From Setoptus koraiensis (Eukaryota; Animalia; Arthropoda): a stretch of 64,000 nucleotides of DNA. Location of the stretch: contig CM106585.1 of the NCBI GenBank assembly GCA_048013815.1, positions 23,312,001 through 23,376,000 on the forward strand, given 5' to 3'. The notes below the pieces were generated by a model that was not told where the DNA came from, made no database searches, and saw only the letters and a list, made by a program, of their open reading frames with translations. This document shows, one piece after another, positions 1 through 64,000 of the stretch. Position numbers and translations under genes: made by a program. The stretch's first letter is position 1, and every line of letters starts with the position of its first letter.

Positions 1-559
1 TTCAGTGATGTCTACAATGTCTTTTGATTTACTATCGGCGAGTTACAGTCATCTTGAATCACAATCCATCTTGTAGGATCTATTCAAGGTGGGAAATCGA
101 CAAGAAATCGGAGAAATCTAGTGCTGAAAATCGCTCCATGATCGCCGTCTGATTTGATAGCATGTATTTGAAAGCTGATCATGAGTAAAATAACTGAAGC
201 AAACTATTCTCTAGATCTGTTTTCTAGATCCAGTTATCCATGTGAGCGCTACTTTGAAATTTAAAACCGCTCCTATGAGCTCCTTGATTGCTTTTTGAGA
301 CGTTATTCATCTCGAATTGACGCTGAAAGTGCATTTCGGATGGTCTAGTCAGAATGAAAAAACGGATTCACCGGCAGAAACGCACCCATTGCTCTATGGT
401 GTATGCTCAATCGAATGAATGAAATTTCATTGATATTGACGAGAGCAGTTTTTAACGGACTGGCCAATTTTGAGTCGCTTCATCCTCTTATTCCAGTTGG
501 CAGCATCTGACATGATATTCACGGATAGTTTCGGTGCCGAGGACCAGGATCAATTTTGC
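1..559. repeat. Local segmental duplication, copy A1 (truncated by the window edge); direct repeat of 5524-6084
   Basis: Starts ttcagtgatgtctacaatgtcttttgatttactatcggcgag and aligns colinearly with 5524-6084 at roughly 90% identity by eye, with a few small indels. Homology ends at ...ccaggatcaa(t/a)tttgc. Confidence 0.95.
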
Positions 560-1827
560 TACAGACATTATCAACTTTAGTGCCGACTCGCCATTTTTCT
601 TCTGCCATCTGTTAATACATTATCGTCGATGAATTTACCCAGATTGATACTGTTTTAAAGCGCGAAACAACCTTTTCACAAACGACCCCCTCTTGGACAA
701 AGATTTTCTTGTTATAATTTCATCTGCAACACCAAATATCATCTAGTTTCTGTGTAAACTCGACATTTTGATTCTTCTATCTGCCATACCCACCAGTTGA
801 TTGTCAACAGCATTCAATCCAATATTATATTGCAATACAAGCATCTGCATATTAGGTCGAATCGATGTTTTTCTATTGCGAAAAATATTAATCCTGATTC
901 AGTGTTGTACGTTGTTCTGTTAATGAGCAAATACCATATCGTACACGATAATATTTGATTGAACTTGATGTGGACGCGAAATCAGTGGGCATTGAGTTAA
1001 TTGCAACCTGAGAAAATTTATCGGTAATTCACCAGTTGATAGTTCAATAACGCATACTCTTGCTACCAACAATTGTAAGTCTGGCCAGTTCAGAAATCTC
1101 TCGCTATGCCGGTCTCGCCTGTGGACCAACCAAGCTGAACACTCACGTGACAAATTAATTCAGTTATTCAACGCTTATTATTGATTATTCTTTCTCTAAA
1201 CAAGACTGTACATGCCATCGTCATACCTGATTTCAATAGCAGCCATTTGTAGCTTGTTAATTGTGACATGAGCATAGCAGAAGTAAATGCGAGTTAACGT
1301 AAGCTTATCTAATATTTGTGTATTCCAACAAATCTAAGCAAAAAAATAAGAGAGATACGGACAAATTCAAATTCGCATGCTGACTGCGAACGAAGCAAAT
1401 CGGAAATCGCTGCATGATGCTACATGGAGCCTTGCCATTTGTCTTTGAACTGTCGACTCGTAATTGCTGTCCATTTCCCGGTCGTACATTGCATCATGAT
1501 AACATTGAGTTGCCAAAAGAAAGACATAAGAATGACCACGATTATCTGTTTGCGTAGTTAGTATTATTGTGAATATAATTACTATCGTCTTGATGCAAAA
1601 TATTGCTGTTTGAAATCTCTTATTATTAAGTCTTTTTGTCACTCTCGCTCGAATTTTATTTTTGTCTTATTGTATTTATAGCCCAGCGAGGTAGACAGGT
1701 CAGGAGTGTCAATTTGCTAGGATGGATATCAATTTTATCAATTTGTTGAGACTTCTGACGAACTAAAGATTAGTCAAATTGGAATTGCGAACCAACAAGC
1801 ACAATCGGAATACGTTAGTGAGGATAA

Positions 1828-1834
1828 TATAAAT
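1828..1834 (+). promoter_or_regulatory. Putative TATA box of the neprilysin-like gene
   Basis: TATAAAT 145 nt upstream of the ATG at 1973, with an Inr-like TCAT about 28 nt downstream. Confidence 0.4.
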
Positions 1835-1972
1835 AGGGCTGGCACCGGATTGGTGTCATCGAGTTAGATAAGTAGAACTTGTGAGTAAACTTCAAAAGAT
1901 TTACGAGGTCCCAACACGTCTTCCTTATCAAGTATCCAGTGCAAACCTATCAAAGAAAGAATTAACCCGAAA

Positions 1973-3812
1973 ATGAACAAAAAATCAGTTCAATCTTTAA
2001 GTTTTCTTGTAGTAACTCTTGCGTTCTCGAACCTCTTGCAGGGTATTTCAACAAGTCATGTAAACTCAGTGACACAGAAGAGCACCGCAAATCCTACTAC
2101 TTCTCGTGACACAAGAAGCAAACCAAATGACAACGTCTGTACAACCCCCAGTTGTGTCATGACAAGTAAGTATTCAGCACCCAAACATGCTAGCGACCCA
2201 ATCAATCAACATGTCAATATCACCGAAAAAATTGTTTTCTAAAATTCTCATCATGCACAAATCCCCCCAGCTGCTGAAATATTGAGGAACATGAATCAAA
2301 AAGTTGATCCCTGCAGCGACTTTTACGAGGTTAGTCTTATCTTAAAATTCAAAATAGTCAATGTCGGCGCATTACAACCCACTAACGTTTTCCTTTTAAA
2401 CAGTACGCGTGCGGGAATTGGCTCGAATCGCGGAAGTTGATTCCTTTCAATAATGGATTAGACGTGTTTACAGTAACTGCAAAAGATATAGACACACAGC
2501 TGCAACATCTTCTTGGCAGTGAATTGTCTAAACCTGATAGACCAGTTATTAAAAAAATGAAGTCATTCTATGACAGCTGTGTAAATCACTGTGAGTAGAT
2601 CTGAGCGATTAAGTCTCGATTATAAAATGTCTATTTGAGCGCTTCACATTTAGCCCGGCAATTGATCTAGTTATTGTGCAAACTGATAATGGTCATTTAT
2701 CTGGTTGAATGATACAGAGGACTCACTTCGCTAATATGTTTTATTCTAATCTCTCCAATATTCCGTTTGCAGGGCACCTCGTTGAAGAGAACCCCCATCC
2801 TCGATGTTTAGGAGAAGTCAAAAAATATTTTGGAATACCATTGGCATCTTTGTATGTCGAGAAAGTGGTAGACTCGGAAAATGTGAGACGCGTGGACATA
2901 ATGGTCAAGTATGTTAGGAAAGGCTTATTTAAAGTGCTGGAAGAAGCTGACTGGCTGGACAGCAAAACACGAGATGTCGCCCGAATTCGGGCGGAAAATA
3001 TTAAGCAAATTGTTGGATATCCAAAAGAACTGCTCGACTACAGTGAAATCGAAAAGATATACGAAGATCTAGAAATGTCCGAAAGAGATTACGCAAAAAA
3101 TCTAGTCACTCTGGGAAAATCTCACATTTTGAGAAGGATAGAACAAAATCGAGGAAGACGTGAAGTGCGCCCATTCTTTCTAGTAATAGAAGCCAGCCCT
3201 TGGTCATTTAAAACCTTATTCATAATACCTGCAGCGGTTATGCAAAATTGGTTCTACGACAAAGATCGCCCAAGCTATATAAATTATGGCTCAATGGGTT
3301 ATACAATAGGCCATGAGTTGACGCATGGCTTCGATGCAGAGCATGATCTCTATGGCAAATTCAATGGCACGAAGGATCGATTAACGGTGGACAGTCTGGC
3401 GGAGTTCCGTAGTCGTCGTCAATGTCTTATAGATCAGTACAGCAATTGCACTGAACCTGTATCGAATCTAAAAGTAAATGGCACAAAAACAATCCGTGAG
3501 AATATCGCGGATCAAGGCGGTTTAAAATCCGCCTATAATGCATACAATATCTGGAGCGAAGAAAATGGCGAGGAACCAACTCTCCCCGCCCTAAATATGA
3601 CCAATCGTCAACTTTTTTGGCTAGCCGCGGCCAATGTTTGGTGCGGACAGTTCTCGCTAGCTGAAGCACAGAGAAGAATCAAAGATGTTGTACACAGTCC
3701 AAACAAATTTCGAGTCAACACCGCTTTCTCCAACATAGAAGAGTTCATCAATGACTATAACTGTCCCGCCAACTCCCCTATGAATGCGACCATCAAATGC
3801 ACACTGTGGTGA
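1973..3812 (+). CDS. Secreted neprilysin-like M13 zinc metallopeptidase, internally shortened (~492 aa)
   Basis: Exons 1973-2165, 2271-2329, 2404-2590, 2773-3812, all GT..AG and frame-consistent (1479 nt). N-terminal hydrophobic signal-like segment. M13 motifs present: VCTTPSCV, VDPCSDFYEYACGNW, FYDSC, GHELTHGFD (HExxH), ENIADQGG, HSPNKFRV and C-terminal CTLW. Confidence 0.9.
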
Positions 3813-3901
3813 TCTTTTAAATTTCAAACTCCCATGGAGTAACGAATTGCAACTGGAAAGGAGTTCTTGCAGAGCCTCGAGCAATTAGATTCTCGTCAGA
3901 G

Positions 3902-4032
3902 GCATCTGACATAATATTCACGACGTGTTTCACCGGATCACCGATGGCAAGAATCAGTTCTTTCACTGACACATTGATTATCAACTCGTGTGCAGACTCA
4001 ACATTTTTCCTCTACCATCTGTTAATACATTA
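3902..4032. repeat. Third, more diverged fragment of the 'A' duplication family (homologous to 503-622)
   Basis: Shared colinear blocks gcatctgacat(a/g)atattcacg, attatcaact, gactc and ccatctgttaatacatta. Confidence 0.8.
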
Positions 4033-4050
4033 CATGTGATAAGAATAAAC

Positions 4051-4887
4051 AAGTCATGTTAGTTAATGCACTGCTAACCTGTGACCAAGCGACTTCTTGA
4101 TAACTTTATGATAACACGCAATTAAGACTATTCAATATTTATTATTATTGACTTGCAGCCTCAACTAACGCTAGCCCAATGGTGTGTCCACAGTAGCAAG
4201 ATGTTGTTCGTATTGCAACATTTATCCAAGTGTTGGCTTCATCGAATGCGTCGAGTTGAACGAGGCCAACAACGTGCACTAGCATGCAGTCTAGATTGAG
4301 TTCGTTGGTTAAAAGAGTAGCTTGTATATTTGCATATCCATATGCTCTTACATTAGTTAGAGGCTTCCTTGGCTGATTGTGAGCATAACAACTGAAGTCA
4401 AACTTTATGAGTTTTAACTTTCTTGGTTCTTTGTGAAGCCAGCTCATAGATTTCTGTTGATAATCGGACAATGGCGATGGAAATCACCACATAATGTTTC
4501 CTCAACGAGTTGTTTCAAACAATTGTGTGTCCGTTACAGATAGTCACAATAGACGCACATAGCAAACGACAGTTGGGCCCAAATTGGTGTCAATTCTAAG
4601 TATAAATGTATTGAGTGATATATTGAGTGTGACCCCATGAGTGAAGTGTGAACGATATGGATGACAACTATTCAATGCCACTCAATCAGATCTCATCACA
4701 TGCCATGATCCCTGTTATTTTGCAAAGCGACAGACATTCAAACGAGCGCAGCAATTTGTTGTAGATCTAATTGAAAGGTATAACTGAGATACCGCTAAAG
4801 TTGCGATCAAACATAATCGATCTAAACAAGCTGACAGGTGATTATGCTAAAATTTGTGACAGGAAAGAATTGAATGCAACAAAACAT
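4051..4887 (+). pseudogene. Internally deleted duplicate of the Corin-like upstream region and exon 1 (source 7415-9207)
   Basis: Colinear blocks match 7415-8369 with many substitutions and deletions. Then 4694-4887 is nearly identical to 9000-9207 apart from one short indel and one substitution. The first ATG is mutated (gtgatgtgt to gtgaagtgt) and the reading frame is shifted and stopped. Confidence 0.9.
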
Positions 4888-5087
4888 CATGCCAAGTTGG
4901 TCAACGTGTTTATTGCACGAAGAGAGAACGGGCTTATGTCGTTCACTTTAGTGGCGTCTTTATAAGGGGCCGGTCATCTGGCAAGACAAATATCACTTGC
5001 TTGTTAGTTGATATTGATACTTAACTTGTTGCCGTGCGAGATGATACGACGCACTACAACCAGTCTTTCCTAGACGTTGTAAATTTA

Positions 5088-5426
5088 TCAAAACCAAAAC
5101 TTTTCCTTGGGGCAAGGACCTCTGCTTGCTTTAGTCAGTTTGTCTGCAACCCGAAAACATTTAGTATCCTCGACCATGGAACCGCCTTCATCTGGACCAA
5201 GGGGCCTTTTGCAGGACAGCACTGTATGGCACGCTAACTCAACATCCAGTCCGCCTATCGTTTTATCGTTTCCACATCTATCACAAAAATTTTTCCAGGC
5301 TCGAATCTCATTCTTATCATTTGCATTACGTATTGCCGCGTTCCACTCTCTCTGGTTCCCTGTTCGCTTGCATTGTACAACCACCAACAGTAGAATGGCA
5401 CAAAAAAAGATTATTTGATGCTTCAT
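5088..5426 (-). CDS. Small secreted cysteine-rich protein, unknown family (112 aa)
   Basis: ATG-initiated intronless ORF. Signal-peptide-like MKHQIIFFCAILLLVVVQC, then six further Cys. A-rich context before the ATG and an AATAAA on the minus strand at 4909-4914. Confidence 0.7.
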   Translation of the reverse strand: MKHQIIFFCAILLLVVVQCKRTGNQREWNAAIRNANDKNEIRAWKNFCDRCGNDKTIGGLDVELACHTVLSCKRPLGPDEGGSMVEDTKCFRVADKLTKASRGPCPKEKFWF

Positions 5427-5523
5427 CTTCTAAATCTAATTGAATTTATTTATTATTCTTATGTTCTGTGAATATCTAATACTTCTTGCAACAAGCGATT
5501 CGATCTAAGATGAATTTGAATCT

Positions 5524-6084
5524 TTCAGTGACGTCTACAATGTCTTTTGATTTACTATCGGCGAGTTACAGTCATCTTGAATCACAATCCATCTTGTAGG
5601 ATCTATTCAAGGTGGGAAATCGACAAGAAATCGGAGAAATCTAGTGCTAAAAATCGCTCCATGATCGCCGTCTGATTTGATAGCATAAATTTGAAAGCTG
5701 ATCAAAGGTAAAATGGCTGAAGCAAACTATTCTCTAGATCTATTTTCTAGATCCAGTTATCCATGTGAGCGCTGCTTTGGAATTTAAAACCGCTCCCATG
5801 AGCTCCTTGATTGCTTTCTGTTATTCATCTTCAATTGAAGCTGAGAGTGCATTTCTGATGGTCTAGTCAGAATGAAAAAACGGATTCACCGACAGAAACG
5901 CAGTCATTGCTCTATGGTGTATGCTCAATCGGATAAATGAAATTTCATTGATATTGACGAGTGCAGTTTTTAACGGACTTTCGTCTGGCCAATTTTGAGT
6001 CGCTTCATCCTCTTATTCTAGTTGGCGGCATCTGACATGACATTCACGGCGAGTTTCGTTGCCGAGTACCAGGATCAAATTTGC
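5524..6084. repeat. Local segmental duplication, copy A2 (direct repeat of 1-559)
   Basis: Colinear match to 1-559. The minus strand carries a long, stop-interrupted coding-like frame that continues to about 6420. Confidence 0.95.
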
Positions 6085-8319
6085 CATGAGTTGTTTGAAC
6101 TTGCAAGATCGACTCTTCCTCATGCCTAGGGAGAGCAGAATCTGTTGCAAACTAAGATGTTTCTTGATATGAAAAAACTCTTAAGCTTCGTCCGTAGGCC
6201 AAACCTGCATGGGCAGATCTATTTATATTCACTGCTAACACCGAAATTTCGTCATGAGAGGCCCAAAATAGAGAATGCCTCCAACGGAATATCGCTGAAG
6301 AACGACGATTCATGATTTTTTGAATTTCGTGTCACGAGAAAGCTGAAAAATGTGAAGTTTGGATCCCACCAAAACCGATTTTGTTCGCCTCAGTGATAAT
6401 AATTCACGCAACAAAACCAACCTGAGCAAATACTAGACGTCGGCGATCATCTATGAATTTATTTATGAAGCTTATTCTACTGTTGCGACCGCTTTCCAGT
6501 GGCTGACTGAATAGTTTATGCGGATAATGACAACGCAAACAGTGGTGAATAACGCCACCAAGAGCATATCCGCTTGTTTGGCCGCCGAAAATAATTGGCA
6601 ACCATTCGGCAACTGTTAAACAATGCTCGAAGCAGTAGCGTTCGTGTCCAATGAATAATATATATAATGAGTTCCAATATAAAGTATCTGTTGTACTCTT
6701 TGTTTGTTGTTATTCGCCCACATACAGTGCATGCAGAAATATCTGGAAATATCTGGATTGAGAGCATATTACTATCTTATATATTGAGCAATATATTAAC
6801 TAGCGCAGTATTTGTCGGTAGTTAACTAGTATTCGGTCATGCAACCAGCAACAACAACCAACGGTTGGCAGCAAAACAAAAGTCGCACCCACAACCAGAG
6901 CGGACGTGCCCGCCGACAGCGTTGATGCGTTATACTGTTATTATTACATTAGGCATCACGTATCGGTTGCTAGCTAGGCACAGTTGTTGTGGCGACTGTT
7001 AGCGGGCCCCAGTTGGAGAGTGATAGTATAAACAACTATATTAAATAATATCAAGTGATGGCGTGAGCGTTCACACACATCGAGCTAGGTGAATGGCGGC
7101 CGAGCGGTTGCTAGTTGCCAATGGCGATTGGATGCGGATTTTCAGCATCTGTATCAGTTTCATTTTAGGTGTAAGTGTGAGTTTCACTTTGAGAAATAGT
7201 AATAACACAATTGCTAGATACACACAAACAATAACAATATATATTGGCAATAATATCTTCAACGTGCTCGCAATTCCTGATACAACCAACAACAACAGAC
7301 AACAGCATCATATAGCGACAGAGGGGAACGTTGCCAATGGTGCCATCAGCCAATGGCCAACTCGCCATCTAGCTGTCCCAATATGTCTATTGGGTCTATC
7401 AAGTGAATTATAGAAAGTCATGTCTAGCTGCTGCTCTGCTAACCTGCCACCAAGCGACCTCTAGATAACTCAATGATGGCACGCAAATAAAATTATCAGA
7501 CATTTATTATTATTGACTTGTGGCGATATTTGGCGCCTCAACTGACAGTGGGCCAATGGTGCGTCGACGCTGCCAAGACGCTGCTGCTGTCATAACATTT
7601 GTCGGTGGGCCTCGAATGGCTTCGAATCGTTGCCAGTGTTGGCCTTTGCGAATAAAGTTGGTTTGCAGTGAACAAGCAGCAAGTTAAACGAGGCCAACAA
7701 CGCGCATGAACACGCAGCCTAAATTGAGTTTGTTGGTCGAAAGAGTTGCCCGTGTGTCCGATGTTTGTATATCCATATGCTTATATGTGTTTGAGCATGC
7801 CTGTAGCCGCGTTATTACTGCGTGTTATTATTATATAATAAATTACGCAATAGTATAAATAACTATGGTGACACGTGTTCGAAGTGTGGTGCGATATGAG
7901 TCCAGTTGGCAATCACGTTATACGTGTATATACATCTCTATGTGCATATGGATATATATATATATGGATATGGATATGGATATATAAATATATATGGATA
8001 TGGATTCGCGCCCCCGACAAGAATATGCACTTGAGTTAGTTGGTGGCTCGCTTGCGATGCACTAACAACCAAAGTCAAACTTTATGAGTCTTAACGTTCT
8101 TCGTGAGGCCAGCTTATCGATTTCTGTTCGTGATCATAGATTCACAGACAAGAGCGATACAGACAATTGTAATCACTACATAATGTTGCCACAGCCAGTT
8201 GTGTGTCCGTCACTGATAGCCACAATAGACTCATACAGCGAGTGACAATTGGGCCCAAATTGGTGCCAATTCTAAGTATAAATGTATTGAGTGATACATT
8301 GAGTGTGACCCCACGAGTG

Positions 8320-11300
8320 ATGTGTGAACTGAACAATATGGATGATAATTATTTGATGCCATTCAATCACTGTTACACTCCAATATCTATAGATCAGGCG
8401 CATATTGCCCACCAACAACAACTAGCCGCATCGAACGATCAAGATGACAGGAACAATAGTCCAAATGTCGTTTCATTAGATTCTGGACTTGTCAACGATT
8501 ATGATGATTACGATGAGCATTGCGGATGCGAACAACACAGTCCAGTTAGCTCGAAAGATGGTCAATTTTATAATGCTTATCAACAACAACAGCAACAACA
8601 GCATGATATTTGCAGAATAGATCATTGTTCTTTGACGAGAACACCATCAGCATCATGGTCGTCGTCATCCTCGTGCTCGCCATCAACATCGGCAACGACA
8701 ACATCGATGGGAGCATCAACATCTTCGACAGTAGTTACGTCATCTAGTGTGTCTTGCAATTGTAAAACTTCTTGTCATAACAACAACAACAGCAACAACA
8801 ACAAACTGAGCATGACATCATTGCCGGATAAATTCAATCGGTCGGCATGTCAAGAAGATTACTTTTTACGGTTAGACGGCGCTAAACAACAGCGAAAGCG
8901 CAACGGTCAGAGATACCAGCAACAAAAACACAAGCGAAGCAAACAACAACGAGATGGTAGATTGCTGAAATCATGGCAAAAATCTTGTGAAGATGCTCCC
9001 ATCACATGCCATGATCCCTGTTATTTTGCAAAGCGACAGACATTCAAACGAGCGCAGCAATTTGTTGTAGATCTAATTGAAAATTCAATCAATGAAGCTA
9101 TAACTGAGATACCGCTAAAGTTACGATCAAACATAATCGATCTAAACAAGCTGACAGGTGATTATGCTAAAATTTGTGACAGGAAAGAATTGAATGCAAC
9201 AAAACATGAAGAAGAAGAAGAAGTAAAAGACCAAGAACAATCTCAACAGATTAATATCAATATCATGCCTTATGAAGAGCAGCGTTTCGATGAGCAACGT
9301 CTCAGTGATTTACGTCTAAAACAACAAAATCAGCAACTAGGGATAAAATTGCGCCATAATGAACTACAAATGATCGAAGAATTGGAGGAGCCAGCATCAG
9401 ATATGGAGCGGCTGAATCGAGTTGACAGTAGAAATAATAAAATGAGTTATATTAAGAAGAACAGTATCACTCTATATAAAGATAAAAACAATAGTTCGAC
9501 AACATCAATCAAATGTCACACTACTATCAGTCATCCGATTATATCAACAAGTCTAGAGAACAAACAAGATGAACGCAATGCTGCAAGCATATGTGAACGA
9601 ATATTAACAACTATGAAAAATAATGTAATTATATCATTGACATCGTGTTATATATTATTAGCATTGTTGATAGCCGTCATATTTGTTTATCCCTACATGT
9701 TGAGATGTTGGAGAAATGTTAAAATAGAGAAATCATTTCATTTGAGTGAAACTAGCTCTTCAACCACCACTGATAGTGAAACTATTTTAACTAATATGGA
9801 GTTTATGAATGTTGATGATAAATTAGTAAAGCAGAGCAAATTGTTGAAAGACAAAAGTGCCACCAATGATAAGAGTTTGGTTGCTGCTGAAAAGAGGCCA
9901 ATATTGCAAATAAGGGTGGATACTTTCAGTGCAGAACTTAACAATGATTATGATAAGGACAATAACTCAAATAGATGGAAATACAATAATACTGATTATA
10001 CCAAGAATAAGTCGGTCAGTGATGAGCATGTTGCAGAGTCAATGATTAACCAATTAATTGATGATAAAAACAAAAATAACTGGTCAAGTTCGGAGTTGTT
10101 GAATTTAGTCACAACAGCAACAACAAGTCAGGCGAAAAAAGTGTTATTTGTCGACAATAATAGTTCATTAACGGATGACATCAATGAAGATAATGAAACG
10201 ACAACTCTCTTGATTGACTTAGGACTTGACTTTGATCCAGACGCAATAACTGATGGTGGCGACAAATATAATGACATCAGCAGTGATTATGAACACGATG
10301 AAAACAATCGTATCAACAACAGACCAATCAGTGAAAAACTTTTGTCATCGACAACAAACGAGGCAGTAATGCCACCAGACTTGGACAGCTCAATGGTGAC
10401 TATGGCGACCCCATTGCCAACTACTTCAAACTACAACAGTATCAATAAAACTGGCAAAGCTGCATTGTTTTCATCATCATCGCCTGCCACTACAAATAAC
10501 AATGATTCCATGATAATTCCGTTAGCCCAAAAAAATGTCACCGGCGGCACAATGCTGCAAACTGCAACGCCACAAAAACAAATTAAATCATCTTTGGATA
10601 AAGATGATGAATGTCAGCCATTGACTGTGCATTTTTGTCAAACTTTCAATAATCCGCTCGGCGGTCGTGGTGTCACCTATGATCAAGTACTGCTACCTAA
10701 CAGATTTAATCAAAAGAAACAATCTATAATTGAGATAGTTTTAAGCAAATATGAGCCCATTATTGACATTAAATGCTTTCCATTGATGCCACTATTTCTT
10801 TGTTCTATTTATGTACCGAAATGTATTAAAACAAAGAAACCAGTCCTGCCATTACAACAAACAACAACGCCATCTCGTAATTTGCGTGATCATTTTGAAA
10901 CGGGTCCTCCTAATAATTCTAGTTTATTTCTAGCCAATTGGAATGTCTCGCCAGTGAGGCGCACACCTACGCTTGCAGTCAATTCAGCGACAACCAAGAC
11001 ATCTTATTCCACCACAACAAGTGCAACTGTTACTGCCACCACAGCTGACTCTGTTATCGACGTTGTTACGAACAGTGCAAATAGAAAAAGACGGAAAAAA
11101 CGACATCATTCTGAAAAAATTGCAACACACCACAAAGGATATTCTCGAACAGTAATAGATAACATATCAAATATTTTGATATCAACAATTTTCAAGCACC
11201 AACAGAAATACAATGATACATCGAATGAATCAAAACATCGAGACAACAATTTAGTACGAACTGATGCTGTCATCCGAGAAAATTCAAATGAACCAACTTA

Positions 11301-14300
11301 TGACAACAATGTGTCATCTCGGACTTTTGCATCGGCCAATAACAACAATGGCGCCGGCAATAACAATGCGGATGTTGATATTACGAACGGAAGTCAGCTC
11401 AAGTCGAGCACATATTCCGTACGTGCTGTTCCGCCATGCAGAAGTTTCTGTAGAGGTAAATATTAATAGGTGATATTATCACCGTTTTCAGTATGAAATG
11501 TCCACTGATGACTTTCAACTTGGTTGCAATAGGCCCCTTATACAGATATATAACGAGTAGTAACAATCTGAGAATCATCGTACATGAAATTTCTATTATA
11601 TAATCTCTACTCTTATTTTCACCCCTACTCCAATTTGAATCCTGCAGAGGCATTCAGAAAGTGTACATTCTTCTTTGAAGTTCTGTCGCTGACAGTTTTA
11701 GATCCCAAAGATTGCGACCAGTATCCCGATTCGCCTGACCCAGACATATGTATCGGATATAAAGAGCATGCTCAATTTCACCAATTAGAACTGAACCAAG
11801 GTGAGTAACACAGTAAACACCTAACTATGCGCCATGTTTGCATAATAGCAAGCAAACAAACAAGAATTTTGTCACCTAGAAAACAAATGAGAACATGAGT
11901 GAAAAATTTCAAAAAATGAGCCAACTTGCACCGAAAATTTTCTAGCATTACCATATTGCGGTAGATTGAAGACCATGTCGACATGAAATTCTGGGATAAT
12001 AGTAAAGAAGGTGCAGTCGCGTGTTTAAGTATTATATTGTCATTCATTCTCTAAAGAAAACATTTCGAAAACTCCAAAGAAATGATTATCCCTAAAACGA
12101 GGCATATCTGCCCTAGAGAATGATAGTCAGATAATTAGATTCGTTGACCTAATAAATGTGACCATTCCAATTGTTGTAAAATTGAATTAATATGCAAATA
12201 CAGGTTGCTCGGAGGACAAGTTCAAATGTACTGATGGCCGTTGCATACCGAAAAAATGGCGTTGTGATGGATTTGTTGATTGCACCGACAAAAGTGATGA
12301 AGAAAATTGCAACAATTGTGTAGGTGAAAATCAATTCTATTGCGGATCGGACAGTTGTATTAGCAAACGTTTAGTGTGCAATGGAGTCATTGATTGTCCG
12401 GATGGCAGAGATGAACGGCAATGTTGTGAGTATAAGACCACTGTATATCATAACTTTAGTTAGCTAGATAAAAACATTTGCAACACAAGCATCGTGGGTA
12501 TGCAAACTACAATCAACTGTCAACACCAACTTAACACTTGACTTCTCGCCTTACAATTCATAATTGATGGACCCCAGTGAGATTATCTCACGTTTCCGGT
12601 ACACCCAAGTACAGTGGACAAGGCCAGTTAGAGGTGTGGAGTGCACAAAACAATATTTGGAACCCCGTATGCGGGGTGCATTGGTCACCTGTACCGATGT
12701 CGCATCAAGCTTGCCGCATGCTCGGCTATAGTCGCGCCAATGAGACCCTCATCAGATATGGGCCCCTGCAAAAGATTGATTATTCGTCTATTGGCGATGC
12801 AACTGTTACTATATCTAACAACAACAAATTGGCTCATCATCAACAGCAGCAGCAGCACAAAACAGAGAGAACGAGTTTGTTGCATGGTGAAACGAACAAA
12901 CAACAACAAATGAGACTTAGACAGCGATACAATAATAACAGTGAAACAACATCAATTATTGACGCAAAGAGACTGCTGATTAATTTCACTACATTGTCGC
13001 CCACAAGCGAGATCGCATCATCATTTCAATCTAGTGACGACATGGATCTGGATGACTATGTTAATGATGATAAGCCCACGCACTCACAAACAAATAGATT
13101 GCGTCACGATCATCATGTCACCTATGAGAGACGTCCCATTGTTGCAAATGTCACCAACAACAAACAACATCCAGAGACTAAATTGAGCGACCGTTTAACA
13201 AATCACTCGTCACTCATTCATGGCAACACAAAATCACTGCTAGCAACGAATCATCATGACCTAACGGATAAATCAATCAGGAGACTGAATAAACTGAGTC
13301 GAATTAAGCGTTACAATTACATGTTTCCATCAGGCAACAACAACAACAAGGAACAAGAAGCGGAAGTTAGTTCACTCGTGAATAATCACGGCGTTACCTT
13401 AGAGGCCATGAGGGACATGGTGGGCAATGAACAGAAATGGTTCAAATCGTTGAGCAGTATGCTGTATCACGGTGCCACCATTGGCTGTCAGGGTAGACGG
13501 CTCGAGGAGCAATCGGCAGTTCTTATTCAATGCGAAAACTTTCAATGTGGTCGCTCTGTAATTAGTTATACGTCGCGTTACCATCATTCAATTCCTTCCC
13601 ATATGGACCAGCAACAGCAGCCCATTTCAGATAATACAAGCACATTTGTCAAAGTGACCACATCAGATCGCCATATGGCACGCTCTATTATGGTCGCTGA
13701 TGGTAACAAAGACGCCGGTCAAATGACCCTCGCTGACAATTATGATGATGATGATACCGCCAATAATGATACCGATGCCACTGATGATTACGACCATTCC
13801 GATATTCAATCTGAGCTGGAATTGTCACAACAACACCAACAACAGCAGCAGCTGTTTAGCTCAAACTCAGTTTCGTCACGATTTGTTGTCGGAGGCATCG
13901 AGAGTCTACCTGGCGAATTTCCTTACCTGGGCGCGTTGCATGGCGGCCCGGACGAGGTGTTCTTTTGTGGAGGTGTGTTGATTAGTGCAAATTGGCTATT
14001 GACAGCGGCGCATTGTGTCGGTAATCGTACTCAACCTAACGGATGGATGGTTAAAGTTGGCGTTACGCGTCGCACAGCTTCGCCATCGTTTGTTAGAAAA
14101 CTGAAAGTGAGAAAAATAATCAAACATCCAAACTTTAATCGTGTCTCTCTATTCAACAATGACATTGCATTGTTACTTTTAGAGGAAAGTGTTGAATTTC
14201 ATCAATATCTTAGACCAATATGCTTGCCTAGACCCAATATAGTTTTAGGTCCGGATAACAGCAACGATTGTGTTGTTGTGGGGTTTGGTAAGTCCCGGTA

Positions 14301-14910
14301 CAGTCAGGAGGCCGATTATTTGCATGTGGCACATTTTGCCAAAGTTCCAATTGTAAAGCATTCAATTTGTTCAAAATGGTACGGAGATCAAGATTTCTAT
14401 CTCACTAAGGGCATGCTATGCGCCGGCTATGCAGAGGGTAAATTGGACGCTTGCCAGGTAAGCAATAACGTATTATTTGACGTTCGTTGTTATCGTCTCA
14501 TATCAGTGTGTTTGGTGTTTACCCGAAGGCTCTAATTAACCGTTCTGCTCGACTTTTATTCCAATGAACGAAAATAATTCATCAAATACTCGCTGATCTA
14601 TCAACGACGGTCGACACGAAAACTAACAGGGCGATTCGGGATCAGGATTGTTTTGTCGATTGTCAAACAAGAATCAATATTTTGTTGTTGGTGTTGTCAG
14701 TTTTGGCATTAAGTGTGCCACACCTAAACTGCCAGGTAACTAATTGAATCCGTCCGAAAATCCTACCCTTACTAAGAATTCCACTTCAACCAAATCGACA
14801 CAAAAATAACGTTTGTGTTTTTTACCAATTCAATAGGTGTTTATACCTCTGTGCCAATGTACGTCGATTGGATTAAGTCTACAACGAGAGAATATGGTTT
14901 TCCGATTTGA
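8320..14910 (+). CDS. Corin: Corin-like type II transmembrane serine protease (TM - Frizzled CRD - 2x LDLa - SRCR-like - trypsin domain), ~1856 aa
   Basis: Exons 8320-11455, 11648-11800, 12204-12425, 12578-14457, 14630-14735, 14837-14910, all GT..AG (5571 nt, in frame). TM segment [28 protein letters not shown] motifs [14 protein letters not shown] and VPPCRSFC. Two LDLa repeats (CSEDKFKC...SDEENC; C...DGRDERQC). Catalytic triad in LTAAHC, NDIALL and DACQGDSGSG. The ORF track starts at a GTG (8203); the first ATG is at 8320. Confidence 0.92.
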
Positions 14911-15589
14911 AGACGATCGACAGAACATTTGAGAGGAAGCTTGTTTCGAAAGAAATCCATCATCACCAGTAACTAAAACAAAGATTATTGGATACAGGGA
15001 TTAATATCAGACAACAAAGATGTAACATAGTGGTTCACCAATAAATTACATGAGAACTAACGCGATTTTTAGACAGTTGTCTAGGTAGCTGATTCCAACG
15101 TATTCTCTCGTGAGGGGCAATGGCGATATTCAGTGGCGAAGGATTTCCTCTGGTGCTGTCACAAATTGTCACGTCAGAGCTCGTCTCTACTAATAGCTTT
15201 TTGGTCAGTGTTCAGTGGGTATATTTTTAGACTTTTGGCCATCGTTCACTGTCTACACAGCGTGTTCACTGAGTGCACCTATTGATTTTATATTATCTGA
15301 GAGAGTTTTGCAATTCGCTATCACCATTACTTCTAAAAATAGTAGTCACAAGGAATGTGTTGAAAACAATTTCAAGCCTACAATGTCTGTCGTTATAAAA
15401 ATCCATTTTAAACAACTCATCCAAACTAAATTCTCACAAATTTATCATTGTGTTCAATGAAGTAAGGAGTAGTAGAAATTATTGCAAACATAATAAGCTC
15501 TAATCGTTGAGAATATCTGTGAATATCTCGAATTGTCGCTCAATTAGATAGCATAGAATCAAAGAAAAATATAACAAATATCAATAACA

Positions 15590-15955
15590 ATGAATTTTAC
15601 GTACAGTTCAACTTTCCTCGTTTTGGCTGTGTTCTGTTTGGTTCAAACGGGTGTTTTGGGTGGCCTATTTGGTAAAAAGAAACCAGAGCAACCAGTTTAT
15701 CCCGCATATCCGGTAGCTTATCCAGCCTATTCACCCACCTATCCCGCGTATTCTGCCGGTAGACCCGCTTATGCTCCAGCTCCAGCTTATGAACCAGTTT
15801 ACCAGCCCACGTATGAGCCTGCCTACGGACAGAATCACCTAGGACATCATCGTCATAATTACCCCTCTGGCTACCAATATGGTGGTGGAGCCTCTAGTGC
15901 CAGCGCCGCTGCTGGACGTGGTGGAGCCTCAGCATCGGCTGCTACTAGCAAATAA
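15590..15955 (+). CDS. Secreted Pro/Tyr/Ala-rich low-complexity structural protein (cuticle/eggshell/silk-like), 121 aa
   Basis: ATG in A-rich context, signal peptide MNFTYSSTFLVLAVFCLVQTGVLG, repeated PAY motifs, a His-rich spacer and a GGASSASAAA tail. Confidence 0.8.
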   Translation: MNFTYSSTFLVLAVFCLVQTGVLGGLFGKKKPEQPVYPAYPVAYPAYSPTYPAYSAGRPAYAPAPAYEPVYQPTYEPAYGQNHLGHHRHNYPSGYQYGGGASSASAAAGRGGASASAATSK

Positions 15956-16531
15956 GTCGTAACCAGATTATAATTAGCACCATCTAGTTTATCACAAAAT
16001 ACATGAATGTCGATAAAAGATCAACTGTTATAGTTATTGTTGGGATTATGTAAAGTTACTATTACATTGTATGACTGATAAATATTAGCAACAATATCAG
16101 CAAATTTGTATGATTGTATTGAGAATAAACACCAGATTATAATTATGAGTAATGTTTGCGAATTTATAAGCAATTGATTTTGATGAAAGGCTACGCTAGC
16201 GCCTCCACATTGTATTTTTCGTGCGCTTACTGTGCCGACATTATGTCGCCTTGTCTTCGGTTGTCCTCTGTGAGAATTGGACAGAAAGTCGGAATCAGCT
16301 GCACGAAAAATGAACTGTGGAAGAGACTGATCTCACAATAAACTCATCATCGAACATTCATCTTCGTGGGCACACTTCAACAGTAGTTACATCTTTTCAC
16401 CCAAGATCCTATGATAGTATATAATCATCATATCGCATCTAGATCGGTGACTAATACCACCACGTTGATATTTTTAGATTCCAACCGAGACAGACAATGG
16501 ACAGAAAGTATTAAGAGATTTTAAATTATAG

Positions 16532-16538
16532 TATAAAT
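16532..16538 (+). promoter_or_regulatory. Putative TATA box of the kelch-like gene
   Basis: TATAAAT 71 nt upstream of the ATG at 16603, with an Inr-like TCATTC at 16570. Confidence 0.35.
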
Positions 16539-16602
16539 TATCGACACAAATTATAGAGAGATTTCGCGATCATTCCTCGTTATCATTAATTTCCCCTTAA
16601 AA

Positions 16603-18329
16603 ATGTCTGACCTAGAAACTTCAGAACATTCTGAGGGCGACAAGGGCCCATACGATTTCACACTGAATGTCGGCGACCAAACAATTAAGGCTCACAAGTG
16701 CGTCCTCTCCGAGTCTTCCCCGTATTTCAAAGCCATGATATCGAACGATTGCAAGGAATCCAGAGAATCAAATGTGGTGATACATCAAATAGAACATGAC
16801 ATTATCTCAATGATGATCAACTACCTCTACGAAGGTGAGATAGATGTCAACCCATTGAATGTTTCATCTCTATTAGAAGCCGCCTGCATGATGCAGATGC
16901 TGCCAATACAACAAAAATGTATCGATCATTTAGAACAAGAAATGGATCCTTCCAATTGTGTGAGCACGTTTGTCGCGGCCGAAAAATTTCATCTTGAAGA
17001 ACTGACTCGAGTGGCTGAGAAATACATCCACAGGAATTTCTCTCGATTATATCATAGTCAAATTGGACAATTTTCACTGGAACAAATAATTGATTTTCTT
17101 AAGGACGATAAAGTGGTTGTAAACTCGGAATACGAGATTTTCGAGGCTGCCAAAATATGGGCCTCTCATAACAAAATGGAAGAGAAGATGGCAGATTTAA
17201 TTGAACTAGTAAGATTGCCGCAAATGAGTATTCTGTGTCTTTTGAAAATCTCTAACGATCCGATGATTCGCTCAAACAGAAGATGCCAAGAACACTTGGA
17301 TAAAGTGAGAAGTTTCTGTTATTTCCCCTACGACATCTCCACTATCTCCACCGTGGAGAATAAGCTTTTACTTCATCCGCGAGAATCCTCTCACGCTTGT
17401 CTATATTATTTTGGAGGCGGTAAGCCAACTATGAGATATGATCCAATGGCAGATCGGTGGACAGCAACCAACATGGCGATAGTACTGCAAGAATCCTTTG
17501 CGCTTACCGTCTGGAATAATGTCATATACTTTGCTGGGGGTTCCTTGGAAGGTAAAGAGTGTGATTATGCCGCTTGTTACAATTTCCATTCGAACATGAT
17601 GATTGAGATGCCACCTTTATCAGCACCCAGAATGCTTCCCGGGATAGCAACCGTAAAGGGTCAGCCATATGTCGTCGGAGGTCACACAGGCGATAATAAA
17701 ATTTCGCCAATTGAAGAATTGTTCCAGCCTGTTCGTAATCGCTGGACAATGAGTCGAGATCTAAATGTACCGAGACGAGACTTCACTCTTGTGACTCTAG
17801 ACGGCAGCACTTACGCTATCGGCGGAATATCAATGAATAACACAGTTTGTTCAAGTGTGGAACGCCTTGAGAAATTAGGTACATGGAAAGAAGTTGCATC
17901 GATGAACCGCTGCAGGAAGTCACATGGATGCGCAGCATACAACGGCTTCATATACGTGGCGGGTGGACATGACGGGACCGGTACGTGGTTGAAATGCGAG
18001 CGGTACAACCCCCAAGATAACAAATGGGTCGATTTGGCAGATATGCCTGTTGCGAGACACAGTTTCAGACTTGTCGTACTGGGCCAACTCATTTTTGCCG
18101 TCGGAGGTGTCTTTCAAAGCGGTTGGTGCGACCGAGTTGATGTTTATGATCCAGCGAACGATAGGTAAGTATTCAAGATACCACCGACTCAGGCAACCTC
18201 CAACAAAGGAGATTACATAACCTTATTTTTCACAAATTTTCATTTTGCCGACGCAGGTGGCACACGCGCTCTCCAAAGAAGTTTGACTACTATGGCGGTG
18301 CCGTCGCCATTAAAGGATTGCACGCGTGA
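16603..18329 (+). CDS. Kelch-like protein (BTB-BACK-Kelch), 544 aa
   Basis: Exons 16603-18164 and 18257-18329 (intron gtaagt...acgcag). BTB motif AHKCVLSESSPYFKAM, BACK region (NCVSTF...; SEYEIFEAAKIW) and several kelch repeats with GG and W hallmarks (YFAGG, YVVGG, YAIGG, YVAGG, FAVGG). Confidence 0.93.
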
Positions 18330-21300
18330 GAAGCACTGTCCGTTTTCAGACACTTGAATTTAAAGCGTTAGTTTATTCATCATCATTGGAAATGTGTTTC
18401 AAATCACAGTATAGATCACATAGTTCAGCATCAATTTCACTAGCTCGGTGATTCTATCCGATGACAGATGGTCTGTCATTAGATCAAGTTTTCTCGCCTT
18501 CCTCTTATTCAACTCTTTTGTGCAACAATGGCTAGATGGCGCCGTTGTTGACTTTGACAAAGTTGTCATCGCTGACATCATGTCAGTGACATAGCAAGAG
18601 TCAGGTAGCAGATTGTATGGCAGTTTGCAAAACAGGAAGTTGTTATTCGTGTTGTTCTCAAATGTATGTATAAGTTATGTTTATTATGAATATATACATC
18701 TCACTAACAGCTTGCAACTCACCTGTACCTTGTAGTGATGGCTAGCATGTGTTATTATTGATGATAATGATTTCAAATATGTACGATACGATAGCTAGAG
18801 TTACTAGTTGTGGAATTAGCGAAGCAGTTAAATAAAAAAACAGTCCAACGCTTCAAGCACCAAACTTAAACTTAAACTTGAGCTCAACTCCAATTACTGG
18901 CAATATGACCGCACATAACAATGATTGTTGTTTGTCTGTATGTGTTTGCGTAATATGCGGCATCTAATTAAGCTCGAGGCGCAAGCAGCAAACAGAAGAG
19001 GGGTAAATATTGATTTCATCCATCTATCTTTTATTACCATCGTGCCATAAGATAAGGCGTCTAGTGCCTGTACCAAGCAACCAGATACTAACAGAGAGCA
19101 ATTGAATCGATTTGAGCCATCGAATTGGTGTCCAAACTCGTCATAGGTGTCACTGTTTCACAAATGTTTTGCTCATCGTCGCCATCGTCATCAGCGGACT
19201 CGCAAGTGGACATCAAATGAAACGGCAAGCTCATAGTTGGTTGCTTTGCTCGCTCATTTGCTTGATTGGACATGATCATGACCGTAGCCAATTGGAGTGG
19301 TCGTAAGCTAATGATCATCAAACAACCTGACTTTTGATCAGCATTTGGTGGTTCGTCACATTGATATAACCAATAATAATAATGATGGCTATTATAATTG
19401 GTAATGGCAAGCAAACTAGATGGCACAATCAATCGGATGCCAAAGCCGGCCAGCGGTTGTGTCATCCGTCGCTTGATTGCAATCACTTGATAATGAACTC
19501 GGTCGCCCAATGTGAGCCCAAGTGAGTGTAAAAACTTGACAGTGTATAATTATTAAAAAGTATGGAAATGCAGTAGGCTAAAAATGAAAATAAACACTCG
19601 CCAGCGCAAGTTGTAAGTGGCTTGTTAAATGGCCACCAAAACTCATCAGATTCATATTTGGTTGTCTCGTTCAATTCTATTCAATTTCCGTTCGATATTT
19701 CCATTAGATTTCGCATTGAATTGCGATGGGATTTTGAGATTGAATTGTGTATCGAAATAGTTGTTTGTGAATGTGTGTTGTTAACGTCAGTCACTGTTGT
19801 TAACTTGAAACTTCTTGTTGTTTATACACAATAACAACAAAATGCTGCGCTGCTATTCATAAGACTCACACATACTTGTTTTTTAATTTTAATTTAATTA
19901 AACAAGAGAGTTTAGACAGGAAAAGAGAAGAGATTGTCGCTGGCTATGGTGTTGAATCGCTGACACTGTAGAGCTGCGAACCATTGAAAGCTATCAATAA
20001 AGGAAAATAAGACGGCAATAAACAGGTGACAGAAAATGAAAAGAATGAATGATAAATAAGAAGTGAATTTCCCTTTCATAAGTGATCGTTATCTAATCAA
20101 TTCAATGCAAATCTAATCCAATTTCGTTCTTGTATTTCTTGTATGTCCATCCAATTCACTGATATTAATCCATCTCTCAGCCAGCGACTCTCCAGTTTCA
20201 ATCAATATAATTTCAAATCCAACGAGCAGCAACCTACTCGAGTTGATTGAACGAAATGCTCAATCATCTCACAACGATTACGTCTCTATTCAGCTGATTG
20301 TCAGCTTATTGTATTTAGCTAAGAAATCACTTGGAAGCCAGATAAGATAACATCTACTATCAACTCGTTGTATATGGATATGATGGAGAGGATGAACAAG
20401 TAGTGTGGATATTGGCAATATTGCAAAGCTTGTTGGTGTATTTTTTCTCATTTTTTGATACAATCAATCTAGTTATTCAAGATGCTCAGCAACATCTAAC
20501 ATGCTAATCTATTTGAATCAATCAAACTTGTCAGATTGGTCGCTCGATGTAAGTTCAGCAATCAGATTATTCGGCTACATTGATTTTTGTAAGATGCAAC
20601 ACAAGCGAAACTGCGAAAATAGCCAGCAGTTAGCAGGCAATATCTGTCACTATACAATATAATTACACATTGCATCATAGTCATCAGCCCACTTTAATTT
20701 GTCTCGTATCTTTTATCTTCATCAGTGTCGTTATTCATTGAAATTCTCAATGTCCAATGTAAATAAAAATCTCTCTCTCGCTCGCTCGCTCAATCATCTT
20801 TTCTCATTTTTTCAATCAGTCAATTCACCTCCATTAGTCCCACACGAGCCATCAAAAATTATCGTGGCATCTATCTATGCTATTCCTTGATGAAATATCT
20901 ATCAAGGTAACTAAAGCAACTTCATTTTAGTTTGATTGACAGGTGAGTGGCCACTGTTTAAAGATAGAAAGACATGTCGGCTGTTTAATATAAGTTTGTT
21001 CTGGTGCTGCTCAATTCAAATATTCAAGGTTACAAGTTTACAAGGAAGCGCTTAGAAAAGTCAACGACGACAACACAATGCGAAGACTGTTTGTGTGTGA
21101 TTGTGTCCAACAATCTCTTGTAATCTAATAATAATTATTGTTTGTCAGTGCATAACATATAAATAGATTGCTGTTATATTTCTTGGACTACTCCATCGAA
21201 GGCCTAGAAGTACACCCAACAAGACGTGCTAGGATAGTATGAAGTGAGAAAACTTTTATTCTAGTCTCTTTGCTCAGTTGATCTAATTGAATTACAATGC

Positions 21301-24300
21301 AATCTGTAGCAGATCTGTGTCTTTATATAACAACAACAGACCGACACTCATTTGAATGCGACTCATATCAACAACAAAATTAAAGTTTGGTTCTTAGCAT
21401 TGGTGTGTCTGGTTAGTTAGGAGCAGCTAGAAATGTTTGTAGACAACAATCAACTAGGGGCCATCAAATTGACTGTACAAGTCAATTATCAGCGGTGATT
21501 TATAGTAATGTTTCAATTATCATGCTCACATAGTTAACTTGATATCTGTTGGTTTCAACAGTTGGACCAAAACAATGGTCCAGCAACAACAACAACAACA
21601 ATGACAACATTCTATTAATATTGTAACCGACAATGACCATCGATTGATGGCGGTGACTTACCTTTCTATATTGCAAGTTGTTGTTGTTATGAAATTGAAT
21701 TATATAAATAAGATGGCACGATCTTGTTTATTGTTGTTGATTATTTAACTATACAATAAAACTAACAGACGACAAGAAGAAGAATCATCACCTCCATTTG
21801 CAATGAGGCAGAACAAGACACAAGTAAGCAGACAGTGTATGTGGAGAGACAGAGACCTTCATCAGAGAGGCAGCTCAAAATCCGACAATCATGATCTAAT
21901 TTCCAGAGCGAAACCTGTTAACTTGTTTCTCTGTATCTACTCTTTCTTTGTTTCTATGTGTGTGTTCATCTCATATGTAACATATGAAATAGTAACTTGT
22001 AAGCTAACTTTACTTGTCAGCTCAAATGATAAAAATAATGTATATGTGTTCGCATGTAGACCAAATAGCAGAATTGATATACGACAAGGTGAAGCGTTGA
22101 GGATAGATAATTATACGTTGTTGATGCTGCTACTTTTATTGCTTGCTTGTCGGGTTGTTATTCCTTAAATACCATGATACCATGAAATTATCAGTATATA
22201 GTAAGGCTAGACTATTATGCAATAGTATGCTATTTTGATAATGAGCAACAGGTAACAAGTAAAAGGTAACAAGTGAAAACAATCAACAACAAATGTCAAT
22301 TCAATGTTAGCTCTCTCTTTCTCACTCGCTCTTGTACATCCTCTCGATGTTTTGGTCACGGATGAGATTAATCTGACATTGTGAATTGGTCAAAAGTCGT
22401 GATAATAATTTTATGTTTATTATATCTTATATTTGTATTCTGTACATGTTGTTGCTGACTGATATAGATGATAATAATAACAATAGTAAAAACAATAGAA
22501 ACATACAGTAGATGTTTGTGCGAAAACGACCCTGAATTCCGATTGCAAGACAACAACATGTTAAACTTGAAATTTGTTATGCTTGTTGAGTAATACTAGT
22601 GTCTTGTGTAGCGTTATATTTTGCTTTGTTTTGTTATTATATTATCCCGAAAAGTGACTACCACTTTATATTAAGCAATTTATTAAAATGTCTTTTGAAC
22701 ATGTTGCAAATTTGTTGCAAACAACAGCAGTAACAAGCTTCAACAGATACTAATTTGTGTCTCTTTTGTCCGGTTATCGAATGGCAGTTCAATGCTGTAC
22801 AGTGGACCACTCCATACAAAAAGTATTTAATAGTATAAAATTACGTTGGGGGCTCACAATTGGCATATTTCCTGCTGAAAAGGCGATCTTGGAAATCATT
22901 AATCATGTTCAAAAATAATTAAAAACCTTTCTTCGGTTCATCAATCACCATTGGCATCACGTAATGAATAGAATTCAATTAATTAACTAATCCACTTCAA
23001 TGCATGTCAGTGCTAATGCGATGATCGTTGTATTCGATTCAATAAAGATACAATATGGTAGTGGAACGAGCACACTTAAGTCATGAGACAACTTTTCTAA
23101 TCCGATAAGAATCAATAAAAAGAAGAGGGTGAAAAATAAATGATGTCTGCACTGGATAGTGGACTAACCACTATTGGACTGTCACTGTCACTTGCATCTG
23201 TCACAGCATGAGTAGTTTAAGGTCAAGATGATGAGATAACAAATGCAAACCTTTAATTATGTCTTACATGACATAGATGAGTCTTAATGAGTCTTAATGA
23301 ATATACTGTATCACAAACAAGAAGCGGTCACATGAATACCCAAATAAATAAATGAGAATCGTCATTGTAATCACATTAGTCAGTATACAAACGATTGAAC
23401 AAAACTCTCAACTTGCACTTGTCACTCGCCAAGTTAATTGAATTGAATGACTTTAGTTCATTCGTCTAATTAGCCAACTTTACACAAATCATTGTCATTG
23501 TTATGTTAGTGACATGTATAACGGCCAGATTTAATTAGAAACATCGCCATCGATAGACTTGATTTGTTCTTTTTTGTTTAATGAAGGATGACATTCTTAT
23601 TGACGCCAAAAGTTGAAAAACAAGAAAGGGAAACATTTTAAGAAACAAGACTAGAAACACTATTCTGATCAAGGAGGTCGTCATTGCTATAGTTATTTTC
23701 GTTTTTGTTTATTGTCGATCACTGACCGTCTCAAACAAGTAGCCTAATGAGAAAATAGTTTAATCCGACAGCATCCAGAAACGTTGGCAATCATCAGTCA
23801 GGGCAACTATCAAGGATTCTACTGTTATCAGAGAGATCACAACATTCTTAATTAAATATAATAATAACTTTTTGGTGTCCTAAGATGTCTCATTTTTGTG
23901 ATAGGGCGCGCAAATAAAGATCATTTATTTATGTTCAATTCTCGAATGATATTATTAGCAGACATTTTAGCATGCACTAAAGCAAGACAGCCACATACTA
24001 CAAAGAGAGAGGGCAATCAGCAAAACAGTCTGATGAACAATCAGATATGATGGCCGATTATCAGATTGAAACGTGCCTTGTTGTAATGATTGTGATAGTT
24101 ATCGCTGGGCCATAATGTCCGCTGCTACTTCTGATTTGGCCGTAGGATCTTTGACATTTGTATGAGATTGACAATTCAAGTGAATGGAGATACAAACTTG
24201 TGTTTGCACAATCAATTTAAACGATCGGCACTGTTCAGAACACAATGGCTGCCACTCCTGATGTTGCTGGCGGTTGCAGTAGAAACAAAATGAAAAGTAT

Positions 24301-24919
24301 GATCGTATTCAAATTAATTGGTGTGATAATGTCATTGCACACATGCAGTCTGCTGGTGCCTTACTCATTCAGATTGAGCGATGATGATACGCCAAGCGAC
24401 TGATCGAGGTGCCTGAATGACTTTAAAGAATTTCCTTTCCGCAAATAATCAGTGCAATATGCTACATATAAAGCAAATGTATTATCAAAAAGAGCCTAAT
24501 GTCGCTTGCTTGTCCATGTGATAGAAAAAAAGGTAAACAACTGTTGTTTATCTCATACTTAGTCATTTGTTTTTGCGCTATAGCCCCTATTGAAGTGATA
24601 GAGATCAAGCTAATACATTTGCCGGCTAGCATATAACCCCGCCAGGCGACAACATTTAACATGTCGGTATAGCACTTTGAGAGGCATCACATGCCACTTG
24701 TGCAACGTAGATATGATATTATGCGACAACACTGACGATAAATTGATTGATTATCTATCAGCTCATGTTGAGTAGGCAATTGTCGTATCATTCACATCGC
24801 GCTCCATGGACGGAATGTTGATTTCTTTTCTTTTTGTTCAACACATCCTCTATTGTTGCCAATAGACTAGTAAATATGGAATAAAACTAATCAACGCATT
24901 ATTACATATACAAAATAAG

Positions 24920-24926
24920 TATAAAT
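24920..24926 (+). promoter_or_regulatory. Putative TATA box of the cathepsin gene
   Basis: TATAAAT 108 nt upstream of the ATG at 25028. Confidence 0.35.
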
Positions 24927-25027
24927 ATAAGCTGTGATAGTTTATCAAGTTTTTTTCAACAAGTTATTACGACAAGAGTTGACACGCCAATTAACAAGAC
25001 GCATTAAAATCAAAAAAATAAACCATA

Positions 25028-26701
25028 ATGGGGCACCTGATTGGTCTGTCGATATTGGTATTGAGTGTTTTGGGTTGTTGTCTATGTGACCTAAGAGCAA
25101 ACAGGATCAATGAAGGAAAGAATGTCGTCCGTTTTGTAAAGGATTTCATGAGAGTGCGACAACAGGTAGAAGATGAAAAAAATCTAGATTCCCTTGTGTT
25201 GGCCAGTCTAGATAGCAACGAAACTGAGATCAAATTCAAGAGATTCATTGACGAACATAAATCTTTCATTTACAATAGAATAAGTGATCATGAATATGAG
25301 CTAAGGAAGGCAATATTTGCTCGAAATTTACTCAAAATTGATTTGCTCAATCATCTCGAACAAGGCTCAGCAGTTTATGATGTCAATGAATTCGCTGATT
25401 TGGATGATCGCGAATTCATCAAACATAAATTGGGCTATAAACAATCATTGAAGAGAGAAATGTTGGTGATGGATTTCAAAACACTATGGGAAGAGCTGTT
25501 GGCAGAAGAGGGCAAAACTGAAGATCAACTATTCCTTGACGCCCCAGACAGCTTTGATTGGCGCAAGAAAAAAGGAGTTGTTAGCTCAGTGAAGAATCAA
25601 GGTAATTCTCATAATTATTATTCATTGATTTCTTGAAATTTGTCTCTATTATTCATTATTGACTATATTGGTATATTTGGTATATTTATATTTTTAACTA
25701 TTTGTTTCAATTATTCATTTAATTGATTTTGCGCAATCATAGGCATGTGTGGTTCGTGTTGGGCTTTCTCGACAACTGGAAACATTGAAGGACAGTTGAA
25801 AATTAAAAAGAATGTAACAGTTTCACTATCGGAAGAAGGTAAAACTAACAAAAATAACCAACAAATTGCTCAAACAGCATTCTATTGATCTAAGTTGATC
25901 AACTAGTGAGGAAAGACAAATTATCTAATTAACAAGTATTGATTTTGATTGATTATCGATTGGCTCAACAGAACTTGTCGATTGTGATACCGACGATGCC
26001 GGATGCAACGGAGGTCTACCACAGCAAGCGTTCCAAGCGGTTATCAAGTTGGGTAAGTTGTTACATTGAGATTGCTGATTAACTATGCTAATGCTCTGAT
26101 GGATATATTTAACTAGTACCAGTAGTATCAATCAAATAGACCGTAAAATTAGTGCTAGTAACGAGATGCTATTTCGTGCTCGTCAATAGCGATTGTTTTC
26201 ATATAAATCAAACCAGATTCTAATCTCAGCATCTCCATTGGTTCGATAATCTAATATTGGTGGCTATCTATTATAGGTGGCCTTGAGACAGAGAAGGACT
26301 ATCCATACGATCCTAAGAATTCCAAGAAAGGTTGCAAGATGCTCAATAAGTTCAAAAAATATAGTATAACATCTTTCACTAATCTACCCCATGATGAGGA
26401 AAAACTGAAAGTTTGGCTCTACAAGAGAGGTCCAATAGCGATTGGTGTGAATGCCTATGCTATGCAATGGTACCGTCATGGTGTTTCTCATCCATGGAAA
26501 TTCTTATGTAATCCAAGCCAATTGGATCATGCTGTGCTCTTGGTTGGTTACGGAGTGGAACAAAGTAAAAAAGGTCCAAAACCTTACTGGTTGATCAAGA
26601 ACAGTTGGGGCAGCTCTTGGGGCGAACAAGGCTATTATAGATTGTTCAGGGGTAAAAATGTTTGTGGTGTTGCAGAAGATTGTTCGTCTGCTATAATTTA
26701 A
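25028..26701 (+). CDS. CtsF: Cathepsin F-like papain-family (C1A) cysteine protease, 391 aa
   Basis: Exons 25028-25601, 25743-25838, 25972-26052, 26277-26701 (1176 nt, in frame). Signal peptide, I29 propeptide ([13 protein letters not shown]), [17 protein letters not shown] (catalytic Cys), [10 protein letters not shown] (His) and KNSWG (Asn). HPWKFLCNP resembles the cathepsin F subgroup. The subgroup call is less certain than the family call. Confidence 0.88.
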
Positions 26702-29700
26702 AACTAGACATTGAAATGATGATAATAAACACCCGAATTCGGTCGAGTTGTTAATCAACCAATAGCAACAAATTAGCGAGATAATTGGATCATAAGTGGA
26801 ATGCCTTCACTGTCTATTCGATTGTGTGCAACGATTCTTATTAAACAATTCTTCTGACAAGAATTTTGAACCATGTAGAACTCTAAATAATCTATCGGAG
26901 AGTTGGCTGGTCTATGTCATCTGTTGACTTGTCCAGTTGGTGAGACTAAATTTGGCAAAAGGAATAAACAAACACAGTTAGATGATAAGAAAGGAGAGAA
27001 TGTTGCCATTGCTCTTTCGGGTGACCAGCTATTACACAGACAATATCCTCGCAGAATCGTTTTGCTGTTTGTCGAGTGTTCCAGTCAACAATTGACTCTC
27101 ATAATTATCAAAATTATCATTTGTGCAAATTCTTTTCATGCGATTCATAGTGTTGTCCCTGAGTGTCGTAAGAGAGGGGCCTGAAATGACTCACAAGTGC
27201 AAGAGATTCTCTTTTCATAGCCTCGCTAATTACACTTGGACACTTTTTGATTCTTGCTCTCTCAAGGTGTTATGAGCTGGTTATTGTTGTTGCTTCTCTA
27301 CGACAAGTTGTATGATTGGAATAAAGACTAAGAGAGAAAAAAGAAAGTGAAAATTGCCAAGATCAGATGATATCTGCTGTCATGTCATATCATTTCATAT
27401 CATCTCAACAAGATAATGACACACACAAACACACTGGTGATTCGCAATTGAAATAAAAGTGTGAGAGAATCAAAATAAGAGAAACAGGATGAGATATAAA
27501 CATTTTTTTTCAAATTTTCTCTAATCATTCCTAATCCATCAATCAATCATCGTTTAAGCAAATGTTTTATTCTTTCTGGATAATATTGCATTTCGGTAAA
27601 CATTTGATATTGATCACGGAATAACCTTGTGCTGTGTTTTTTCATTGCGTTGAGGCCTAAACTCTTGGCATTGTGAGAAGAAGAAGACGAAGAAAAACTG
27701 ACAACTATTCACACAATTGCTACCACAAATTAGTCTCATTACACAAACAGATTAACTGACATATTGACTGTAATAATGAGCGAGTAATAATATTTGGCCA
27801 GCTACATTAGCCACAATCAGACAAACAGTGACCGAGACAAACCGCTGAGAAGTAGCAACAAAAAGAAAAAGGAAAGCCAACTCTTGTTTGTTTGTTAGTG
27901 TTTGTATTTAGATAGAAGCTCATTTCGTGTATAACTAATATGCAATAATACGAGCAAGCAACTTGTTCGGTTATTCTGTCCAACTGACACATCCCATGCA
28001 TGTGTATCATTCATTGCGATCGCCTTAGATATTGTCAATCAATTCTTGCTGTGTGACCATGGTTAATTGATGACATATGATAATACGTTGTAGATTGTTC
28101 TAACAGGACAGTATAACCGTTCAGCTACGAATTCAAACAAATCTAGATAGTCGATAATCTATCAAGTGCGCGAACCAACGAAATAGACGCATTCTTAATT
28201 GGCAAAATACTTCTTTTTTCCTCCACTTCTTCTGCTTCTCCTGCCTCCTGCGCCTCTTCTGCTTCGTTGCTCATCATTGCTCGCAACGATGATGGATGAA
28301 CACACATGATCTGATAGATCTCGCTGATCTTGATAGAAAGTAAAAATTGTGAAAACCAAAACGATAGCTAGAAAAGAGATAAAAAATAACTGGTTCACAT
28401 AATCTCATATATCATCTCTGGCTTGTGTTTTGCAAGTTCAATCCCGACATGATTTCAATCAATCTTATTTGCTTAAAGTATCTTCTCTTCTTAACGTATC
28501 TGGTCAAGTCTCATTGGTTCAAGTTTACGTGGCTCGTTGGTCTTGGCCATATTGTTTTTTCGTTCGTTTCTCCTTCTCTCATCTCACTCTTTTGTTTTGT
28601 GCCGGGTTTCTCACAGCCTGTCACACTGTTTGTCTTTGTTCAACTTTTGTTTTAAACACCGGACGCTATTCGCCGAGAAACGATGTGTGTTATTACAAAT
28701 ATATTTTATCTTTGGTCATTTCGTCATTCGAATCATCATTAGATGGCCGTAAGGACCAATTAGTGGTTTGGTATGTCGCATGAGTGAGTGTTTATCCACC
28801 GAATAGAACACAGAGGCCTCGCAATGCCGACAAGATCGCCAACCACAGCCGATTGGTTTAGAGTGCAGATAATAGATGAGATAGTGAAACGATCGCACGC
28901 AATATAATGGAAAATTCTTTTCTTTTTCTTGGTCATCCTATTCTCTTATCTTTTATCTCTTGTTTGTTGTTTATAATGTTCACCATTTTCGATGGTTTGT
29001 ACTGTATTGGTACAAGCTTAGATTTCGCTGGCTAGTTAACAATAAATAATGGCGCGCTCTTGTCATTCAACACAACCTCCCGACTAACCAATCTCATATG
29101 ATCTAATAGCAATCTGTAGCCCACAACAAATCGAGCTTGTTAACTGGCTAAACAAGCCCAACTGTGACGCCTTGATTTGCCTATGATTAGATCTAAGTAA
29201 TCAAGCAAACCGACTCATCTAAATCTGTTGTCTCTTATCAATTGTCGGCAATCAGTCCGCTGACATTACCCCCTAACTGACAATAGTAGACAAACTATAT
29301 CATCGAGCCAACAAAATCCAACGCTCGCGTAAATCACACGCTGACCTTTCATTTTTATCGGGATTGATCTGTTTCAGTTAGTGACCAGCTCATGTCATCT
29401 TAATTGACCAATGTGAACACACATCTTATTAGATCTTATTAGATGGTCATTTGTGTTCAACGTAAACAATTGAACCGAACAATGCAACTAATGAGAGAGT
29501 CGATTATCTGGTTAAATGTGACACTAACGTGCTTCTAATTGAGTTTAGCCAGACAAAAGACACAAGTGACAATTAGTGAGAACAAACAAGTTTTCATCTG
29601 AATGGCCACTGTCAAACATCTAATCAGGTGATCTAATGAAAACATTACGTGGATGTTGTATCAAATAATTAGCAGAGCGTATGCTATTGTTGTCGTTGTC

Positions 29701-32108
29701 GTTGTGACCTCTAACAAAAGACAGATTGTCAGGCGATGAGCTGATGAGATAACTGAAATATTTCTAGAGACAACAATGAGGAATAGAAAAAGGATTGACT
29801 CAACTTAGATCAGCAAACAGTGTTACAAGCAAAAAGTTGGCTTATAAATTAATTAATGTTGCATTCTTTTCTGTCGATTTGCTGTTGCAAAACTCGAGCA
29901 AGCCATTACATTCTTGTAACAGCAAATAAAATACTGATAAAATATATCAAAATTGGCTCGATAGTTGCAGTAGCTCAATTGTATGAATTGTGCGAATGAT
30001 TCGCGGAGAACGTGCCGCATCGATGAAAAATATCCATATTATCCATGTGAGAATAGTTGTTGAAGATATTATTTTACATTGGTTGCGCACATTTACAAAT
30101 GTTGCACGTACACACCATGGACATTAGACAGTGCAGAATGGCCCCAATTGAATTGTTTTATGCATCCGTTATACTGTTTGTGTCCGTTTGGAACTAGTAG
30201 TTTGTTTGATTGTTTTACATTGCATCGTTGCCAGAAGTAACGATGTTACACTTACCATATGAGCAGTAGTCATGTAATGCGGTCAATGGGGACCATATTT
30301 GCCATGGAGCTTACAGTTTGCGAAAAACAAAAGTAAGCCAATTATGGCCGATATTACGATCATATGATATCAGTGATTACGTATGATGGCAAGTATCAGT
30401 CATCTAACCTAATTTAAACAAAACAAACATTATAATGTTTGTTATTGTTATTCAAAGATTAACATTGTTTGATCAAGCACAAGTCACACTTTGGGTGAAA
30501 ACCGAAAAGATAGTTACTCTGGTGTTTGGCTGTTTGATTTGGGTCTTTTTGCCAGAGTGTTTGCTCTAGCACCATTACACTGTATTAGCGTTTCCCCGAT
30601 TGTAGTATTTGTATTTACTCTCACTTAGAATGGTTTCGAAGCTAATGTTACGCGATAAAGCAAACAATTCCAGTTGCAACGGACTGTCTGATTTTATCTC
30701 TGACAGGCCCATTGACTGACTAACTGACCGACTTATGTCAGTTTATCCATTGACCACAAGCACACCATTCAGCGTCCTGAGCGGCCTATAGCTCCAATAG
30801 TTTGCACGTGCAAGTTATTTGTTGAGTCACGTGTCCGTTGGTGAGCGTGGGTCATGCAAGCAGTGCAATAGTAAATTTGCTTTTAATACTTTTGCACAAT
30901 TGAGTTATTGTTTGTATTGATGGATACACAGACAGTGGTAAGGACAAATTTCGATGGCTCAATCAGCTCATTTGTCTAGTCTATCCAGTCAATCTTGACA
31001 ATTGGCTGCAAATGCAAAATGTGAAATAAAATTCATATGCAGTCTAAATAAATATTGAATATTCCATTCCAAAATGCGCACTGGATGGCGAAGTTGCGCT
31101 GTGCTAGTGCCAAATTGCTTTACAACTCACAATCTTGACAGTAGTTTGCTTGTAGCCAACAAGTCACTGGTCGGCAGTGAGAAGACAATGGATAGTCAGC
31201 AACAACACGCCAGACAACAGACTCGTCGGCACGACAGAAAACTGATATTACAAAATTGATATCTGCTCATATAATATGCAAATTTATATTTATAATAATA
31301 TATTGGCTGGCTGGTTGCAGTGAGATGTGAGATGTTGTTGTTGTCGTTATAGGACAACTTATCACACTGAAGTGCTGATGCGCCCCTGATGAACAAACGC
31401 TCTGCATAAGTGATGTATGTGCTATATGATATGTGATAATAAGCGCGTGTTTGTGACTATTATAGGACAGATGATTACGTCATAGTGTACATATAGTGTG
31501 ATTCAATTTGTGCGCGTGTTGAGTGTGTGTGTGTGTGACAAGGTTGCATCGATGGCGCGCACACTGAGCCAAGCTGGCCAATAGAGCAATTGCTTGCATT
31601 TGCACTGGCTGCTATTGTCGCTATTCGCCGCTTGCTACTGTCGCACTGTCACTGTGTGTTACGTAACCAAAGAAAATGAATTCTCTCTTTTGGCAACCAT
31701 CAACGTCGCTTATTTCAAGCAACGTTCAAGCTCAGCCAGTTGCGTAAGAATTGGCCTAGCACGCGCGACACATATGGTGATATATGATGTGCGACACAAC
31801 AATGGCAACACTGGCAACACTGGCAACATTGGCCAATGGTAGCGATGCCAACAAACAAGTCATCGTTAACTGTTCGATGAAACTAACAAAACTAGCTAAA
31901 CTCAAATGTTGCAATACGCTCGATGGGGCCCGTTATAATTCCGTTATAATTCCCTTATAATATGCATAACTGTGCGCATCGCAACAACGCAATTGTGCCA
32001 GCAATCAATGGGCAACAACAGCGTATCAACAGTGACTGTCGTCACCAGGTGATTGATTTGCACCAGACCGCTCTGTGCCACACAGTCTATGCTGCCACTA
32101 ATTAGCCA

Positions 32109-32228
32109 GCACCCTTCGGCACTATTTAGCACCTCGAAGCACCATAAAGCACCACATCGCACCACATAGCACCACATAGCACCACATAGCACCACATTGC
32201 ACCACATCGCACCACATTGCACCATGAA
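32109..32228. repeat. 10-bp minisatellite (GCACCACATH)
   Basis: Seven near-exact units at 32149-32218, flanked by degenerate units that keep the 10-bp phase. Confidence 0.9.
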
Positions 32229-34380
32229 GCAGCACGGATTTGTGAGCGATGCTCACGCTTTGGGCGCAGAGATTATGCAATTGATAGTTGCGAAGGCCCA
32301 AAGTGCCCCGAATAAAGACAATATGAGCTCACTGTAAGATTATGAGATCCTGCGGCGATCTTGAGCCGAGCTCGAGATGTTGCACACGCGATACAAGCAT
32401 GTCCATACATTGACCAGTGTCTTGTCGGACGCGTCGCCAACGCTGCACGAGGTGCCACATAATATCTGCACGATGGCTCGTCATTGAGCTCACCATTTTG
32501 CGTCATTTTGTGTCATTTTGGGCCCCCGTTTGCGCTTACATTGGGCGCTATCCGATGTGCGTTGGTTGTGTTGCGACGATGATACCATTAATTCTCGACT
32601 TGTTTTATAGGACAGATAGTGTAGATGGTTTGTGGGGCACACAGTTTATAGTTTGTTTAGTGTTGGCGTGTCGTAGGCGCACTGGGGCCCCAACTCTGGG
32701 CGCAGTTAGCACACCACAGATTTAGACTTGTCTGTAAATCTGTGCAAGTGCCCCTAAAGTTGCATCAGACAGACAAATTTGACTCAACTCGAACCGGTCG
32801 CATTGTTGAGACTGGCAGCTCGTTGTTGTGCCACCCTCGCCATTGTTGTCTGTCGTTTGAAGAGTTTGCAGGGGCCCGACGTTCGCGGAGGCCAACGTTC
32901 GCAGAGGCCCAACATTCGTAGAGGCGCAAACGGCTGAAAGAGGCGTCAGTGCTCCTGTTCGGGACAGGGGAAGAGATTCTCTTGAATTGATATTCGCTGG
33001 TTGTTGCGCGAATCGCCAGTTTGAGCAACTTCGATGCCAGCGTTTTTGTGCCAGCGCCGCGCACTCGGTGTGGCTGCTGATCTATTATTATTATATTAAT
33101 ATGAGCAGCTTATGATATGAACAATTTTGAGCAGATTAACTTGACTTTGAGCAGGCCAATTTCGTGCTCTCATTGTCAGTGTTTTTGGGGGGTGCGCTTG
33201 TCCATTAGTCTGGCCCAATGTTAACCCATCAAGTGGCGAACAAGTGCAGCCAGCGAGGCTACAAGTGAGGCCAGAAAATAGCGAGTGCACAGTCAGTGAA
33301 ATACCTATGTTGCACCTGTACTGCCGACACGTGCAACATGGGCACGCAGTTGCACAGATGTATTATGTGCGGATATATAGAGGCACAAGAATATAGAAAA
33401 GGTTGGCTGGAAAATGGCGCCAAAAAGGTGAGAAGGCGAGAAAGTCATAAAGCGAGCGAGCGAGCAAGCAAATTGCACGATAACAACTGACAACGATGTG
33501 TGAAATGATGATGATATTAGTTGTGTTGACTCTTAACGAGCGCCCATTGTGAGATATTGCGCCAACGAAGTCGCGACGAGTGCGCCCACAAGTTACGCAA
33601 TATCGACTTAACGGGATATGAGTAGTTTGCAAGTGCGCCGCTAGGACGACGCTGCAACAACAATTTAACGCGCTATCACTTTGTTGGGTGCCATTATTGA
33701 TAGGCGATTAATATTAAATATTACGCGCGTATATTATTATATATTCAGCTTTATACGCGGCGCATACAGCCTACAGCCTACAATATTAGTGTTGCGATTA
33801 CGTTTGAATTCGTCTGGTTTCGTCGAGTTGCAACTCGACTCGATGATCATCATGATGATGATGATGATCATCATCATCATCATCTCAATACAAGTGCACC
33901 GATTCAATTCAATCCAACGCGATCCGATCCTGTTTGAGCACAACACAGTGACGTAATGCGTCGGATTAAACGTGGCACGTACAAGTCAACATTGTTGCCG
34001 CTGTTTGCCAAATCTCGGCCCGCAACGAAAACAACGCAACAGAGCAACAGAGAGAGACTTACAAGTTACTGTACAAGTTATAACTCTTATGTAATAACTG
34101 CTGCCGCCGCTCATAACTGTTGTGTAATAACTGCTGTGTTGCTCATCTGTTTCAGATTGTCAATTGATCCAATTGGCATTGGGCGCCACTCTCGGCCAGG
34201 ATTTACATCTCAAACGGAAGTGTCGGCTCAGTGCTGCTATCGCGGCGCCAGTGACTCTGCTGCGACACACATTGGTGACATCACACACTGCGATATGTAA
34301 ACTTGCGCGTCAAGAATAAACAGTCAACTTTGGGCCCCTTGTTTGCGCCATTTTGCTGTGCGATACCGCGCTATATGGTG

Positions 34381-34440
34381 CGACATTGTGCGACATTGTG
34401 CGACATTGTGCGACATTGTGCGATATTGTGCGACATTGTT
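34381..34440. repeat. 10-bp minisatellite (CGACATTGTG) x6
   Basis: Six tandem units, read directly from the sequence. Confidence 0.95.
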
Positions 34441-34715
34441 GTGCGATATGGTCAATGCTGGCGCTAAACGGGGCCCCGAGTTGCAGCCAACTCGGTTCTA
34501 TACCGCGCGTGCCAAGTTGAGCACGTTATGTAACACACAAGCATTGAATTATAACGCATTGAATGATGACGTATTGAAGTGTGCGATTGAGTTGTACCCG
34601 AGTGTCAAAGTCAGTTACGTGGGCCCGTTACTTGTGTTTCGATTGAGCCGTTTGGCATTGAGCCATATGATTGAGTTTGGCATTGGGTTGACACTGGGTT
34701 GGCATTGGGTTGGCA

Positions 34716-34763
34716 TTGAGTTTGGCGTTGAGTTTGGCGTTGAGTTTGGCGTTGAGTTTGGCA
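34716..34763. repeat. 12-bp minisatellite (TTGAGTTTGGCR) x4
   Basis: Four tandem units preceded by related TTGGGTTGGCA units. Confidence 0.9.
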
Positions 34764-35070
34764 TTGAGTCGGATCGGATTGAGTGAGCTGACATTAGATG
34801 AGATGACACCAGACGAGATGAGTGGAGCGGAGCGGAGTGAGCCGTCATCATTAGCGGCGTGACTAATCCGATGACTGGCGCCCATTGACAGGCCATATCT
34901 CAGGCGAGTGACAACTGGTGCACATTCATGCAATTGTGCCCCAATCGCCTTCGTTGGCGTTCGCATTTGGATTGAATTTTTCAATGATCAACACAAAAAA
35001 GCGTCAGTGATTTGTCACATTGCTGACACCAGCGTGTTTCAAGTGCTCGCCCATCGGCCGCCGAACCATC

Positions 35071-35136
35071 CAAACCAGACCGAACCAGACCGAACCAGAC
35101 CGAACCAGACCGAACCAGACCGAACCAGACCGAACC
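35071..35136. repeat. 10-bp minisatellite (CGAACCAGAC)
   Basis: Five exact units at 35081-35130 plus degenerate flanking units. Confidence 0.95.
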
Positions 35137-36034
35137 CACCAAACAGCTGACCAGTGGACAATAACAATTAAACGGGCCCGTCGAACAACGAGCCAGACAA
35201 CGTGCCCAACAAAACAGGGGCCAATTGCAGACGAATTGGATCGCGAATTGTGGCGCGCAATTTGGCCGCAATTTGGCCCGATGCGAGTCATTGCTGCATT
35301 ACGTAGCGCGTGAATCGGCAACATTGTTCACAAAACTGCATCTCGTGATACAACGTCGCTGGTGCTCAAGAAAATCCCCCCTTAATCCCGCTGATTTCAG
35401 TGCTGGTTTCGGTGCTGTTTCAATGCTGGTTTCAGTGCCAAATTCAGTGCTGTTCACGGCTGTTTCAACGCCGTTTTTGTTGCAATGATGCGCGTGCAAG
35501 CGAACGCGAACAAATGCGACAAGTGCAACGGATTAGCGCAACGCACTCGGTAATCCCTTCCACTTGTTTGCATGCTCATCGTGCCAGTTGCGTCATCTCA
35601 AGTTGATTCATGACAAGTGACAAGCTCCCGTTTTATACTTTGTTGCGCAACCTTGCATTGTCTTAATGTCTTGTCTGTGTAACTGGCCGCTGTAACTGGC
35701 GACAAAACTGTCAACTGGTGCCATATGACGCATAGAGCGAGCACAAAGCGACAAATATTATTTATACCGTTATACGGTTATGCACGCGCCATCACAACAT
35801 TAAACAACCTTTATTGACGTTATTAATTATTTGACACATCTAACAGTCTCAATGTGTTCTCAATGAGCACTTGACTTGACACAGCAGCACGTGGCAACGG
35901 TTCAATGGCCATTATTGTTGATGACGCAACACTTGACACACAACGCGCCATCAAAATGCGCTGGCACTGCAAAACGCGAGCGTCACACTTGCTTGGCGTA
36001 ATTGTCATATAACTGCACTAATTTATACACTGCT

Positions 36035-36066
<32 letters not shown>

Positions 36067-36532
36067 TTCATACAAACTGCTGACCGACACAAACGAAACT
36101 GATGCGCGCCCCATGGTGGCCACTCATCAACACTTTATAACATAAAGTGTTACAACTACACAATTGGTGGGCGCCCAGCGCGAAATATTGTCAAGTCACC
36201 ATAATGGCGTCGTGGCTAAATTGCTAATGGCGAGCAATTAGCGACAATTAACGGCTAATTACGTAAGCCGACTGGTGTGAGCTGGACAGCGCACCTATAT
36301 CGCTTCATCGGTGTGTCGCCAATGAGCTTGTGGCGTGCCATATGAGACCGTTTGAGTCACATAGAGGCAACACAAATTGAAAGCGAACAACAAAATAAAT
36401 TGAAAGCGAGCAACAGCATAAATTGAGAGCGAGCAGCAACATAAATTGTGTTTGTTTGTGTTTATTTATTTACATACATACAGGGCGAAATGGGCGCACG
36501 GACTTGGCCGTTGGTTGGCCGTGATCAAGCGA

Positions 36533-37639
36533 TCAATTTAGACGCGTCTTGATTGACGTATGATTGATGCACATCAATACGTTTTCGTTGAAACTTTCCT
36601 CTATTACATCATCGGACACATCTATGGATTGTGGTGCAATGATGCTCTCACATTGCATTAGGTGATTCTTTAAATTCAACAATAATGTGCTTTCGTGTTG
36701 TTCACTAGTGTTCACAGTGTTTTCTCCTGTCAATGGCACACAATTGACCTGATGTGATTGGCCATTGAAATTGCTCGCTCTCAGCTGCTGCTGCTGTTGA
36801 TAGCCGTTGTTGTTGTCGGCTGCAGCAACCAAATTAGTGAAACAATTATGTTGTTGCTCATTAATTAAAATTGTTGTACTATCGTGTTTATAATCTATCA
36901 TGTTGTATTCATTGTGTGTATTACTATTGAGTTTTAGGTTATTTGACGACATTGTCATGGTGTGTTTGTAGTCGACGACACTGTTGTGACAATTTGTGAT
37001 TTGTTGCACATTTGTCGATGCTGTTGTTGCTGTTGTTGTTGCTGCTGCTACTGGTGCTTGCTTGATGCTGCTTGCAGCACAATCATTCGATACGGTTACC
37101 TTGAACTTATTTGCATACTCTTCGTTAACGACTAAACGATTCATGAATTGAATGTACATTATGGCCAATTTTAATGTTTCAATGCGCGACAAACGTTTCT
37201 CGTATGCAAATGAGGGCACCTTCTTTCTGAGACGATCGAACGCCTTGTTCAGGTTGAACATTCGTCGTCGCTCTCTTATGTTGGCTGCTCTCCTTTGGGC
37301 CACCGTTGCCACTCTTCTTCTTGGCTTAGACACTTTTTTTGCCTTTTGTGTCGCTGGTGTCTGCATCTCTGATGCATCGTCCGTTTGCATGCTCACCGTT
37401 TGCATCGTATCATTATCCATTTGTTTGCCGGCATAGGGCACGAGCTCGGCGTTTGTCGGGCTAATTGTTGTGGCCATTGTAGTTGTTGGCGGTGTCATTG
37501 GCGTCTCTATCTTGATTGGAGCCAACGAGGGCGCTGCATAATTGCTGCACCAATTAGCATCATCACTTAATTCGCTCCGTTGATAGTAGTAGTGGTGATT
37601 GGGACCGTTGTGCATGTTTTGCTCTTGGAAGCTCGCCAT
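36533..37639 (-). CDS. Fer3: bHLH transcription factor 48-related 3 (Fer3 / FERD3L / Nato3), ~368 aa, apparently intronless
   Basis: b[63 protein letters not shown]. The MFNLN and [13 protein letters not shown] motifs distinguish the Fer3 subfamily from PTF1A/Fer1. The ORF track starts at a TTG (37690) that follows an in-frame stop; the first ATG is at 37639. Confidence 0.93.
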
Positions 37640-40160
37640 CGGCAACGATTGCAATAATTGATTCAGTATCGGTTGTTGGTTGTTGTTCAATCACGTGCTG
37701 GCACTGTGCTCGCTGACGAGACAACTTTGTATCGCGCTGATCGGCGTGCTTGTCGAAGCTGCTTCTGTCGCTGCTTCTGTCGCCACTTCTGTCGAGAGAG
37801 AGAGATCTGCTCACTGGTAATAGTAACAATATGATTTATCCCCAATTTTTATCCGATTTGATGGCTGTAATTTTGCAATGTTCAGTGTCTGTGGCTAATC
37901 TGTGACATCGCACATTCTCAACCAGAGTTCTTTGGCTGACTGCTGCACTGTGCGCGAACCAGTTTCACAACTTGCTTGAATTGTTGAATTAAATGGCGCG
38001 ACAAATTCATATAAGCATCAAGTCAAAGAGACACGTTTTATGGTCAAATTATATCATAGTCGCTTGCTCGTGCCATTTCGTGCGCGGGCCTCACCCACGA
38101 AAACCTATAGTGGGGCAGCGAGAGCGCTTGCGCAAGTGCCAACACAAGAGGCCCCGTTAGAGGGAAAACGCTCGCTGTTATAGTGCACAGATCGTGGCAA
38201 CGCACAAGTGTGTCACGAGCAGCACAGAGCAAACACATTGGATTATTACATTGGACAAACAAGTGAAATGGTTGTGACTCACACAACTTGTGAGCAGATT
38301 GAAGTCGCTGTGCATCTTCGATGGCACCAGCGCACAAGAGTCGCAATCAGGCTAGAAACGGAAATAATGTCGACGACACGCCGGCATTCCGTGTGCACAA
38401 TCCCCGAAACGACCGCTCACCGCTTGCGAGTCACAAGTGTACAAGTTTAGTCAGCGCACCTATCGGCACATAACGTTAAATAAAGTGGCACACGGCGGAT
38501 AAATGAGACAGGTTGCGGAGTGGCCAAATTCACCAAACATGTACACATAATGACTGCTAATGGGCCCTTGTTATGCGATAATGGACGATAAAATAATCAT
38601 TGAAATCAATGACAATTAAAACGTCCGACATGCGAAGAGCCACTATGAGGGCTGACGTATCAACACGACGATATCTCGCATAACTGACAGATAATGACTG
38701 CCAGTGCATGAGGCGTCTAATTTGATTGATTTGTGTCAGTAGCAGCAATACACGACAATGCGAATATTAGTGGCGACTTGAAAGATTTCATTATACAGTT
38801 ATTGTGCCAATATAAAATATTATATGTGTGTAGCGGTGTATGTCGGCCAGTGTAAGCGCGCCGGCGTGCAAATAGACCAAATTTGCATTGAATGAAATTG
38901 ATTCGATTGAACAGGTAGAGGTCACACAAGTGGAATTATCGCCGCTTCAATAATTACATACTGTTGCTGGTTGCTTTGCTCCACACCTATGACATTTGTT
39001 TTTTATTTTATTATTGTACAAATGATACACACTCACAACTGGTCAACTGGTACGGAAAATGAGATATCGATATGCGAACATTGAATTAGAATTTATCAAT
39101 TTATCGCATAATTGATGATACGCAAGCGATTACGCCAATGCCCATTGCCTATTGCCAATATGTATTGCCAGCGCCAACATGTATTGCCAATATCAATTGG
39201 CAATGTCCATTGCCAATAAGTGGACATGACAACAACAAAGCCAGGAAATGCAAATTAGCTTCTATTAGATGGAGAGTGTGATCTGATTGTCGATGGTCGT
39301 ACAACTATTTGATCAGAGGAGAGAGGATCGCTTAAAATGTGAGGATCAAGGTCTCAACGAGGAACAAGTGAGAGTTGTTACATCTGATTAGAGCCGCGAT
39401 AGCGATAGTTTGTTTGTTTGTTTGTTGAACCGTTCGTCTTGTGGCGCCGCCGACGAGGGCCAAACTGGACCAGCCGAGCTAAGCCGAGAAGAGGTTGATA
39501 TGATCGTGTGTCGTCGTGTCTCGATCAATCATCGCCTGACCATTTGCTCTGTAACGTTATGTAATATTGAGCACATAATATCATAGCCTATGATAGGACG
39601 CTCCTACTGGCCGCTCCAACTATCTCTATATCTATCTATCTATCTATCTATCCATCTATCTATCAATGACCAGTTGACTGACTGACTGTTGTTGTCCAGC
39701 AGCGGCTGATATTGTGCATATTATGCTAACCATGCAATGGCCAACTGCAATGCAATGGTGACGTAAGAGTTGTGAGCCGCTTGGCAAGCGAGAGAGGATC
39801 AGACATTGGAGATGTTCGGCTAGATAGTGACCAGTGTCACTCCTCTCCTTACACTGTATTCACTGGGTGTAATAATGTTGCCTTCTGGCCAACGATATTT
39901 TCATATTATCCGCCAACTAATCGACGAGTCTGGCCAATATAACTAAATGGTAGCATTACCACCAACAAACACAGTTAATTCTGTATGTGTGTCGTTTAAG
40001 TCAGTGAGTTTGTTTGTTTATCGCTCGCTCGAACAACGAGCGCTCAACGAGACTCATCACCGAACTCGCTGATGGTTAATGGATCGTGCTCAGTGGATAA
40101 TGGATCACGGATGATCCCTTGGATCAGATAGAAATCATATCAACGAGCGAGAGAATTCAC

Positions 40161-40300
40161 CTGTTGTTGTTGCTGTTGTTGTTACTGTTGTCGTTGTTGT
40201 TACTGTTGTCGTTGTTGTTGTTACTGTTGTTGTTGTTGTTGTTGTTGTCGCTGTCGGTGTCGGTGTTGTCGCTGTCGCTGTTGCTGTTACTGTTGCTGGT
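40161..40300. repeat. Compound (TTG/CTG/TCG)n trinucleotide tract (opa-like on the minus strand)
   Basis: Read directly; it explains the spurious poly-Leu ORF 40119-40424. Confidence 0.9.
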
Positions 40301-41825
40301 CAATGCTGGTACCACCAAAGAAGACGAGATTATCATTTATTATCATTATTTATTAATATTTCTTCTCGGCGGCGAGCTGTTGCCGTTGCGTAAATTGCCG
40401 ATCATCAATTGCAAATCACAATAACGTTCATTTTTGTCTTGTTTATATATTCATATCGCTAAATTGCTAATCGCTATATATATTATTCAATGGCCGGCTG
40501 CTGCTGCCTATCTCATGATGCAACACCCTCAATATCATGACTCCATTAATATGGGACAGACAACAATTATTGACCATGATCAACTTTTACTGTCCATCTG
40601 TATATCTGCCTATCTGCCTATCTGTATATCTGTATATTTGTGTGTTAAAATGTCTGTATATCTGTGTGTCGGTATATCCAATATATTGGTGCATTAGTGT
40701 GTCATCAATAGACGCGCATTAGATCCGATGGGACAATTTTATTTTATATTCACGTTGTGTAATATTTGAACTGGCTCTCTCACTCTCGATGATTGATGAT
40801 AACTTGATGATCAACTTGCGATATGCCATAGTAAACATTTATCTCTGGCTTGCCACGCTGACACAATACGGCCGGCCAGGGGACAGAGGTCGAGCCAGAT
40901 ATGATCGTCATCATGCATCTAACCATTTAATGATCTAATGATGATCGCGTACTTGTGCCAATACCCTCTCCAATGCTATTATATCTCAGACTATATCTAA
41001 TACTATGTCTAATACTCAATGTATGTACATGCTTAAATTATTATATAATATTATACCAACAATATTATCAACTTGTTTTCATTGTTGACTGTTGCGCTAA
41101 TTATTAATTATGCGACGTTGATTGTGTCGGAGAGTCGCAATCAACAGTTCAAACTGACTGACCTCACCTACGAATCGTACGCTACGATGTCATGTTTGAA
41201 ATGGAAATGAGCAACTTGTTCACACAAAATAATGCAACTGGCGTCAAACAGACTAATCTCAGACTAATTCATTAGTTGGCCAATTAATTGAGTCGACGTT
41301 CAATCATTTTTTGCTATTGTGTGTCCCGATTGTCACTGGCTCGCGCATGAATGTATATTGATAATTTCTGCACAATGTATTGTCGTCTGACTCCGTGTTG
41401 GATCTGCGTTGCAAGGCGCCCCCAAATACTGGCAATACAAGTAAGATACTGGCAACTTGGGACGCTCGCTCGCGCTTGCAACTGTCAACCGATCGATCTC
41501 TGATATTGACCAATATTAACTAATCTTGAAAACAATTGAAAACAATTTTGTGCCGATTTCGCGCGCTCATTATTGACTTTAATTGAATTAAATTATCATT
41601 TGCCCTCGCGAATTACAACTTGGGTGCATAATGATGATAGCAATCTAAGTATAAAAGTATCAATCGGATAATACCGTTGTCTGGTTTCGCTCGGCACGCC
41701 AGACGCAACTGTTGTTCTTGTTCGCACGTATCGTTTGCAAATACTCTTAGCAAATACTGTTTGCAAATACTGTTTGCATGGATATTGTTGCGATGCCGGT
41801 GCCATCATCGGATAGTCTCACCTTG

Positions 41826-41895
41826 GAGATGACGATTGCGAGATGACGATTGCGAGATGACGATTGCGAGATGATCATGTCGAGATGATCGTGTC
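41826..41895. repeat. 14-bp minisatellite (GAGATGACGATTGC) x5
   Basis: Three exact units and two diverged units in phase. Confidence 0.9.
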
Positions 41896-42299
41896 AGGTA
41901 GTGAAATTGGCGCCGATCGAAGTGGCGACTGAAATCAACGGTGATCAACGATCGATGGGCCAGTTATATCACGGTGATGGCATCATGACTGGCTCAGATA
42001 ATCTCTATTTGATCTGTATCGCTTCTGGACATGAGATTAATTTCGCCGTCGCTAGTGAGAATCATCGGTGAGTTTAGTTTAAAGTCACTCGAGCGATCAT
42101 TCGATCATAGCTAGTTAGATTTCCTGACTGACTCATTGCGCTGGCTGGCTTGCCATCACTTACAACTTGTGAGTATCAGACGCTTGCCGGCCATTAGTGC
42201 CAGCGGCTCATATCGCAACGCCAGATCGCGGAACGAACGAATCGGAGGAATCGTGTTGGATAATTGAGCGTTGCGCTAATTGATGTTGGCCAAACAAAC

Positions 42300-42380
42300 A
42301 AACAACAACAACAGCAACAACAACATCAGCAACAACAACAGCAACAACAACATCAGCAACAACAACAGCAACAACAACAA
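42300..42380. repeat. opa-like (CAA/CAG/CAT)n tract with a 24-bp higher-order unit
   Basis: The unit CAACAACAACATCAGCAACAACAACAG pattern recurs. Confidence 0.85.
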
Positions 42381-45300
42381 GTGACCAGGTGAACAGCTGA
42401 CCAGGTGAAGGCGGTAGTGGTACAATGTTTGTGCAATAAGGGCCAACGGAAGCAGCAGCTGATAATTAAAATGTGTGTGTGTGTGTGTGTGTGTGTGCCG
42501 TTGCATTGCGGAACGAGCGCGACGCACTTAAGCAATCATCATAATCATGACGACTTTATCACCTAAAGCTGTTTGTTTGCAACATTAATTATTCAGGCAA
42601 TGCACACTGGGCAGCGCGAAGGGCACAGTTGAGCCATGAAGAACAACAAATTTGTGCAAATATCAGGTGAATGTGTCCACCTTGATATTTGATAACGTTT
42701 GATACAGTGTAAGTGCAGGTAAATAGCCAGTCAGTGTAACGGTGCATCGCGGTGTTGGCGTGCTCGACATTGAGGCCAAGTTTGTGCGCCGTCGAGATGT
42801 TTGCAAACAAGTTGCAAACATCGCTCGCTGGGCGGCTCACAAGCGGCGCCAAACAAGATTGCGCGCTCATGTTAATTGATAATTAATAATTGTTGTTGTT
42901 ATTAATTGTTGTTCGCAGTTGTTGATTGAGCCGCCTGATGCCGCAATTGGAGCCTGCAGCCGACGACAGGTTGTTGTTGTTGTTATGCGGTGCGCAACAG
43001 CAACAGCAACAACATCAACAGCAACAACAACAGCAACAGCAGCAACAACAACAACATTGTTGTTGCTGTTAGCCTACTGTTTGTTTTGTTGCCATCACAC
43101 CGTGTTACAGTGGCCGTGTTACGGTGACTGTCTAACGGTAAACACAGTATCAAACTGTTAACAGGTGCAGTGTGTGCATAACGGTGATGTTGCAAACTGC
43201 ACACAATTAATCAAGTTCATCAGCATCATCAGCATATTAGTGGCCACTTGCAATTTGAGTCGGCATGACATTATGAAATTGCATTCCAGACGCTGCTGCA
43301 CGCAACAGCAGCAGCAACGACAGCGGCAACGACAGCGGCAACAGCAACAACAACAGCAACAGCTGATTGTTGCGCAACATCTACAGGTACAACTCGCAAG
43401 TCAATTCGTAAATACGATACTCGACTAACTGAATCAGGCTGACGTCACGTTTTAATAATGTTGCATTAAACGGACACATACAAATCGCTGTGGAGAGTCA
43501 GTGATGGCGAACAAGTGCTCACCCTAAACCGGCCTCTAATCAAATTGCTCGGCTTGGTGTGGCTGCAACTGGCACGACCGACCCACCGACCAACAAATGA
43601 CCAACAACTGACCGTTTCACACAATCCGTCCGTCCGCTCGCTCGCTCGCCAACCACCCACCCAAATGCCGGCCACTAATGACACACACACACAATCGATG
43701 GCAACGGTCAATGTTTGTTTGAAACGATTTATTCTGAGATTTAATTTAAATATGTTTATCAGTGCACTGTACCGACTCATTCATCATTGCGTAACTGCGC
43801 CAATTTTGCGCGGCACACCAGACGCGAACATGCGAACAGAGATGCACAAATTACCAGGGGGTGATAGCGAGCTTGATGTGGCTCAGAAATGCGCTAGACA
43901 CGCTCACTTGTGAACAAGAAAAAGAAGCGCCGGCACAGATAGATGAGATGGCCAGTGAGTTAGTACGTCATCACGCTCAAACAACCTGTTTAATGGACCA
44001 ACCAAATGCCAGAGTAATAATAATAATAAAAAAGCTGATAAGTAGCCGAGAGAATGTTGTCATCGCTCAATGGTAAATTGCTCTAATTTATCAATAATTT
44101 CACCAATCACACAGTTGCTTTAATCACAATCATCATGAATGAATAATGATGAAATGTGTGAATGACCAGAGAGTGACCACTTCCCGTTTTGCATTACGTA
44201 CGTTACGTTTCGCAGCACAAATAGCTGGCCCATTGGCCAGCCTATTGCCAATCATGAGCGCCACCACTCATGGTTGTATCAAATGACCGTGTTTGTAATT
44301 CGATAGTTATTACATAACATTTAAACAGATGATTGTGTGAGTTGCGGGAGATGTTACATATACGGTTGCCCACTGTTGCCAGTGAGCAATAGGTGACGGT
44401 CAGTAAGTCACCCAACGAATGAACTCAGCAAGTTGAATATTTCAGTCGGTTGGTGGCCACACAAGATCAAGCACGTAATCAACTGAATACTTGCACAGTT
44501 ACTAGTTATATTCGAGATTGGCCATTCATGTGAGAGCAAACCGTTCGTTCGACATCATTGAGACGATTTTACAGTTTGTATGACAGCGCAATTGTATCAC
44601 ATTTCACATGACTCACACGGCATGGCAATGCTACTAATTACTTGCAATTCATACCATTAATTCCATTTCTGTATTTATTTTCAATAATTTCAGTCAGATT
44701 TCTAATCATTTGTGTCAGATTTCCCTCAGAGACTCAATTGATACGATCAGCAGCAAGCCTCGGCCAAGGCCACTTACCGTCGCAGGCCTATCCCGCCGTG
44801 TTGCTCCGCCGTCATCGCCAATATTCATTGATGAATCTCAACTAAACTTAGCCAGCCATTCATCAATGAATATTAGCTCGCCACTCAATTGCTCAATGCT
44901 CGATCTGATTTTCGAGTTTAGTTTTCTCGCCAGATTTTTCTTCGAAATTTCAGCGTGCACAGTTCAAATTCATTAGCTTTTGTTCATTCGTGCTGCTGGT
45001 CACAGCACTAGACTATTCATTAGGCGATTTAAATATTGTTGGTCGCAATAGTTTATTGGCGTTAGTTTAAGTTGGCAACACCATACAATATAACAGCTAG
45101 ATAATAGCATCCACATTTTACCTGTGCAACAGTACGGGCACATTTCAGCGACCAACAAAGTGAAGTGAGCTAAGTGTTTCTGTGAACAGCTGGTTGCCAC
45201 TGGTCACCAATTGAACCCGTGGCAGTGGCTTGTCTGGCCAGTGTTCGTATGTCAGTGTTGTTATGCCAGTTATGTAACTGTCAGTTAATGATGACAGTTA

Positions 45301-48300
45301 CAGTTAACTGTTGGCCAATGTCAACTGTGTGTGTGTGTGTGTGTGTGTGCGTGTTTGGTTGTGTTCACAATTTGTGAATCGCATAAGTCAAGATCATTGT
45401 CACTGCTGTTTGTCTCATGCCATTGTCATCACTCTGTATCCATCAACCGTTATCTACGCTTCAATTGACAGCTGTGAGTCAAATTAAATTGAACAACAAT
45501 CACCAACTTTCGACAGGTGACTGACCAGCTGGCCACACACACACACACTCACCTGTTGTTCTGTTGTGTGGTATAACAAAAAACTGTGCAACTGTGCAGC
45601 AGCAGCAACAACAACAACAACAACGTATAACAACGAGTGCGTTACGTAACGTACCAATGACCAATGGTCATTAGTTGGCCACTCGCCAACTGTGTGTTGA
45701 GTTCATTGATGGCTGCCTGTTGATTTTATTGTCACGATTTTTATTTTTGTTTTGTCCTTCTTCTGTCTATCTATCATACACACGATAGCTAATACACGAG
45801 CTGTATATTTATGTATAAATACATCGACTATTTGAATTGAGCGTGTTGACTCACAAACGAGCACACATATTTAATACTTGATATTTGATATTTATACCCA
45901 TACAAATGTTCAGTTTTATGAGTATGGTTAGGTAAGTATTTTTGCATTTCAGCCAATTATATGTGTGGCCAGAAATACTTGAGCAACATACAACCGGACA
46001 CTCACAATTTGCGCCTAATATTTGCGACCTCTCGCGGCAATTTGGCCTCAAATTGCTAATTGAGGGACCGCAAGCTGTGTCTTAATGAGTAAATGGTCGC
46101 GCTGATATGATACGAAACAGATAATAATAGCGAAATTGAGCGACCATCGGCGCAAGCAGTCATAAATGCATACATATAAATATTTATATGTATATAAGTA
46201 TGTATATTGTCATTTGTTTGCATTTGTAGCGCCATTACACCAGGCACCATGAGCACAACACAATGAGGACACACCCGACGATGGTCACACGTCAACACAA
46301 AACAAGGGCTACCAGATATTCATCGACACTTAACTCACCTGTCCAAAATATATAATAGATATGGTTGTCTAATGGTGGCCACAACGAGCCAACGCGTCGT
46401 CGGCTCACAAGTTGCTAGAATTAATAGAGTTCTAACAGGTTGTAAGAGTGAAACTTGCGCGCATTCAATGCATCGTGCCTTAGCAAATTGTCGCTCTATT
46501 TCTCTATTATTGCATTCAAATTGCGACGGAATTGCATTGGAATTGCCGCGCAAACTTGAACTTGTTGTCATCTTCGATCCTTCGAAATCCAACACACTTC
46601 TGGGCACGCTTCAAAGTTTGTTAAGAGAACACAACACAAAAGTATGGCAATTTTAAAGTGAAGCTGTCGATCGACAACATAAAGGCGAACAGAAAAAAAG
46701 AAGAAGACTTACCAGATTTTGGTCTCTTTTTGTGCGCGCTTGCGATAACTGTGTGATAATTACCTGTGCTCTCTCTCTCTCTGTCTCTGTCTCTCTTTAT
46801 CTCTTTGGCCCTAACTATATCTAATCTGGCTAATAGAGAAGAAAAGAACAAGCGAAATGGTGGTGTGCATAAACGAGAACAAAAAGCCAAGATTTTTATT
46901 TTTCTATTTATTATTATTTACTATTCATAAGTGCGCCCTCGTTCAAAAATCCAATTTGGTCCAGTGGAGACGAAACGAATTGAATTTCTGTCACTTACCA
47001 TCGCACTTGTTCATTTATATTCAATAAACTCTGCTGGCACAAACACTTTCGAGACACAAGCCAGCAAACAAAGGCTTCGGCACACACTCATGGCAAGCTA
47101 TTTTTTACCACCTAGACAGGCCTGGCACAAGCGCCAACCATTAGACATTGACCATTAGCCAGCAGCCGACAGTCGACAGGTTGCACCGATTTCAATGGCC
47201 AACAATGCAACGATGGCACGTTCGACACGACGACTGCTCGTTGCGCAAATCCAGCCGAAATCCAGCCGAAATCCAGCTGAAATTCAGCAAAATCCAGGTA
47301 AATTGTTGCACTTGATAGTGCAGTCGAACAATATTAATAGAATGAGAATGCGAGCAACAACAACACGAATGACCGATACGGATACACTGGCCAGTGTGTG
47401 TACCGCTGCAAAAAAGCTCGCACAAGATTTGTTTTCTGCTCTTGTCAGCCCTATGCAAGGTGTTGTTGTCGTCGCTGTTGTTGTTGTCGCTGTCGATCCA
47501 AGCAACAACGGCTTTATATCATGTATTATTATCAACTATTAATCGGATAACTACCGCTCTGGTGCCGCCAAGTTTGGCAGAATAGCCAATTGCGCTCATT
47601 GAATTCTCGAGATCTTTTTGTGCAATCCGTAGTTTGCGCTTCTCAGTTTGAGGAGCGCACATTGAGAGAAACAAAATTAAAATTTTCACTTCTTTTTCGA
47701 GACAACCACTGACAAAAAAACCACACTGGCCATAAATAAAAATGCTCATTATGACTCATCACTTAGCTCATCACTCTGGCACGTTCTCCGCACCAAATGA
47801 TCACCCAAAATGACCAGCGAGTGACCAATGCGAATGGCAGCGTTTTAGTTGATCAGTTATCATTGTCCATGCGAGCAAAAAGAAAGAGATTTACGGTCAC
47901 AACTTGTGACTGTGCCTGAATGTGCCAAGTTAAACTTAGCACTCAAGTGTCCTCTAACTTGACTTAAATCATCTCAACAGTTGTGTAATAATAATGTTTG
48001 CGGCAATCATAAATGTATGCAATATAAATTGTATATAAATACCAGTTTATAAACAAAATGCAGTCGTATAAAGCCAAAGAATTCTGCTCTATTTTTTGTT
48101 TTTTGTGTGCTCGTTGTTGTTGCTGTCAGTCTGTTGCTAATCTCGCTCTATACTCGTCTTTAGCTCTATCCGTATGAATAGTTACAACTAGAGTTAGTTG
48201 TCGTTGTTGCTGTTGACAAGCCATCAAATACCATACAAAATGATGATTCAGATGATCTCTTTTCAAATTGACAAGTCTTATTATCGTCCACTACAATAAT

Positions 48301-51300
48301 AGACTGCATTCAGCAACGACAACAACACCGACAACAGCAACAGCGCTCGAGGATTAGTTATAAACAGAGCAGTTCAATGTTGAATATTCAATATGCCATG
48401 CTAATAATAGTCATTATTATTAGCAAATACATTGTTCTCATTGGTCAAGGGCGATCGCCTCATCTACACTATTTATTCGCAAATACACCATTTCATTACA
48501 AATAAGCTATTCACAAATACGAGACAAGTACGACGAGAAGAAAAAACACACGCAATTAGAACTGCACAAATGAGAAGAATTGTCTCTCATATTGAATTCA
48601 AACCAATCAACTCCATTCGTTGTCTTCTGTTGTTAAATACCCGATCTTTTATTTATGACAGAAATTAATTTACTTTCAATTGATCAATTGAAAGGGGGAC
48701 CCACTTAAGGTTACCATGTTACAGTTGTACTCCCGAGATATTCATTTATTGAACAAAAGATATGCTATTTGTTGTTATTTTTTGTCAGTTTACTAGTTCT
48801 TGACCCCGAGTCACTCACTTGCCGCAATCTCATCACAGTGTAAGCCTCTTAGCACCCAAACGCTCCAGAGTTGGTCAATTCAACTACCACAGGGGGCAAA
48901 CAACTGCAAAAACACGCTCACATTAGACACTAATTAATGATAGTGATTACTAATTATTGTCTGACCGTTATCATGTGTCCATCATTAAGAATTAATTGTT
49001 GAATGTAAGTCTCGCTGCCTGTTGTTCACTTGTATATTCTATCGTCCACACTGTTCCAATAATTGTACATATTTTATCGTTATTTATCATTCATCATAAT
49101 GATTAAGAACAATGTTTATGTCCAGCTAGCCACTGTAGTTTATCAACTGTTTTCCTTGCAAGACAATCAATTTGTGCTCTTATTTGCATCTTAAAAGTCG
49201 TGATCAACACATTAGGGACACATTGAAAAATCAATCAGAGTCCAAATGGCCCGTTATTGTTTCACCAGTTCTGGTTTGAAGCGAAAAGTAGCGGTAAATT
49301 TATGCACACTATCGGTGTAAAATGCCCTGAGACGATAAATGTTTTAATCAGGGAGCTGCAATAAATCGCAAAACTTAATATTAAATTAAGTAGACTCGAC
49401 TTCCGTCTGGTCAGCATCTGGTTTATCGGTGATCTTGATCTCGCGCACACTGACCCATAGGCCAACAATTCATCTCTCGGTTTGGGTTGGTGAGTAGACC
49501 AAAACAAATAACTGGCCGCTGATACAATCAAGTGCGATAGACAAGCGACCAGACTATTTAACGGTCATTATGACATCATTATGAGATCAAATTATTATTA
49601 AATCATGATATTGCTGGAATGGCAACAACTAAATAGACACTTAATTGCAATAGACATTGTCGTAATTAGCGACATCACTGATTACGACAATTCTCGACGA
49701 TAATATTCTCATTAGCATTGCGTGGAGATTTGATTTAAAGTTGATGCTGTCGTCAACGCGACATTGCGCATTGAGGATTAATGAGGGTTAATTAGCGAAA
49801 ACATGACAGGACCGATTGCTCGTTTCAGCTTTATCACGGTTGACCTTGCAATTGAATGAGCATCATTCATCATCTCGTCTCATATTTTGCTCGCTTGCAT
49901 GTGACACAGTTAGAGATGACAAGAGTTAATGACATTGCACGTTACCAATTAACTAATGAGCCATGAATCATGGATATCAATGTGATATCCATGATTGCAT
50001 GCTGGACACCCTACGATGTTGTGTGAATTGGCCACGAGGTCACTCTTATAGGCACGATTCATAGCTAATTAGTTACGACGTTATTTGTTGGACCTCTGTA
50101 CGCCCTGGCATATATTGCGTCAAGACTGCTTGCGAGATTTGATCATTTTGTGCGGCCACATTCAACATGTAGCATCGACATATAATATATGATATTGTTT
50201 GATTCAATATTGATCGCTGGCATCATTCGGCAGCCATACATGGCGATAGAAGAGGATAGAGAGAGACGGCTCGAGCTTGCGATCGCTGCAAGCTAAACAG
50301 AGTTGCCGAATGTATTCTCGGCCGCGACAGCAACCAATCACTCTCACTTCCTGTATACACACTGTTGCAATATACACATGGAGTGGCGTGAATCTCCGTC
50401 AATGCTGCTGTCTTGGCTTCTTTTCGCTGCCCCGCTGTCACCTGTAATCAGTGTGTGTGTTGATGGCGAATAGCAATTAACAATTTGCTGCTGGCGAGTG
50501 GTGCAACACGATATCACATGCGACCAATCACTCAACAGTGTCTGATGATCTTGAATGTCTCTAGCGCCGATATGTGGCGCAAAACTTACCAAACCTTATA
50601 CCTGTAAAACGCTCACTTACGCTTGCCGTAACAAAACTAAATTGAGTGTTGTTGTTGGTTGCAGAGTTTTGCGGCAGATGTTGCGTGGCGAGCCTCAATT
50701 GTCGGGTCTCGTTTCGACGATTTTTCAAATAAGAAAAAGATTTTCGATGCGAACGAGAATAGCATTGATTGGCTCAAATATCCAGCCAACAACCGACAAC
50801 AAATTGGTCGCCTCAAAGTGATTATTGCATGCAACAACAATTGATTGGATTGGCACAACACACACTCGCGTTTGGGAAGTAAACGGACACTCACTCTTGT
50901 CAGCGAGCGAGAGTGCGACCGCTATCACCTGTCCACCTGTTGATATGCATCTTTGTGTGTGTGTGTGTGTGTGTGTGTGTTGTTGTTGTTGTTGTGTGTG
51001 TGGCGCTGTGTCAGAACTAGTTTCGCAATGCTGTGAGTGCTGCTGTTCGCTTGCCGAATGGCCGAAAGAATTTCGAACGTTCGTCGCGATAAAGAATGTG
51101 TAAGTTTTGTCGAACACACATGCACATCGTGACGAGCGGGAGTGGCAACATGTTTGGACATTTAAACTATTGGACACACACACACACACAGTGTACAATT
51201 GGACAGTGTGTGTGTGTGTGTACACTGGCGTGCGTTCGAATGGCAATTCGAATTGGGAATGCCATTCGAAGTGGAGCTGACAGCGTAGCCAGCCGAAGGT

Positions 51301-52089
51301 GCCACCTCCAGCCTGTTATTTGGCGAAGCGTGTTGTTTCTTTTCTGCACTGCTCGCAACAGCGAAACCAAATGGAAATGGCGCCAAATGAGCAGTGAGTT
51401 CAAGTTGCAAGTTGTAAGTTATGTTGATTGAGCGCGCCACTATCGCTAATTTCAATATATGACAATGCCAACGAAAGCCTCTGGCCACGTCCTCGCATTG
51501 ACAAACAAACAGACAGACTGTTGCACAAGCGGCGAGCTAGCTCCAGCCAGCCAGGCATCTAGCTAGACAGCGAGCTAGACGGCGAGCTAGACGGCGAGCT
51601 AGATAAATGGATGAATAGGGTGAGATAGGGTAGATAGAGCAGACAGTGGATAGAGTAGACAGAATGGATAGAGTGGATAGAGGAAGAGAAGAACCTTGAC
51701 AAACATTAACGAGGCAAGCAAAGTGAATGCAGTGCAACCAGTGAAAGTAAATCTCTCTGACAGTGAGACACATATTCAAATAGCGGCCCATTGTTGAGTA
51801 CATCCCCGATATTGTTGGCCGCCCCCCTCCCCCTGGCAAAAGGTAGTGCAAACACCGGCCAGAGTTTCATGAAACAAACAGCAACAAGTGAAAGTGAACG
51901 AAGGTGAAAGTGAGAGCCAGAGAAAAAGCAAAAGTGACAGCCAGAGTAAAAGCAATAGTGAAAGTGCGCTAATTTCTGCATTTACCCCCAACTAATCTAA
52001 ATAAGCACTGGTAACTAACCCATTAACAATATTATTATATTTACAACAATATTAGACTAACCAGACCACATTTCGGGCGCCCCAAACAG

Positions 52090-52130
52090 TATAAAAGTTG
52101 CCTGGTCATCCATGCTGATCATCATTAGTC
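52090..52130 (+). promoter_or_regulatory. Core promoter (TATA + Inr) of the cuticle protein gene
   Basis: TATAAAAG at 52090 and Inr-like TCATCA/TTAGTC 30-37 nt downstream, followed by an A/C-rich 5' UTR leading to the ATG at 52294. Confidence 0.65.
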
Positions 52131-52293
52131 AAACGCACATCGACAAAGCCACAACAAGCAATAGATATTTGTAACAACAAATATTTGTAAACACACACAC
52201 AAGCAAAATAGTTTCAATTCAAAATAATAATAATTACACATAACTTAACAAGCTTCAGCAAATTATCATCAAAACAACAAATAACAAATCAAA

Positions 52294-54920
52294 ATGCATT
52301 CATTGTCATTCGTAAGTTTCGGCCACTTTGAATATTATCATTGCCACTATATCATACTATTATCATGCTATTTGATTCGATCACATAGCTCCATCGTGTT
52401 GAAGACTAGCAATTGTCGTCGCGCCGTAGTCTAGTTATGTCAGTCTGACAGGTAGAATAGATGGAATCAAATGTTAGACAGTCATCCAATTAATTAAAGC
52501 AGACGTAGCTCGTTCAGGCCAGTTTCATGCTCGGTTTCGGCCTCAGTTTCAGCCTCAGTTTCAGCCTCAGTTTCAGCCAGCTCAGTAGCCACTAACTCGA
52601 TCAGCATTAGCAATCTTTCCTTTCTGGATCAATCATATGACATATGGCATATGATATGATTTGGAAAATATACTCACTAATACTCGTATCGATGTCACCC
52701 AAAACAAACAACTAATCCCATCTTCATCTTCATCTCCATTCCATCGTCACCACTACACGACAAATAATAAATGTGTCAATATTGTCACTACTGTCATCGA
52801 ATACCAACCAACAGACTACCGCCTGTTGCGTGGCACTATGCTTGACCACTAGCTTCCTATTGGCCAATGGTCAATACAAAACCTCGTCGCCATACCAACA
52901 AAGAAAAATGGCCCCAGTGCCAGCATCTTATGCGCCAGCAGCACCAGCAAATGACTACGGACAACAAGAGCAAGGATACGGACAACAAGCAGCCAAATAC
53001 TCAGCACCATCATCAGCATCCACATCACAATACGACGAACGTCAACAATCGGCCTCATACGGAGCCCCAGCAAAGGCCTCATACGGAGCAGCTAGCCAGG
53101 GATACGGAAAACAGAAATACGAGGAGCCACAAGTAAGTAGACGCGCATCATCTTGACTTGAGTAGTTTGACTCGATTGTTTTGACTCGATTGTTTTGACA
53201 TTATGTTGACACGCAATCAAGTGTTGTAGTGACAAGCATCAAGTTGAATGTTAAAGTGTCGCAGTGACACTTTAACATTGTTGCGCAACGTATTTAAAAC
53301 ATGACATAAAGCGACATGACAGTTCATGGGGGAGTAAGTGTGCCAAAATGATTAAAATGTGACGCCGTTCATCATTTAAGTGTTCGCTAATGGCAGCCGC
53401 ATCCATTCTATTGAAATGAATAAATTAGAATGAATGCGGCGATGATGCCCATAATCATCATTAGCATCATTGCCGCGTTACCGTTATGCAGCAACGAACG
53501 CATTATATAATGCAACGCAAACATTTTATTGCCATCCATCGTATTGATGGCAGTGCAATTAATATGTGTGACAATATGCATGCACCTACATGCACTGTAA
53601 TAACACCATGACGTAATTAAGCAAAATACTCAGCTGATGATCAGATTTTGGTGGTTGTTGTTGTTGTGGTATGCGTATGCACAATAACAACAACAGCACC
53701 AACAACAACAACAACTGCAGCAAGTGCAACAAGAATGATCGCAAATTGTAACCATACCACTATAAAAAAGATTACTTGTTGTTTAGTTACACTAATAGCT
53801 AGGTAGTTGTGCTGCTGGTTAGCCACTTGAAGACATGGCAAGCTGAGCGGACATGGCAAGCTAGTGACCAGGAACTTGTAACTGGCAGTTAGCCGGTGTT
53901 AGTGGAGCTAGCCGCGAGCTGCAATAAACGCTGCAATCAGATTAAATCAGATTTGATATTGGATTGGATTGATCACGACGATCGAGCGGCGGCATAGATT
54001 GGGCAACATTGATCGGGCAACATTGATCGGGCAACATTGAGGAAGCAACAGGTAGTTTGCATCATAGTAATTAATGCCAACATGATTGTCCATCGCTTGT
54101 TGAGCTTTCACTCAGCCGAGTGGCTCCACTCAGTTGGGCTCAATGAATCTGCTCCTTCGTGGCACCAATCAACTAACTAAAATTATCGCCATTACACACA
54201 CACACTTAGCTGGTGAATATATAATTTGCATCACATAAATATCATGAGACAGCAAACATATCGTAATCATATAGGTACGTTATATGAGCGGCCGAGATTA
54301 GCTATGAGACCGCAGGACGCGAGACCGTGAGATAATTAGATCAGTGGCACTCACTGTGAATAGAGGAACCGGGTGTGACGTTGGCGAGAAGAGAATCACA
54401 ATTAGAATCATCGGCTAATTAGTTGCTAATCCGTTGTTTGTTGGCCAGCACAATATGTGTACGGCATGAATATGCGAGCGGCATGAATATGCGGACAGTG
54501 CAAATATGCGGACAGTGCAAATATGCGGACAGTGTAAATATGAGCGCTGTATAAATATGAGTTTTTGCTCATTTTGCTTGGGGCTCTCTCAAACAAAATC
54601 ACTAGCGCAGCGAGTTGTTGTTTGGCGAACGGGCCAAATCTGATCAGTGATCGTATTATATAATATAATGTATTTGCCCGTTCAGATATTCAACTTTCAA
54701 TGATAGATGATGAACTGATAGTTTTAATTGCATGTTGTCATATCCGTATTACCGTTATGCAGCCAGAGCCAGAGTCAGAGTGAGAGCCACAGGTGAGTCA
54801 CTGCTGGCACTTGACAGCGCTGGCAGCGGCATGACACTTGGCTCATCATAACACTTGCTTGATTGTTAATCATCGGCACACTACGCCTACGCAAATATTG
54901 TTGCTGTGATGTAATTATTC

Positions 54921-54961
<41 letters not shown>

Positions 54962-56178
54962 AATGATGACAAGCAGTCGCTGCCGCACTAATTATTAAAT
55001 TAATAATTAAATTAATAATTTCACTTGGCCGAGTTTTTTAACAATCAGCATTTAATGCATTTGTTAGCAAATAAGCACAATAACTGGCCGAGGAGCGACA
55101 TTAAGCGCACTTGTTATTGTTGTTGTTGCTGTTGTTGTCAAGTGTTTGTGAGTTGTCATCTCGACACTCGCTCCATGCAAGTTGCGTAACATGGCCTGTG
55201 TTTGATGCGAACGGGCCAATGGGCCAGACGGTGCCCGGCGAGTCGTGCCAGCGCATAGGAGATAATATTAAGATAACACAGAGATATCAATCGCGAACTG
55301 TCGAGCGATACAAAACGATAGCAGCGATAACAACAGCGACTGTCCAGTGGTGATAACAGTGACGACTGTCCAATAATGATGGCCATAATGGCGACAATAA
55401 CCACAAACATGTTTCAGTTATATAATAATTGACTAATCGCAATAATGGCAACAATTAACCTTGCTCGCATGCGCTAAATACTCGCATCGTTTGCATCATT
55501 GCTTGCCCCCTCTACCCTCTATCGCTGCAGTACCCACCAATGCCGTTCGCCTGGGGCTACGACATCAACGACGGATACGGAGGCGCCCAATACCACAAAG
55601 AGAACGGTGACGAGTACGGAAAGCGTACAGGTAGCTACGGTTACACCGACGCGTACGGAATTTACCGCCAGGTTGACTATGTTGCCGACGAATACGGTTT
55701 TAGAGCAACAATCAAAACCAACGAGCCAGGTACCGCCAACGAGAGCCCGGCCGATGTAGATTTACATGCCTACGAGCCACCAAGCAACTACTACGCCGGC
55801 AACACTCAATCCTATGGATCATCATCGGGCGCAGCGCCGTCGTACGGATCATCGTCGGCATCATCGTCGTCATCTTACCAGCAAGCCGCACCAGCAAAAC
55901 CAGCCAGCTCTTACGCAACAAAATCGGCATCTAGTTACTCGTCGGGCGGCTCATCGTCGTCATATGCCCCAAAGATGCAACAACCCAGCGCCTACCAGCG
56001 TAGCCAATACTCGTCGCCTGCCGCAAGTTATGCTCGTCAGCCATCGCAAGCCTCTTACCAGCAACCCATGTACCAACAGCAGCAGCAACAAGATTATGCT
56101 GGCTCCGTTTTGGTGCCAGTATATCAAAAATTGGGCTCAGCACCAAACAAGAAAATACATGCAACTCGCCATATTTAA
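52294..56178 (+). CDS. Cuticular protein with Rebers-Riddiford chitin-binding domain (chelicerate type), 327 aa
   Basis: Exons 52294-52311 (MHSLSF), 52815-53132 and 55531-56178, all GT..AG and phase 0 (984 nt). Signal peptide across exons 1-2. Domain YPPMPFAWGYDINDGYG...GSYGYTDAYGIYRQVDYVADEYGFRATIKTNEPGT, flanked by S/A/Y/Q-rich segments. Confidence 0.92.
54464..54561. repeat. 17-bp degenerate minisatellite (core AATATG), ~6 units, in intron 2 of the cuticle gene
   Basis: gcatgaatatgcgagcg / gcatgaatatgcggaca / gtgcaaatatgcggaca x2 / gtgtaaatatgagcgct / gtataaatatgag. Confidence 0.85.
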
Positions 56179-59100
56179 ACAACTATCTCCAATTAACTAT
56201 TTTCAACTTTTTCCAACACACACCACTTATGGAATTCACTTAATTTTTATAGAAAACATTTTTTTATACTTTATGCACTTGTTCACAATGTTTAAAACAA
56301 TTTTCAAAACAAAAACATAAAAAAAAGAAACACACAAGCACTACCAAGTAAAACTGGTGTACAAATTGCTCCGCTATCTCTCTGTTTACAATTGCACACA
56401 TTCCAATAATATTCCAATGATATTCCAATGATATTCCGAAGATATTGCATGCATCCATTACGTAACATGTTGTTACATGCATATCATGTATCAGCTAATT
56501 GTTGCGCCGCTGCCGGTCATCGTGCTCATCGCAACCGATAATTCAGCGGCTCACCGATAGGGCCAACCAAATACTAGAGTGAATGCCAACATACTGACAC
56601 TTGTGATTGCGATATTTCAGTATTGTAAACGAACTGTTGTACTGAAATACTGACGCTAAATGGTGGGCATCGCAAGCAACAAGTGACACCATCATAACAG
56701 ATTTGTGTATGATTGATGTATCACAAGCAACAAGCAACAGGTAACAAGCAACAACAACAAACGACGGCCAACAAGTGCATTCAACTATTCAGCGACACAC
56801 ACAGGCAAACAGTTTGAGCTTGCCCAGGTAATACCGCCACCATAATCGTAATTATCATCATGGTTTTACTATAACCGTTACAAAGTTATATAAGCCATGA
56901 GCAAACACTTGTTAGTGTGCAACCAATAAAGTAGCAAGGTGCAGCTAAAGTGTATAAATGAAAGGGTAACCAACGCACAAAAGTCACACATGGTGGCAAC
57001 AATCGCAACCAATGGCTGACCAATGGTCGATCACTGTAGCTAACGAGCGAAACTGACACAGGTGAAACAATCAAAAACAATCTCAACTCAACAACGGCCA
57101 GCTCCATCACAGCGACATAATGTTTTCCTTGGCTCGATCTACTTTCACTTTGTGTGTTTCGCCAGCTATTGTTACGTAACAACACAAACAAACACAATTA
57201 TTCAGCGCCATGCACTTGTTGCGCCGATGAGATGATTCGGGCGTCCAACAACAATGCCCACCTTATTAAACGAGTGTTGGCTATCGCGCACTGACCGGTC
57301 CAATATTCGCACAGAGTCGATATGATCGATGGTGGCAATAATCACAAATATAATCATAAATATAATCGCCAATATAAGCGCAAATATAATCGCGACTATA
57401 ATAATATAATAATCATCGATATAATCACGAGCTCAGATTGATTGATCGAGCGACAGCATTACTCAATCAAAGCCATTGTATATCTCATAATGTAGTGTGA
57501 ACATTATTGATACAATACGTGGTAATTAATAATAATATGTTTGACCACATATCATTATTAATGTTGCTTGTTTGTAGTCGTTTATTGTTAGCTGTAATTT
57601 GCGAATAATTTCTCATTTTTATTAGTGGCTCGGTGTGTGTTCGTCAACTTTGACGATATCATGGTCTTGCTATTATTATTATGGTATCGTTATTGTGTTG
57701 TTGCGGCGCTCGTTCTTTTGTTATTATTGAATTATTAAGCTGGCCAGCCTAAACAACATGATAATTATTATCGACAGCAGTGCGTGGTTAGTGTTTGCAG
57801 AAAGAACACAATAATTAGAGGTTAATCTGTTGGTACGAGCCCTCTTTTCTTCTCCTTTTCTCCGAGTGCGGCCTTGTTTTCCTCACTGCAAAGTTTAGTT
57901 TTTGAATAGCAGCAACAACGACAACCACTACAGAGCTCATTAGTACAATTACTGAGCTAGTTGGTCGCGAAGGAGCAGATAACAAGTGCAGGGCGAGGGT
58001 GTCACTTGTTGTACACTTTATACAGTGGCAAGATGTTGTTGCTGTTCCGCTTCATGTTGTTACATTTTAATTACGCGTGCCAAGCAACCTAATAACATAA
58101 CAAGCAGTGTAATTAGTTGACTTACGCCTAGTTGTACTCGATAACGATGATTACAAATATCAATAACAATAACAACAACAACCACAGCAGCAACAGCAAC
58201 AACAAAATGATGCAACCGTATAGATGTAATTAAATAATTACATGACACACACCTATACACATACACCATGATATGGTATTATAATTATAATATTACATAA
58301 TATAAGTGAGACATATAATTGATAATAAAAAATGTCAGTGCCACTCCATTCTTCTTCGTATGAATTCTTTGCTGCTGCACGCTGGCTGCATTTTGTTGGT
58401 TGTCATGCAATCATTGTATTGTCTATCTGCAAAGTGCACTTTTAATGCTTGTCTTGCCTGGTGTTGTTGCTGGCGAGGAAATGCTCTATTATACAAATGT
58501 CACTGCCGATTGACGACAGTCGACAAACGCCAGTCGACAACTTTTCAGCAGCTTGTTGCTCATTCAATTAAGGAATTAAAAAGAAAGAAAATTCTCGCTC
58601 TCTCCTATTTATTGTATCTTTGTTTATAGCTGGTCTCGTTGAGTCGGCCTGTCATCAAGGTGTCTGATATAAATTGTGATTGTGATATAAAGTCATAATG
58701 ATGAATTAATCATTTGAGCCGCATGTGCAACAGCAACAGTGAGCTGCCGGTCAATATTAATATCTATTGTTGTAGCGCAACTGTTGCTGCATGATATATT
58801 AACAATGTTGCATGATCAATTGCGATAAGGTCGACAAATTATGAAAACAATGATCACAAGTCTCTTTAGGTGTGCTCCAACTGGCGAGCAAAAATTATAT
58901 GATATTCGTGAGCGAAAATACCTGCTGCTATAGCTGCCACAATAAATTATGTAATATTCAACTTGGGTTGTTGTACTTGACGTTGCATTAGCTGCTGCTG
59001 TTGCAATTGTTGACATTATTGTGTTGTTGCATATGTTGTGTTTGTAGGCATAGATTTGTGTAGGCATTCTGCAAGATGCTCAACAACAAACATAAAGCAC

Positions 59101-61351
59101 ACAGCAACATTTATGCAAATAATGAGCATGCCGTGCTAATTAATAAAGTTGCACACTTAATTTGTTTATTTTAATTTAGTGCAATTTGGTCGACAGAGAA
59201 GAACGCTCTCGGAGGTGGCCCCAAAATAAAGAAGCGTCTGTTGTGTTTGTTTAAAAGTGTTTGTCAGCAGCACTTCCTAGACGACAAACGAGCGTAGTAT
59301 TGCACACACACACACACGCACACACAATTGAGAGTTGATTGGACACGTCAAAACTCGAGCAAAAGATTCAATGTTGTTGTGTTGCTTTCATAAATTTCAA
59401 TTGTGCTACTATACTTAATGGGGTCAGCTGGGCGACATTGTTCTTGTTGGCGAGCCAAAAAGCCATAGGAGAGAGGATAAATTGTTAGATTTAACAGCAA
59501 CTTTTCGGTCACTTTTCAAAGCGAGCTGCTCGTTCGTCTACAGCCGGTTGGCACTGGCATCAGACAGCAAGAAACATTGAAAGAGTCGTTGTTGTTGTCG
59601 TTGTATCATACATCATAGTGTCAGTCCGTGCTTGTATTTATACGAATATCTTCATCGTATGAATGTTGTTATATTTATATGTGTAATGTCCATATAAATG
59701 TTGCGCTAGTAAGTGAGCGAGCGAGCGAGAAAAGAATGTCCTGTTGCGATGTTATAAAAGCGGAAAGAGATTGAGGAAAGAGACGTCGTTGATGAGGAAC
59801 AACAACAATGCTGCAACTGTGACTACAATGATGATGGCAACAAAAGACAACAGACTCACTTCCTTCATTTTAGCCATGTGTTATAATTATGTCATGATGT
59901 AACGTGATGTGATTTAACCATGCTGACCATCTGCTTGCGTAACAGCGCCCAATGCTCATCGAGGCAACTGCCGGCCAACTGACTGGACAACAACAACACA
60001 AAATTAACGGTATATTATTGATGCACAATGCAAAATTATGTGTGTGTAATTGTACGATTATCTGTCTGTTGTAATTGCTCATATGTATGGCGACTTACAA
60101 CTATTTTCCAGCTCATATTAAACTACAACTTACCGTGCTTATGTAGTGGTAGTAGTTTAATATGAGCATAACCTTGATAGATACGCCGATATACAATATA
60201 AAGAATTACAAATATAAAGAAAGAAAGTGTTTGTTTGGCATTCATTCAGCAAATAAAACAACTCTGACTGCAACCTGATCGAATTCAGTTCAATCGATGT
60301 AATCGGCTGGTAAAGATGAGAATTACAGCAATCAAATTGAGTCAAATGGTCCACTTGAGCGCAACTCATCATCACTTAACTGTACATATTTGATGGTAGA
60401 TGGAATAGGAAACTTATGTTAGATTTCACTGTCATTATTGTTCGAGCATGCGGATATATTAAATTCAGTACCATTTCATATTCATTCATTGTTCACCGTT
60501 ACTCAATACATTACTAATATTTACTTGTAATAACAACTCTGCCAGATCCAATCAGACCAAACCAATTGCCCACCAATATATTTATATATACAGCTTAACA
60601 CCACCTGTCGCCAAGCAAACACGGTCAAAGTTCAACATAACATTTTGAATCATCTAATTCAGTCTAACATCTTGCACCAATCGCTTGCAGCTACATGATA
60701 AGTTAGTCTAAATAGATACAAATTCAACCAAATTTATTTGGCGTTAAATTTCTACTTATTTCGCTCATTTCCAGATACCCATATTCTAAAGTTGTGAGGG
60801 TCTTTTCAGAGAGAGATTCACTATTTCTACACATATCTGAATCTCAATTCAACTCAATTCCTTCTCAATCTGTGGCTTTTGCAACTAAAACTCAACTCCA
60901 CTCGATAATAAGAAAAGTTGATAATCGTGCTCACTTAACGGTCGCTCAGTGATCACAGTCAGCATGTGTTTTGGCGATACATTGTAGATTGAGCGTTCGC
61001 ATAAACACAAAATAAGCCTCATCAGATAAGCACAAATACAATGGATAGTTCAATGGATTGTTCACTTGTTTGACAATGTGTCAGATCTTATACTTGAATC
61101 TTATATATATTTAAGGTGATTAGAGTGTGCAAATATACATGTGCGTGGCATGTATATATAAATACATTATTTTCATACTTGAAAAATATCCGATTCGAAA
61201 GTTCTAGTAAGTTTTGCTAAATGCCGGTGAGCCAGTAAGAGTTACAAACAAAGAAACTTAAATTGTGACCAAGTAGTCAACTCCCACTGATGGCCAACTA
61301 TTACGAAAATAACAAACTTTTCTTGTTGGAGAGGCGAGAAATTATACAGTT

Positions 61352-61851
61352 NNNNNNNNNNNNNNNNNNNNNNNNNNNNNNNNNNNNNNNNNNNNNNNNN
61401 NNNNNNNNNNNNNNNNNNNNNNNNNNNNNNNNNNNNNNNNNNNNNNNNNNNNNNNNNNNNNNNNNNNNNNNNNNNNNNNNNNNNNNNNNNNNNNNNNNNN
61501 NNNNNNNNNNNNNNNNNNNNNNNNNNNNNNNNNNNNNNNNNNNNNNNNNNNNNNNNNNNNNNNNNNNNNNNNNNNNNNNNNNNNNNNNNNNNNNNNNNNN
61601 NNNNNNNNNNNNNNNNNNNNNNNNNNNNNNNNNNNNNNNNNNNNNNNNNNNNNNNNNNNNNNNNNNNNNNNNNNNNNNNNNNNNNNNNNNNNNNNNNNNN
61701 NNNNNNNNNNNNNNNNNNNNNNNNNNNNNNNNNNNNNNNNNNNNNNNNNNNNNNNNNNNNNNNNNNNNNNNNNNNNNNNNNNNNNNNNNNNNNNNNNNNN
61801 NNNNNNNNNNNNNNNNNNNNNNNNNNNNNNNNNNNNNNNNNNNNNNNNNNN
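61352..61851. other. Scaffold gap of exactly 500 N
   Basis: A round-number N run, typical of a placeholder inserted during scaffolding. The ORFs listed across it are artefacts. Confidence 0.97.
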
Positions 61852-62132
61852 GGAAGATGCACTACCCATGCCCATGTACCAAACATTAGTGACGCTGTTG
61901 TATAAAACGAAGAAATTTCAAACACGTGTTGCCATTCTGACAGTCTTCCAGACAAAATCGTCAGACATCGATCAACAAAAGGAATTATTGAAAATTATTT
62001 GAGGTCCATTCAAGCACGAAATTGCCATCTTTTCTCCAAAATCATCACCTGACGCACTCACACATCCTATATGAGATCAGCATCAAGCAAAGTCAAACAA
62101 CGGTTAAAGTCAGTAAAGCAAACATTTTCATC

Positions 62133-62462
62133 ATGTCTAAATATCTACCAATGATTGTCTTGTTAGCCGTGTTGGTCATGGCCTCTAACCAATCAAACCA
62201 GCAACCGTCAATCACTCTAAACAATCGTGGAATCACTATAACCAATAGTTCAATCCAACTCACCAACGTCGCCAACTCAAAAATATGTGTTGGCGACTTT
62301 AGTTGTAGCAACATTCCAATTTCACCAAATGTTTACCAGACAATCGCTGAGGGCATAAAAAATTTATATCAATTGTTCATATCTAATACGACAACATTAC
62401 ATGAGATGGCGCGGTTAAACGGGACCCGGACTTTCGATCCAGCAACATCCAGCGACACCTAG
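62133..62462 (+). CDS. Small secreted orphan protein (109 aa)
   Basis: ATG at 62133 (the ORF track starts upstream at a TTG). Signal peptide MSKYLPMIVLLAVLVMAS, one Cys pair, N-x-S/T sequons (NSS, NTT, NGT) and AATAAA at 62477-62482, 15 nt after the stop. Confidence 0.65.
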   Translation: MSKYLPMIVLLAVLVMASNQSNQQPSITLNNRGITITNSSIQLTNVANSKICVGDFSCSNIPISPNVYQTIAEGIKNLYQLFISNTTTLHEMARLNGTRTFDPATSSDT

Positions 62463-64000
62463 GATATTTCCTAATCAATAAAACAGTATCTCCGGTCAAA
62501 TTACTGTGTCTCAAAATTTCTGTTCGTATTTATCTGGCCGTTGGTTCAATTCAATTTCATTTCCAGTTTTTTTCGTCTATTTGACAAATTGTTTCACCAT
62601 TGTTTGATTGCTCAACTATCTAATATGTATAAATGATGATTGTGGAAAGAAATCTCACAATTCAGCTGTGTGTTGTTTATATCCAGCCGCTTCGCCGGTG
62701 GAAATAGTGATCGTATTAGTTGAACATTAGAAAATATTCAACAGGCAACAAGTCACTTGAGCATAAGTAATACATAATATTACGTAATATTTGTCGCATA
62801 ACCATTTATGTGTGTGTTTGTGCGTTTATCCGACTAACAGAAACAAGATACTTGAAGTTGACGACACAAGCCATTGCTCAACGGATGGCTACTTAAGATT
62901 ATGTTAATTAGTCATGTTTAGGTTGAAATGCGAAGGAAAGCGCTTCCGAAGACTGCACTGCGAATCGTAGGTCTTTCAACACGTAACTCACATTGAATTT
63001 ATAGTTGTTTGGTCGGTTGAACATGAAAGATGATCCATCAATCACTTTTGAATAACATAACAACAACTTAATTTGATTTTATTGATAAATACAACGACTC
63101 AATGATTATAACAACTAAAATAATGATAGTGATGAACTGACTCTACAGCGCGGATAAACTCACAGCTAGAGATTTTGATAAAAACACACACACACACATC
63201 CCAGCGATACTTGTAATTTTTATAAATCCTAATTGATATCATCCAGCGCAAATCCATGAGCTTGTCTAGTAAATACGAAGACAAATAGTTACTATGACTC
63301 GAGCGATCACATACACGTCCTGTTGTCGTATGTTGTTGGATCTTGTGGCAGCAATGATAGCTTAAGATATTCGCAATGTCTTAAAATATGGGACGAATTA
63401 TTATTTTCAGTTATCATTAGTTTGTGTTGTGTGTCTCAAACAGGTAAAAGTTACAGCTCGCTGCCAGTCACAAATTAAAAGGATTGAAAAAACACACAAG
63501 TGAAATTAATTATCTACAGGTGATTATATGGTAGCATCGGGAGAACAAGAGACGAATTTTCACCTCGCTTATCGGGCATTCTTCACAACTATACTATTAT
63601 GGTATAAGCCATATTTTAAATAACTACATCATTAATTGTGCATTGTGGCATGGCTGCGAATAAATTATAATACTTATATGGAGAGATAATTCATTTCCAA
63701 TCGACAACCACAACACCAACAGCACACGATGATACGATTCATAATTACATAACATTATTAACATAAGGGTTCATTATTATTGGACTGATATCCCAACAGT
63801 GTTATTATTTTATTATAGTGATATTGCATATTTGAACTATCCACACGAACACAATCTTCGAATGTTGATTTTAAAACAAATCATTAGTCATCATTTAATT
63901 TCAATTTCTTAATTAGCTAAATATGTTATGATCAATCAAGATAAAGCCATGAGCATTCAAGTTTGTAACGCTAATGAGGCATCTGAAATACAAAAGACAA

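Follow-up and report, generated by a model that had tools for sequence, protein, structure and literature searches.

A probable lidless M13 (neprilysin-family) gene in Setoptus koraiensis

A gene of the neprilysin family (M13) was located at positions 1973-3812, on the forward strand, of the analysed window (a 64-kb stretch of the Setoptus koraiensis contig CM106585.1), and very probably has a lidless architecture, i.e. codes for the catalytic lobe of M13 enzymes without their distal lobe. On balance, we favour the reading that the gene represents a real, small and lineage-specific M13 subfamily of secreted proteins with an old distal-lobe deletion, whose cleft would be open and would act on larger substrates.

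Gene model and the missing distal lobe

The gene consists of four exons with a coding sequence of 1479 nt (492 codons), in which a script check found no internal stops. The joined sequence was used for codon numbering only, and Pfam, PDB and AF2 analyses were done per exon. Donor sites read GTAAGT, GTTAGT and GTGAGT, all acceptors read CAG, and the introns are of the GT..AG type; the open frame and canonical splice sites are consistent with the product of about 490 aa put forward in the original prediction. All features given here and below lie on the forward strand. Exon 1 (1973-2165, ending in phase 1) carries the start codon, a signal-like N-terminus composed of MNKK, about 14 hydrophobic residues and LLQG, as judged by eye, and the Cys pair of CTTPSC, equivalent to residues 57 and 62 of neprilysin (NEP). 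A sequence scan revealed no upstream ATG within 1850-1972; a candidate TATA box (TATAAATA, 1828-1835) was read about 140 nt 5' of the ATG and a candidate polyadenylation signal (AATAAA, 4044-4049) 232 nt past the stop codon. Exon 2 (2271-2329, 59 nt) ends with VDPCSDFYE, its Cys being the equivalent of NEP C80, and exon 3 (2404-2590, 187 nt) runs from YACGNW to FYDSCVNH plus a T, with the Cys codon at 2578-2580 corresponding to NEP C143. Intron 3 (2591-2772, 182 nt, GTGAGT...TTTGCAG) marks the site of the missing distal lobe of about 240 residues. Finally, exon 4 (2773-3812, stop codon at 3810-3812) encodes a 10-residue linker, Cys158 (codon 2805-2807, equivalent to NEP C411), the end of the M13_N domain and the whole catalytic Peptidase_M13 domain.

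The junction 2590^2773, as proposed originally, is open in frame (...FYDSC VNHW HLVEENPHPR C LGEVKKYFG...) and would leave 14 residues between Cys143 and Cys158. Read-through from exon 3 into the intron would meet TAG at 2594-2596, and the in-frame TGA pointed out earlier at 2706-2708 is indeed present and closes the exon 4 frame upstream.

Pfam analysis of exon 3 returned positions 8-69 of the 381-position Peptidase_M13_N profile (PF05649; E 2.4e-09), and that of exon 4 returned positions 308-381 of the same profile together with positions 12-204 of 205 of Peptidase_M13 (PF01431; 180.3 bits against a gathering cut-off of 24.5, E 4.9e-53). The profile gap of 70-307 comprises about 240 positions and corresponds approximately to residues 147-400 of human NEP, so the claim that the central lobe is absent between its bracketing Cys pair held up under profile coverage. 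By its sequence, the gene thus appears to lack the second lobe of the two-lobe M13 ectodomain. As for the bracketing residues, the exon 3 Cys falls in the invariant "xSC" column of an alignment of seven M13 sequences, and the exon 4 Cys aligns with NEP chain residue 357 in the HMMER comparison with PDB sequences; its assignment to Cys411 includes an offset of +54 from the 696-residue NEP crystal chain. No coding sequence for the central lobe was detected elsewhere in the 64 kb by tblastn with 41 M13 proteins, several of which contain this lobe, all matches being confined to 2200-3809. A split gene, with the lobe contributed by a neighbouring gene, was rejected, as the window contains no other M13-like sequence.

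The central exons might have been collapsed from the assembly, or might reside elsewhere and be joined by long-range or alternative splicing. We consider this very improbable, in spite of the facts that only DNA-type sequencing runs, with no RNA run among them, matched the locus and that the Logan contigs are short, none of them spanning the whole gene. Contigs from three other samples, belonging to three studies, tile the stretch from exon 3 across intron 3 into exon 4 (2553-2739 and 2743-2903); in none of them is the intron branched, interrupted by a loose end or enlarged by an insertion, nor is there a loose end or joint within 2452-3419 in contigs of the three samples. Together with the 64 kb devoid of central-lobe coding, these genomic contigs answer the earlier question of an assembly collapse: the missing lobe is an artefact neither of assembly nor of annotation. 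Moreover, a metagenome contig (L001) from a separate assembly of another sample has the same gap-free architecture, whereas three control loci found likewise (L003-L005) carry normal central lobes, which means that the test discriminates lidless from normal loci.

Catalytic lobe, disulfides and the substrate motif

The window gene and P0054, the protein encoded by L001, possess all zinc-binding and catalytic residues of M13 peptidases (H583, E584, H587, E646, D650, H711 and R717), none of which is conserved in fewer than 78 of 83 homologues. HELTHGFD (3312-3335) provides the zinc ligands His583 and His587, the catalytic Glu584 and Asp590, these four residues being shared by both lidless sequences and conserved, each of them, in 79/83 homologues or more; ENIAD (3498-3512) provides the third zinc ligand Glu646 and Asp650, and HSPNKFR (3693-3713) the equivalents of His711 and Arg717. 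The motifs HELTH, ENIAD and HSP with the following Arg are therefore in place, as had been noticed from the sequence at the outset.

Cysteines at residues 56, 61, 79, 87, 143, 158, 364, 437, 477 and 489 occupy conserved columns, and by this alignment all partners for the five conserved NEP disulfides (57-62, 80-735, 88-695, 143-411 and 621-747) would be available; the predicted retention of these cysteines, including the bracketing pair, agrees with the alignment. One extra, unpaired Cys was observed at residue 372, within an N-C-T sequon.

In the PDB sequence search, exon 4 aligned end to end with residues 335-670 of ECE-1 and with 356-696 of the NEP chain at E about 1e-57 (ECE-1 8e-58, NEP 3e-56). 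Its AF2 model (pLDDT 84.4, pTM 0.83) was compared by Foldseek with human NEP (6sh1; TM 0.89, rmsd 2.6 A), ECE-1 (TM 0.87) and bacterial PepO (0.81-0.83), and the M13 chains matched in this fold search were all of 566-698 residues. The C-terminal 345 residues are accordingly modelled as a NEP-like catalytic-lobe fold, and the superposition on NEP suggested earlier, done here for exon 4 only, supports this with the above TM of 0.89. The catalytic lobe (HExxH, ENIAD, HSP...R and D590) and the cysteines of the five conserved disulfide pairs are common to the window protein, human NEP/CD10 and ECE-1. The window protein differs from NEP in having about 240 residues fewer between the Cys143 and Cys411 equivalents, and from both enzymes in the signal-like N-terminus, judged by eye, in place of a type II membrane anchor and in the motif VIEASP in place of VNAFY.

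The last of these differences concerns the substrate-orienting motif. At 3183-3200 the window gene reads VIEASP, a degenerate form of the VNAFY/VNAYY of M13 enzymes, with Asn542 changed to Glu and Tyr545 to Pro, so that the canonical motif with its Asn542 is missing; in the homologue columns N, A and Y were found in 75/83, 77/83 and 78/83 sequences, respectively. The motif serves in substrate orientation and coordination, and the substrate-coordinating Asn is otherwise missing mainly from non-peptidase M13 homologues (PMC2259306). Given this change in the VNAFY docking strand, substrates must be bound differently than by canonical M13 enzymes, and from the sequence the proteolytic activity of the window copy may be reduced.

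These data bear on the alternative of a real subfamily in which catalysis by the window copy is disappearing or already gone, so that the copy would act as a binding or decoy protein, secreted but not enzymatic, or drift to a pseudogene. We regard this alternative as rather unlikely. VIEASP speaks for it, the more so while the L001 homologue retains Asn542 at this motif (NAEY), as does the AF2 confidence below 50 at exon 4 residues 122-145, which cover the VIEASP strand. However, zinc ligands and catalytic residues are all intact in the window gene, unlike those of known dead M13 proteins.

A diverged homologue and searches for further relatives

The search for equally shortened relatives, proposed together with the original prediction, yielded one, L001/P0054, which is 41-43% identical to the window gene. 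Its exon 1 equivalent (61-241 of that contig) is of the same phase and has a signal-like start, its exon 2 of 59 nt was placed by tblastn at 354-412, and its exon 3 is 187 nt long and ends in phase 1 with a T, as in the window; the distance from exon 3 to exon 4 is only 113-224 nt. In both lidless genes the breakpoint lies just past the xSC(V/I)N motif, in phase 1. The two share the motifs IPLASL and QYSNxTEPxxxLxxNGTKT, as well as an intron between DFY(E/Q) and YACGNW, which is missing from the normal M13 array L003, where one HSP crosses the point. Window exon 4 and P0054 were sisters in the phylogenetic tree with SH-aLRT of 93.

Between the window gene and L001, synonymous divergence was saturated (pS 0.83-0.90) and non-synonymous divergence was not (pN 0.40-0.45), which argues for an old lidless design under purifying selection; the same architecture in a homologue so deeply diverged further indicates that the design is heritable and selected. 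Alternatively, the lobe could have been lost independently in the two loci by recent recurrent deletions, and the shared architecture would then be uninformative on long-term function. The SH-aLRT value is below the mark of 95 and the grouping joins two long branches, so that the sister position could be inflated. Nevertheless, the identical lengths of exons 2 and 3, identical phases and breakpoint, the clade-specific motifs, the common intron missing from the normal locus and the above pattern of divergence render independent losses highly implausible. The terminal branch of the window sequence was long (1.35 vs median 0.84), which is also a point in favour of lost catalysis in this copy.

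Beyond L001, the word-index protein search with exon 4 in the range of 190-604 aa gave 41 matches, all with identities of at most 36%. Ten of them were shown by Pfam to be end-truncated fragments with the central lobe and were dismissed as lidless candidates; the remaining matches showed no internal deletion. The exhaustive representative search returned best single-domain matches of 37-42% identity, among which P0054/L001 was the only proven lidless protein. P0072 and P0172 were rejected because of unrelated or diverged N-termini, and P0163, P0186 and P0130 (loci L003-L005) proved to be ordinary M13 genes. The 367-aa ORF had no exact database record, and no relative turned up in JGI metagenomes when these were scanned with the two-sequence alignment. 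The nearest named M13 protein was neprilysin-2 of Tetranychus urticae (39%). A Kelch-BTB ORF, used to probe the taxon, had no match above 30% identity and assigned none. In the literature searched, the coverage of which was incomplete, there was no description of an M13 protein without domain 2.

Among 191 retrieved proteins, the only other internal M13_N deletion with the N-terminal part kept was found in P0101, a predicted "endothelin-converting enzyme 2-like" protein of 578 aa from Myxine glutinosa. Its deletion amounts to about 169 residues and leaves about 90 residues between the two cysteines; it possesses a membrane anchor and an unrelated sequence context, and may be an exon-skipped prediction.

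Polymorphism, function and comparison with known peptidases

Two polymorphic bubbles were observed in the locus. In exon 3 (2434-2567) an alternative haplotype has 8 differences, and all six of those listed were non-synonymous (N101D, V105, F106L, E124D, P128T). The bubble at the border of intron 3 and exon 4, including the linker (2743-2903), comprises two haplotypes, present in three samples, which depart from the window by 4 and 13 differences and are most likely alleles, since their depths add up to that of the flanks. One common haplotype (33-48% of depth) has G>A at 2773, which under the 2590^2773 junction turns Trp147 into TAG. The same change creates AG at 2773-2774 which, with a GTAAAT donor at 2581, allows an in-frame 2580^2775 junction; by this reading of the sequence the 2773A haplotype need not be null. 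Among the differences listed, to which a further 11 unlisted ones have to be added, about 17 codon changes were non-synonymous vs 8 synonymous; those listed clustered at the deletion joint, in the linker and in a single surface loop, and none of them fell within 2874-3418. The single indel among samples was in frame, 3 nt being missing at 3686 in the three other samples, and one Val more is found in the window allele directly before the His of HSPNKFR.

As regards lost catalysis in the window copy, the non-synonymous to synonymous ratio of about 2:1 among the differences listed, near neutral expectation, the W147 stop on a common haplotype and the lack of RNA runs among those with the locus are in its favour. 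Precedents exist as well: Nepl15 of Drosophila is a secreted and catalytically dead M13 protein with a real function (PMC7822871), and ticks have possibly inactive, highly expressed M13 homologues (PMC11752866). Against it stand the open 492-codon frame with its sole inter-sample indel in frame, the clustering of variation in the linker and a single surface loop, with 2874-3418 free of listed differences, and the possible in-frame splicing of the 2773A haplotype at 2580^2775. Nepl15 and the tick expansions resemble the window gene as lineage-specific, signal-peptide-bearing paralogues with altered substrate-site residues (PMC7822871, PMC11752866); by description, however, both lobes are retained in these paralogues and zinc ligands are lost from those that are inactive, whereas the window gene has an intact zinc site and is without a whole lobe.

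We therefore return to the favoured reading of a lidless secreted subfamily. Domain 2 of M13 enzymes closes the catalytic chamber and gives the preference for peptides (PMC4121237, PMC4908401). An ancient deletion would have taken this whole distal lobe (NEP about 147-400) exactly between the cysteines of the 143-411 disulfide, leaving the N-terminal strap, equivalent to NEP residues of about 57-146, a loop of 14 residues that a disulfide of the 143-411 type probably closes, the linker helices, and a catalytic lobe resembling thermolysin, in which the zinc site is complete. The retained lobe, domain 1 of NEP, is structurally related to thermolysin (PMC4121237), whose cleft is solvent-exposed, as that of the window protein would be in the absence of the chamber-closing lobe. 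The analogy concerns the presumed mode of action and not membership: unlike thermolysin (M4), the window protein belongs to M13 by sequence, cysteine pattern and Pfam assignment, and no M4 match was seen. With the short-peptide size filter of NEP gone, the protein might act extracellularly on larger or folded substrates. Whether the window protein is itself an active open-cleft protease seems to us somewhat doubtful; a natural family of single-lobe, open-cleft, thermolysin-like M13 proteinases secreted to act on folded proteins (those of host or prey, for example, or in the course of extra-oral digestion) is a more tentative proposal, which we consider unlikely at present.

Enzymes of the neprilysin family are drug targets, and amyloid-degrading therapeutics are being explored with engineered versions of them. 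If the favoured reading is true, a stable and selected M13 protein without the lobe would constitute a ready-made minimal scaffold, and would reveal if the catalytic lobe can fold and work by itself and if the size limit is lifted once the lid is removed. The restriction of M13 enzymes to small peptides has been attributed to the closed chamber of domain 2 (PMC4121237), and an open-cleft family, if true, would be a natural and direct test of whether domain 2 alone imposes this limit on neprilysin. It would also add an unusual branch to the M13 expansions of mites and ticks, which are large and poorly understood.

Gene model and the missing part of the M13 fold

The M13 (neprilysin-type) gene at 1973-3812 (+) was read from the sequence, with a script check, as four exons: 1973-2165 (donor GTAAGT), 2271-2329 (donor GTTAGT), 2404-2590 (donor GTGAGT) and 2773-3812, the last with a stop codon at 3810-3812. 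All three introns (105, 74 and 182 nt) end with CAG acceptors after pyrimidine-rich tracts, and the joined coding sequence of 1479 nt (492 codons) has no internal stop. The predicted 2590^2773 splice yields ...FYDSC-VNHWHLVEENPHPR-CLGEVKKYFG..., exactly the junction peptide of the original prediction; the exon 3 frame read into intron 3 meets TAG at 2594-2596, and TGA at 2706-2708 shuts the exon 4 frame on its upstream side. A candidate TATA box, TATAAATA, was read at 1828-1835 (+), the start codon is the first ATG after 1850, and an AATAAA follows the stop at a distance of 232 nt. By eye, the N-terminal residues (MNKK, then some 14 hydrophobic residues and LLQG) resemble a cleavable signal peptide. 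No RNA runs carrying the locus were found among the sequencing runs.

Searches and folding were done exon by exon. In Pfam, exon 3 corresponds to positions 8-69 of 381 of the Peptidase_M13_N profile, and exon 4 to positions 308-381 and, after these, to the catalytic Peptidase_M13 domain (E 4.9e-53); only these two parts were matched, and positions 70-307 are without counterpart. Against PDB sequences, exon 4 aligned over its full length with ECE-1 335-670 and NEP chain 356-696 (E ~1e-57), its first Cys falling on NEP chain residue 357, that is Cys411 (offset +54 from the crystal chain). M13 N-termini have an invariant 'xSC' column, into which the exon 3 Cys falls; we take this Cys to be the equivalent of NEP Cys143 (YRSCIN). 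Published work assigned NEP N144, N284, N324 and V399 to the second subdomain, described the chamber with the catalytic machinery as enclosed by both domains, and regarded the peptide preference of NEP as seemingly due to this enclosed chamber (PMC11700742; PMC4908401; PMC4121237). Given these subdomain descriptions, the deleted stretch (NEP ~147-400) is the gating lobe, and together with the Pfam gap they bear out the original claim that the missing part is the lobe over the active site.

Continuity of the locus and its surroundings

A lobe-coding insertion might have collapsed out of the assembly; several lines of evidence argue against this. In tblastn of 41 M13 proteins (of the 10 examined in Pfam, at least 7 contain the central lobe in full or for the most part), matches in the window were confined to ~2200-3809. 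Logan contigs of DNA-type assemblies, from three samples in three studies, tile the gene including its introns: a single contig crosses 2553-2739 with zero differences from the window, two allelic contigs span 2743-2903, and the contigs show no loose ends or joints inside intron 3. A collapsed insertion is thereby disfavoured, short contigs being weaker evidence than long reads. The lobe-less architecture is very probably real.

It should be added that in two runs (X1, X2) one contig each matches only 2401-2431 and 3628-3647 (20-31 nt), the matched parts coding YACGNW and VWC within unrelated sequence and being followed by KFRPEVLKLR, typical of ordinary M13 genes; these contigs probably come from a further M13 paralogue in the same organism. 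Run X7, labelled as a different organism, has a 262-nt contig identical to 3079-3340 and a 2478-nt contig matching at two conserved stretches only, with the same 180-nt spacing; the sample could have been contaminated or mislabelled, or its organism could be closely related.

The gene is embedded in repeats: the block 1-559 has a second copy at 5524-6084 (92-95% identity), and 3889-4346, just downstream, resembles 490-622 and 7425-7781 (74-90%), which looks like a segmental duplication or repeat element on the flanks of the gene. Peptide stretches are shared by 4544-4965 and 8142-9200, with the short ORFs 4771-4965 (+) and 4544-4681 (-) repeating parts of the long ORF 8203-11466 and of 8142-8336. 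A piece from the 5' region of the adjacent gene seems to have been duplicated beside the M13 gene. At 5088-5426 (-), an ORF of 112 aa begins with a signal-like segment and contains several cysteines. The stretch 8203-14535 (+) is taken up by two ORFs of great length and low complexity, rich in N/Q/S, the first with a Cys-rich stretch of Frizzled-like look and the second (12577-14535) ending, by eye, in a trypsin-like serine protease domain; both may form one Corin-like gene. Elsewhere in the window, a glycine/tyrosine- and serine-rich ORF resembles arthropod cuticle proteins by eye, and a conserved-looking Kelch-BTB ORF had no match above 30% identity. GC falls to 0.26 in 60001-62000, and an N run (assembly gap) at ~61300-61880 was seen as X-filled ORFs.

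A second lidless gene

In an exhaustive search of exon 4 against 1.84 billion representatives, the best single-domain identities were just 37-42%; the closest named M13 protein was Tetranychus urticae neprilysin-2 (39%). Nearly all short matches were end-truncated pieces of ordinary M13 proteins, the exception being P0054 (336 aa, 42%), called on the 2206-nt ENA metagenome contig L001. This contig carries exon 1 at 61-241 (signal-like segment at the start, CTTSRC, phase 1), exon 2 at 354-412 (59 nt, ending DPCEDFYQ), exon 3 at 520-706 (187 nt, YACGNW...FYAGCINEN+T, donor GTAAGT) and exon 4 from an acceptor at 819 or 930, beginning ...SHQC-IEMVKIRFSIPLASLFV. The gap between exons 3 and 4 is only 113 or 224 nt, too short to accommodate the lobe. 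The window gene has exactly the same exon lengths, phases and breakpoint, and the search for equally shortened relatives thereby returned one of the same architecture. Three further ORF-like short matches, examined likewise, proved to be ordinary M13 genes that have their central lobes and serve as a control, and a JGI metagenome scan turned up no more relatives. In another genome, locus L003 (NCBI GCA_028296485.1, JAPNUB010000004.1, 1003336-1015129) contains three or more ordinary multi-exon M13 genes in tandem; the annotation seems to have divided one of them into products of 236 aa and 342 aa.

The window gene and P0054 came out as sisters (SH-aLRT 93) in a maximum-likelihood tree built from 85 C-terminal domains, a support that needs care because both lie on long branches (1.35 and 1.26 versus a median of 0.84). 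Both share IPLASL and QYSNxTEPxxxLxxNGTKT, which are not in the family consensus, and an intron between DFY(E/Q) and YACGNW that is not in the normal locus L003. By the Nei-Gojobori method, pS was saturated (0.83 in exon 4, 0.90 in exon 3) versus a pN of 0.40 and 0.45, respectively. Architecture, shared traits and pN set against saturated pS indicate, at the level of sequence, that the lidless form is old and has long been maintained under purifying selection.

Active site, polymorphism and function

Equivalents of H583, E584, H587, D590, E646, D650, H711 and R717 are all present in both the window gene and P0054, and the cysteines for five disulfides are conserved, so that catalytic residues and the cysteines of the bracketing disulfide were kept as originally claimed. 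The AF2 model of exon 4 alone, of good confidence overall (pLDDT 84.4, pTM 0.83), superposed on human NEP with TM 0.89 and rmsd 2.6 A, pLDDT falling below 50 at exon 4 residues 122-145, including the VNAFY-position strand, and 190-200; M13 chains matched in the PDB fold search all had 566-698 residues. The NEP S2' residues R102 and R110 are not conserved in a hand alignment and are variable family-wide anyway. The 541-VNAFY-545 motif serves to orient the scissile bond and includes Asn542, which coordinates the substrate (PMC2259306). The window gene has VIEASP at this position, where Asn occurs in 75/83 homologues and Tyr545 in 78/83, and the L001 homologue retains NAEY.

Haplotype bubbles in three samples (2434-2567 and 2743-2903) flank the deletion joint, with a smaller variant cluster at 3474-3486. 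Among the differences listed, none falls within 2874-3418, and ~17 codon changes are non-synonymous and 8 synonymous (11 further differences lie outside this list), a ratio close to the neutral expectation; the sole indel, in frame, is an extra Val before His711 in the window allele. One haplotype, which accounts for 33-48% of the depth in each of the three samples, carries 2773 G>A; spliced at 2590^2773, it has TAG in place of Trp147. An AG at 2773-2774 also arises from this substitution and, paired with a GTAAAT donor at 2581, would permit splicing in frame at 2580^2775, and the linker of this haplotype, EEYSHLEC, resembles ENYSHQC of L001.

Cleavage of larger proteins is less likely for the window copy because of its degenerate VNAFY, weak within-species constraint and possibly null haplotype. 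That this copy is an active open-cleft protease, its zinc site being intact, can be put forward tentatively; an inactive or decaying derivative, to which these same three features would point, is rather unlikely. The evidence supports a genuine M13 gene that lacks the lobe, keeps its zinc site intact, and is both old and under selection, and from the published NEP structure it is reasonable to suppose that its active site would be exposed and may cut larger proteins.
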